From the NCBI GenBank assembly GCA_964510585.1, contig CAZECW010000126.1:2734-34733 (forward strand): a stretch of DNA of 32,000 nucleotides. The letters are read 5' to 3'. Under the pieces are notes generated by a model. The model had not been told where the DNA came from, made no database searches, and was given only the letters and a program-made list of their open reading frames with translations. Below are positions 1 to 32,000 of this stretch, piece by piece (positions within the stretch are counted from its first letter, which is position 1; every line of letters begins with the position of its first letter). The position numbers and the translations under genes were made by a program. The stretch comes from an uncultured archaeon. Its GTDB lineage: Archaea > Asgardarchaeota > Jordiarchaeia > Jordiarchaeales > Jordiarchaeaceae.

Positions 1-2
1 AT

Positions 3-1034
3 GAAAACCAAATAGTAGAGTTAAAACCTCAAGATGTAATAATTTCGGAGAACTGTGCCAATTATCTTGTAAGGGTAGCTAACTTTATAGACGATCTCCT
101 AACTAAATTCTACATGATGCCAGCGTACTATCAAATAAAGAGCCTTGGAGATCTTGTTGGCCACCTTATAATAGGTCTCGCCCCACATACGTCAGTAGGT
201 ATTGTTGGGCGTATCATCGGGTTTACAAAAGCGCAAGTTTGTTATGCACACCCGTACTGGCATGCCGCAAAAAGAAGAAACTGTGACGGGGACGAAGATT
301 CTATAATGCTCGCATTAGATCCCTTATTGAACTTCTCTAAACTATTTGTGCCCAAAAAGAGGGGGGGAATGATGGACACTCCCCTAGTTATATCGGTGCA
401 TTTGGATCCTCAGGAGGTAGACAGTGAGTCACATAATATGGACATAATGGCACAGTACCCCCTAGAATTTTATGAGAAAACTCTAAATTATGAGGATCCG
501 AAAAACAATGAGAAATTAATAGATATAATTGCACACAGGCTCGGTAAGCCGGAACAGTATGAAAATTTCAAATTTACCCATCCAACCAGAGAAATATTTC
601 AGGGCCCCCTAAAATCAAAGTATAAGGAACTCAACACTATGCTGGAAAAGGTAGAAGCTCAGTTGGAACTATCAAACAAGATAAGAGCATCGAACGCAAA
701 GATGGTCGCCATTAAAATAACTCAAAAACATTTTATCCGTGACATTGCAGGCAACTTAAAAGCGTTTTCCACACAAAAAAGTCGATGCCTAAATTGTAAC
801 AAAAAGTATAGGCGTCCCCCTCTTCAAGGAAAATGTACATCCTGCGGGGGAAAGCTGGTTTTAACAGTACATCAAGCAGGAATAGAAAAGTACCTTCCCT
901 TTGCATTATCAATTGCGGATAGATTTGATTTGCCACCATATATAAAACAGAGATTAAACCTGCTGAAGCAAAACATTGGTTTAATATTTGAAGAGGAAAA
1001 GGTTAAACAAGCAAAGCTGAGTGAATTCTGCTAA
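3..1034 (+). CDS. polC: DNA polymerase D large subunit DP2, C-terminal part (5'-truncated by window edge)
   Basis: Frame is open from position 3 (ENQIVELKPQDVII...FIDDLLTKFY). Contains HAAKRRNCDGDED, GGMMDTPLV, C-terminal Zn finger CLNC...CTSC and a PIP-box-like end KQAKLSEF. No intein at the RRN/CDG site. Confidence 0.97.
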   Translation, partial: ENQIVELKPQDVIISENCANYLVRVANFIDDLLTKFYMMPAYYQIKSLGDLVGHLIIGLAPHTSVGIVGRIIGFTKAQVCYAHPYWHAAKRRNCDGDEDSIMLALDPLLNFSKLFVPKKRGGMMDTPLVISVHLDPQEVDSESHNMDIMAQYPLEFYEKTLNYEDPKNNEKLIDIIAHRLGKPEQYENFKFTHPTREIFQGPLKSKYKELNTMLEKVEAQLELSNKIRASNAKMVAIKITQKHFIRDIAGNLKAFSTQKSRCLNCNKKYRRPPLQGKCTSCGGKLVLTVHQAGIEKYLPFALSIADRFDLPPYIKQRLNLLKQNIGLIFEEEKVKQAKLSEFC

Positions 1035-1109
1035 TTATTTAACTGATTCTGAAAAATATAGCCAGGAGAAAAATTATGGTAAATCCTAATAGGATATGAG
1101 AGGGTAAAA

Positions 1110-1385
1110 ATGTCTCCTATCTGGAGAAAAAAGGTGTATGAAGCTAAGGCTATTTTAAGAAAAAAGCGAAATGTTACACCAGGGATTGAAACTAGGACAT
1201 TAATACTTGAGCTGATTAAACGCGAACCAAAAACAACCAGTGAAATAGCAAAAGAACTAAACATGTCATATTCAAGGGTGCTGCTACAGCTAAGGAATAT
1301 GACAAGAGAAGGCATCGTGGGAAAGACCGAGCAAAAACCAAGCCAATGGTACTTAACTGGGCAGGGGCAACAAGTCTTACTATAA
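1110..1385 (+). CDS. Small winged helix-turn-helix protein
   Basis: TRTLILELIKREPKTTSEIAKELNMSYSRVLLQLRNMTREGIV fits a wHTH pattern. Confidence 0.75.
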   Translation: MSPIWRKKVYEAKAILRKKRNVTPGIETRTLILELIKREPKTTSEIAKELNMSYSRVLLQLRNMTREGIVGKTEQKPSQWYLTGQGQQVLL

Positions 1386-1831
1386 CTTAATTCTCTTCTC
1401 CTTTTAGTCGATGAAAGATTCCAAACCAATCTCGAATAAGTTCAACATTACCCAATCAATATATACGAAATCAAATTTAGGACATGGATGCAAAATTTGA
1501 GCCATAAAAAAAGATCATAACCTATTATTATCCTTTTTTTGGGGAAGAGTTTATGGGATTTTTATCCCGCAAAAGTGCTACTAAAAAAGAAAAGAGCCTT
1601 AAGCATCTCCCGCTCATTCATTCCTAGTTTGATTAAAAACTAAAAGTATAGCTACCTAAACCTGAAGAATATGGTGACGCCTAAAATAAGCATAATTGGC
1701 TTATCCCCTTTTTATGACAGCACTTTCTACACAAAGGTTATCCCCAAAAATATGATCTAATAAATTTCCTCTTGAGAGCAAAACTAAAAAATAGGTGTTT
1801 ACACTTAATGATACTGCAGATTACAAAGATT

Positions 1832-1927
1832 GGGCGCATGGTCTAGCGGTTATGACACCGCGTTCACACCGCGGTAAATCCTTTTTTGGGGAGCCGAATC
1901 CCCGGTTCGAATCCGGGTGCGCCCACC
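1832..1927 (+). tRNA. tRNA-Val(CAC) with one 21-nt intron in the variable loop (1878-1898)
   Basis: Acceptor GGGCGCA/TGCGCCC, anticodon CAC at 1865-1867, T-arm CCCGG-TTCGAAT-CCGGG, encoded CCA. BHB: helix CGGT/GCCG, bulges AA|A and AA|T. Mature variable loop TAAT. Confidence 0.9.
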
Positions 1928-2236
1928 ATAAACTCTTTATAAATCGTTAAATATTTAAGAAAACATTTGAGTTTAATAAAATGACGGCTAAAATGTCCCT
2001 TTAGTTTTAGGGTAACTTTTGTAGCTGCAAGTTGGAGGAAGTGTTTTCCCCTCTTTTTAACATCTTTTTTACAAAAAGGTGGAGAAGTAGTTTTGGAGGA
2101 AGGCAAAAAACATTAACCTCAAAATAAGCTATCCCGCCTCCTAAATGATTTTGTTTAAACAATGGGTTTGCTTGTCCAATTTTTGAAATAAATTTATATT
2201 TGGGACTTAAAACAATAAGTTGATGGAGGTTAAATT

Positions 2237-2434
2237 TTGCCGAAGGAAATATTTGACACTGAGAAATTCGTTGAATTATCCGAAAATGCTACTGAGTGTC
2301 GTATGAAAGTTTTAGGTGACAATGAAGTTAAATTTAAACTCAGAACTAATAAGTATCTTTACACTTTAAAAGTTGATAAAAAGAAGGCTGAAGAATTAAG
2401 AGGCAAAATTAAGTGCCCCATTACTGAGCTTTAG
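2237..2434 (+). CDS. rpl38e: 50S ribosomal protein L38e
   Basis: MPKEI...VKFKLRTNKYLYTLKV motif. GGAGGT ribosome-binding site upstream of a TTG start. Confidence 0.92.
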   Translation: MPKEIFDTEKFVELSENATECRMKVLGDNEVKFKLRTNKYLYTLKVDKKKAEELRGKIKCPITEL

Positions 2435-2451
2435 AAGCATATTCCCCACAG

Positions 2452-3003
2452 TTATACCTCTAGACTTTTGATTTTTTCGTTAATTTTAGATTGGCACTTC
2501 TCACAAAAATTTTTGCTTTTTCTATCAGTGTCCAGTATGTGATTTGAAAAATGCATCACGCACCGGGGGTTTGGGCAGTGATTCAAAAAGAAGGTATGTC
2601 CTAATTCATGAACTGCTTCTTTTGTACAACGTTCAATAAAGATTTTTTCGTCCTTGGCTTGCCCATAGAATTCAGATCTGAGCCTATGGATGGATATTAC
2701 GCATACATTGCCTTCCAAAGTGGCTTGGCCAAATATAAAATTAAGCCCCTTTGTGTAAAGGTCTACCGGTGTTATTCCCAGAATTTTGGAGTTTTTATTA
2801 GTAGCATAAATTTTTAAGGCTTCCAAAAAATGTGAAGAATTGTACTGTTGTCTGGAGAAATTATAAGCCTCCTTAGGGATGGGGAGTATACCAGAAATTT
2901 CGACTCGCAAAGGATAGAATATGACACTTAGTTCTTCTCTTAGCCTTTCAAGCAGATTACTCTCAATTTCCCCAATTTTTACAAGAACTATTCTAGGTTT
3001 CAA
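2452..3003 (-). CDS. amzA: Archaemetzincin family Zn metalloprotease
   Basis: HELGHTFFLNHCPNPRCVMHFSN zinc-binding motif; DLYTKGLNFIFGQA. Confidence 0.93.
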   Translation of the reverse strand: MKPRIVLVKIGEIESNLLERLREELSVIFYPLRVEISGILPIPKEAYNFSRQQYNSSHFLEALKIYATNKNSKILGITPVDLYTKGLNFIFGQATLEGNVCVISIHRLRSEFYGQAKDEKIFIERCTKEAVHELGHTFFLNHCPNPRCVMHFSNHILDTDRKSKNFCEKCQSKINEKIKSLEV

Positions 3004-3481
3004 GTTTTTATCCTCAATGAAACTAATTAAATAAAATAAATAAAAGTATTATGATAATTATTCTACTTATTAATTTAAATTGCGTTGATTTACCTTTTTG
3101 TCATTCCAGTGGTTGAGAGCGGTCCTTAGTTCTGAAATGATGGAACCCTAAAAATAATAGTAAAAAACTGATATGAGCTGAAAATCCGATTAATTTTTCA
3201 CGAGTCAATGCTTTAAACCTCACGAAATGGTCGTAAAAGGTTTTTGGCGCCACTTGTGTGTAGAAGCTTTTTCTCGTCAGTTTGCAGCTTTCTAAAAGCC
3301 CTTATCCTTCTTCTTGCTCAGATGAGTCCGTTTTGTGGCTTTTATGGGAGGGGAGCTTCTCAAGAAACCAGCTACCATAAAGATAACCAAGACCCGAAAA
3401 TCAGAGTTTTTATGTTTCACAAAATTTTATTAAAAGGTTAAGCCACTATTTTTTTAACCATAAACAAAATGGGGTTCCACG

Positions 3482-3775
3482 TTGTCAAAAGAGCTTCTAC
3501 AAAACCTCATCAATAGGAAGATATTAAACGAATTTGGAAAGAAGGTTGGGCAAGTATTAGATTTAATAATTGATAAGAAAAGTGGCAAGATACAAGCAGT
3601 TGTAGCAAAGGTAGACAAGTCCGAAGAAATCCTACAAAAATTAACAAAAGACGAAAAGGGGAATACTTATATCCCGTTTTCAGTAATTTCTATTATTAAA
3701 AACGATTTTCAGATAGACGAGAAGAAGTTGAGATTAATTATTCTAAAAAAGAAAACAGCTTGGCAAGAATCGTAA
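3482..3775 (+). CDS. PRC-barrel domain protein
   Basis: ILNEFGKKVGQVLDLIIDKKSGKIQAVV...YIPFSVI matches the PRC-barrel pattern. Confidence 0.8.
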   Translation: MSKELLQNLINRKILNEFGKKVGQVLDLIIDKKSGKIQAVVAKVDKSEEILQKLTKDEKGNTYIPFSVISIIKNDFQIDEKKLRLIILKKKTAWQES

Positions 3776-3850
3776 AAACCTTTTTTTCCAACCAATTACC
3801 CAACAATATTTTCGTGGAGAATAAATACCATACTACGAGAATTTTAAGAG

Positions 3851-5221
3851 ATGACTATGATTGCACAAGGAAAAATAAAATCGGTAGTGGACAGAAAATA
3901 CAGGCCGAGAAGGGAGAGAAAAGAAAAAGATGCAATTAATACCCTCAAAGAAGAGCTCGTGGAGTTCATGCTCGCAAATGATCAGCAAATACTGGAAGAT
4001 TACAAAAAATTACAAAGTCAACTAGACTCTCTGGATGGGATAAGGGAAAAGCAATTCTGGCAGCATCTTCAAGAAGCTTTGAAAACTTTTAAACTGGATG
4101 AACCACAAAAAGCGGGCAAAATTCTTGAAATAGTTAAAAGTCTACTTCAAAGTTACACTATAAGACTGAATTCCAGCGATGTTAAAATACTCGAAGCAAT
4201 TTATCAGCAACCACTTCTAACACTAGAGGGCATATGTTCAGTTACTAAACTTAGCTGGGGGACAGTTCAAAAAAGATATAACCAACTAGCGGGCAGCCAA
4301 GTTTACAAAACAGTAGCAGTCCCCAATTATGACAAATTAGGACTTGCACCAATAATAGTGCTTACCTCGGACAGTGAAAGAGAAATATCCAGTCCATATC
4401 TAACATCAATTCAAATAAATAACGGTTGGTGTAGCACCAATAGATTATGGGAGATGTTAATACCTAAATCAAATCTCCAAGAATTTGCAAAAATCATCTT
4501 AAGACATTTGCAAAACTCACGAATATTTGAAAGATCATTCTTACTCCATAATGTTAACTTCACTTACTTTGATTGTGGCAGCAGAAGCTGGAATATTAAT
4601 TGGTCCCAATGGCAACTAGAACTAGAAAAAGAGGAAACTGTCAAGGTTATTTTAAACAATGAAAACTACCACAGAAAACAGAGAATCAAAAGAATGGACT
4701 TGAAAATTCTACACTTTTTGACACAAAATCTTAGAAGGGAACAAAGAGAAATCGCCCAAGCCCTAAATACCAGTGAATCAAAGGTATCCCTCTGCAAAAA
4801 AAATTTATACAATGACAAATACTTCACTCCCGTTTTGCAACTCACAAATAGAGCGGGGTTAACCGAAAACCTTCTCATTATATTAAAGGAAAAAATCCAA
4901 GAAATACCCTCTGCCTTCTTGAGACTCCCTCAAACAACAATTTATGAACTAACTGAATATAGCAGCAAAACAAAACAAACTGTAATTCAAACCCAACTTC
5001 CACCCGGTTCAAAAACAAGAATCAAAGAAATCCTAGAAAGAAAAAACCCCGACACCCAATTCTCAAACTACACAATTCGAATAGAAAGCTTTCCCGAAAC
5101 AATCACAGAGGCTTTCGATGATAAGAACCAAAATTGGATGTGGGGCCCCTCAACTCTCAAAATATACCACAAAATCAATCGAAACCTAGAATCCCCCTAT
5201 TATCAAATCCCGAAAATTTGA
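3851..5221 (+). CDS. Large regulator-like protein with two Lrp/AsnC-type winged HTH domains
   Basis: Two HTH segments: DVKILEAIYQQPLLTLEGICSVTKLSWGTVQKRYNQL and DLKILHFLTQNLRREQREIAQALNTSESKVSLCKKNL. Confidence 0.65.
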   Translation: MTMIAQGKIKSVVDRKYRPRRERKEKDAINTLKEELVEFMLANDQQILEDYKKLQSQLDSLDGIREKQFWQHLQEALKTFKLDEPQKAGKILEIVKSLLQSYTIRLNSSDVKILEAIYQQPLLTLEGICSVTKLSWGTVQKRYNQLAGSQVYKTVAVPNYDKLGLAPIIVLTSDSEREISSPYLTSIQINNGWCSTNRLWEMLIPKSNLQEFAKIILRHLQNSRIFERSFLLHNVNFTYFDCGSRSWNINWSQWQLELEKEETVKVILNNENYHRKQRIKRMDLKILHFLTQNLRREQREIAQALNTSESKVSLCKKNLYNDKYFTPVLQLTNRAGLTENLLIILKEKIQEIPSAFLRLPQTTIYELTEYSSKTKQTVIQTQLPPGSKTRIKEILERKNPDTQFSNYTIRIESFPETITEAFDDKNQNWMWGPSTLKIYHKINRNLESPYYQIPKI

Positions 5222-5263
5222 GCATCACATTTTTTTAAAGATTCTCGTCAACAAGTTTGTCGA

Positions 5264-6274
5264 TCAACTCAGTTTAGCCCCAAGAGCATCCCACAACTGT
5301 TCCCTAACCAAAATTCCCACATTAACCTTTTCTCCCCCCCTTCTTACCAATATTCTCCTGCTTGGAGTAACCCGCCCAATTATAGTAGGGATACTTCCAA
5401 CAGACCTAATAGCATCCAAAGCCTCAGCCTCCCCCCCAGGTCTGACGGTAACCAATAAAACTCCACTGGAAATTAAACACAAAGGATTTATTCTCAAAAG
5501 GGAACATATGTCCCGCGTCTCTTCTGCAACCGGAACCAATTCCTCCTCAATCCTAAAACCTACATTCGAAGCCTTAGCCATCTCAACTAAACCCCCCAGC
5601 AAGCCCCCTTCAGTTGGATCATGCATTGAGGTTACGACTCCAGTTTCATTAACAGCCAAAGCTTCTTTCACAACACTCAGACTAGAAAAGAAAGACTTTG
5701 CCTTTAACAGAAGTTTTTTATTTAAAAATTCACTCAAATCCTCGAAACGATCTGTAGCAAGAATCGCAGCCCCCTCCAAACCTGCGTGTTTAGTCATAAT
5801 TATAACGTCATCAGCTCGCGCCCCACTTGTTAACACTAACCTCTCCTTAGTGGTTTCGCCAAACATGGTCCCACAAAGCAGAGCATTTTCCAAGTAAGGT
5901 ACTACCTCAGTGTGCCCACCAACAACACAAACTCCTACCTCGCGGGCGGCCTCGTCTATATCCCTACAAATCTTCTTCAGAAAACCGGTATCAGCTCCAT
6001 TAGGTAATAGAATAGTCGAAGTGAAGAATTGTGGTACAGCACCTCTCACTGCCACATCGTTTGCATTTACATGAACTGCATACCACCCCATTCTGCTCTG
6101 AGTGCCAGTAATGGGGTCTGCGCCCACAACTAATAACTTTTCTCCAAAATCAATAACTGCTGCGTCTTGACCCACAGCAGGGCCACAAATCACCCTACCA
6201 CAATTAACACCACCGTAGGGGAAAACAATCTTCTCTAACAAATTGTTGGGAACCTTGCCAATGGGCAGTTTCAT
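5264..6274 (-). CDS. AIR synthase / HypE-like family protein
   Basis: GQDAAVIDFG, VHVNANDVAVRGA, VVGGHTE, SMHDPTEGGLLGGLVEMA. Confidence 0.9.
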   Translation of the reverse strand: MKLPIGKVPNNLLEKIVFPYGGVNCGRVICGPAVGQDAAVIDFGEKLLVVGADPITGTQSRMGWYAVHVNANDVAVRGAVPQFFTSTILLPNGADTGFLKKICRDIDEAAREVGVCVVGGHTEVVPYLENALLCGTMFGETTKERLVLTSGARADDVIIMTKHAGLEGAAILATDRFEDLSEFLNKKLLLKAKSFFSSLSVVKEALAVNETGVVTSMHDPTEGGLLGGLVEMAKASNVGFRIEEELVPVAEETRDICSLLRINPLCLISSGVLLVTVRPGGEAEALDAIRSVGSIPTIIGRVTPSRRILVRRGGEKVNVGILVREQLWDALGAKLS

Positions 6275-6399
6275 AAAACCACCAGTTCAAACCTAAAGAA
6301 ACTAATTACTAAAACGAAGAAACAAGTCAATACTTAAACCTGAGGGTTGCCTAACAAACAGTGGCCAAAAAATGAGAATAGAGAAATAAGGGTAAAAAC

Positions 6400-6464
6400 G
6401 CAAACTCAACACTCAAGATCGTCGTCATCTTTTAGTCGGAGGGGTCAGATTCATCATCGTTTGC
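6400..6464 (-). ncRNA. Candidate C/D box guide sRNA
   Basis: Minus strand reads GCAAAC-G-ATGATGA(C)-ATCTGACCCCT-CCGA(D')-CTAAAAG-ATGACGA(C')-CGATCTTGAGTG-TTGA(D)-GTTTGC. It has a perfect 6-bp terminal stem, K-turn geometry and 11-12-nt guides, and is intergenic. Confidence 0.75.
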
Positions 6465-6533
6465 ACATATTACATATACCCTTTTTGCTTATTAAATAGT
6501 ATCTCTTCCTCACCAATAGTTTTCTATGGCTGG

Positions 6534-7475
6534 TTAGGAATGGATACTATAAAGTTTAGCTGCCGCCTTGCCCATTATTATTTCTATTTCTTTTGGGCTG
6601 AACTCTATTCCTGTAGGTGATTTGGGGGTCTTTACCGCATTCACCCAGTCTTTGAGGGGCATTAGTACGTTAAGCATAGAACCGTCAGTTCCAAACAGAA
6701 CTCTCCAGGGCCCAATTAGATCAATGGCCATTCTTAATGGGTACCAAAGATAATCGGGGTTGCTAGTATAGAGGGGTTGCCATCCCGAGAAATCCAAATA
6801 AATGTTTGGTTTCATAGTAGCAATGTCTACCGCTTCCCTCCACCAGCCATGCCCCATGTGCGCAATAATTATTTTGAGTTCTGGGAAGTCAGCGGCAATG
6901 GTGTCAATGTATTTAGGCTGCGAATACTTTACCGCCATGGGGGCTGGCTCATTCCCAGAGTGAATCAATACCGGCACACCATATTCTTGAGCCCGTTCAT
7001 AAATAGGATAACAAATAGGATCGTCTGGATAAAACCCTGCAGTTGGATGTATTTTTAATCCCTTCATTCCCCACTCTTCAATACCTTTTTCAAATAATCT
7101 TAAAGCATCCCTTCTTCGAGGATCAATCCCAAAAAGAGAAAGTAGGCGGTTGGGATATCTTTCAGTAGCCTCAGCATAAATTCTATTCTTCTCCTCCATA
7201 GTTAAACAAGCCCCAGATGCTTTTGGATACTTGAGCCAGAAGTCAAGAGGAAGAAGTATAGCTTTATCAACACCCGCCTCATTCATCGCCGCCACCAATT
7301 TATCACCTGTCCTGTCACTCAGGATACCCAAAAAATACTTGTAAAGCTCCACAGGATCGGAATACTCACCAGTCTCCTTACCAAAAAGGGCAGACGCGAC
7401 TCGAGCACAACCCACAAAAAATTCTTCGGGGTCAGAACCTTCAAAAAACAAGTGAACATGACTATCAACAATCAA
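6534..7475 (-). CDS. Amidohydrolase family protein (amidohydro_2 type)
   Basis: IVDSHVH, GLKIHP, PVLIHSG, IIAHMG, VLFGTD metal-binding motifs. Confidence 0.92.
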   Translation of the reverse strand: MIVDSHVHLFFEGSDPEEFFVGCARVASALFGKETGEYSDPVELYKYFLGILSDRTGDKLVAAMNEAGVDKAILLPLDFWLKYPKASGACLTMEEKNRIYAEATERYPNRLLSLFGIDPRRRDALRLFEKGIEEWGMKGLKIHPTAGFYPDDPICYPIYERAQEYGVPVLIHSGNEPAPMAVKYSQPKYIDTIAADFPELKIIIAHMGHGWWREAVDIATMKPNIYLDFSGWQPLYTSNPDYLWYPLRMAIDLIGPWRVLFGTDGSMLNVLMPLKDWVNAVKTPKSPTGIEFSPKEIEIIMGKAAAKLYSIHS

Positions 7476-7624
7476 AAACCATCACCACCAAAGTCACATC
7501 AAACAGTATCCCAATACAAATATGAAATAATAACGTTATTCACAAAACTCCCTAAAAAACTAACGTAAAAAATTCCTTACAGCCCAAATTAATCATAAAT
7601 ATAAATAGTTAGAAGGGATTGGAC

Positions 7625-7752
7625 TGCGGCTGCCGGGAATTTCGAAAAAGGGGGGCCCTCTTTTTTTCGAACCCGGGTTACTGGCTTGGGAGGCCAATGT
7701 CCTAGACCAGAATGTCCAATAGTTACCCATACTATTTCTGGACTACAGCCGC
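7625..7752 (-). tRNA. tRNA-Gly(CCC) with two introns: 15/16 (7712-7737, 26 nt) and 59/60 (7639-7665, 27 nt)
   Basis: Acceptor GCGGCTG/CAGCCGC, anticodon CCC at 7690-7688. BHB helices GTCC/GGAC and TTCG/CGAA with 3-nt bulges. CCA not encoded. Confidence 0.93.
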
Positions 7753-7841
7753 TCATTGTTGTTTTGAACTTGGTTTCATAAATTTTTTTTGGTATTCCTT
7801 TTGCATTTGCGAGAGTGACTTGTATGGCTTCAAAAATTGAA

Positions 7842-7866
7842 AAAGAGGGCTATTATTGCCCTCTTT
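7842..7866. repeat. Perfect 9-bp inverted repeat AAAGAGGGC-TATTATT-GCCCTCTTT
   Basis: Seen directly between the EF-2 3' end and the tRNA-Gly(CCC) start. Function unknown. Confidence 0.7.
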
Positions 7867-8027
7867 ATGGCGAACGCCGAGCACCTAACTAACCTGAAAC
7901 AAATCACATTCCCTAAAAAATACATAACCAAGCAGATCTACATAAGCTAGGTCCTTTTCTTGGTTTAATAAAGAAACAAAACGTTCTGGTTGTTTCAGCT
8001 TTTTATTACCTTTATGAAAATAGGGGT

Positions 8028-10229
8028 TTAGAGTGTGTCTATGTATTCTGAAGCTTCTGGTGGTTCTGGTTTAAGTCCTTTTCTCTTGCGGATTTCTGCT
8101 ATTACTTCTTTCGCTAAGCTTTTCGGTAATGCTTCCCATCTTGTGAATTGTGTTTGCCAGAAGGCTCTTCCGGAGGTTTTCGAACGCATGTCGTTAGCTA
8201 GTCCAAATGTTTCTCTAACTGGTATTTCTCCCGTTATGAAGGTTAGTGGGCCCTTCTGCTGCACATCGATTACGCGGCCTCGTCTCTGTGATAGTATGCC
8301 TGAAACCGTGCCTATGTAATCCTGGGGAATAGTGATTTGGATTTTGTAAATGGGTTCCAATAATGTGGGTTCGTCGCTTAGAAACGCGCCCCATATTGCC
8401 CTTCTAGTCATGGGCATTATTTGGGCTGGGCCTCTGTGAATGGGGTCTTCGTGGAGCTGGCAGTCTGTTATGTTAATTCTTATACCTCTTATTGGTTCCT
8501 CGGCTAACGGGCCTGCCTCAGTAGCCCACCTGGCTCCTGCTATCATGGTGTCTTTAACTTCTCTCAAATATTGAACTCCTTTAGTTTGGTCTACAATTAT
8601 GTTCACGTGTTCATCTATCGCCCATACGTTTCTTGCGTCCTTAGCATCCCAACCAGCCTTTTCTCTCAGAATTTTGGTTCTAGTAGCTGCGTCCTGATAT
8701 TCAGATATTTCCCCATTGACTATAAGATCAATGGTCTCTTGGTTAAGCGGTTCTACAGTTATCCAAACTCTACTATGCTTGTTAGGGCTTTTACCCAGTA
8801 TTGGACCAGCAGGACTGGTGACTGTTTCGCGATAAACAACTATGGGCTGGGAGGTCACTACATCCACCGCTGACTGTATTTCCTTCACTGAGATTTCAAG
8901 ATGAAGTTCACCCATTCCCGACAACAGGTACTCGCCAGTTTCTTGATTAATAGTAGTCACAAGGTTGGGGTCTTGAATGGACAATTTTTGCATCAGGTCA
9001 ATGAGCTTCGGTAAGTCCTTAGGATGTTTCGGCTCAACAGCTATCGTGATTACAGGTTCTGAAACATACTTGATTTTTTCAAAAGGAACCATCTGATCTT
9101 TTATGCTTTCACTAACCACTGTTTCACCAGCCCTAGCAATGTCCAAACCCAATAAAGCTGCTATGTTGCCTGCTGGGATGGTGTCCACAATTTCTCGTCG
9201 AGCACCCATGTAAATACTCGTCTGTTGCACACGGTAACCTTTCTTACCCATAAGAAGATAGACATTGTCCCCTTCACTTATAGTTCCAGAAAAAACTCTT
9301 CCAGTTGAAACAATTCCCGCATGTGGATCCACAACAACTTTATTGAGACATATCACAGTCGGTGCATTTTCATCACAGGCCTTCATAGCTTTTCCAATTT
9401 CGCTCTCTGGATCACCAAGCCAAATCTTGGGAATTCGATAAGGCTGAGCCTCTAAGGGGTTAGGCAAGTGGTTCACAAACATATCCAAAATTGCTGAGTG
9501 TACAGGAAGTATCTCCTTCAAATCTTCAAAATGCTCATTACTATAATACGCAACAATATCACTGAACTTTAACCCCTTCTCCTGCATCTGAGGGATGGTA
9601 AAACCCCAACCGTGAAGCGCAGAACCAAAAGCAACAGAACCCGCTGCAGGATTCACCTTCCACTTATCCTTAAACTCCTTTTCCCCATAAGTATCTATGA
9701 GCCCATTGAAATCCCTTATTATCCTATTAAGCTTCTCCTGCACCTGAGGAGCATCCAACTTAAGCTCCCGAATCAAACGATCAATCTTGTTAATAAAAAG
9801 CACAGGTTTAACCCTTTCCCCTAATGCCTGCCTAGTCACCGTCTCTGTCTGAACCATCACCTCCTCAACAGCATCAACCACCACAAGCGCACCATCAATA
9901 GCACGAAGCGCCCGCGTAACATTACCAGTAAAATCAACATGGCCCGGTGTATCAATAAGGTTGATGACGTATGATTTCCCCTCGATATCGTGTAGGAGGG
10001 AAATGTTTGCAGCCTTTATTGTTATGCCTCTTTTCTGTTCTTCTTCCAAGTAGTCTAGTGCCCTTGCTTCTCCTGCGATGCTGGGAGATAGTAACCCTGC
10101 CTCTGCCAATAATGAGTCGGAAAGAGTTGTTTTACCGTGGTCAATGTGTGCAATTATTCCCGTATTTCTTATGTGTTCCTTGTCTCTCATTAGCTTCAAT
10201 ATTTCCTCGGTTTGTTTGAATCTTGGCAT
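8028..10229 (-). CDS. fusA: Translation elongation factor 2
   Basis: AHIDHGKTTLSD, DTPGHVDF, NKID, GMGELHL and the diphthamide loop HEDPIHRGPAQ. ATG at 10229 preceded by GAGGTG. Confidence 0.99.
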   Translation of the reverse strand: MPRFKQTEEILKLMRDKEHIRNTGIIAHIDHGKTTLSDSLLAEAGLLSPSIAGEARALDYLEEEQKRGITIKAANISLLHDIEGKSYVINLIDTPGHVDFTGNVTRALRAIDGALVVVDAVEEVMVQTETVTRQALGERVKPVLFINKIDRLIRELKLDAPQVQEKLNRIIRDFNGLIDTYGEKEFKDKWKVNPAAGSVAFGSALHGWGFTIPQMQEKGLKFSDIVAYYSNEHFEDLKEILPVHSAILDMFVNHLPNPLEAQPYRIPKIWLGDPESEIGKAMKACDENAPTVICLNKVVVDPHAGIVSTGRVFSGTISEGDNVYLLMGKKGYRVQQTSIYMGARREIVDTIPAGNIAALLGLDIARAGETVVSESIKDQMVPFEKIKYVSEPVITIAVEPKHPKDLPKLIDLMQKLSIQDPNLVTTINQETGEYLLSGMGELHLEISVKEIQSAVDVVTSQPIVVYRETVTSPAGPILGKSPNKHSRVWITVEPLNQETIDLIVNGEISEYQDAATRTKILREKAGWDAKDARNVWAIDEHVNIIVDQTKGVQYLREVKDTMIAGARWATEAGPLAEEPIRGIRINITDCQLHEDPIHRGPAQIMPMTRRAIWGAFLSDEPTLLEPIYKIQITIPQDYIGTVSGILSQRRGRVIDVQQKGPLTFITGEIPVRETFGLANDMRSKTSGRAFWQTQFTRWEALPKSLAKEVIAEIRKRKGLKPEPPEASEYIDTL

Positions 10230-10729
10230 TACTAACACCTCATAGCGTTGAGCGTCTTGGCATTCTAAGCGTAGTGAGTTATACTAAAGATTTTTGTGGA
10301 ATTCTACATTTTTTATAAATATCCTTAGAAACCCAATTATGGTAAGCAACGCCTAGAAAAATGCCTCATATTTTTATTTCATAACACCTAAAATAGTAAT
10401 AGCTTCCCGATTTATGTTTTACTCATTTATATTTTTTGCTAATGGGATTGCCGATAGCACGAACATTTACTCAACTCTTCCTAGAGATTTTCCTGAGTAC
10501 CTTTTGGCATAAAGGAACAGATATGCATTTTTAGTGTCTAGTTGGGTGTTTGTATTTTTGTTTATGGGTTGTATATAAAATCGGGTTATACGTTAGTTTG
10601 CAAATAAGTCTCAATAGAAGAGTTAAAAGAACTTCTACATATAAAGGCACGACTATTAAATTGGGTTAAGAAAATGTTGAAAAACTTTTTATACTGTGCC
10701 TCGCTCTTCAACTCATCTAATTCAGTACA

Positions 10730-11083
10730 TTGGAGGAGTTCTCAGTGACTGCAGTGTCGCTAGAGGTACGGTGTGAGGTTGAACAGGCCGGCGAGTACCA
10801 AAAATATGAATACCTTGTATATGATATCTATGGAATTGGGGTTATTGGTTACGGAGTTGTTTACCAAAAAGGAAATAACGCGGAGATAAAGATTATAAAC
10901 GTTGACCGCTTCCACAGAGGAGAAGGCATCGGAAGTTCATTGCTTCAGAGGATAATTAGTGATCATTCGGAGAGAACCATCTATGTAAGGACCTTTGAAT
11001 CGCTTGTTCCTTGGTACGAGAAATTTGGCTTCAAACTATACTCCGAACCATTATTATTAGTGAGACCTTCATCTGTGGTTTAG
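10730..11083 (+). CDS. GNAT family N-acetyltransferase
   Basis: INVDRFHRGEGIGSSLL acetyl-CoA motif; WYEKFGF. Confidence 0.85.
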   Translation: MEEFSVTAVSLEVRCEVEQAGEYQKYEYLVYDIYGIGVIGYGVVYQKGNNAEIKIINVDRFHRGEGIGSSLLQRIISDHSERTIYVRTFESLVPWYEKFGFKLYSEPLLLVRPSSVV

Positions 11084-11451
11084 AATGGGCCACCACACTC
11101 TCCCATAGAAGAAGTAAGAAAGTGTATAGGGCTATTTTAGTGGGTCTTTACCAGTAAAAAATCAGGTACAAGACCTTCCCCCTTTTCTTTTATTTTGTCC
11201 CATTTATTACATATTTTTGGCGAATATCTTTTTCCAAATTCTGCTTCCTTTAAACTATATTTCCCGAAAACCCAGCTAGAAAGGGCCTCCCTCAACTTGC
11301 TAATTTTTTAGAAACCGGGGAGATGTGGACAAAGTACAACCTATTTTTTAATCTTCTTTAAATTGAAGGTGATTCTGGGTTCTCCTCCTTCTTTTTTTGC
11401 ATTTTTCAAAACTATATTTTTCGCTGGGCTTATTTAAGATGTGTTCAGGTA

Positions 11452-12045
11452 TTATTCTGATTCGCAGACTCCTTCTTTTGCCAATCGGGAAAGTTCTTCT
11501 CGTCCTTGTATGAACCCTCGGGCGATTAGGGTGTCTTTTTCTTTTAGTTTGAATGAATCGGGCGGGTTATAGTACCATTTCTTGCCCCTACGGACTGCTA
11601 TTATTCGCATCCCTATTTTATCATCCAGTGCAGCTTTTCCTATCGTCTTATTTACGAGGGGGGAATCCTTATTGAGGCAAACTCGGGTTATTGTTTCCTC
11701 TGCCTGCTCAAAAACCAGTTTCAAAACTGGGTGGGGCTCAATACCTCTCAGAACTATGTCTGCTATGTATGCTGCGGCGTCAGCTATATTTTCTGATGCT
11801 ACTCCAATTCTGATTAATCCCAGCTTTGTTTGTGGATTAATTAATTCGTCTTTAATATTCAGAACAGCTAGTTCAAAATCTACGTGTAATTTATCAAAAA
11901 ACTTTTCCAGATTGGAAAGCTCCTCCGCTATTTCTTTGCTGTTAAAGAGAAGGGCAGAGTAGGCCAAATCCACCATCAGTTCCGAGGTGTTCTTCATCTC
12001 AACCAACATATCCTCTATCGATTTTAACCTCTGTTCAGACTTCAT
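11452..12045 (-). CDS. PhoU-like plus TrkA-C (RCK_C) domain protein
   Basis: EMKNTSELMVDLAYSALLF...ENIADAA, followed by GMRIIAVRRGKKWYYNP. Confidence 0.85.
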   Translation of the reverse strand: MKSEQRLKSIEDMLVEMKNTSELMVDLAYSALLFNSKEIAEELSNLEKFFDKLHVDFELAVLNIKDELINPQTKLGLIRIGVASENIADAAAYIADIVLRGIEPHPVLKLVFEQAEETITRVCLNKDSPLVNKTIGKAALDDKIGMRIIAVRRGKKWYYNPPDSFKLKEKDTLIARGFIQGREELSRLAKEGVCESE

Positions 12046-12047
12046 TT

Positions 12048-12656
12048 TTACTCTTCCCCTCCCAATAATTTACCCGCCGCAAGAGCTTTAAACCTTTCAA
12101 TACCCACATCTGAACCCCGGGCTATTACCACATCACCGGGCTCCAACATAAATTTCTCATCAGGATTAATAATTAACCTTTTCCCACGCCTAAGCGCTAT
12201 AATATCCACACCCACACGGTCAACCCTACCAAGCATATCTAATGTTTTATTAACAATCGAGGAATTTTCAGAAACCTTAACACGCGCCAAACGTTCTTCA
12301 GCCTTAACAAAAGCACTTATCACCAGTCGAGGATCAGCCCCACGAAGTATCGTTGCCGCAATGTCCCCAGCAGCATCAGAAATTTTATCTGTCGCTGAGG
12401 CAACCTTCATAATACCCACAATCTGCTCCGCATCGTTCTTGTCCCTCACAGCAAGAGCCGCATTCATAAGAAGCAGATAGCTGAGCGAATCTATTCGCTC
12501 CTCCAGCTCCAGGACTTCCTCTACCAATTCAGAATCATTAAACATTATAGCGGAATAAGCCAAATCAATCATTAACTCAGAAATATCCTTCATCTCGGTA
12601 AGAAGTTCCCTCACACTCAGTGGCTTATACTCTATCTCTTCCTCTTCATCTGCCAC
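12048..12656 (-). CDS. PhoU-like plus TrkA-C (RCK_C) domain protein, paralog of the adjacent gene
   Basis: EMKDISELMIDLAYSAIMF...DKISDAAGDIA, GVDIIALRRGK. 2-nt gap to the next gene. Confidence 0.85.
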   Translation of the reverse strand: MADEEEEIEYKPLSVRELLTEMKDISELMIDLAYSAIMFNDSELVEEVLELEERIDSLSYLLLMNAALAVRDKNDAEQIVGIMKVASATDKISDAAGDIAATILRGADPRLVISAFVKAEERLARVKVSENSSIVNKTLDMLGRVDRVGVDIIALRRGKRLIINPDEKFMLEPGDVVIARGSDVGIERFKALAAGKLLGGEE

Positions 12657-13053
12657 TAGTTAATCCTCCTACAAAATGACAAAACAACAATACAACCACT
12701 TGAAGCCAATTTTATTTATTGCAGTCTCACGTATAAAAACAAGTAACAACAAAATAAAAGTTTCCTCAAAACACTCAAGAATGCCTTTACCTGTTTTAGA
12801 AAATCATTCGGCACTAACCCAAATACATACTATACAACAATTTTAGAATTATTCCTCATAATTATCAAATAAAGTGAAATTATCACAAAAATAGTAAAAT
12901 AGCCGATTTTCACCCTCAAACTAGAAAGAAAAATTAAAAGGCGCTTATCACCCCTTCACTGTATAGAACTGTTAAATGATGAATCAAGCCCAATACATTA
13001 CTCTTCAAAAAACGCATCACTCTCCAATAAATTTTTTATTAGGTGATTTCGCG

Positions 13054-14232
13054 ATGACCATAGTTTCAATAGTAAAAACCAATGGAAATGTTGAAGAAGG
13101 CGTCAGAAAAGCGGTAGAATTAGCAGGCGGCATCGACATAGAACCTGGCGCAAACATCCTCATAAAACCCAACCTCAGCTGCGCCAAACCATCAGGAAGC
13201 GGCCTAGTCACAAGCGTCGAAGTCATCTCCGCTATGGTAAGACTGGTAAAAGAGATGGGAGGCAAACCCCTAGTCGGAGACCTACCAATCGCCGGCTGGG
13301 ACCCAAAGGAAACATACAAAGTAACCGGAGTCAAAAAAGCAACAGAAGATGCCGGCGGACAATTCATCGACTTCAGCAAAGATCAACCCGTAACCATACA
13401 AATCCCAGATGCCGTAAAACTAAAAAGCGTAAAGCTAGTACGCACCGCACTCATCGCCGACGCCATAATCTCCCTACCCGTCCTCAAAGCACATTTCTTC
13501 ACAGGACTAACATTATGCATCAAAAACCTAAAAGGACTCACACTACAGGACCAAAGAACAAAAATGCATGTCCTAGGCCTATACGACCCTATAATTGACC
13601 TCTTTTCAGCTCTGAAAAGCAAGGTGATATTTGGATTAGTAGACGGCACGGTGGGCTGCGAATCAATAAGACCCTCCGGACCATACTACGGCCCCACCGA
13701 AGGAAAACCCATAAAACTTGATACCCTCATAGCAGGAAAGGACATCGTGGCAGTCGACAGTGTAGCGGCAGTAACTGCAGGAATAAAGCCCAAAAGCATG
13801 AAACTACTCCAAATCGCCTATGAGAGGGGACTAGGAGAAATAGAAGACATAGAAGTAAGAGGAGAAAAAATAAAGCCCCAAAAACTGAAACAAACCCTAT
13901 TTGGGCGAGTCATGGGCAGTCTAAACAGCCTGTGGACGTCCAAAATTGCCAACCCCATAACTCACCCCCTAGTAAAGCGCCTTTTTGGACCACAGGTGCA
14001 AAGTCTACGATCCGTTGAAAAAGAACTCCAAGAAGTCGTTCCCAGCAAAATAGTGCTAGCCGGCAAATGTGACAATTGCGGAATATGCGTCAAGAGCTGC
14101 AGCATAGGCAACATAAAACTGGGCAAAAACGGACCAATAATAGGCGATAAATGCTTGGTGTGCTTAATATGCGTTGAAGCATGCCCTCTAAATGCTTTGG
14201 CGGTTAAAAGGGTTGAGGAGGTTTCAGCTTAG
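13054..14232 (+). CDS. DUF362 domain protein with C-terminal 2x[4Fe-4S] ferredoxin domain
   Basis: ILIKPN, LPVLKAH...LTLCIKNLKG, DIVAVD; CDNCGICVKSC and CLVCLICVEACP. ATG 13054 follows AGGTGA. Confidence 0.88.
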   Translation: MTIVSIVKTNGNVEEGVRKAVELAGGIDIEPGANILIKPNLSCAKPSGSGLVTSVEVISAMVRLVKEMGGKPLVGDLPIAGWDPKETYKVTGVKKATEDAGGQFIDFSKDQPVTIQIPDAVKLKSVKLVRTALIADAIISLPVLKAHFFTGLTLCIKNLKGLTLQDQRTKMHVLGLYDPIIDLFSALKSKVIFGLVDGTVGCESIRPSGPYYGPTEGKPIKLDTLIAGKDIVAVDSVAAVTAGIKPKSMKLLQIAYERGLGEIEDIEVRGEKIKPQKLKQTLFGRVMGSLNSLWTSKIANPITHPLVKRLFGPQVQSLRSVEKELQEVVPSKIVLAGKCDNCGICVKSCSIGNIKLGKNGPIIGDKCLVCLICVEACPLNALAVKRVEEVSA

Positions 14233-15630
14233 TAGCCAGTTGGGTTTTCCTAGATAGTATTTTGTTAAAAATTCGGCGAAGTCCGGATTTTGGAGGTAGA
14301 TGTTGGATATTTCTGTGTTTAGGAGGATTTCGAATTTTTGGGAGATTTTTTCTGCGATGTATTTTCCGAGGCCTAGTGTTTTTATTTTGTTGCGGATTTC
14401 GTGGTCTAGTAGTTTGTCGGCTCTAGTGTGTTGGCGTAGGAGTTCTACTATCCATTTTCCATTTTCTATTCGGGGTCCGGATACTGTTTTGTCTGATTTG
14501 GTGTGTTTTTTTAGGAAGGGGGGTTGGCCGATGCTTCCGGGTGGGGGGCCTAGATGTTTGTATGTTTTGGGGATTGTTATGCTTTCAAACTCTAGTATTA
14601 GGATTGTTTTTTCTTCTCCGGACCAGGCGTCTTTGTTGATTATTTTGAAGTCTTTGGATTCTAGGAAGTTTTTGAGGGCGTCGAGGGATTTGTAGATTTG
14701 GCCCCATAGGGTGTCTGGTGGGATTTTGGGTGTTTCGAATGTTAGGAATAGGGTGTCGGTTCCTTTTTTGTCGTGGAGGTTTTGGAGTTCTTCAGGGCTG
14801 AAGGGTTTGATTTTGTTTGGGAAAAAGAAGGTTTCTCGTGGTTCTTCTAGGAAGGCTTTTGATGCTGCTTTGAATTCTCCGATTTTTTGTTTGGTTAGTG
14901 CTGCGGAGACATTTCTTTTGGGGTCTACTGGGTCAATTACCACTAGTGGTTCGGAAAAAATTTTTTTAATTTCTTTGGTGTTGGTGTAGTGGTTTTCTAT
15001 GTCTATGATGTGTTGTGGTTTCCATTTGATGCATTCCTCGAGGAGGCGTGGGAAGGATGAGTAGTGCATCATCAAGATTTCGCACAGGTATCCAGAAAAT
15101 CCTCCAATTCTTATTTCGGCACCATAGGCATTTATTCCCATTAGGAATTGTTTCAGAAGTCTTACTTCTCTTTTTAAAGATTCGTTAAGATTTTTTTTGA
15201 TATAGGCGGTGTGGAGTGGGGTTCTGTCAACTGAGGAGACTAGTTCCGTGGCGTCGCTGATCTCGAAGCTGGGAACGAAATCAACTTGGAACTCCTCTAT
15301 TTCGGCACGCAGGTATGGGTGTTCGGCATATTTCTCCTCGCCTTTTCCTCCTGTTACTTTTCGCGCAATTTTTAATCCTAATTCTCCGATCTCTTTATAG
15401 GTGTAGGTTCTCGGAAAAACCATGAAAATATCGATGTCTGGATTTGTTTTTATCCAGGTGTCCTTTGCTATGGAACCTACAAGTAAGGGATTGACGGTGA
15501 TGTTTAGATTCACCGCTTCTTCCCTCACCCTTCTAATTAACTCTTGGGATAGGCGTTCTACTTTCATTCTATCTTCTGTTGAAGGTGTAATTTTCTTGGA
15601 TACCTTTTCGCACACTGTTTCTAAATCCAA
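14224..15630 (-). CDS. cca: Class I CCA-adding enzyme (tRNA nucleotidyltransferase)
   Basis: VGSIAKDTW...DIDIF, YAEHPY, SVDRTPLHT, GAEIRIGGFSGYLCEIL, IDPVDPKRNVSAA. Start placed at TTG 15630 (ORF is open to 15660). Confidence 0.96.
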   Translation of the reverse strand: MDLETVCEKVSKKITPSTEDRMKVERLSQELIRRVREEAVNLNITVNPLLVGSIAKDTWIKTNPDIDIFMVFPRTYTYKEIGELGLKIARKVTGGKGEEKYAEHPYLRAEIEEFQVDFVPSFEISDATELVSSVDRTPLHTAYIKKNLNESLKREVRLLKQFLMGINAYGAEIRIGGFSGYLCEILMMHYSSFPRLLEECIKWKPQHIIDIENHYTNTKEIKKIFSEPLVVIDPVDPKRNVSAALTKQKIGEFKAASKAFLEEPRETFFFPNKIKPFSPEELQNLHDKKGTDTLFLTFETPKIPPDTLWGQIYKSLDALKNFLESKDFKIINKDAWSGEEKTILILEFESITIPKTYKHLGPPPGSIGQPPFLKKHTKSDKTVSGPRIENGKWIVELLRQHTRADKLLDHEIRNKIKTLGLGKYIAEKISQKFEILLNTEISNIYLQNPDFAEFLTKYYLGKPNWLLS

Positions 15631-15676
15631 AGTTCGATCCCCAAAAATACACGATACCAATTATAGATATTTAGAC

Positions 15677-16234
15677 TTAAGGTACACTTCTTAGTGTACT
15701 GTATTTGGGTCCTTTCGGGGTGAGTTTGCTTTCCTTTAAACGAATGGAGTTTACTGTCATGGTTCCGATTTCTAGAGATGAAAGGTTGGAAATTAATTTG
15801 GCTAGCTTGTCTTTATTATGTACACTTTTCACCCTGGCAATGGTTGCATGTGGGGTGTATTCTCTCCCTTCGGGTTTAAATTTGAGCTTTCTAATCTGTG
15901 TTTCTAAATCGTTGTATATGCGAATAATCTCCTCTTTACCTTTCCGGGCTCCTACCCAAATATTATTTATTCTGGATAAACTGGGAAAGCAGCCTACTCC
16001 ATAGAGTTCAAGTTCTATGGGTGTGAATTCAATGCTCTTCATACCTTCGTAAACTTTATCGACCATTGCAGGACTGATATTATCCAGAAATCTGAGCGTA
16101 AAGTGAAGATTTTCTGGTTCCACGAGTTTTAGCTTGGCACCTGTTTTTGCTAGCTCCTGTTGGATATCGAGAATTTTTTGAACTAAATTATTATCTTCGA
16201 TGTCAATCGCTATGAATGCTCTAATGCCTTCCAG
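15677..16234 (-). CDS. thpR: RNA 2',3'-cyclic phosphodiesterase / 2'-5' RNA ligase (2H family)
   Basis: Two 2H motifs, LHFTL and PHATI. The conserved N-terminus IRAFIAID lies upstream of the GTG at 16123. Start is probably CTG 16234 (or ATT), after GGAGG. Confidence 0.9.
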   Translation of the reverse strand: MEGIRAFIAIDIEDNNLVQKILDIQQELAKTGAKLKLVEPENLHFTLRFLDNISPAMVDKVYEGMKSIEFTPIELELYGVGCFPSLSRINNIWVGARKGKEEIIRIYNDLETQIRKLKFKPEGREYTPHATIARVKSVHNKDKLAKLISNLSSLEIGTMTVNSIRLKESKLTPKGPKYSTLRSVP

Positions 16235-16324
16235 AAGATATTCCTCCTACTTCAGTTTCTACAATAATCATAAATTAGGTGATCTTGAGACATTTAGGAT
16301 TACTTTTACCTATATGACTAATGT

Positions 16325-16831
16325 CTATACTTCGTGTAAAACCTTTTTTAAAACTTTAGATAAATTCACCACCACCTCTTCTAGTTCGGGGGATAGTGGT
16401 TCACCAAAACCTGTGGATTTAGGTTGAATACCAATAAATGCTATCGAAACGTCTATGTTTTTTTTAAGATAATCAATAAATAAGCTGAGGGGAATTCTGT
16501 GGGTTGAAATTGAGAGTCCATCAATATTTGAGGAATCGATTATTCTTATGGTTCCCGGCTCCGCATCCATGTCTGCGGCGTCGATTACAATAATGTGTGA
16601 AGGTCTAATTCTGCGCAGTTTGCCCGTGAAGTTTTCGGGCGATGTGCCGGATTCGATAATGGCGACTTTTGAGGGGATTTTACTTTTTAACCTCTTGCAG
16701 ATTTCCATCCCAACGTAATCATCCCCCCGAAATTCGCTTCCCACACCTATTATTGCAACTTTTTTAGGTTTGTTAAGAAATTTTTTAAGCTTGTTCTCTA
16801 ATTCTTCATATGTCATAATATCTGACACCAA
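16325..16831 (-). CDS. hycI: Hydrogenase maturation peptidase, HycI type
   Basis: IIGVGSEFRGDDYVG, PENFTG, VIDAAD, STHRIPL, IGIQP. Confidence 0.9.
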   Translation of the reverse strand: MVSDIMTYEELENKLKKFLNKPKKVAIIGVGSEFRGDDYVGMEICKRLKSKIPSKVAIIESGTSPENFTGKLRRIRPSHIIVIDAADMDAEPGTIRIIDSSNIDGLSISTHRIPLSLFIDYLKKNIDVSIAFIGIQPKSTGFGEPLSPELEEVVVNLSKVLKKVLHEV

Positions 16832-16878
16832 TAATTGGTAATCAATGCATATAGAAAAGATCTCGATATAAAAATCTG

Positions 16879-17475
16879 GTGGAGCTTATGAACGAAAAAA
16901 ATGACTTAGAGGAGGAAAATGAAACAGAAGAGGCGGAAGAAGTAGTAGTAGAGGAAAAGGTGACTGCCCGCCTTAAAGAAGATGCCGTGATAGTCGGGGC
17001 AGAGGATGCTCAGAAGATTTATGAAAAAGGTTTCTATGGAGAAATTCAAGAGGATGGAACCCTCAAACTATCCCCCGTAGAATCACTACTCCTCGTGGAA
17101 AGAAACAGATTAGAAGTACTAAATGATAATAATGAAGTCCTAAATTTTCAGGCTCTTACAAAAATTTTTATGAAATATAATCCCAATCTCTGGTTAAAGT
17201 ATTTAGTCTACAGAGATTTAAGATCTAGAGGGTATGTTGTTAGGTCTGGGTATGGAGGGAATATAGATTTTAGGCTATACCCTAGGGGAGCGAAACTTGG
17301 AACTGACACTTCAAAAAGCCTCATCTACATTGTGAGTGAGGGTGCCCCAATTGGTTTGGAGGAGTTAGACAGAGTCACAAGGTTAGCGGTTTCTACAAGA
17401 AAGAGGTTAACTATGGCTGTGGTGAATCGGCAAGGGGAAGTCACATATTATCAAGTGTCTCAAGTATCGATTTGA
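16879..17475 (+). CDS. endA: tRNA splicing endonuclease subunit, probably the non-catalytic structural (beta) type
   Basis: LSPVESLLL, VYRDLRSRGYVV, DFRLY, RLAVSTRKRL. The catalytic Tyr and His positions appear replaced. Confidence 0.85.
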   Translation: MELMNEKNDLEEENETEEAEEVVVEEKVTARLKEDAVIVGAEDAQKIYEKGFYGEIQEDGTLKLSPVESLLLVERNRLEVLNDNNEVLNFQALTKIFMKYNPNLWLKYLVYRDLRSRGYVVRSGYGGNIDFRLYPRGAKLGTDTSKSLIYIVSEGAPIGLEELDRVTRLAVSTRKRLTMAVVNRQGEVTYYQVSQVSI

Positions 17476-17574
17476 GCGTATACTAATTAATCAACTCTCT
17501 ATATGTCACAAGGGGAATACTTGGTTTTATCTATCTTTAGATTAATTTTTTACATCTAGCTAGGGTGCTGTGGA

Positions 17575-19110
17575 TTGACTAGTTCTCGTGACTCTTTGCT
17601 AAATCCCGCTTTAGGATTTTATGTGGAGGAGATTGAAACCACAGAAGATATTGCGATTCCTCAGAATCCTTTGGACAGGGTTATTGGGCAGGATCATGCG
17701 GTTAAAATGGCTAAGCTGGCGGTTCGGCAGAGGAGGCACCTATTGCTGGTTGGCTGTCCGGGCGTCGGAAAATCTATGATAGCGCAAGCTATGGCTTTTC
17801 TGCTGCCCCCGCCTAAAGAAGAAATATGGATAGTGGATAATCCAAAAAACCCCGAGAGACCTTTTGTAGAAATTAGAAGAGACGGCGAAATTGATAGAGG
17901 GAAGGATGTTGGCGAAATAGTTAGTCCAGATAAAATTCCCTCTGAAGTGGCTATAAAACTTGGTTTCAAATGCAGAAAATGTGGGGCGTTAACCTCCACT
18001 TTAAAGAAAAGGTGTGAAACATGCGGGGAAGAAAAGGAGGGTTATGAGGATAGAAAATACTCATCGCCTTTTCGTGACTTGTTCGAAACTGAAATGTTCA
18101 ATTCTTCTAAGAAACAAATCAAGATGAACAAAATTGTGCCTTACATAAGGAAGGTGGATGGTAAACAGGAAGTCACTGTTTATGAGCAGATAGATACTGA
18201 CCCATTAAAACCTTCTGTGCGTGTTTTGAATCAAAATGCCCTCGAGAAGCTTAGGGAAATAGAAAAGAATAGGCCCAGTAAAGTTCTCGTGCCCCTGAAA
18301 AGGAAAACTTTTATACAAGCAACTGGCGCCAGCGAAACAGAACTTTTAGGAGATGTAAAACATGACCCTTATGGTAACCATCCTGAACTCGGTTCTCCAC
18401 CATACACTAGAGTGGTTCCTGGCGCAATTCATGAGGCTCACGAGGGAATCTTGTATATAGATGAGTTACCTCAGCTGGGGCATCTGCAAACATTCCTTTT
18501 AACTGCTATGCAGGATAAAAAATTCGGGATATGTGGGCGGAATCCTCAGAGCAGTGGCTCAAGTGTGAGAGTTGATTCTGTTCCCTGCGATTTCATTTTT
18601 GTTGGCGCCTGCAACATTCAAGATTTAAGATTAATACTCTCCCCTCTCAGGTCGCGTATACAAGGCAATGGATATGAAGTGTTACTGAATTCAACTATGC
18701 CGGACACTCCAGAAAACAGGGCTAAAATTGCCCAGTTCGTTGCCCAAGAGGTTGTTGCAGATGGCCGAATTCCACACGTTACAAGGGAGGCGATAGAGGA
18801 ACTGATTCAAGAGGCGATAAGAAGGGCAAAGATAATTGATGGAAAAAGCAATGCTATCACTCTTAAGCTTAGAGACCTTGGAGGAGTAATTAGGATGGCT
18901 GGAGACCTCACCCTAGAAGTAGAGAGCCCACTTGTGGAAAGAACCCACATGAAGCAAGCCATAAAACTCTGTTTACCGGTAGAAGAACAAATTAAAAGAG
19001 AGTATGGTTCCCTAGAGAAAGCCTTAGAGAAAGAATTACCACTAGCTGAGCGAGATTTGAGCAAAAGTAATTATCCTGAAAACTACCAGAATCAAAGCTT
19101 GTACGGTTAA
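17575..19110 (+). CDS. LonB-like AAA+ ATPase without protease domain
   Basis: DRVIGQDHAV, Walker A GCPGVGKS, LLGDVKHDPYG, GAIHEAHEGILYIDE, LRSRIQGNGYEV, LRDLGGVIRMAGD. Ends without a Ser-Lys protease domain. Confidence 0.85.
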   Translation: MTSSRDSLLNPALGFYVEEIETTEDIAIPQNPLDRVIGQDHAVKMAKLAVRQRRHLLLVGCPGVGKSMIAQAMAFLLPPPKEEIWIVDNPKNPERPFVEIRRDGEIDRGKDVGEIVSPDKIPSEVAIKLGFKCRKCGALTSTLKKRCETCGEEKEGYEDRKYSSPFRDLFETEMFNSSKKQIKMNKIVPYIRKVDGKQEVTVYEQIDTDPLKPSVRVLNQNALEKLREIEKNRPSKVLVPLKRKTFIQATGASETELLGDVKHDPYGNHPELGSPPYTRVVPGAIHEAHEGILYIDELPQLGHLQTFLLTAMQDKKFGICGRNPQSSGSSVRVDSVPCDFIFVGACNIQDLRLILSPLRSRIQGNGYEVLLNSTMPDTPENRAKIAQFVAQEVVADGRIPHVTREAIEELIQEAIRRAKIIDGKSNAITLKLRDLGGVIRMAGDLTLEVESPLVERTHMKQAIKLCLPVEEQIKREYGSLEKALEKELPLAERDLSKSNYPENYQNQSLYG

Positions 19111-19414
19111 AACCCCCTATGAACAACTATAAAAATGAAAGTAAGTATTTAGTGCAAGAAGTAATTTTGGCTTTTTACGGTTCCCCCATTCTCTTAGCTA
19201 TTCTTGCTTCTTTTTTCCAAGATGAGCGCCAATCAAAAAAGCTAAAAGCGGGGGTTCTTTAAAAATTAGGGGGTTGCTACCCTTTTCTCAACTACGGTGG
19301 CTAAATATATTCCAATCCAAATTGAGCCTCAGTTTTGAACTTTTTAGCAAAATAGACCAAAAATTTATTAAATTCTGAGCCGTTATTCGAAGTGCTTTCA
19401 AATGAGGAGTTACT

Positions 19415-20227
19415 ATGGCTCAGAAAAAGACAGCCCAAGAGCTTTGGAAGGAAATAGTTAAACCGGTGGTTCCAAGATCCCACAAGCTCTATGAACTATA
19501 TTTTAAATATACTTTTATGGGGATTGAAAGAGGTCAGTGGTTGATTGCCACGCTCAAACGTTTTATTGATTTTAAAGGAAAGCGTGTTTTGGATGTTGGC
19601 TCGGGTTCGGGGGGGATATCTATAGCGTTTGCTAAGAAGGATATAGAAATAGTTAATTTTGATGCAGATAGAAGATACACAATTGTTTCGCAAAGATGGG
19701 CGGAGGAAAATGCAGTAGAGCTTAACCAAATGCTTGCCAGCGGAGAAGAAATGCCCTTTAAAGATGAATCATTTGATGTAATTATTTGTAGTGACGTCAT
19801 AGAGCACTTGGAGAGACCCGAAAATTTGGTAATAGAGGTATCCCGCATCCTCAAAAATGGGGGACTAGTTTACTTAACATGCCCAAACAAAACATCGCCC
19901 AGACTAATATGGGAAGACAACCACTACTTTCTGCCTCTAGTCGTATTACTACCAAGAAAATTAGCAGACTTGTACGTAAGGGCAACTGGCAGAGGCCAAA
20001 AAACTGAGGTAATATTTCTACCTACCTATTCAAAACTTGTAAAAATGTTCAGGAAAGCGGGAATAACTCTTTATTCATTTGAACTCGAAAATAAAATTAA
20101 CGAGTTTAAAAAATCTTCACTATACGGGAAGGTTCCTGGCCTCGTGAACTTTTACAGTAAACACGTATACTTGAAATGGATAAGTCCATTCTGGATATTT
20201 ATCGGAAAAAAGAGGAAACACCCATAA
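19415..20227 (+). CDS. Class I SAM-dependent methyltransferase
   Basis: VLDVGSGSGG motif I; FDVIICSDVIEH; LKNGG. Confidence 0.9.
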   Translation: MAQKKTAQELWKEIVKPVVPRSHKLYELYFKYTFMGIERGQWLIATLKRFIDFKGKRVLDVGSGSGGISIAFAKKDIEIVNFDADRRYTIVSQRWAEENAVELNQMLASGEEMPFKDESFDVIICSDVIEHLERPENLVIEVSRILKNGGLVYLTCPNKTSPRLIWEDNHYFLPLVVLLPRKLADLYVRATGRGQKTEVIFLPTYSKLVKMFRKAGITLYSFELENKINEFKKSSLYGKVPGLVNFYSKHVYLKWISPFWIFIGKKRKHP

Positions 20228-20275
20228 ATAGATTTAACCTCAAAAATTGAAAATTACCTTTAGGTGAGAAGAAAA

Positions 20276-21112
20276 ATGTCTAAAAAGAAGACCACAAGAG
20301 AACTATGGGACGAATTCGTGGGGCCGTTCCTCCCCCCAACGCACTTACTATATGCGCCCTACACCGAATACACCTTCAAAGGAATAGAAAGAGGGCAAGA
20401 AATAGTGAATCTACTAAGACGCTTCACAAACTTGGAAAATAAAAGAGTTTTAGATCTTGGGCATGGTTCGGGGGGAATATCCATAGCCTTCGCAATGGGA
20501 GGCGCCCAAATAGTGGGCATAGACATAGAAAAAATGTATCCCCTAATAGCCCGCTCATGGGCTCAGGATAATAAGCAGGAAGTGAATCTCCTAAGAGCAA
20601 GCGGCCTAGATTTACCATTCAGGGATGAAACGTTTGACATAATTTCATGCAACGATGTAATAGAACATGTAGAAGACGCGGAAAAATGCGTTAAAGAAAT
20701 AAGTAGGGTACTAAAACCCAGAGGATTAGTATACGTAACATGTCCCAACAGAATAGCCCCGATAATAGTAATGAGAGACGGGCACTATGCTTTACCCTTA
20801 GAATCGCTTCTCCCAAGAAAACTAGCCGACATATATGTGAGAGCAATGGGTAGAGCTCAAAAAACATACGTGCCCTTCCAACCCACCTTCCCAAAAATGA
20901 TTCACGTATTCAAAAAGGAGGGGATAAAACTCTACTCTTTAGAACTAAGCCTAAAAATTAAATCCTTTCATAACCCTCCCCCGGGTGAGGCTGGAGGAAA
21001 AATAAAACAAAAAATATCTAAAATACTCCCCGGAATAGTCGACCTCTACGCAAAACACTTTTACCTAAAATGGATATGCCCCCTGTGGCGATTTGTTGGG
21101 ATAAAAAATTAA
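20276..21112 (+). CDS. Class I SAM-dependent methyltransferase, tandem paralog
   Basis: VLDLGHGSGG; FDIISCNDVIEH; LKPRG. ORF is open from GTG 20264. Confidence 0.9.
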   Translation: MSKKKTTRELWDEFVGPFLPPTHLLYAPYTEYTFKGIERGQEIVNLLRRFTNLENKRVLDLGHGSGGISIAFAMGGAQIVGIDIEKMYPLIARSWAQDNKQEVNLLRASGLDLPFRDETFDIISCNDVIEHVEDAEKCVKEISRVLKPRGLVYVTCPNRIAPIIVMRDGHYALPLESLLPRKLADIYVRAMGRAQKTYVPFQPTFPKMIHVFKKEGIKLYSLELSLKIKSFHNPPPGEAGGKIKQKISKILPGIVDLYAKHFYLKWICPLWRFVGIKN

Positions 21113-21210
21113 AATATAAATAACTTCACCTGGCTAATTTGGGAAACACCTATAGAAGGTGGACCGTGCGGATTTTCTCCTAAAACTGTAGAACTAGAAG
21201 AATAAAGGGG

Positions 21211-21377
21211 TGGTAGCGGGATGTGGATTTGAACCACAGATCTCAGGGTTATGAGCCGACCGCCCTTGCGGTATTCTCCTTAAGGTCTGCGGGATCTCCT
21301 GAGTGGGCTTCCTCTTCTCTCGAAGAGTTCATCTACCTTGGACTTGGACTCTCGATTGAGAATCCATCTATCCCGCT
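21211..21377 (-). tRNA. Initiator tRNA-Met(CAT) with three introns: 10/11 (21338-21367, 30 nt), 15/16 (21303-21332, 30 nt), 29/30 (21258-21286, 29 nt)
   Basis: Spliced product AGCGGGATAGGGTAGTCAGGAGATCCCGCAGGGCTCATAACCCTGAGATCTGTGGTTCAAATCCACATCCCGCTACCA (78 nt). It has the A1:U72 pair and three G-C pairs in the anticodon stem (initiator marks). BHB helices GGAT/GTCC, GGGT/GCCC, CCGC/GCGG. Confidence 0.9.
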
Positions 21378-21421
21378 AACAAGCGCACTCTTCCCGCTAC
21401 GTTTTAGGTCAAGGAATCTTA

Positions 21422-21429
21422 TACTTAGA
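21422..21429 (-). promoter_or_regulatory. Putative TATA box (TCTAAGTA) of tRNA-iMet
   Basis: Resembles the TTTAAGTA box upstream of tRNA-Gly(TCC) and has an A-rich BRE-like stretch upstream. Predicts a start near 21398-21400. Confidence 0.45.
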
Positions 21430-21549
21430 GCTTTATTTAAATCTATCGTTACTTTTTGTATTCTGAAAAAAACTCTTTTGTCTTTCCTCCAGCATCAATT
21501 TTTCAATGAAGCCAAGCTATTTGAAGTTAGAGGAGGTAAAAAGGAGTAT

Positions 21550-21659
21550 TGGTGGGCCCAACGCGATTCGAACGCGCGCCTGCGACCCTTAAAGGAAGCG
21601 TTCCTTTGAAGTCTTTCGGTTATCAGCCGAACGCTCTGACCAGGCTGAGCTATGGGCCC
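21550..21659 (-). tRNA. tRNA-Ile(GAT) with one 32-nt intron at 45/46 (21581-21612)
   Basis: Acceptor GGGCCCA/TGGGCCC, anticodon GAT at 21624-21622, encoded CCA. Relaxed BHB: helix CGAA/GTCG (one A.G), long intron hairpin AAAGGAA/TTCCTTT. Confidence 0.9.
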
Positions 21660-22114
21660 ACCTGTTTTTGGGTTTATGCTTAATGCCTTTGCGTCCTCTT
21701 ACCTTTTTAGTGTAGCTGTGAGCTTTAGTGGATTTATTGATGTTGTTTTTTATTAAAAAGTCTTTCTCATACCTTTTTAAAGTAATTTATCTATCCTCAG
21801 TTTCTTATCATTGTGGAGTTTTTAAATTATCCTTTTTTGGAGCGGTTTGAAGATTAAAGTAATTTCCTTTTTTATAATAAAATTTGGGAAATTTATTTTT
21901 TTGGTGATACGGGCTGGTGTTACCACAAAAAAGACTAAGCGAAAGAGCCTCAACATACTTGAATGCTGTCCCTCGACCCATTTTTTAAACATTTTTTAAG
22001 CTATTGTCCCCATCTCGCCTGTTTTGTTTTTCATGCTTTAACTATTAGGCAACTCCTCCCAAAATTTTCCTCAAGAAAAAGCTTTATAGATATGGTGCAA
22101 ATAGGATTTGTTAT

Positions 22115-22163
22115 CCAGAAAAATTGTGCGTGGAATTCTTATTGCCCAGAAAAATTGTGCGTG
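22115..22163 (+). repeat. Direct repeat CCAGAAAAATTGTGCGTG x2 (22115-22132, 22146-22163)
   Basis: Exact 18-nt copies with a 31-nt period, over the transporter start region. Confidence 0.85.
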
Positions 22164-24325
22164 AGCCTTCCACAGAAACGGGTTCTGAAATTTCCAAGTC
22201 GCCCATTACAAAGCGGGCTGTTATTTATGGCCTCATTGTTGGCACTCTATATGTATTCCTTGCAATCTATACCAGTTTAAAGACCGGCGTCACCTTCATA
22301 GCCGGCTCGGTTTTGGTAGGATACATTCTTCTATCACTCAGAGGAAAATACAACCCTCAGGAAAACGTGATAATCACCACCATCGCTGAGGGATCAATTC
22401 TGGTGGGCGTTGGTGTGATAGCCAGCTTACCCGCCATAGTTATCTACTCCTGGACAATTAGCCAGAGAAAGCTTGACCCAGTATTCTACTTCGTAAATTC
22501 GCTATTTGGAAATTTAAGTGGCAACATCTGGTATGATAGCTTAATCACTCCCGAGCTTCTAATTGCCATAGGCCTCTTTGCGGGAGTACTGGGACTGTTC
22601 CTAGTGTTCCCCCTAAAAGAGCAATTGTTAAAATTACCATGGCCAGGAGCAGTTCCAGTTTACAGAACCATTGAGGGACTGGGAGAAGTAGAAGAAGCAA
22701 AACGCACACTCTTGAAGGGAATAGGACTAGGAGCAGCATACACAGGAATATTTACCGCTCTAGGTGTAGCCTTAAGGCAGAATATATTTCAATTACCCAC
22801 AGTTTCGGTTTCTCCAACTTGGCTAACCGCACTTAATCCATTTAAAACGTTGTGGTTAAGCACTTTGCCTCAGTGGCAACAGACCCTCATTCAATGGTTG
22901 ACTTCAAATCCCCTCCCCAACTTTTTGGGAATTGCAAACTCGCCACTCATAGGTGCTATAGGATACTTTGTAGGGTGGAAAAGAGCATTAGTAATTTTCG
23001 CAGGTGCTGTATGGTCCATAATTGTGTGGATCGTCTGGGAAGGCGGCAGCCGACTAGCAACCTATGGAACCCACTTTATGCTTCCCATGATCTACTACAC
23101 CTCCATGGGCGTTTTAATATCCTACATAACCTGGGAATTAGCCATAAAGAACCTCTTAAAGTACCATGAAGACCAGAAAAAAATGAAAGAACTCCGCGAA
23201 CAGATAATTAAGGCGGCAGCCGAAGGAAAAATCGACGCCAAGCAAGCCGCCCCCTACCTAGAATTAGAAAAAATGGGCAGATTAGCAAAAATTAAACAAT
23301 CAACCACACTCGCCACCGCCAGATTCAAAGAAACAATGCAAGTGGATAAGAGGAAACTACTCCCCATGATTATATCTGTAGCACTATTCGCTGCAGGCAC
23401 CATACTAATATTTAACACAAACAACCCCCTAAGTCAAAATATTCTAGGAATCAAAGTTCTCGATGTCCCCTGGTACCTAATTTTGGCCACCACCCCCCTA
23501 CTCCCCTTTTCCGGATGGTGGCTTACAGTCGTCCTAGGCGAAGCAGGAATCGCAGCCAACTACCTAACCGACTCCATAGTCGTACCCGCAATCCTACTAT
23601 TCTCAGTAAACCTCCCCAGCATCGTCATCTTCACCACAATACTCGGCACATGGCAACAATCAGCTGCAAGACTAATTGCAAGAGTCAGAGTAGGACGGGA
23701 ACTAAAAGTAAAAGACAGAATAATCACAAAATCAATGCTAATAGGCATAGTTCCCGGCGCCTTCATATCCACATTCATCATAATGCTACTCTACTCATAC
23801 GGAGGATTCGGCACCGCCCAGTTTCCCGCACCAGCAGCCGCAGTTACAGGACTCTTCTTCATGAGCATGGTAGAGCTAAGAACCCTCTGGCTCGGAGGAG
23901 CAGGAGCAGGAGCAGGGCTACCCACAACACCAACCGACCCCACAGCCATTTGGTTCCAATTTCTATATGAGCAGTCTAAACCCTTCTATTTGCAGAGCTG
24001 GTTCATAGGAGGTGACCAGAGCACAGGCGTCATCCCCATAGGCGCCGCAATATTCTTCATCGCCGGATTCACAATTGGACTAGCACTAGCCAAATACGAT
24101 TGGTCCCCAATCTCCCTAGCAGTCGGCTTAATAATACCACCATACATAGCAACCACAATGTTCCTAGGAGGAATACTCAACTACTACGTCTACCGCAAAC
24201 ACAAAGCAAACAAAGAACAATACCAAAAAGAAGAAATGAAATACCAAAACGCACTAGCAGGAGTCGCCACCGGCGACGGAGTAGCCCAAATACTCTGGAT
24301 CCTATCCACAATGTTCCTCATATAG
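22124..24325 (+). CDS. OPT family oligopeptide transporter-like membrane protein
   Basis: IYTSLKTG, YNPQENVIITTIA, LPWPGAVPVYRT, FGTAQFPAPAAAV, GVATGDGV, many hydrophobic segments. True start may be GTG 22157. Confidence 0.82.
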   Translation: MCVEFLLPRKIVREPSTETGSEISKSPITKRAVIYGLIVGTLYVFLAIYTSLKTGVTFIAGSVLVGYILLSLRGKYNPQENVIITTIAEGSILVGVGVIASLPAIVIYSWTISQRKLDPVFYFVNSLFGNLSGNIWYDSLITPELLIAIGLFAGVLGLFLVFPLKEQLLKLPWPGAVPVYRTIEGLGEVEEAKRTLLKGIGLGAAYTGIFTALGVALRQNIFQLPTVSVSPTWLTALNPFKTLWLSTLPQWQQTLIQWLTSNPLPNFLGIANSPLIGAIGYFVGWKRALVIFAGAVWSIIVWIVWEGGSRLATYGTHFMLPMIYYTSMGVLISYITWELAIKNLLKYHEDQKKMKELREQIIKAAAEGKIDAKQAAPYLELEKMGRLAKIKQSTTLATARFKETMQVDKRKLLPMIISVALFAAGTILIFNTNNPLSQNILGIKVLDVPWYLILATTPLLPFSGWWLTVVLGEAGIAANYLTDSIVVPAILLFSVNLPSIVIFTTILGTWQQSAARLIARVRVGRELKVKDRIITKSMLIGIVPGAFISTFIIMLLYSYGGFGTAQFPAPAAAVTGLFFMSMVELRTLWLGGAGAGAGLPTTPTDPTAIWFQFLYEQSKPFYLQSWFIGGDQSTGVIPIGAAIFFIAGFTIGLALAKYDWSPISLAVGLIIPPYIATTMFLGGILNYYVYRKHKANKEQYQKEEMKYQNALAGVATGDGVAQILWILSTMFLI

Positions 24326-24532
24326 AAAAAACCCAATTAACAAAAAGCCCCAAACATAAAAATAAAAAACCCTAATCCAAAAAACATCCCCCCAAAAAAT
24401 AACAACAACACACAAATTCCAACCAAAATCAGCGTTTCAACTTCACTTAAACACACATCCATCCCCTGTTTAGAAAAATGTTATATTTAAGGCTGTCCTT
24501 ACAAACTAAAAACGATTAACTGATTAAAATGG

Positions 24533-25084
24533 ATGGCGATAACTATGCCAAAAAACAATTCTCCAGATCTATGTTTACGCGCCCCCGAAGGGGTTGAAGC
24601 CCTAGTAATGATGGAAACAACAGCAGGAAGCAACCCCGACGCCATAATAAAAGACATCCTACAATTACCAGGAGTAACCAGCATAAACGAAGTAAGCGGC
24701 GAATTCGACCTAGTAGCCATAATAAAAGCCGACACAATCGAACAACTAAACGGGTACGTAGACCTAATAAGAGAAACAAATGGCATCGACTCCACAGAAA
24801 CACGAATCATCCTAAGCGAAATGTACCTCAAAAACAAACAAGAACCCCCAAAAGACATCCAAACTATGGTCATGTTCATCTCAAGCACTGGATACCACAC
24901 ATCACAAGTCGCCCAAGCACTACTAAAAATCCCTGCAGTCAAAAAAGTCTACGAAATAAGCGGCAAACACGACATCGTCGCATTCCTAGGAAACAAAAAC
25001 ATCGCAGACCTAAACACAACCCTCGACGAAATGAGAAAAATCAAAGGCGTCACAAAAACAACCACATACATACTCCTAAAATAA
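24533..25084 (+). CDS. Lrp/AsnC ligand-binding (RAM) domain protein, two domains, no HTH
   Basis: Repeated pattern V-x-EVSGEFDLVAII...GIDSTETRII and VYEISGKHDIVAFL...GVTKTTTYIL. Confidence 0.85.
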   Translation: MAITMPKNNSPDLCLRAPEGVEALVMMETTAGSNPDAIIKDILQLPGVTSINEVSGEFDLVAIIKADTIEQLNGYVDLIRETNGIDSTETRIILSEMYLKNKQEPPKDIQTMVMFISSTGYHTSQVAQALLKIPAVKKVYEISGKHDIVAFLGNKNIADLNTTLDEMRKIKGVTKTTTYILLK

Positions 25085-25161
25085 AAAACACACAAAAAAC
25101 AAACAAAAAACATTCGAAAAACTAAAATACCACCATCCCAACTCTACTAACATAGAAAGGT

Positions 25162-25287
25162 GGGCTCATAGCTCAGTGGAAGATTCCCAAAAAAGGAAGC
25201 CAAGAGCGCCTGGTTTGCAGCCAGGAGGCCGCGGGTTCAAAACCACAGAGAAAAACTCAAAAGGTGAAACTCCCGCTGAGTCCACCA
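25162..25287 (+). tRNA. tRNA-Ala(TGC) with two introns: 22/23 (25183-25204, 22 nt) and 59/60 (25242-25270, 29 nt)
   Basis: Acceptor GGGCTCA/TGAGTCC with the G3:U70 Ala identity pair, loop TTTGCAG, encoded CCA. BHB helices TGGA/GCCA (one A.G) and TTCA/TGAA. Confidence 0.92.
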
Positions 25288-25421
25288 ACCCCACCACAAA
25301 AAAACACGAAACAAACACCACCCCCCACCAAAAACCCTACAACTACCCCAACCCTCACCTTCAAAAACCCTACACGAAAAACTTAATTATCTCAAAACAA
25401 CACAAAAGTTAACACCAAAAA

Positions 25422-25497
25422 GGGCGAGTAGTCTAGCGGCTATGACACCGCCTTGACGTGGCGGAGGTCGCAGGTTCAAATCCTGCCTCGCCCACCA
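25422..25497 (+). tRNA. tRNA-Val(GAC), intronless
   Basis: Complete cloverleaf GGGCGAG...CTCGCCC-A-CCA, anticodon at 25455-25457. Confidence 0.97.
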
Positions 25498-25519
25498 CCC
25501 CTTCAGAAAAAACAAAAGA

Positions 25520-25527
25520 TTTAATAA
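25520..25527 (+). promoter_or_regulatory. Putative TATA box (TTTAATAA) of tRNA-Phe
   Basis: Preceded by CAAAAGA (BRE-like). A -30..-23 placement predicts a start at G25550. Confidence 0.55.
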
Positions 25528-25578
25528 GTTGTGAAAAAAACTTGTTTTTGCCGTCGTCCAAATTCTCCCAGGATAGGT

Positions 25579-25739
25579 GCCGTCGTAACTATTCACAAAG
25601 AATAGCGACAAGCTTAGCCCGGGAGAGCGTCGGATGCTGCCAGAATCCCTGACAGAAGACGAAACTGAAGATCCGATTGTCGCTGGATGCTGCCAGAATC
25701 ACTGACAGAAGGCGACTTCAAATCCGGCCGACGGCACCA
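25579..25739 (+). tRNA. tRNA-Phe(GAA) with three introns: 9/10 (25588-25611, 24 nt), 30/31 (25634-25663, 30 nt), 53/54 (25687-25716, 30 nt)
   Basis: Spliced product GCCGTCGTAGCTTAGCCCGGGAGAGCGTCGGACTGAAGATCCGATTGTCGCTGGTTCAAATCCGGCCGACGGCACCA. BHB helices GTCG/CGAC, CGTC/GACG, CGCT/GGCG, all with 3-nt bulges. Confidence 0.92.
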
Positions 25740-25864
25740 CACAATAAACCCCACCTTGAACCTCCTTTTCACAAACTCGATAGCACTAGTTTCAATCATA
25801 ACTAGGCTCACTTTGAAAATTTCCTGTCTCCACCCTCATTCTTACAGTTTAGTAAAAGTAGGTT

Positions 25865-25972
25865 TGGTGCGGCTGCCGGGAGTCTCGGATAAAGGCTGCT
25901 CTCCTTCCTCATTCGAACCCGGGTAACGAGCTTGGAAGGCTCGGGTCCTAAACCAGGCTAGACTACAGCCGC
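25865..25972 (-). tRNA. tRNA-Gly(TCC) with one 30-nt intron at 59/60 (25882-25911)
   Basis: Acceptor GCGGCTG/CAGCCGC, anticodon TCC at 25936-25934, encoded CCA. BHB helix TTCG/CGAG, bulges AA|T and AC|T. Confidence 0.94.
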
Positions 25973-26001
25973 ACCTTTTGATATTTTGCGTCTTGTACTA
26001 A

Positions 26002-26009
26002 TACTTAAA
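26002..26009 (-). promoter_or_regulatory. Putative TATA box (TTTAAGTA) of tRNA-Gly(TCC)
   Basis: Consensus-like box predicting a leader of about 7 nt before G1. Confidence 0.55.
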
Positions 26010-26061
26010 TTTTTCCTCGGACTGGTTAGTTATACTGTTTTTGGGTGGGTTTGTTTGTGTT

Positions 26062-26415
26062 TTAGGTGATGTTGAGGTAGATGGTTCGTGTTGTTTGGAG
26101 TATTTTTTCTTCTTTTGTTGTTTCTATTCTCATTTGTAGTCCGCCGAATGATGCGTGGTAGATGTGTTTGTCTTCTGTTTTTGTTCTTCGGCTAATTTTT
26201 CCTTCTAGGGCGATTTTGGTGTTTTTTGTTTCTAGGGGCTTGTCGCTGATTTGAATGTAGACTTTGTCATTTTCTTTTATGGGTGTTAGTTCTTTGGGGA
26301 GTTCTATTGTGATGTTTAGCTGTTCTTCTTCGGAGGTTAGTTGGTACTTTTGTATTTTGTTCAGGTCTGTGGTTTCTATTTTTGTGACGATTAGTTCGGA
26401 TTTGATGTCTGCCAT
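26062..26415 (-). CDS. rpo8: RNA polymerase subunit Rpo8 (RpoG, Rpb8 homolog)
   Basis: C-terminal part of the listed 231-aa ORF; ATG 26415 follows GAGGTGA. 117 aa with YHASFGGLQMRI, matching the Rpb8 SFGGL signature. Confidence 0.8.
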   Translation of the reverse strand: MADIKSELIVTKIETTDLNKIQKYQLTSEEEQLNITIELPKELTPIKENDKVYIQISDKPLETKNTKIALEGKISRRTKTEDKHIYHASFGGLQMRIETTKEEKILQTTRTIYLNIT

Positions 26416-26501
26416 TTTTATGTCACCTCTCTTAGGGGCTTCTGTTTTTAAAATATGTGACCTATTTGGACTTTTTATAATGTGTTTACTGCCTTTTTGT
26501 T

Positions 26502-26840
26502 TTATGTTGGTATGATGGCTACTCCTGCTATGCTTAATGCTCCGCCTAATATTACTGCTGCAGTCCACCAGAAGAAGTAGTGTTTCCAGGCGTCTGGGTT
26601 TTCTTCGACTAGTTTGTTTGTGCCCCAGGATAGGCCCCAGAAGTATAGTGACATTATTAGTAGGGTGGAGGTTTCTGAGTTTAGGCCCACTCCCTCGATT
26701 AGCATCATTGCTGCTAGGATGGCTATTAGGGTGGCTAGTGATCCCCAGCCGGTCCATTCTAAAACTGTTTTGAAGCGTTCGCGTGGGAGGTGTTCTGTGA
26801 GTTCGTCTTCTTCTTGGTCTCCTGTTTCCTTTTTGGTCAT
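26502..26840 (-). CDS. Small membrane protein, about 3 TM helices, unknown function
   Basis: Acidic N-terminus followed by three hydrophobic segments. Co-oriented with its neighbours. Confidence 0.65.
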   Translation of the reverse strand: MTKKETGDQEEDELTEHLPRERFKTVLEWTGWGSLATLIAILAAMMLIEGVGLNSETSTLLIMSLYFWGLSWGTNKLVEENPDAWKHYFFWWTAAVILGGALSIAGVAIIPT

Positions 26841-26936
26841 TGTTATTCCTCGAGACTGGGTGGGTAATGTTTGTATTAAAATTTTTCTTCTGTTCTTGTT
26901 ATTATTGGTTTTTGTTATTGTGTTTTTGGTTGTTTT

Positions 26937-28175
26937 TTATGTTTCGGTTGTGTTGGATGCGATGATTTTTATATTGTTTCCTGTTAATTTATCTATTTTT
27001 TGTTCTAGTTTTTTGATGTGGCTTTCTATGCGGTTGGTGCTTTTTTGGTGTTCTGCCTCGATTCTGGATATTTCTGTGTTTAGGTCTTCTCTTTTTTGGT
27101 TGAGTTCTTCCATTATGGTTTCAAGATGTTTCTGTTTCTGTGTTAATCCCTTCTCATTTATGCGTATTGTCAGTTTGTCTTTTTCGGAGGCTAACTCTTC
27201 ATATTTCTTTTTGAGGGGTGGTAAGGTGTCCTCTTTAAAGATTCTGCTGATTTGTTCCATTGCCTTTTTTTGTCTGCTGCCTTTGAGGTCTAACATTTCG
27301 GCTGCTAGAATCTCGTTTAGTCGGGTGAGGAGGGATTTTAGTTGGGAGCAGTTTTGGTCTTCGGAGAGGAAGGTGTTTAGGGGGGTGTCTAGATAGTTTC
27401 TTAAAGTTTGTCTCTGTTCTCCGCTGATGCTAACTGTTCCGTCGGCAACGAGTTTTTCCAGTTTTCTGAATGGTTTCTCTAGGGAGCGTAGCTCTCTCAG
27501 TATGGTTTCCTCTACCTGCTTTAATTCCTTTTCTACATCTGTTATGTTTCTCACAAGGGCGGCTTCTTTAATCTCTTTTAGTTCGCTGTGCTTCGCTTCT
27601 TTGTCTTTTTCGAATTTGGTGAGAGTTTCGGATAGTTTTGATTTCTGTTGCAGGAGTTCTTTTGCAATTTTTTGTTCTTTTTGTATTTCTTCAATTATAC
27701 TAAAAATTGAGTAGTAATCCTTAATGTGGAGATGTTTTTTTGCTAGTAGCTTTTGCAGTTCTTGGTATTCTCCACCCAACTTTTTCAGGTAAATATCTAT
27801 TTCCGCGATTTCTGCCTTGTAATGGGGGGCCATTTTGGGCACCCATTTCTGACCATGCTCAGTAATTGTTTTTAGAACCTTCTCCAGATTGTATTGCAGG
27901 GTTTCCAAATTATTGTAGGTTATTTCGTTTGGAATCCCAAAATTTTCAATTAGGGGAGTCACTTTTTCCACGAAGCGGTTGGCAGCTTTCATTGCGAGTT
28001 CGCTTATTCCCCTCTCATCCTTGCTTCCTAAGCGTTGGAAGGCGTCTTTTAAATCATTTATGAGTTCAGCGATTTTGTCGCGAGATTTCTGTCCGTCTCG
28101 CTTAAATGCTTCCAATTTTTTACCCAAATTATCCTGCAACCAATTAGGTAACCTATCTAATTGCACCTCTTTCAT
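26937..28175 (-). CDS. Long coiled-coil protein of unknown function
   Basis: 412 aa, E/K/L/Q-rich heptads throughout, no nucleotide-binding motif seen. Confidence 0.75.
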   Translation of the reverse strand: MKEVQLDRLPNWLQDNLGKKLEAFKRDGQKSRDKIAELINDLKDAFQRLGSKDERGISELAMKAANRFVEKVTPLIENFGIPNEITYNNLETLQYNLEKVLKTITEHGQKWVPKMAPHYKAEIAEIDIYLKKLGGEYQELQKLLAKKHLHIKDYYSIFSIIEEIQKEQKIAKELLQQKSKLSETLTKFEKDKEAKHSELKEIKEAALVRNITDVEKELKQVEETILRELRSLEKPFRKLEKLVADGTVSISGEQRQTLRNYLDTPLNTFLSEDQNCSQLKSLLTRLNEILAAEMLDLKGSRQKKAMEQISRIFKEDTLPPLKKKYEELASEKDKLTIRINEKGLTQKQKHLETIMEELNQKREDLNTEISRIEAEHQKSTNRIESHIKKLEQKIDKLTGNNIKIIASNTTET

Positions 28176-28559
28176 TGAGAAACCCTCCGGTCGCCCACTG
28201 ATAATATAATTGTTTCAACCTATGACTGTGTAACAAGTCTGCCTAATTATGTGTTAGCCCTTTTTCTACTGCTATTTGTCTTATGGATTTAACTTTAAAT
28301 TAATTGTAATAAGGATGAAAAGGGTTTTTATTTTTTTATTCTGTTTTACTCCCTAAAACCTTATTGGAAGGGGCATAACTAACTAAATACGCTAAGGTTA
28401 CATTAGAGGGGTTGCTTTGGTTCTCCCTGCGGCTGGGGTTGGGGGCTATCTCGCCAATATTTTTGTAAAAATCTGCCGTGAGGGGTGAAAATATAATAGG
28501 GTGGAGGTGGTTTAAGATGTAAAAAAGAAATAAAAATTTTAATTTTTGGAGGATTGTGA

Positions 28560-29852
28560 ATGGCTTGGGATGTGGTTATTGTAGGTGGCGGTGTTGCTGG
28601 TTTGTCTGCGGGTGCTATCCTTGCGAAGGATGGATTTAAAACGCTGGTTTTGGAGGAGAAACTCAGAGTTGGAGGGAGGGGTAATTCCTTCGAATATAAG
28701 AAGGGGTACATTGTTGACTTTGGGATTCATGCTTTGAGGCTTGCAGATAAGGGTGCTGCTGCCAGGGTTTTTGAGCGGATCGGTGAAAAGTTGGAGATTG
28801 TTGAACCTGAGATACAAAAATTGTATTACAAGGATAGTTGGACAGATTTACCCCTGTCTGTTAATAAGCTTTCAACAACACCTATATTCACCCAAAGGGA
28901 TAAGGAAGAGTTAGGACCGGCGCTTACACAGATGTTAACGCTTAAGCCAGAAGAGTATTATGATGTTCCTGTTGAGAAATGGTCGGAAGAAAATGTGAAG
29001 AGTGACAATCTTAAATGGTTTTTAAAAGAAATTTTAACCAAACTACTTTTGGTTGCTGCGGATATGGCGGTGACATCCACTGGGGAACTTTTCGATCTGG
29101 TTCAAGTATTTGTCAAAACTGGTAAAGGGGCAGGGTACGCTGTAGGCGGGTGGAAGACAATACTGGATAGGCTAACTGAAACCGTAGAGGCTAATGGAGA
29201 AGTGAGGGTTGGAACTAAGGCGGAAAAAATTATTGTGAAGAATAATGAAGTCAAAGGAGTGTTAACGAGGGAAGAGACTATAGAAGCAAACAAAGTTATA
29301 GCGGCGTTTCCAGTTCAAAACTTGTTTAGCTTGGTGGAGGAGAAAAACTTTCCAAGAGACTTTGTGGAGAAATCCAAGAATATTCTGCCAAGTATGGGGA
29401 TATCCATCGACTACGGATTCCATAAAAAGGTTTCTGAGTTCCATACCTTCATGTGCTCTGATCCTTGGATGACCGCTACCTTTACCTCAAATATGGATCC
29501 AAGCGTGGCTCCGCCAGGAGAGCAGCTGTTGACAGTTTTTTCGGTACAGCCTCCTAGCATAATAAAGAATTTGGAAGCTGCAAAAAAGGAATTGCAGAGA
29601 ATACAAAACACTATATACAAAATGTTTCCAGAGGCTAAAGGCAATGTGAAATGGGTTAGACCTATGATACTTGACATTGTAGACGGGGCGGCCCTAACTA
29701 CAACTCAGTCCAGAGATAAAAGAGCAGATGCTGCAACCACAATAAAGGGTTTATATCTTGCAGGAGACACATGTAATGGGGAAGGCGCCGGAGGGGATAT
29801 TGCCTTTAACTCTGCTAGAAGATGCGCCGAATATATTATAAAGAGTAGCTAA
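28560..29852 (+). CDS. FAD-dependent oxidoreductase, phytoene desaturase-like family
   Basis: DVVIVGGGVAGLSAG, VGGRGNS, GGWKTILDRL, GLYLAGD. Confidence 0.88.
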   Translation: MAWDVVIVGGGVAGLSAGAILAKDGFKTLVLEEKLRVGGRGNSFEYKKGYIVDFGIHALRLADKGAAARVFERIGEKLEIVEPEIQKLYYKDSWTDLPLSVNKLSTTPIFTQRDKEELGPALTQMLTLKPEEYYDVPVEKWSEENVKSDNLKWFLKEILTKLLLVAADMAVTSTGELFDLVQVFVKTGKGAGYAVGGWKTILDRLTETVEANGEVRVGTKAEKIIVKNNEVKGVLTREETIEANKVIAAFPVQNLFSLVEEKNFPRDFVEKSKNILPSMGISIDYGFHKKVSEFHTFMCSDPWMTATFTSNMDPSVAPPGEQLLTVFSVQPPSIIKNLEAAKKELQRIQNTIYKMFPEAKGNVKWVRPMILDIVDGAALTTTQSRDKRADAATTIKGLYLAGDTCNGEGAGGDIAFNSARRCAEYIIKSS

Positions 29853-29937
29853 AAGCCCACTCTAAAAAGCGTCTTTCTCTTTTTTATTTTGGCTGGTTGA
29901 GGTTTCAAGAGTAAAAATTAGTTTTTCACATTTTAGT

Positions 29938-30714
29938 CTAACTTTTTTGAGTCATGTATGGTTTAAGTTCTCTGACCCAAGCTTCGTGGGCTGTATCAAT
30001 ATTTTCGTAGAGGAGTATATAGTCAAGGTACTTTAAGTGCTGTTTTATGCATTGTTTGACTATGTCATCTGGAATGTTATCAAATCCTTTTAGAATAAAG
30101 AGTGTTTTTAAAACTTCTAGTGGAGATTTCCAGTAACGTTCTAAGCAGATGACTTTGACATCGAAGATGGGGCGAAGTTTTATCTTAATATTATTTACAA
30201 GTCCGGCGGAGATGAAAACAGAATTGTTATGTTTCGCACCTTTTTCTTGAAGATTATTAACAATTTTTTCCTCCAAAAGTTTTGTGGTTTCTAACTCTTC
30301 TCTAAGTAGGGCACGCCACTCGTCTGGATTTATCTTTCCTGTTGCGCGTGATTTGAACTCCAGCAGAAGTTGCTGTTCAGCAAATCCCCTTAAACGTATG
30401 TGGTATTGGAAATCTTCGAATCCATAAATGTCAAAATCATGGTCGTGTCGGATTGAGGGTAATTTTTTGATTAGGGGTTCTAGCCTGTATCTTAAAGAGT
30501 TTGCAAAAGGATCTGATAATCCTGTCATACATATATAGTCGTTCCAAAGCTCCTCTTCACTTATAATTCCTAAGCGGTAAAGATTCAAACTTTCTCCAAG
30601 ATTCTCTGGAAAACCCAAAAAGAGCGCGTCAAAGTCCATAGTTTCTAAAAGAATACTAGCGCGTTCAGTTGAGGATCTGAACCTGGAAGCTAGTATCAAG
30701 TTGATGCGTGGCAA
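29938..30714 (-). CDS. Hypothetical protein
   Basis: 258-aa ORF filling the gap between oxidoreductase and sirtuin. No motif recognised. Confidence 0.65.
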   Translation of the reverse strand: MPRINLILASRFRSSTERASILLETMDFDALFLGFPENLGESLNLYRLGIISEEELWNDYICMTGLSDPFANSLRYRLEPLIKKLPSIRHDHDFDIYGFEDFQYHIRLRGFAEQQLLLEFKSRATGKINPDEWRALLREELETTKLLEEKIVNNLQEKGAKHNNSVFISAGLVNNIKIKLRPIFDVKVICLERYWKSPLEVLKTLFILKGFDNIPDDIVKQCIKQHLKYLDYILLYENIDTAHEAWVRELKPYMTQKS

Positions 30715-30823
30715 TGTTCACACCCCCATTTTCCCATTAGAATAGGATAGGGGGTTTATAGGGTTAATGTCTCATTTTTTTCAAGGGGCTATGTACTTAA
30801 TGGAGCGTATATTTTCTTAAAAA

Positions 30824-31687
30824 TTATGGTTTCTGTGAACCTAATAGTCTCTCCACTTCCTTCACTATTTTTGGAAGTATCTCTCCAGCTTTTCCTTCAA
30901 TTAGATAATCAGAAACAATTCCGGTAAGTGGTGTGGGTTCCGCATTTATTTCAATTACTTTGGCGCCTTTAGTGTGATTAGATACTCTAGAATGGCCATA
31001 AAATCCGAAGAATCCCATACGGTAACCATCACGTTCCTTCGCAATTCGTGGCAACTCGGCGGCAGGATACACTACGGCAGATGTTCCAATCACTATCATG
31101 AGGTCGCAGTTTCTAGCTTCTTCAAGCGCCCTGTCCAGAGCATATCTGGGTATTGGCTCTTCAAACAAGACTGCATCAGGTTTTAGTATACCTCCACACT
31201 TATCACATCTGGGAGGGAGTTCTCCATTGCTGGCCTTTTCCATTGCCAACTCATGAGGGTAACGCTCTCCACAAGCTATACACACAACCCTTCGAAGATT
31301 ACCATGAAATTCTATGACGTCGGTATTTCCAGCAGCTTGATGTAAACCATCCACATTTTGGGTTATAATACATCTCAGTTTACCTAATTCTTCAAGTCTG
31401 GCAAGTGCCAAATGGGCAGGGTTCGGTTTTGGTTGTGAGGATAGGAAAAATTTGCCCAACTCTAAAGACATTTTCCAGTACTTCGCCGGATCCGATAGGA
31501 ATTTCGAATAAGTAAAATCGTCGGGATTATACTTTTTCCACAAACCGTCGGTGCCTCTGAAATCAGGTATTCCACTCTCCGTTGAGATACCCGCTCCAGT
31601 TAAGACCACAATTCTCTGGGAGTTGAGAATATCCTTCGCAGCCTTTTTTATTTCTTCCTCGCTATACACTTCTCTCCACTCCTTCAT
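30824..31687 (-). CDS. cobB: NAD-dependent protein deacylase (Sir2/CobB family)
   Basis: TGAGISTESGIPDFRG, ITQNVDGLH, EFHG, CIAC/CDKC Zn site, IGTSAVVYPAA, IEINAEPT. Confidence 0.95.
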   Translation of the reverse strand: MKEWREVYSEEEIKKAAKDILNSQRIVVLTGAGISTESGIPDFRGTDGLWKKYNPDDFTYSKFLSDPAKYWKMSLELGKFFLSSQPKPNPAHLALARLEELGKLRCIITQNVDGLHQAAGNTDVIEFHGNLRRVVCIACGERYPHELAMEKASNGELPPRCDKCGGILKPDAVLFEEPIPRYALDRALEEARNCDLMIVIGTSAVVYPAAELPRIAKERDGYRMGFFGFYGHSRVSNHTKGAKVIEINAEPTPLTGIVSDYLIEGKAGEILPKIVKEVERLLGSQKP

Positions 31688-32000
31688 TTAAAATATATTT
31701 TGCTGAAGTATAATAATTTATTATTTCTTAAAAATTTGTCCAACCCAAGGGAATCCTGACTCTAGATTATTCAATTTCTTATTCAAAACGAGCTTTTATA
31801 ACACTACTTTTCCAATTTAGAAACTTGAAATGAAAACTTCCGTCGAACCCTCATAAACGCGACTTTTTCGGGCTTAGCGTGATTAGATGGGTTCTGCGTG
31901 GAGGATTCTTGGACGGATAAAATACTTTCTCTCTTGTTTAAGGTGACAGAATGCAGCAATCATTCCCTTAACGCGACCCAGCACCGTCACCGTCCTAAAG

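Follow-up and report, generated by a model that had tools for sequence, protein, structure and literature searches.

Predicted removal of intron 1 before intron 2 in an archaeal initiator tRNA whose two overlapping splicing motifs share a five-nucleotide exon

When two introns of a tRNA precursor are separated by an exon so short that their BHB motifs overlap, must one be removed before the other can be cut? The question is raised by the initiator tRNA-Met gene of an uncultured Asgard archaeon (GenBank assembly GCA_964510585.1), which lies on the minus strand (21377-21211) of the 32,000-nucleotide stretch of contig CAZECW010000126.1 hereafter called the window, and which carries BHB introns at tRNA positions 10/11, 15/16 and 29/30. 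A preliminary description of the locus held that intron 1 must be excised and its exons ligated before intron 2. Unspliced, the gene is called neither by ARAGORN nor by Rfam at the gathering score; removal of the three introns leaves a 78-nt tRNA-Met(CAU) that ARAGORN accepts. An A1-U72 pair and three G-C pairs closing the anticodon stem are the identity marks of an initiator, and the pattern combining them with a CAU anticodon has a single match in the assembly, which is this gene.

Exon 1 (positions 1-10, 21377-21368; minus strand throughout the gene) contributes G5-U8 to the central helix of intron 1, GGAU/GUCC, and ends with G10, which completes the helix of intron 2 once ligation has taken place. 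Intron 1 itself (30 nt, 21367-21338) has a 9-bp inner stem and no outer helix (HBh' type). Exon 2 consists only of GGTAG (RNA GGUAG; positions 11-15, 21337-21333), base for base as initially described, and this micro-exon is common to both motifs. Intron 2 (30 nt, 21332-21303), likewise without an outer helix, combines the central strand GCCC (21308-21305) with a 6-bp inner stem and a GAGA loop. Exon 3 (positions 16-29, 21302-21287) is followed by intron 3 (29 nt, 21286-21258; central helix CCGC/GCGG), which is independent of introns 1 and 2 and absent in three orthologues, and exon 4 (21257-21211) extends from position 30 to the encoded CCA, providing the CAU anticodon, the three G-C pairs at the base of the anticodon stem and the U72 that pairs with A1. 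A 5-bp hairpin in intron 3 (21259-21272) competes with that intron's own motif, whose formation costs 4.4 kcal/mol here and 0.9 kcal/mol in the congener G003, where the hairpin is altered. A 4-bp central helix between two 3-nt bulges, with the predicted cut following the second bulge base, is available to introns 1 and 3 in the precursor and to intron 2 after ligation; the strict hBHBh' form is not attained by introns 1 and 2 for want of an outer helix, as is the case for 21 of the 79 independent introns of this genome, by which we mean introns whose central helix lies inside one exon. The motifs arise by chance (four central pairs plus the closing pair) in 0.3-0.9% of intron shuffles each.

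The overlap is intimate. The 3' bulge of intron 1 is AA|G11, and intron 2 needs positions 10-13 opposite GCCC, such that its central helix spans the junction of intron 1, with G10 on one exon and G11-U13 on the next, in six of six orthologues. G11 (21337) does have the dual role attributed to it, being both the third base of the intron 1 bulge and the second base of the intron 2 helix. As long as intron 1 is in place its last A occupies the place of G10, and the helix reads AGGT/GCCC with an A·C mismatch; after ligation it reads GGGT/GCCC, and this predicted change holds in all six orthologues. Given the known geometry of BHB motifs, the shared A(21338) and G11 should prevent the two motifs from occupying the enzyme simultaneously.

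The six orthologues (this genome, G001/G004, G003, G002, G005 and one metagenome contig) have all kept both introns, an identical exon 2, the terminal A of intron 1 and the C opposite position 10, with variation from G-C to G-U elsewhere. The base opposite position 10 is never a U, which would pair with A and G alike. The initiator genes of the sister family are without these introns and nearly identical to the spliced product. Coordinates in the published table of a complete Freyarchaeia genome match G005, and its initiator gene (G005:C1:1729308-1729443, L081) is missing from the 38 tRNAs of that table, as are tRNA-Phe and tRNA-Ala(GGC) genes near 1547 kb. Spliced intermediates were also sought in a metagenome collection, which gave 18 matches, two of them true genomic orthologues (one sequence) and the others due to chance, hence genomic copies only.

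A 23-base segment directly before the tRNA is conserved throughout the genus and missing from the sister family. Read on the minus strand, this leader begins with what we call the decoy (GTAGCGGGA, 21392-21400), which copies the 5' strand of the acceptor stem and pairs with the 3' end of the gene (21221-21213; pair probability 0.97-1.00), thereby freeing G5-U8 for the intron 1 helix; it is invariant in the six orthologues and absent from the sister-family initiator genes, which lack these introns. Next comes the putative clamp, GAGTG (21386-21390), complementary to CAC|TC across the 3' splice site of intron 2 (21305-21301). It takes the very C meant to pair with position 10, is invariant in six orthologues amid variable flanks and, because three of its five target bases belong to intron 2, fits only a precursor that retains this intron. 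The last module, CGCT with a 4-nt loop (21378-21385), forms a hairpin with A1-G4 of the tRNA in the minimum-energy fold and reads CGCT or TGCT in all orthologues. Upstream, also on the minus strand and conserved in congeners, lie one promoter candidate, TTTAAATA (21441-21434), and an alternative made up of a BRE-like AAATAAAG (21438-21431) and a TATA-like CTCTAAGT (21430-21423). Placed by archaeal TATA spacing, the start site is predicted at or upstream of 21400 with either candidate, so that the leader modules would be transcribed.

The energy needed to form each BHB motif was computed by the nearest-neighbour method, which ignores the enzyme, magnesium, tertiary structure and co-transcriptional folding. 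In the full precursor of this gene with the leader on, at 37 °C, the motif of intron 1 (BHB1) is the ground state (0.0 kcal/mol) and that of intron 2 (BHB2) costs 4.3 kcal/mol, which falls to 0.7 kcal/mol after ligation. The corresponding BHB1/BHB2 costs in five orthologues are 0.0/4.3, 0.0/4.3, 0.3/4.6, 0.5/3.9 and 0.0/7.4 kcal/mol at 37 °C. The cost of BHB2 drops upon removal of intron 1 in six of six orthologues, in G005 by only 1 kcal/mol at 37 °C. The 23-nt leader gives the same result, and so does folding at 60 °C, with smaller gaps (2.7 kcal/mol).

In the models of the window's gene, this asymmetry requires both the clamp and the A·C mismatch. The pair probability of the clamp at 37 °C changes from 0.99 before to 0.35 after removal of intron 1, and that of G11 with its C goes up from 0.12 to 0.62 on ligation. 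The cost of BHB2 drops to 1.0 kcal/mol when the clamp is replaced, to 1.2 when the mismatch is repaired and to 0.4 when both changes are made, which argues that the clamp beats a three-pair helix and loses to a four-pair one. Among 300 random 5-mers put in its place, one gives an equally large BHB2-BHB1 gap, for a site that was chosen after the fold had been seen. No covariation was found in the clamp across the orthologues, and in G005 a change of U16 to C breaks one clamp pair uncompensated, with a clamp pair probability of 0.3-0.6. Any sensing of ligation in the nicked intermediate is weak in these models: with three pairs the cost is 2.2 kcal/mol versus 0.7 when ligated here, and is not higher in G005, and the four-pair figure is unreliable as the program lacks stacking across a nick.

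The window encodes a structural (beta-type) tRNA splicing endonuclease subunit (16879-17475, plus strand; TIGR00324 above cut-off), one of two PF01974 genes in the genome; it has Thr at the position of the catalytic His, and the catalytic subunit, on contig C157, has Tyr, His and Lys all present. The window's subunit is 95-98% identical to Jordarchaeia/Freyarchaeota proteins and 80% to that of Ca. Jordarchaeum madagascariense, which places the host within this group of Asgard archaea. EndA of the two-subunit architecture has broad specificity and cuts relaxed motifs (PMC3239211), and the gene content predicts an enzyme of this ability here, together with one rtcB. The sole rtcB gene (G000 contig C58, L063:1561-1590) is interrupted by an insert of 30 nt that contains an in-frame TGA and whose central helix, CCCG/CGGG, is perfect; removing the insert restores the LPDAHQGYGFPIG motif. 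The ligase's own mRNA would need both EndA and ligase for its splicing. The tRNA-rich window that encodes the structural EndA subunit also holds a CCA-adding enzyme (14224-15660, minus strand).

How far motifs are relaxed elsewhere was taken from a census of the tRNAs of this genome (37 genes with 81 introns, every gene being accepted by ARAGORN once spliced), in which ten genes were parsed and ten boundaries corrected by hand, and in which the mismatch counts are if anything low because the search favours good motifs. A central mismatch is present in 16 of the 79 independent introns, and in four of them it affects the outer pair: tRNA-Thr(UGU) at 22/23, the sole intron of its gene (AGGU/GCCA, A·A), tRNA-Tyr at 45/46 (C·A, without an outer helix), and tRNA-Pro(UGG) and tRNA-Lys(UUU) at 15/16 (G·A). 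The other 15/16 introns of the complete congener G005 are mismatched at position 10 in five of six cases, including two Ser introns with G·G and no outer helix; this genome and G005 together give 7 of 11, a figure in which two orthologous pairs enter twice. Motif costs of at least 4.3 kcal/mol occur in 19 of 78 independent introns, and as these must still be spliced, such a cost is not prohibitive. The census also placed further intron-bearing tRNAs in the window: Ile(GAU) with an intron at 45/46 (21554-21659, minus strand) and, missed by ARAGORN, Gly(CCC) with introns at 15/16 and 59/60 (7626-7752, minus), Ala(UGC) at 22/23 and 59/60 (25162-25283, plus) and Gly(UCC) at 59/60 (25869-25972, minus).

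We consider it unlikely that the order is strictly obligatory, i.e. that the A·C mismatch, for which intron 2 has no outer helix to compensate, leaves this intron uncleavable until G10 has been ligated to G11. Obligatory order has been published for nested archaeal introns (PMC3978253), the mismatch and the C opposite position 10 are kept in all six orthologues, and the outer mismatches tolerated elsewhere are mostly G·A or G·G rather than A·C. However, the outer-pair mismatches of independent introns in the Thr(UGU), Tyr, Pro(UGG) and Lys(UUU) genes and the two Ser genes of G005, together with an encoded EndA of the broadly specific two-subunit class, suggest that an A·C mismatch alone is no lock, and without the clamp the unspliced BHB2 costs a mere 1.0 kcal/mol. 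Prior to removal of intron 1, three of the four pairs of the intron 2 helix form, equally relaxed motifs are found in independent introns, and this one is predicted to be masked by the leader.

The opposite reading, that there is no meaningful order, either intron may go first and the mismatch is a mere footprint of the insertion of intron 1 into the helix of an older intron 2, strikes us as quite improbable, even though relaxed helices are as common in this genome as the 16 of 79 indicate. Removal of intron 2 followed by intron 1 would also yield the correct tRNA, BHB1 remaining cheap (0.2 kcal/mol) after intron 2 has gone, and in G002 the two costs (4.8 against 4.3 kcal/mol) predict no preference. 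Yet the BHB2-BHB1 gap amounts to 3.4-7.4 kcal/mol in five of six orthologues, and a leader segment complementary to the splice site of intron 2 has stayed invariant. The order would even be reversed if the leader were either untranscribed or removed by RNase P ahead of splicing: without it BHB1 costs 5.0 and BHB2 1.9 kcal/mol here, and BHB2 is the cheaper motif in all six leaderless orthologues at both temperatures. This route appears very improbable to us, since the leader modules lie downstream of both promoter candidates, do not vary within the genus and are missing where there is no intron 1, and a decoy that holds the 3' end would keep the normal RNase P site from forming.

Of the proposal that intron 1 must precede intron 2, then, the direction is supported by the folding energies in five of six orthologues, and the "must" is too strong, in view of the mismatches tolerated elsewhere and of the dependence on the leader. 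That intron 1 is removed before intron 2, be it by preference or strictly, is in our judgment quite probable. We lean, with less assurance, towards a strong preference instead of a strict obligation, brought about by competition between the leader clamp and the helix that ligation completes; G10 is likely to be the trigger and the leader the lock. A more tentative proposal, which we regard as possible but doubtful, is that the leader acts as a cis-acting switch of splicing order, in which the decoy and a clamp over the 3' splice site of intron 2 persist until ligation of exons 1 and 2 supplies the displacing pair, so that the 5-nt exon would never be cut on both sides at once.

The steps could proceed as follows. 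An EndA of the (alpha-beta)2 type and RtcB would splice the precursor in cycles of cutting and ligation, mostly taking intron 1 before intron 2. By holding the 3' end through the decoy and A1-G4 through the hairpin, the leader would make the intron 1 motif the ground state, and GAGUG would pair across the 3' splice site of intron 2, outcompeting its three-pair, A·C-mismatched helix. Once intron 1 had been cut out and G10 joined to G11, the fourth pair, G10-C, would form, the clamp would be displaced and intron 2 would be cut. In either order, ligation between the two cuts would matter because the 5-nt exon would otherwise be freed as a loose pentamer, with presumably no more than two or three base pairs to hold it.

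The second leader module may have a humbler function. The tRNA-Phe gene of the window (25545-25735, plus strand) has an intron at 9/10 and a decoy leader, to which is added a second conserved module, TCTCCC. This module is complementary to the D-loop of the tRNA and pairs with it in four genomes, and there is no neighbouring intron there to mask. Since such a module exists in the absence of a second intron, that of the initiator tRNA may, by analogy, serve the first intron as a general scaffold and cover the site of intron 2 by happenstance. The same tRNA-Phe gene has twin introns at 30/31 and 53/54. In tRNA-Tyr (G000 contig C4, near 43144-43159, minus strand) the first 12 bases are duplicated 15 nt upstream although none of its introns is near the acceptor stem; this may be a duplication of another kind or a counter-example to the decoy rule.

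Several other ways of parsing the initiator gene were discarded. The duplication of AGCGGGA 21 bases upstream invites a fourth intron in the acceptor stem, and no register of such a 21-nt intron gives a central helix; BHB-like folds of 17 and 19 nt do exist and would produce the wrong 5' end, and the decoy is preferred. An alternative 3' site of intron 1, 6 nt earlier in a tandem GTCCAA, is unconserved and leads to an 81-nt product that ARAGORN rejects. Skipping exon 2 by removing both introns as one 65-nt unit would, at 37 °C, cost 10-17 kcal/mol in every orthologue.

As to how this arrangement arose, a genome with just one of introns 1 and 2 was sought to date their gain and none was found among the six, so we can only infer which came earlier. 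The intron 2 strand matches a continuous exon at positions 10-13, while the clamp has its full target only in an RNA that bears intron 2; these sequence relations suggest that intron 2 was gained first and that intron 1, with its leader, was later added within the helix of intron 2 (last in, first out). Each of the two introns is preceded by GG(A/G)TAG, and their weak likeness (rank 10 of 1540 intron pairs) is suggestive only, allowing local copying between them without demonstrating it.

Ordered removal of overlapping BHB introns is already known, and the addition predicted here is the leader clamp. Ordered and obligatory splicing of nested archaeal pre-tRNA introns has been published (Sugahara 2007; Tocchini-Valentini 2009; as related in PMC3978253 and PMC3728597), and the accounts given there resemble the present case in that a BHB is completed once the other intron has been removed and the exons joined, in cycles of EndA and ligase. 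They differ from it in that the dependent motif of the initiator tRNA is already three-quarters paired, making for partial dependence, in that its sites (10/11 and 15/16) lie at the junction of acceptor and D-arm, and in that the apparent leader lock is absent from the summaries in those two papers. A clearer and stronger case of dependent splicing is tRNA-Ala(GGC) (G000 contig C140:33871-33991, L099), where introns at 33/34 and 37/38 flank a 4-nt anticodon exon and the second helix goes from two of four pairs (7.3 kcal/mol) in the unspliced to four of four (0.8 kcal/mol) in the spliced state, conserved in five congeners. In the red alga Cyanidioschyzon merolae, intron order determined by RT-PCR of intermediates correlates with BHB free energy (Soma et al. 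2013, PMC3728597), and to that extent it is like the order predicted here, whereas the enzyme is eukaryotic, the motifs fold independently without being nested and no role of a leader has been reported. Split tRNAs of Nanoarchaeum equitans and Caldivirga (PMC4033280) likewise use the pairing of flanking non-tRNA sequence to organise a BHB substrate, but in their case the flank assembles the motif in trans and EndA then removes it, whereas the initiator leader would act in cis, supporting one motif and masking another. No leader-based splicing switch was found in the open-access library searched.

Interrupted tRNA genes of Freyarchaeia, Jordarchaeia and Atabeyarchaeia have been described (PMC11291895; preprint 10.64898/2026.10.13.758758), and the present genome is like them in its intron load, about 2.2 per gene as in the preprint, and in D-arm introns that standard tools miss; none of the words nested, sequential, leader and initiator occurs in the text of the preprint. 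The initiator gene thus adds a further example of overlapping introns, in the gene of an essential single-copy tRNA, which a published table of the lineage does not contain. If the leader clamp is real, a pre-tRNA leader would sense the completion of one splicing step before permitting the next, which would account for the ability of intron-rich Asgard archaea to accommodate introns a mere five bases apart and still keep the exon between them.

Follow-up and report, generated by a model that had tools for sequence, protein, structure and literature searches.

In the split and permuted tRNA genes of Nanoarchaeum, Caldivirga, Thermofilum and Cyanidioschyzon, the BHB is built by pairing between leader and trailer sequences, which also keep the pieces of the tRNA together (PMC4033280, PMC3218864, PMC3978253). 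By analogy, these flanking helices are the closest functional relatives of an element that we describe here, a putative decoy of the acceptor stem in the 5′ leader of an archaeal initiator tRNA gene (iMet). In both, sequence beyond the mature tRNA would form part of the splice signal and would join RNA pieces until ligation. The iMet gene differs in that it is colinear and makes one transcript, and in the proposed model its leader is not cut by the endonuclease. The decoy would also mimic a strand of the mature tRNA, whereas the flanks of split and permuted genes pair with another flanking sequence.

The iMet introns themselves are typical of the non-canonical BHB class. Genes for tRNAs with non-canonical and with multiple BHB introns are described from Thermoproteales, Freyarchaeia and Atabeyarchaeia (PMC11291895; bioRxiv 10.64898/2026.10.13.758758; PMC4090602). 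A text search of the 2026 preprint among these, which deals with Asgard tRNA introns, returned neither "leader" nor "decoy", and no published description of a leader helper element was found in the BHB-intron papers and reviews searched. The iMet introns share with the published ones a 4-bp helix with two 3-nt bulges, a precursor that must leave the cloverleaf, and the lineage in which they occur. What sets this locus apart is a conserved copy of an acceptor strand outside the gene.

A comparable logic is found in rRNA precursors, where leader or spacer segments form placeholder helices with segments of the mature rRNA and are exchanged later. There, as proposed here, a transient helix made by a flank delays the mature helix until an earlier processing step is done. 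The RNA and the enzymes are different and no intron is involved, and the likeness is one of logic and not of family. That a precursor has to abandon the cloverleaf fold when an archaeal tRNA intron lies at an unusual position is an observation of long standing. To our knowledge, there has been no explanation so far of how a precursor copes when the splice signal needs the acceptor strand itself.

An initiator tRNA gene with three introns

The window is the whole 32-kb stretch of DNA that was analysed. It lies on contig C126 of a draft genome (G000) of 3.78 Mb with 41.7% G+C that is 96%-complete and whose relatives are filed as Candidatus Freyarchaeota or Jordarchaeia (Asgard archaea). The exons of iMet, which is on the minus strand, were mapped by the BHB rule and by comparison with the intron-free initiator tRNA genes of a sister family. 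Exon 1 (21377-21368) covers positions 1-10, consisting of the true 5′ acceptor strand AGCGGGA followed by U8, A9 and G10. The 30-nt intron 1 (21367-21338), at 10/11, separates it from exon 2 (21337-21333), which is GGTAG, positions 11-15. Then follow the 30-nt intron 2 (21332-21303) at 15/16, exon 3 (21302-21287) with positions 16-29, the 29-nt intron 3 (21286-21258) at 29/30, and exon 4 (21257-21211) with positions 30-76, including an encoded CCA. The 3′ acceptor strand, TCCCGCT, is at 21221-21215. Removal of the introns restores a normal cloverleaf of 78 nt that ARAGORN identifies as tRNA-Met(CAT). The spliced product has the marks of an initiator, namely the CAU anticodon, A1:U72 and G29-G31:C39-C41, and it is close to the intron-free iMet of the sister family. 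Intron 3 is confined to the close relatives of the window's genome and is missing in three more distant orthologues.

The earlier note had claimed that intron 1 needs G5-G6-A7-U8, and these four bases indeed pair with GUCC at its BHB. The resulting 4-bp central helix, GGAU:GUCC, is flanked by 3-nt bulges (AG|A and AA|G) and encloses a 9-bp inner hairpin. The helix is kept in six orthologues, with a G:C pair changed to G:U in two, and the hairpin shows compensatory changes at three pairs across orthologues (RNAalifold, six orthologues). Since the central helix occupies G5-U8, it rules out a closed acceptor stem. Intron 2 takes G10-U13 for its own central helix, across the junction of exons 1 and 2, so that this helix can form only once intron 1 is gone; after in silico removal of intron 1, P(BHB2) is 0.61.

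Both ARAGORN and Rfam, run on the window and on the whole genome, missed the unspliced iMet gene. They returned only 7-9 tRNAs and also missed the genes for tRNA-Phe and tRNA-Thr(CGU), and are therefore useless as a tRNA catalogue here. Regular-expression scans for the T-arm and CCA gave about 11 tRNAs. A split or permuted arrangement of iMet was considered and rejected on the grounds that the exons are colinear behind one conserved TATA box and that there is no BHB at the boundary between the leader and +1. A contig from a sediment metatranscriptome covers the unspliced precursor with all three introns (21186-21384, with 5 differences), DNA carry-over being a possible source. This contig stops 8 nt short of the decoy, and the ends of assembled contigs carry no information about starts. 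No spliced joints were seen in the assembled contigs of public RNA runs.

The leader copy and its surroundings

The sequence TAGCGGGA is present on the minus strand at 21399-21392 and again at 21378-21371, 21 nt apart at the upstream end of iMet, exactly as first claimed. Elsewhere in the window it matches once, in reverse complement at 21214-21221, a segment made up of the 3′ acceptor strand and A73. Shuffled sequences gave a mean of 0.53 matches per window, so that the expectation for another copy in the 60 nt upstream is roughly 4e-4; the leader copy is beyond chance. The full decoy, GTAGCGGGA (21392..21400, minus strand), copies T-1 to A7 and has one extra G. With this preceding G, it could make 9 bp with UCCCGCU-A73-C74, one pair more than the true strand could in its own context. 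Between the decoy and the gene is a spacer, AGAGTGCGCTTGT plus T-1 (21378..21391, minus strand), that is mostly conserved and has a 1-nt insertion in two lineages. In the predicted fold, the leader bases T-2 and T-1 help to build the outer helix of the intron-1 BHB with exon 2.

Two further ideas about the spacer were dropped. A helix in which GAGUG and GCUU pair with the 3′ end of intron 2 and the start of exon 3 shows no compensatory changes, and 3/9 of its pairs are broken in at least one lineage, with four breaks in all spread over two lineages. The likeness of the spacers to strands of the intron hairpins (GAAGAG, GGATAG) is not conserved.

The promoter had to be moved. The TATA box put forward in the earlier note, at 21429-21422, is weak, and the conserved box is TTTAAATA (21434..21441, minus strand), about 12 nt away. 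It has an A-rich, BRE-like stretch upstream and is conserved as TTTAAAT[A/T] in 6/6 aligned orthologues. Going by the usual archaeal distance from TATA to start, transcription of iMet should begin near 21410, about 10 nt upstream of the copy, and not at the copy as the note had it. Conserved TATA boxes are found 22-34 nt upstream of the iMet decoy and of those in tRNA-Phe and tRNA-Thr described below, and the predicted starts of the Phe and Thr precursors coincide with the decoy or precede it by a few bases. In a scan for TATA-like 8-mers upstream of 40 tRNAs, the noise of this AT-rich genome would swamp any signal of longer leaders in the decoy-bearing tRNAs.

Conservation of the putative decoy

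GTAGCGGGA is invariant in 7/7 iMet orthologues from 4-5 lineages, some of which are only about 75% identical. This answers the question of whether orthologues with the same intron might lack the copy: it is kept in all seven. Five genomes of the same genus have the iMet gene, and two of these are about 75% identical over the locus. A metagenome scan with a pattern requiring exon 1, intron 1 and exon 2, and leaving the copy optional, turned up one further true iMet orthologue, which has the copy; the other four matches were due to chance. Among the orthologues, the bases between the TATA box and the copy show many substitutions and indels. When the leaders of iMet, Phe and Thr are pooled, 0/29 decoy columns vary, versus 48/85 (56%) of the columns from TATA to decoy (Fisher 6e-9, a figure to be taken only as a guide since neither columns nor lineages are independent). 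In the sister family, the genes for iMet and tRNA-Thr(CGU) are without the intron and without the copy. Because every orthologue comes from one genus, the co-occurrence of intron and copy counts as one evolutionary event per tRNA. Because the pairs of the iMet decoy helix are all invariant, there is no covariation within iMet.

Putative decoys of tRNA-Phe and tRNA-Thr(CGU)

The same design had been noticed at tRNA-Phe, and we find it there as described. The decoy TGCCGTCGT (25549..25557, plus strand) has its second copy at 25578-25586. The gene itself (25579-25739, plus strand) has introns at 25588-25611 (9/10), 25634-25663 (30/31) and 25687-25716 (53/54), and the spliced product is tRNA-Phe(GAA). 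The central helix of the intron at 9/10 is G4-G7:CGAC. An 8-nt core of the decoy is invariant in five genomes, among which the length of the spacer differs by 5 nt. As a separate observation on this gene, the two downstream introns (25634-25663 and 25687-25716, plus strand) are identical at 27/30 positions, which suggests that an intron was copied inside this gene not long ago. The orthologue in a complete Freyarchaeia genome of the same genus (G005) has an additional fourth intron, in the T-loop.

The third decoy belongs to tRNA-Thr(CGU), on another contig, where the leader reads UGGAGCCUUCGG-UGA before GCCUCGGU, followed by an intron at 8/9. Pairing of this segment with CCGGGGC-U-CCA is possible if one base bulges out. 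Six genomes share the segment unchanged, although the leader sequence further upstream is scrambled. The decoys of iMet, Phe and Thr are three different sequences, each matching its own tRNA. The complementarity goes further than that of a plain copy: iMet adds G:C74, and Thr adds UGGA opposite UCCA together with the bulged U. This excess complementarity in iMet and Thr suggests that what is selected is the ability to pair with the 3′ end, and not likeness to the 5′ strand.

Association with introns near the acceptor stem

The association of decoys with intron position was examined in G005, using its 38 published tRNAs (PMC11291895, Supplementary Data 4) plus iMet and Phe. With tRNA-Sec left out on account of a published 5′ end that appears misplaced, 39 tRNAs were usable. 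Each was scored by the RNAduplex energy of its 60-nt leader against the 3′ acceptor strand plus NCCA. The top scores are those of Thr(CGU), with its first intron at 8/9 (−18.3 kcal/mol), iMet, at 10/11 (−17.6 kcal/mol), and Phe, at 9/10 (−14.9 kcal/mol). The other 36 tRNAs, whose first intron is at 15/16 or later or which have none listed, score −8.9 kcal/mol or weaker. Strong pairing of the leader with the 3′ strand is therefore found exactly in those tRNAs with a first intron at or before 10/11 (3/3 vs 0/36). The tRNAs with introns at 15/16, where the central helix is off the acceptor strand, have no such pairing. Among the 21 mapped tRNAs of the window's genome, the energy ranking is the same, and in that genome the association stands at 3/3 versus one of the remainder.

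The published table for G005 does not contain iMet and Phe, which are at about 1729270-1729446 and 1547650-1547880 of CP147778 (loci L006 and L055); presumably neither gene had been annotated before. The 5′ end published for tRNA-Sec of the same genome (approximately 810389-810536, locus L051) seems to be about 26 nt too far downstream. Its "leader" has GGCGGACTG, which makes 9 bp with the 3′ end, as expected for the 9-bp acceptor stem of tRNA-Sec, and the placement of this segment implies an unannotated intervening sequence.

The published table for Atabeyarchaeia has no intron before 13/14, and no decoy was seen in the His (13/14) and Leu (14/15) genes that were read. This is consistent with the decoy hypothesis and adds no positive case to it. 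Also in Atabeyarchaeia, the 3′ acceptor strand of tRNA-Ser(GGA) of Atabeyarchaeia-2 (G031, 397196-397313, locus L070) is itself interrupted by an intron, at 68/69, whose inner helix, UCCAC/GUGGA, repeats the inner acceptor pairs. This gene is a mirror-image case and a candidate for a placeholder of the 5′ strand.

When the window's genome was scanned for this precise arrangement, with a 7-mer repeated within 45 nt and then its reverse complement ahead of NCCA, iMet, Phe and tRNA-Tyr came up. Other matches, on C121/C196, C177 and C113, looked coding-like by eye and were taken as chance. At tRNA-Tyr(GUA) (G000:C4, minus strand, about 43159-43130, locus L075), CCCGCAGTAACT is followed by TTA and then by the gene. 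This 15-nt tandem duplication of the 5′ end, with its 12-nt leader copy, already differs at one base. Only the window's genome and its closest relative (G001) have it, four other members of the genus (G002-G005) do not, and the tRNA has no acceptor-proximal intron. The duplication appears young and could supply raw material for decoys. It shows that duplications of this kind arise by themselves here, and it suggests that the duplication may precede the intron. Since Tyr has a copy without an acceptor-proximal intron, a copy alone is no proof of function. At the same time, that a duplication lacking an acceptor-invading intron is unconserved strengthens the contrast with the three conserved decoys.

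Predicted folding of the precursors

The folding figures that follow are ViennaRNA models of each precursor from its predicted start to the CCA. With the leader present, the decoy of iMet, Phe and Thr is predicted to pair with the 3′ strand with a probability of 0.98-1.0 (ensemble values of 0.98 for iMet and 0.997 for Phe), P(BHB1) is 0.92-1.0, and the probability of the true acceptor stem is about 0. Without the leader, the prediction flips: the true acceptor stem forms with a probability of 0.95-0.99 and P(BHB1) is at most 0.013. This leader-dependent flip persists at 25 to 70 °C. Both the helix of decoy and 3′ strand and the BHB1 helix are in the consensus that RNAalifold gives for six orthologues.

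The same dependence appears in the predicted free energy of the splice-competent fold minus that of the acceptor-closed fold. For iMet, Phe and Thr, respectively, the difference is −8.1, −10.6 and −7.0 kcal/mol for the wild type, +0.2, −5.6 and −3.6 kcal/mol with the decoy shuffled, and +4.9, +2.6 and +4.6 kcal/mol with no leader. Of 60 whole-leader shuffles per tRNA, none reached the wild-type P(BHB1) in iMet or Phe, and five did so in Thr. In Phe the specificity is lower, as many shuffled leaders open the acceptor stem as well (median P(BHB1) 0.75).

The models do not release the decoy. With all introns removed in silico, it is still paired and the probability of the true acceptor stem is at most 0.008; the decoy-bound fold is favoured over the true acceptor by 3.6 (iMet), 5.6 (Phe) and 11.3 (Thr) kcal/mol. 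The exchange of acceptor strands must therefore rely on tertiary folding, on proteins or on a cut in the leader. The models also bear on what happens between cleavage and ligation, when the 5′ exon consists of the leader and only 8-10 nt of the tRNA. The energy predicted for its association with the 3′ fragment is −9.4 (iMet), −11.3 (Phe) and −7.8 (Thr) kcal/mol without the leader and −12.5, −19.8 and −15.4 kcal/mol with it. The leader thus strengthens the predicted association of the cleavage products by 3-8 kcal/mol, which makes a role as a tether possible. Such a tether of the tiny 5′ exon may be an added or an alternative role of the element and, in these models, fits the data equally well.

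Alternative explanations

The central proposal of the earlier note was that the leader copy pairs with UCCCGCU and so frees the true 5′ strand for the splice structure. The conservation of the copy, its association with the introns, its absence from the sister family and the flip of the predicted ensemble all speak for this. Against it stand the decoy that stays bound after splicing in the models and the copy in Tyr that has no intron. Another reading is that the gene has been misread, with the upstream copy as the real 5′ end and the 21-nt spacer and second copy removed as a fourth intron or in some other way. The repeat would make such a deletion neutral in sequence, and the register spliced after nt 4 of the copy gives 3/4 central pairs. 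That register is also the best there is. The earlier statement that the spacer is not an intron stands, since no pair of splice sites gives a 4/4 central helix; all 8 registers of iMet and 9 of Phe give 0-3/4, because the strands of a repeat are identical and not complementary. In Thr the copy is inexact, and its use would give an acceptor stem with mismatches. The bases just upstream of the downstream copy, moreover, take part in the outer helix of the BHB. We regard this reading as very improbable. That the copy is a functionless relic, left by a tandem duplication of the 5′ end or by the event that inserted the intron, is easier to entertain, since the duplication at Tyr in G000 and G001 shows that events of this sort take place here. 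A relic would have to be reconciled with iMet, Phe and Thr decoys that are invariant throughout the genus next to leader sequence varying in 56% of its columns, with Thr and iMet decoys that pair with discriminator and CCA bases unmatched by a plain copy, and with the association with introns at 8/9 to 10/11 in G005 (3/3 vs 0/36). It seems to us rather unlikely.

In a further reading, the leader is a processing checkpoint. Here, the leader would mainly sequester the 3′ end, and in Thr and Phe strands of the T- or D-arm as well, until the acceptor-proximal intron is removed; it would block RNase P, CCA repair and aminoacylation, and the freeing of the 5′ strand would be a side effect. The modelled decoy that stays bound even after splicing is what this reading expects, and the predicted pairing reaches A73/C74 in iMet, the whole NCCA end and a T-stem strand in Thr, and the D-arm in Phe. 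The leader bases next to +1 also sit in the outer helix of the BHB, so that early cleavage by RNase P would weaken the splice signal. What this reading does not account for is the restriction of the element to tRNAs with a BHB that overlaps the acceptor strand, when 36 further intron-rich tRNAs are without it. The structure it calls for is identical to that of the decoy model, and sequence analysis cannot separate the two. We think it unlikely as the main function.

Proposed mechanism and its implications

The reading that we prefer, and consider probable, is that the iMet leader carries a cis-acting decoy, or placeholder, of the acceptor stem that is kept because it makes an acceptor-invading intron tolerable. 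As we picture it, the element probably originated in a short tandem duplication of the 5′ end of the gene. Transcription would start near 21410, and the leader segment GUAGCGGGA would pair with the 3′ acceptor strand plus A73 and C74. The true 5′ strand would be left free, and its G5-U8 could pair with GUCC at the 3′ end of intron 1. These four pairs, the intron hairpin and leader bases −2 and −1 would together make the BHB signal for the splicing endonuclease. Between cleavage and ligation, the pairing of the decoy would tether the short 5′ exon, consisting of the leader plus 10 nt, and intron 2 would fold only once exon 1 had been ligated to exon 2. With splicing complete, the decoy would give way to the true strand and RNase P would remove the leader, a step that goes beyond what the models explain.

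Machinery for such a pathway is present. There are two EndA paralogues with PF01974 matches over the cut-off, one at G000:C157 and one in the window at 17188-17448 (plus strand). The latter is about 4 kb from iMet, inside a tRNA-rich stretch. The presence of two paralogues would suit a two-subunit splicing endonuclease, a kind known to accept relaxed BHB motifs. Archaeal RNase P RNA occurs in G005 (1698618-1699006, next to tRNA-Val(TAC)), in G009 and in G031. It had no match in the 96%-complete draft of the window's genome, which is probably an assembly gap and not an absence.

Whether the mechanism extends beyond the three genes is, in our judgement, about an even question. Acceptor-strand decoys would then be a general class of cis-acting elements of archaeal pre-tRNAs, born from short tandem duplications of the 5′ end. 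By holding on to the 3′ end and keeping the tiny 5′ exon tethered, they would let introns become established within or beside the acceptor stem. Processing would run in the order of intron 1, later introns and RNase P. The decoy interpretation is partly supported, with strong backing from genome comparison and modelling, and the leader decoy would be a new accessory element of a known splicing system. A conserved leader decoy would be a simple and directly testable answer to the problem of a splice signal that needs the acceptor strand. It would also add to tRNA genes a functional part that annotation tools ignore, and it helps to explain how iMet and Phe came to be missed in the published Freyarchaeia catalogue. 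As for how some Asgard tRNA genes could evolve their extreme intron load, a neutral duplication may precede the intron and render tolerable a position that would otherwise be harmful.

Follow-up and report, generated by a model that had tools for sequence, protein, structure and literature searches.

The stretch of DNA analysed here, referred to as the window, comprises 32,000 nucleotides on contig C126 of a 3.78-Mb, 40% G+C genome recovered from hot-spring metagenomes (the source genome, G000). Its plus strand carries a gene for tRNA-Phe(GAA) at 25579-25735, and upstream of this gene the 5′ acceptor strand of the tRNA is repeated. The sequence TGCCGTCGT occurs exactly twice in the window, at 25549-25557 and 25578-25586, 29 nt apart, and the second occurrence represents positions -1 to 8 of the tRNA gene. 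Shuffling gave an expectation of 0.07 matches, and two or more matches were obtained in 0 of 100 shuffles. The repeat of the acceptor strand described in the initial annotation was thus confirmed, with no further copy elsewhere in the window.

The tRNA genes of the window and their leaders

ARAGORN and Rfam recovered just 3 tRNAs in the window and 9 in the entire source genome, and both missed tRNA-Phe. Our own BHB-guided cloverleaf search, written for intron-rich tRNA genes, returned 28 tRNAs in this genome at the setting used, compared with 0 on reversed-sequence decoys. Relaxed settings yielded 17 extra matches against 15 decoy matches and were dropped, except for two clear genes; looser searches together with a T-arm-anchored scan located about 7 tRNAs beyond the 28. 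The census of the source genome covers about 35 of roughly 45 genes and is blind to introns inside positions 1-7. Several of the tRNAs that were not located appear in the published table of a congener, all of them with the first intron at 15/16 or later (PMC11291895). Seven tRNAs were located in the window (Phe, iMet, Val-CAC, Ile-GAT, Ala-TGC, Val-GAC and Gly-TCC). Two of these were missed by the standard tools and have no leader copy:

25162 to 25283, plus strand: tRNA-Ala(TGC), introns in the D-loop and at 59/60
25869 to 25972, minus strand: tRNA-Gly(TCC), intron at 59/60

Five further genomes, G001-G005, are congeners. The tRNA coordinates of G005, which belongs to the same genus, match the published complete Freyarchaeota genome, and those of G021 match Atabeyarchaeota_1 (Supplementary Data 4, PMC11291895). 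On this basis the source organism belongs to the Freyarchaeia, an intron-rich group of Asgard archaea. In the published Freyarchaeota tRNA table Phe and iMet are both missing (PMC11291895). Both genes are present in G005 (L005, G005:C1, about 1547576-1547793, and L015), where tRNA-Phe carries a fourth intron at 59/60. The tRNA-Val(GAC) gene at 25422-25493 of the window is intron-free in G000 and G005 and has a 32-33-nt intron at 59/60 in G001, G003 and G004, which we read from the sequences as a recent gain or loss within the genus.

The tRNA-Phe gene was solved with zero violations, and its spliced product is a 73-nt cloverleaf with the anticodon GAA. The gene and its leader are organized as follows:

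25520 to 25527, plus strand: TATA-like box TTTAATAA of tRNA-Phe, read from the sequence and kept in 5 of 5 congener orthologs
25549 to 25557, plus strand: leader copy (candidate stand-in strand), T followed by GCCGTCG and T, identical to tRNA positions -1 to 8
25558 to 25578, plus strand: leader spacer, with 25563-25578 complementary to the D-arm (G10 to G24 region) in the minimum-energy fold
25579 to 25587, plus strand: exon 1 (nt 1-9), with G4-G7 (25582-25585) as one strand of the BHB central helix
25588 to 25611, plus strand: intron 1 at 9/10, 24 nt, with a 6-bp hairpin, CGAC at 25606-25609 and terminal AA
25612 to 25633, 25664 to 25686 and 25717 to 25735, plus strand: the remaining exons, with the 3′ acceptor strand at 25729-25735
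25634 to 25663 and 25687 to 25716, plus strand: introns 2 (30/31) and 3 (53/54), from the cloverleaf/BHB search
25736 to 25739, plus strand: encoded discriminator A73 and CCA, read from the sequence

Judging from the usual archaeal spacing, transcription would start near G25550. At the 9/10 intron, G4-U5-C6-G7 pairs with CGAC, with the 3-nt bulge UA|A, the bulge AA|G and the intron hairpin. It had been proposed that this BHB uses G4-G7 and thereby excludes the acceptor stem, and the helix GUCG/CGAC was indeed found in the solved gene. The 10-bp pairing GGTGCCGTCG/CGACGGCACC, proposed together with it, is likewise present in the sequence. Intron 1 has no exon-exon outer helix and is of the HBh′ type, which falls within the archaeal BHB introns.

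Comparison of the spacer segment 25563-25578 with the D-arm at 25612-25627 showed that 13-14 of 16 positions are complementary, G-U pairs included. Within the spacer TCTCCCAG is kept in the congeners, and ATAGG is absent in three of them. Introns 2 and 3 of tRNA-Phe are near-identical 30-nt paralogs; they are almost identical to each other within G001 and within G004, yet differ between species. This likeness suggests concerted evolution or repeated copying within one gene.

The tRNA-iMet gene of the window has a leader copy as well. Its exons were defined against intron-free sister-family orthologs and the gene was then solved by the search; the sister-family genomes, sought as a source of compact reference tRNAs, proved to be intron-rich too. 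Its features are:

21392 to 21399, minus strand: leader copy TAGCGGGA, which precedes the true 5′ end by 21 nt
21215 to 21377, minus strand: tRNA-iMet(CAT) gene with introns at 10/11 (21367-21338), 15/16 (21332-21303) and 29/30 (21286-21258)

On this strand TAGCGGGA is read at 21399-21392 and again at 21378-21371. The first intron uses a helix of G5-G6-A7-U8 with GUCC, and its inner helix is offset by 1 nt, a relaxed form. The initial annotation had counted a copy in both tRNAs with acceptor-invading introns and in none of six others; Phe and iMet do have it, and the other tRNAs, of which the window holds five and not six, do not. [quoted passage not shown] Based on the complementarity of the Phe and iMet spacers, the leaders may scaffold more than the acceptor strand.

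Outside the window, tRNA-Thr(CGT) of the source genome combines an 8/9 intron with the near-copy GCCU-U-CGG, and the GGA before it pairs with U73-C74-C75. The BHB of this intron is fully canonical, and its 5-bp outer helix is formed by leader positions -3 to -1 plus G1-C2 with G10-A14. Central helices of 4 bp, as in archaeal BHB introns, were found for Phe (GUCG/CGAC), iMet (GGAU/GUCC) and Thr-CGT (CUCG/CGAG), and in related genomes for Thr of G009 (CCCG/CGGG) and for His (GGGG/CCCC).

Public runs containing this DNA are hot-spring metagenomes. Three of them are labelled metatranscriptomic and offer contigs only, without joints or informative ends; in 2 of these 3 the assembled contigs, which are unable to show RNA ends or splice junctions, represent the allele of a relative.

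Leader copies and the position of the first intron

For a census of 34 tRNAs of the source genome we calculated the duplex energy of the 35-nt leader with the 11-nt 3′ end, and, for the precursor ensemble, the probability of the true acceptor stem. The four strongest leader-to-3′-end duplexes were:

tRNA-Tyr: -22.5 kcal/mol, no intron in the 5′ region
tRNA-Thr(CGT): -18.4 kcal/mol, first intron at 8/9
tRNA-iMet: -17.7 kcal/mol, first intron at 10/11
tRNA-Phe: -14.9 kcal/mol, first intron at 9/10

The duplexes of the other 30 tRNAs reach -8.9 kcal/mol or are weaker. In the precursors of Tyr, Thr-CGT, iMet and Phe the true acceptor stem is predicted with a probability of 0.00; for 29 of the remaining 30 tRNAs the value is at least 0.89. 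A first intron at position 12 or earlier was found in the source genome for Thr-CGT, iMet and Phe alone.

About 120 loci from Asgard genomes were scanned by the same method. A leader copy accompanies a first intron at 8/9-10/11 in 28 of 28 genes, which represent five gene lineages and four Asgard families (for Leu-TAA the copy was read in two of four genomes). Among the remaining tRNAs copies were detected in three genes from two lineages, namely Tyr in G000 and G001 and Glu-CTC in G025; this comparison set consists of 30 tRNAs in G000, roughly 110 further rows and 36 more, with orthologs counted separately and congeners being non-independent. No leader copy was found in genes with a first intron at 15/16 or later, either in the G000 census or among the approximately 120 Asgard loci. 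The association across genomes that had been anticipated therefore holds for every 8/9-10/11 gene found at the Asgard loci and is not exclusive to them, as Tyr and Glu-CTC show. A 10/11 parse at locus L113 was considered as a counter-example and rejected as a mis-parse. In seven of seven representative cases the duplex energy of the leader was better than that of 990-1000 out of 1000 shuffled leaders.

The two lineages with a copy and no 5′ intron are located as follows:

G000:C4:42965-43159, minus strand: tRNA-Tyr (locus L049), 12-nt copy in a 15-bp insertion
G025:C40, about 1525-1600, minus strand: intron-less tRNA-Glu(CTC) (locus L122), GCTCCGGGTG 21 nt upstream

The Tyr copy duplicates the start of the gene. 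The insertion occurs in G000 and G001 only, is absent from G002-G005, and its copy already carries one substitution. From these sequences we take it to be a young duplication, and it may provide a snapshot of the birth of a leader copy. Its presence in a gene that lacks an intron in the 5′ region shows that duplications of this kind form spontaneously and that the cell tolerates them. In tRNA-Glu, GCTCCGGGTG is a near-copy of the 5′ end and is able to pair with the 3′ strand; it may have remained after an intron was lost, or represent a gene stub.

The copies linked to early introns are well conserved. The Phe copy TGCCGTCG is invariant in G000, G001, G003, G004 and G005, the iMet copy GTAGCGGGAAGAGTG in six congeners and the Thr copy TGGAGCCTTCGGTGA among 5-6 congeners, while overall identity falls to 74-79% in the more distant congeners and the sequence directly upstream of the copies diverges freely. 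The leader of Tyr, the one other leader compared across the same congeners, is not conserved. Where the intron is missing, so is the copy: four sister-family genomes encode an iMet that lacks both a 5′ intron and a copy, and Phe of G021 has neither the 9/10 intron nor a copy.

In other Asgard families the arrangement involves different tRNAs. All five genomes of the sister family f2 have a Thr-GGT gene with an 8/9 intron and a GCCCCGG copy; the spacers of 4-5 nt are all different, and one copy contains a 2-nt bulge. In family f16 (G047 and G062) tRNA-His has a 9/10 intron and the near-copy GGCUGGG(G/A). Its differences from the gene, C3 to U opposite G70 and G7 to A opposite U66, keep or improve the pairing with the 3′ strand. 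Bases beyond the copy lengthen the helix into N73-C75 in Thr, iMet and Thr of G009, and in Thr leaders even to A76. The acceptor sequences are invariant within each lineage and leave no covariation signal among orthologs. Leu-TAA of family f12 has an 8/9 intron in four genomes, and in the two that were read wider a GCGGGGG copy lies 41-43 nt upstream, inside what appears to be a degraded second copy of the gene's first 28 nt. Leu-TAA had appeared as a counter-example, an effect of the 35-nt leader window, which the copy lies beyond in these two genomes.

Predicted folding of the precursors

In the minimum-energy folds of the Phe and iMet precursors the leader copy is paired with the 3′ acceptor strand, which in Phe includes A73, and the true 5′ strand is paired with the intron. 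For the ensemble at 37 °C we determined the probability of the BHB central helix with the native leader, with shuffled leaders and with no leader:

tRNA-Phe: native 1.00, shuffled 0.67, none 0.01
tRNA-iMet: native 0.99, shuffled 0.09, none 0.00
tRNA-Thr(CGT): native 0.91, shuffled 0.09, none 0.00
tRNA-Thr of G006: native 0.89, shuffled 0.05, none 0.00

Upon removal of the leader in silico the acceptor stem closes (0.96-0.99). At 70 °C the BHB helix is less probable with the native leader, at 0.20-0.92. Overall, a leader-dependent BHB helix is predicted in these four of seven cases. In the other three, Thr of G009 and both His genes, the 3′ strand is sequestered, yet no gain of the BHB helix is predicted.

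The same model was applied to precursors from which intron 1 or all introns had been removed. The leader keeps hold of the 3′ strand, and the probability of the true acceptor stem is about 0 at 37 °C and does not exceed 0.11 at 70 °C. In the original proposal, the real strand displaces the decoy once splicing is done. This was not reproduced, and a takeover of the strand as a purely thermodynamic event is rejected by these folds.

A candidate stand-in strand, its alternatives and known systems

The original proposal of a cis-acting decoy on the 3′ acceptor strand agrees with the association with intron position, the conservation of the copies, the substitutions that preserve pairing and the ensemble folding; its last step, release by the real strand, does not follow from the model. 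On this evidence we favour, as the probable explanation, that the leader is transcribed and that the copy in it serves as a functional stand-in for the acceptor strand. The analysis shows the anatomy of the genes, the conservation, the association with intron position and the predicted folding. We infer that the transcript includes the copy and that splicing requires it; above all, this applies to how the leader is released.

According to this explanation, an intron at 8/9, 9/10 or 10/11 would present its BHB cut sites only if tRNA nucleotides 3-8 pair with four intron nucleotides, and such a 4-bp exon-intron helix would prevail over the G+C-rich acceptor stem of 7 bp only with the 3′ strand already taken. 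The leader strand would pair with the 3′ acceptor strand, in many cases together with the discriminator and C74/C75, and so leave the true 5′ strand free for the BHB. EndA would then cut and a ligase would join the exons, after which the true strand would take over and RNase P would remove the leader. Tertiary folding, base modification or the binding of RNase P could tip the balance toward release. Since the Tyr duplication is tolerated, cells can evidently mature leader-bound precursors. RNase P is available in the lineage: its RNA was found in G005 (clear), G006, G021 and G031, and Rpp29 is encoded in G000. A search for the RNase P RNA gave no match in the G000 assembly, which may reflect a gap in the assembly or in the search, the gene being possibly unassembled or interrupted.

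The helix between the leader and the 3′ end could instead serve a different purpose, such as protection of the CCA, or a block to RNase P, aminoacylation or export until the body of the tRNA is finished, with a BHB that does not need it. Its frequent extension to N73, C74, C75 and even, in Thr leaders, A76 would suit this role, as would its persistence after splicing in the folding model and the lack of a BHB gain in three of seven folded cases. We consider it unlikely all the same, as it leaves the restriction to 8/9-10/11 introns unexplained when every multi-intron tRNA would profit, and as the predicted BHB depends on the leader in four cases. Improbable to a further degree is a neutral scar, that is, a tandem duplication of the 5′ end of the gene that is harmless because RNase P trims the leader and that has no role in splicing. 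Copies do arise and persist without such a role, since both Tyr, with its insertion in G000 and G001 that G002-G005 lack, and Glu-CTC of G025, with its near-copy, have them in the absence of a 5′ intron; the f12 Leu-TAA leader, too, looks as if about 28 nt of the gene had been copied there and had since decayed. However, a 7-9-mer of this kind should decay, yet it is invariant in 5-6 congeners and in five f2 genomes whose spacers differ; it is present in 28 of 28 genes with an 8/9-10/11 intron versus three genes among the rest, and the observed substitutions preserve the pairing with the 3′ strand. A lineage-specific, decaying copy unrelated to gene structure describes Tyr in G000 and G001 and does not describe Phe, iMet, Thr, His and Leu.

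Two further readings we regard as very improbable. The upstream copy might be the real 5′ exon, with the spacer and the downstream copy being removed within a longer intron. In Thr-GGT of G009 both copies include U8 and would give the same mature tRNA, and the search returned both parses. In the other genes the consequence would be altered tRNAs lacking U8 or the purine at position 9: after the upstream copy of Phe comes a C, and in three congeners position 8 of the copy is itself C; the iMet copy continues with AGA, the Thr-CGT copy has an inserted U and that of His deviates at positions 3 and 7. We also rejected that EndA excises a single repeat period, as this needs a self-complementary 4-mer and none is contained in the repeat. 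Comparably remote is the idea that a mobile or integrative element inserted into the front of the tRNA gene and left a dead 5′ stub behind. The spacers, of 5-34 nt and in Thr-GGT of 4-5 nt, hold no element, hairpin cassette or gene, and the arrangement persists throughout a genus and an order; in place of remnants between the copies and a patchy presence, we found the copy in 5-6 congeners and in all five f2 genomes. A target-site duplication by intron insertion was rejected, since both copies lie upstream of the intron.

Returning to the stand-in strand, its likely origin is a small tandem duplication of the 5′ end of the gene. In a wider form, which could well apply though we advance it tentatively, the acceptor-invading pre-tRNAs of Asgard archaea would be programmed two-state RNAs, in which a leader surrogate is required to open the stem and enforces splicing before 5′ maturation. 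Tandem duplications such as that of tRNA-Tyr would come first and make a forbidden region permissive for the gain of introns. How introns persist at sites whose BHB is in competition with the mature fold is an open question that recent work on Asgard tRNA introns has raised again. If true, the stand-in strand would answer it for the acceptor region in a simple way that can be tested; it would also give tRNA 5′ leaders a new role and define the order of the processing steps. It would also hint at how new intron positions become accessible, with duplication coming first. The leader copy could in addition be used to flag hidden tRNA genes, such as those for Phe and iMet, which the congener's published table lacks.

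Non-canonical and multiple tRNA introns have been described in Thermoproteales and Asgard archaea (Marck and Grosjean, 2003; Sugahara, 2008; PMC11291895; bioRxiv 10.64898/2026.10.13.758758). The introns studied here are similar to these, with short BHB or relaxed HBh′ motifs at 8/9-10/11, 30/31, 53/54 and 59/60 and an exon-intron pairing that cannot coexist with the mature cloverleaf. In the two Asgard papers among these the word leader does not occur (PMC11291895; bioRxiv 10.64898/2026.10.13.758758), and the reviews searched refer to leaders only for split or permuted genes. A full-text search of incomplete coverage, by which priority cannot be proven, returned no published description of a cis copy of the acceptor strand. 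Within the limits that this coverage sets to any claim of priority, the stand-in strand is probably a novel form of leader-assisted archaeal tRNA splicing.

Pairing of leader and trailer that builds the BHB is known for split and permuted tRNAs (PMC4090602, PMC4033280, PMC3218864). In the trans-spliced split tRNAs of Nanoarchaeum equitans and Caldivirga maquilingensis it is a complementary leader and trailer that do so (PMC4090602, PMC4033280). As in those genes, a flank outside the tRNA would aid folding so that the endonuclease sees a BHB, and would later be discarded. Unlike split tRNAs, whose pieces come from separate transcripts with promoters of their own, each gene here is contiguous and gives one transcript, with all exons behind a single TATA-like box. 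The leader, a copy of the 5′ strand, takes the 3′ acceptor strand as its pairing partner, which makes it a competitor and not a part of the cut site. No BHB is built from leader and trailer; Thr-CGT alone has an outer helix lengthened by three leader bases.

Permuted tRNA genes have been reported for iMet and Tyr of Thermofilum pendens and in Cyanidioschyzon merolae (PMC3218864, PMC3978253). [quoted passage not shown] There, however, the upstream piece is the real 3′ half and is kept in the mature tRNA, whereas here it is a redundant copy of the 5′ strand that would be discarded; the upstream element has the same sense as the 5′ strand, and the 3′ half is in its normal place. The logic of two exclusive helices, in which an upstream strand sets the partner of a downstream strand, is that of attenuator/antiterminator pairs and of the expression platforms of riboswitches. 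In contrast to these, neither a ligand nor a ribosome takes part in the proposed switch, and its outcome would be a splicing motif presented in a tRNA precursor.

Follow-up and report, generated by a model that had tools for sequence, protein, structure and literature searches.

Near-identical introns at two sites of one Asgard tRNA-Phe gene: probable ancient intragenic copying followed by gene conversion

We know of no established route by which protein-spliced introns enter tRNA genes, and in Asgard archaea, to our knowledge, almost every tRNA gene is interrupted. Among the systems closest to the one described here, similar introns at different positions in Thermoproteales are read as products of transposition in the accessible text of PMC4090602 and PMC4033280. 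Heavily interrupted tRNA genes have been described in Freyarchaeia and Atabeyarchaeia (PMC11291895; 10.64898/2026.10.13.758758), and a 2026 preprint reports 2.2 intervening sequences per gene and names the arrival of introns as the central open problem (10.64898/2026.10.13.758758). The same preprint clustered introns, counting only families that extend over at least two isotypes, and found almost none in Asgard archaea (10.64898/2026.10.13.758758). Such a test would not count a pair residing in one gene, and the preprint mentions neither same-gene pairs nor gene conversion (10.64898/2026.10.13.758758). In yeasts, tRNA genes and their introns evolve in concert by intergenic conversion (Amstutz et al. 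1985, via the accessible text of PMC4090602).

The locus described here carries two near-identical introns at different positions of a single tRNA-Phe gene, and it resembles each of these systems in part. As in Thermoproteales, short and very similar BHB-type introns occupy different, partly non-canonical positions, their placement is limited by a splicing motif that includes exon bases, and copying at the DNA level is inferred from sequence alone. Unlike in Thermoproteales, the copies are confined to one gene, the host is an Asgard archaeon, and concerted evolution appears to maintain or restore the likeness of the copies, a process that the accessible text of PMC4090602 and PMC4033280 does not describe. 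The initial annotation of the locus had invoked the intron translocation proposed for Thermoproteales; the parallel holds for the occurrence of closely similar introns at different positions (90%), but it is an analogy only, given the Asgard host. With Freyarchaeia and Atabeyarchaeia the locus shares its lineage and the presence of several non-canonical introns per tRNA gene at BHB-competent sites, many of which are missed by standard tools. As in yeasts, the copies in one genome resemble each other more closely than orthologues of different species do, and this extends to the intron parts. However, whole dispersed gene copies are equalised in yeasts, whereas here the equalised units are two 30-nt introns 53 nt apart in a single-copy gene, and the intervening and surrounding exons differ. 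As far as we have found, concerted twin introns in one archaeal tRNA gene have not been described before, with the reservation that same-gene pairs may be present in the original 2010 Thermoproteales study.

The host belongs to Jordiarchaeia (Freyrarchaeaceae) and is represented by a metagenome-assembled genome (G000) of 3.78 Mb in 217 contigs with 41.7% G+C. Its tRNA-Phe(GAA) gene lies in the window, by which we mean the whole 32,000-nt stretch of DNA that was analysed, and is interrupted after tRNA positions 9, 30 and 53 (introns 9/10, 30/31 and 53/54; Table 1). The unspliced gene was missed by both ARAGORN and the Rfam tRNA model in a scan of the genome. When the three introns are removed in silico, ARAGORN returns a 77-nt tRNA-Phe(GAA) with an encoded CCA and a regular cloverleaf. 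Intron 9/10 scores 4/4 for helix H and 5/5 for h' of the BHB motif.

Upstream of the gene, the TATA-like box is kept in an alignment of five species and is also seen at further orthologous loci; from its position it is a putative promoter. The leader that follows repeats the 5' acceptor strand, such that TGCCGTCGT occurs at 25549-25557 and again at 25578-25586, the leader copy preceding the actual start of the tRNA by 29 nt. All 12 lineages compared below have retained this repeat. The leader of L058, a lineage without intron 9/10, reads TGCTGTTGT, and both changes retain G.U pairing with the 3' acceptor strand; the leader of L084 still reads TGCCGTCGT despite an acceptor stem changed to GCCGCCT. 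The leader repeat was also considered as a fourth BHB intron and rejected by hand, as the self-complementary 4-mer that such an intron requires is not present.

Table 1. Positions of the features of the tRNA-Phe(GAA) locus, its surroundings and associated genes (window coordinates unless a contig of assembly G000 is named)
Feature	Position	Strand	Basis or remark
TATA-like box TTTAATAA	25520-25527	+	read directly; ~25-30 nt upstream of leader
Leader with copy of 5' acceptor strand	25549-25578	+	direct repeat
tRNA-Phe(GAA) gene, three introns	25579-25739	+	in-silico splicing + ARAGORN
Exon 1, tRNA positions 1-9	25579-25587	+	in-silico splicing + ARAGORN
Intron 9/10, 24 nt, HBh'	25588-25611	+	local fold; GTCG/CGAC helix, 6-bp hairpin
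Exon 2, tRNA positions 10-30	25612-25633	+	in-silico splicing
Intron 30/31, 30 nt, twin copy 1	25634-25663	+	repeat search, fold, BHB register test
Exon 3, tRNA positions 31-53 including anticodon GAA	25664-25686	+	in-silico splicing
Intron 53/54, 30 nt, twin copy 2	25687-25716	+	repeat search, fold, BHB register test
Exon 4, tRNA positions 54-73 and encoded CCA	25717-25739	+	in-silico splicing
EndA catalytic domain, one of two paralogues	17188-17448 (G000:C126:19921-20181)	+	PF01974, 79.9 bits
Second EndA paralogue domain	G000:C157:27039-27287		PF01974 match
RtcB ligase gene	G000:C58:3702-5036		one match, 578 bits
tRNA-Val-CAC	1832-1925		
Initiator tRNA-Met	21214-21377	-	
tRNA-Ile-GAT	21553-21659	-	
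tRNA-Ala-TGC	25162-25287		with G3:U70
tRNA-Val-GAC	25422-25497		
tRNA-Gly-TCC	25868-25972	-	
Tandem repeat, 54-56-nt period	G000:C134:1624-1800; C16:3431-3560; C58:28777; C73:12820-12990; C187:27309		

The gene is part of a tRNA cluster in the window that comprises at least seven genes, six of the seven being interrupted and three being found by ARAGORN or Rfam. A family of tandem repeats with a 54-56-nt period and the core TTCCCATGAAAAAC...TTTCATAA...GTCTAAAACGCTTAAG occurs on several contigs and differs from the CRISPR arrays of the genome (repeat CTTGCAAAAAGAGTTCCTCAG.AACGAGGATTGAAAG; contigs C130, C136, C167 and C210). Within the window, a 25-nt direct repeat containing CCAGAAAAATTGTGCGTG (22108-22163; 22/25 identical, 31-nt spacing) is located at the start of an open reading frame for an OPT oligopeptide transporter, and may be a binding site for a regulator. 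The amine-oxidase gene of the related genome G003 (L061, G003:C27 4572-5834) is 59% identical to the syntenic gene of the window (28560-29852), compared with 91-98% for its neighbours, and looks like a local replacement of a single gene.

Introns 30/31 and 53/54 are identical at 27 of their 30 positions and directly follow the exon sequences CGTCGG and CGCTGG, respectively, in agreement with the initial annotation. A repeat finder reports a longer match of 31 nt (94% identity) that takes in the exon GG, with a spacing of 53 nt. No match with three or fewer mismatches was recovered from any of 100 dinucleotide shuffles of the window. A 53-nt tandem duplication was rejected as the origin of the pair, because the T-loop, and not a second exon 31-53, comes after intron 53/54.

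Both introns fold into a splicing motif whose central helix joins the last four exon bases upstream of the 5' splice site to the intron bases just upstream of the 3' splice site. At 30/31 the helix pairs CGTC with GACG, the bulges are GG/A and AA/A (the slash marks the cut), and the interior forms a hairpin of nine positions with two mismatches. At 53/54 it pairs CGCT with GGCG through one G.U, the bulges are GG/A and AC/T, and the hairpin is the same as in the twin. All three introns of the gene show 4/4 central-helix pairs in the register test and a 3-nt bulge at each cut. The h' hairpin of the twins, with 7 pairs over 9 positions, is in register in 19 of the 20 intron copies compared across lineages. 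The exon-side helix h is weak in both twin introns, which are therefore classed as HBh'.

The difference between GACG and GGCG had been taken to be exactly the change that each copy needs to pair with its local exon helix. It is true that GACG fully complements CGTC and that GGCG pairs with CGCT through one G.U, but GGCG also pairs with CGTC by means of a G.U, and the 30/31 intron of all three sister species carries GGCG. Thus, the A of GACG is a change in the lineage of the window that turned a G.U into an A-U pair, and not a requirement. What had been proposed as an adaptation of the BHB helix shrinks to this one substitution.

The genome encodes candidate proteins for processing such introns. 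Two genes carry an EndA domain (PF01974; 108 and 80 bits), each within an open frame of ~206 amino acids, and the presence of two separate genes suggests a putative two-subunit endonuclease of the broad-specificity kind. The RtcB match contains one in-frame TGA. Each twin intron would build its own motif, in that its 3' segment G(A/G)CG would pair with the CGTC or CGCT before the 5' splice site, placing the cut sites in two 3-nt bulges and leaving the interior of the intron as a hairpin in the HBh' form. EndA, in the form of its two paralogues, would then cut the twin introns, and RtcB would join the exons. From these features we infer that both introns are spliced.

A ~30-nt design common to many introns could by itself bring two of them close together. 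To place the twins against such a background, BHB-like candidates were enumerated in the host genome, anchored on the T-arm, acceptor stem and CCA, passed through a cloverleaf filter and then submitted to ARAGORN. This partial census yielded 23 loci, some with doubtful parses, and 44 usable introns in 20 tRNA genes, which are to be regarded as a sample only. Intron lengths in the sample peak at 28-31 nt and the first base is A in 33 of the 44, which shows that a common design exists. However, whereas the twins share 0.90 identity, the maximum among 910 between-gene intron pairs of the sample is 0.73, and the best match of the twins to an intron of any other gene is 0.60-0.63. The likeness of the twins is thus well above what the shared design provides. 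With the twins excluded, same-gene pairs exceed between-gene pairs in likeness by very little (0.484 against 0.460; P=0.03 by permutation). The pair at 0.73 consists of same-position introns of two tRNA-Ala genes, the D-loop introns of tRNA-Ala(TGC) (G000:C126:27895-28017) and tRNA-Ala(CGC) (C140, minus strand, 19594-19691), whose likeness was probably inherited through gene duplication.

Searches for additional members of the family were carried out as the initial annotation had proposed. Allowing up to three mismatches, no further copy was found outside tRNA-Phe in the host genome or in six genus genomes, and in the host and five congeners the family does not extend over different tRNA genes or isotypes. 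One near match to the twin 30-mer, on contig C535 of G002, proved to be coding sequence. A genome-wide scan for tRNA-linked, short-range direct-repeat pairs at 85% identity or more revealed no second case. These results agree with the proposal that the twins are paralogues copied inside one gene.

A comparison with relatives, likewise suggested at the outset, covers twelve lineages (G000, G001, G003, G004, G005, L057, L058, L084, L086, L091, L092 and L094; G005 is the same as L007), with orthologous loci drawn from four congeners, from a metagenome scan with an exon-only pattern, and from contigs with homologues of a neighbouring 412-amino-acid protein. The four genomes of what we call the core clade (G000, G001, G003 and G004) and L094 have introns 9/10, 30/31 and 53/54 and lack an intron at 59/60. 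All four introns are present in G005, L057 and L086; L091 and L092 lack only 53/54, and L058 and L084 have only 30/31 and 59/60. Intron 30/31 therefore occurs in 12/12 lineages and is recognisably one family throughout, intron 53/54 occurs in 8/12 and in every case belongs to the 30/31 family, and intron 9/10 occurs in 10/12. In all lineages outside the core clade the exon flank is CGCCGG at the 30/31 site and CGCTGG at the 53/54 site, and the GGCG of the intron can pair with both. The tRNA-Phe gene of Atabeyarchaeia is also interrupted at 30/31 and 53/54, by two introns that are unrelated to each other. Searches with exon or T-arm patterns did not recover tRNA-Phe from the sister family, the matches being other tRNAs, and pattern searches did not recover tRNA-Phe of G002.

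Four introns per gene may not be confined to tRNA-Phe, as the census predicts the same number in tRNA-Leu(GAG) and tRNA-Ser(GGA) of the host (G000:C4, minus strand, 58139-58344, and C18:26649-26818). This number is above the "maximum of three" given for Thermoproteales (PMC4033280).

The distribution among relatives also bears on assembly error, which might duplicate or homogenise a repeat, the source being a metagenome-assembled genome in 217 contigs. The two-intron architecture recurs in eight independent assemblies, one of which is a closed genome of 3,576,204 bp from the same genus, and an artefact is accordingly unlikely. Moreover, tRNA results are returned only when both introns are removed in register, and the assemblies retain differences between the copies where these are present (3, 6, 8 or 9). 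Homogenisation of close repeats by the assembly process in G001 and G004 is likewise unlikely. Convergence on a common design and assembly artefact, taken as a single explanation of the twins, we regard as very improbable.

Since it is present in all 12 lineages, the 30/31 intron is the likely donor, and since every 53/54 intron belongs to the universal 30/31 family, the 53/54 intron is best read as its copy. The suggestion that the copy entered a look-alike target is borne out by the ancestral 5' flanks, CGCCGG and CGCTGG, each of which is able to pair with the GGCG of the intron. The description of the event as recent does not survive the comparison, because the 53/54 copy is found in eight lineages whose flanking proteins are only ~60-70% identical, and because beyond the core clade the copies are 8-9 of 30 positions apart. 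Outside the core clade, each 53/54 copy is nearest to other 53/54 copies and each 30/31 copy to other 30/31 copies. This divergence, together with the grouping by position, points to an old duplication that would have been followed by independent drift.

The history of the 53/54 site was further examined with a tree built from five segments of flanking proteins, for two of which the sister family served as the root. L084, which lacks 53/54, groups with L094 and G002 (support 100/99), and L058 (= M1), which also lacks it, lies next to the core clade (86/93). Forcing the twin-bearing lineages into one clade is rejected with p-AU of 1e-68 to 1e-101. The presence and absence of introns 9/10, 53/54 and 59/60 disagree with the tree, and the patterns +++- and -+-+ (9/10, 30/31, 53/54, 59/60) each appear in both halves of one clade. 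Because of this conflict, a single gain of 53/54 implies at least three precise losses, or else exchange of alleles. A first, smaller tree gave no resolution, and the present one is at odds with every one-event history of 53/54. The pattern could stem from precise losses that happened more than once, from regains, or from tRNA-Phe alleles recombining with one another.

In the core clade, the relationship between the copies is of another kind. The 30/31 and 53/54 introns differ from each other at 3 positions in G000, 1 in G001, 1 in G004 and 6 in G003, whereas orthologous introns differ at 5 positions between G000 and either G001 or G004, and at up to 5-7 within the clade. Paralogues are closer than orthologues here, but not in L094, G005, L057 and L086, where the copies differ at 8-9 positions. 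Moreover, the copies co-vary. Loop bases are specific to the species and the same in both introns (GCCCC in G001, GTTCC in G004), a match that pairing constraint does not explain because the loop is unpaired. Species-specific states in the stem are also common to both copies, and three variable site patterns are identical between them.

These observations bear directly on the possibility that the 53/54 intron was newly inserted from 30/31 just before the core species split, with no later exchange. Such a history gains some plausibility from the position of L058 beside the core clade, since the intron may have been regained in the core stem, which would account for the high identity of the copies there. 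However, sites 7 and 12 and the loop vary between core species yet match between copies, and the copies of G000 resemble the 53/54 type of distant lineages, not the 30/31 type. Since the copies share states that differ between core species, a single copy made before the split is insufficient without later exchange, and we regard this history as improbable.

The strength of the co-variation was assessed by simulation. In 20,000 runs, the two introns evolved independently along the flank-based tree from identical copies, a start that gives the null its best chance. With realistic rates, none of the runs attained the surplus of orthologue distance over paralogue distance seen in the data (P(T<=obs) <1e-4), and the probability of at least three identical patterns was 5e-5 to 2e-3. 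An AU test on the 30-column intron alignment, which is underpowered, gives p=0.17-0.20 for trees that keep the copies orthologous. This test does not reject such trees, and the case for homogenisation rests on the site patterns and the simulation.

Selection might instead keep the twins alike, for instance if both gave rise to the same small or circular RNA or were bound by the same factor. The matching loop and stem states in three species would be compatible with such a demand, as would the conservation of the hairpin across the 20 intron copies. Yet the four other lineages with both introns have copies 8-9/30 apart with no matching, which speaks against a general need for identity, and no complementary target of the introns was found in the host genome. 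Parallel fixation of identical, neutral-looking changes in the loop is also far less likely than conversion, judging from the simulation. We therefore hold selection in place of conversion to be quite improbable, even more so than the insertion just before the core split.

Later homogenisation accounts better than fresh insertion for the near-identity of the introns in the window, and the sites that differ offer hints as to how this would have proceeded. At the two diagnostic sites, which distinguish 30/31-type from 53/54-type copies in other lineages, both copies of G000 are of the 53/54 type and both copies of G001, G003 and G004 are of the 30/31 type. Although only two sites are diagnostic, this suggests that conversion may have run in opposite ways, apparently towards the 53/54 type in the species of the window and towards the 30/31 type in its sisters. 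The last base (A versus C) is copy-specific in all four core species, as is position 26 in G000. Copy-specific bases at the 3' end fit conversion tracts that end inside the intron; the tracts would span approximately positions 1-24, with the last six bases keeping the differences between copies.

Taken together, we favour ancient copying within the gene, into a site resembling that of the donor (CGCYGG before the cut), followed by gene conversion, with a probability of roughly 0.7. The 53/54 intron would have been copied from the 30/31 intron, which all lineages carry, into another position of this gene. The flank there, CGCTGG, is able to pair with the intron segment that also pairs at the donor site, whose ancestral flank is CGCCGG. 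The copying would predate the split of the sampled genus-level lineages. In most lineages the copies would have drifted apart afterwards; in the core clade, short-tract gene conversion would have re-homogenised the 30-nt repeats across their 53-nt spacing. Losses, regains or exchange of alleles at 53/54 would also have taken place. For both the copying and the conversion, a mechanism acting on DNA is what we infer from the patterns described above.

A bolder alternative is that BHB introns of Freyrarchaeaceae are still mobile at the DNA level, with copying aimed by the pairing of the 3' segment of the intron with CGCYGG-like exon flanks. The 53/54 site of tRNA-Phe would then have been repeatedly filled, emptied and refilled in different lineages, and the twins of the core clade would be the latest round. 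We consider this unlikely, though less so than any of the other alternatives discussed; if it were true, the locus would represent intron arrival in progress in Asgard archaea.

All of this concerns one locus, known through metagenome assemblies, and the copying of introns itself has a precedent in Thermoproteales. Nonetheless, the locus is a clear example of the copying of an intron sequence in an Asgard lineage. The donor can be identified, the target has the exon flank of the donor, and related genomes show the copy diverged, homogenised or absent, which gives a rare opportunity to trace the spread of such introns. The locus also indicates that two introns may be alike without either having been inserted recently. 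Conversion can reset the clock between introns already in place, which matters wherever intron gains are dated by sequence identity.
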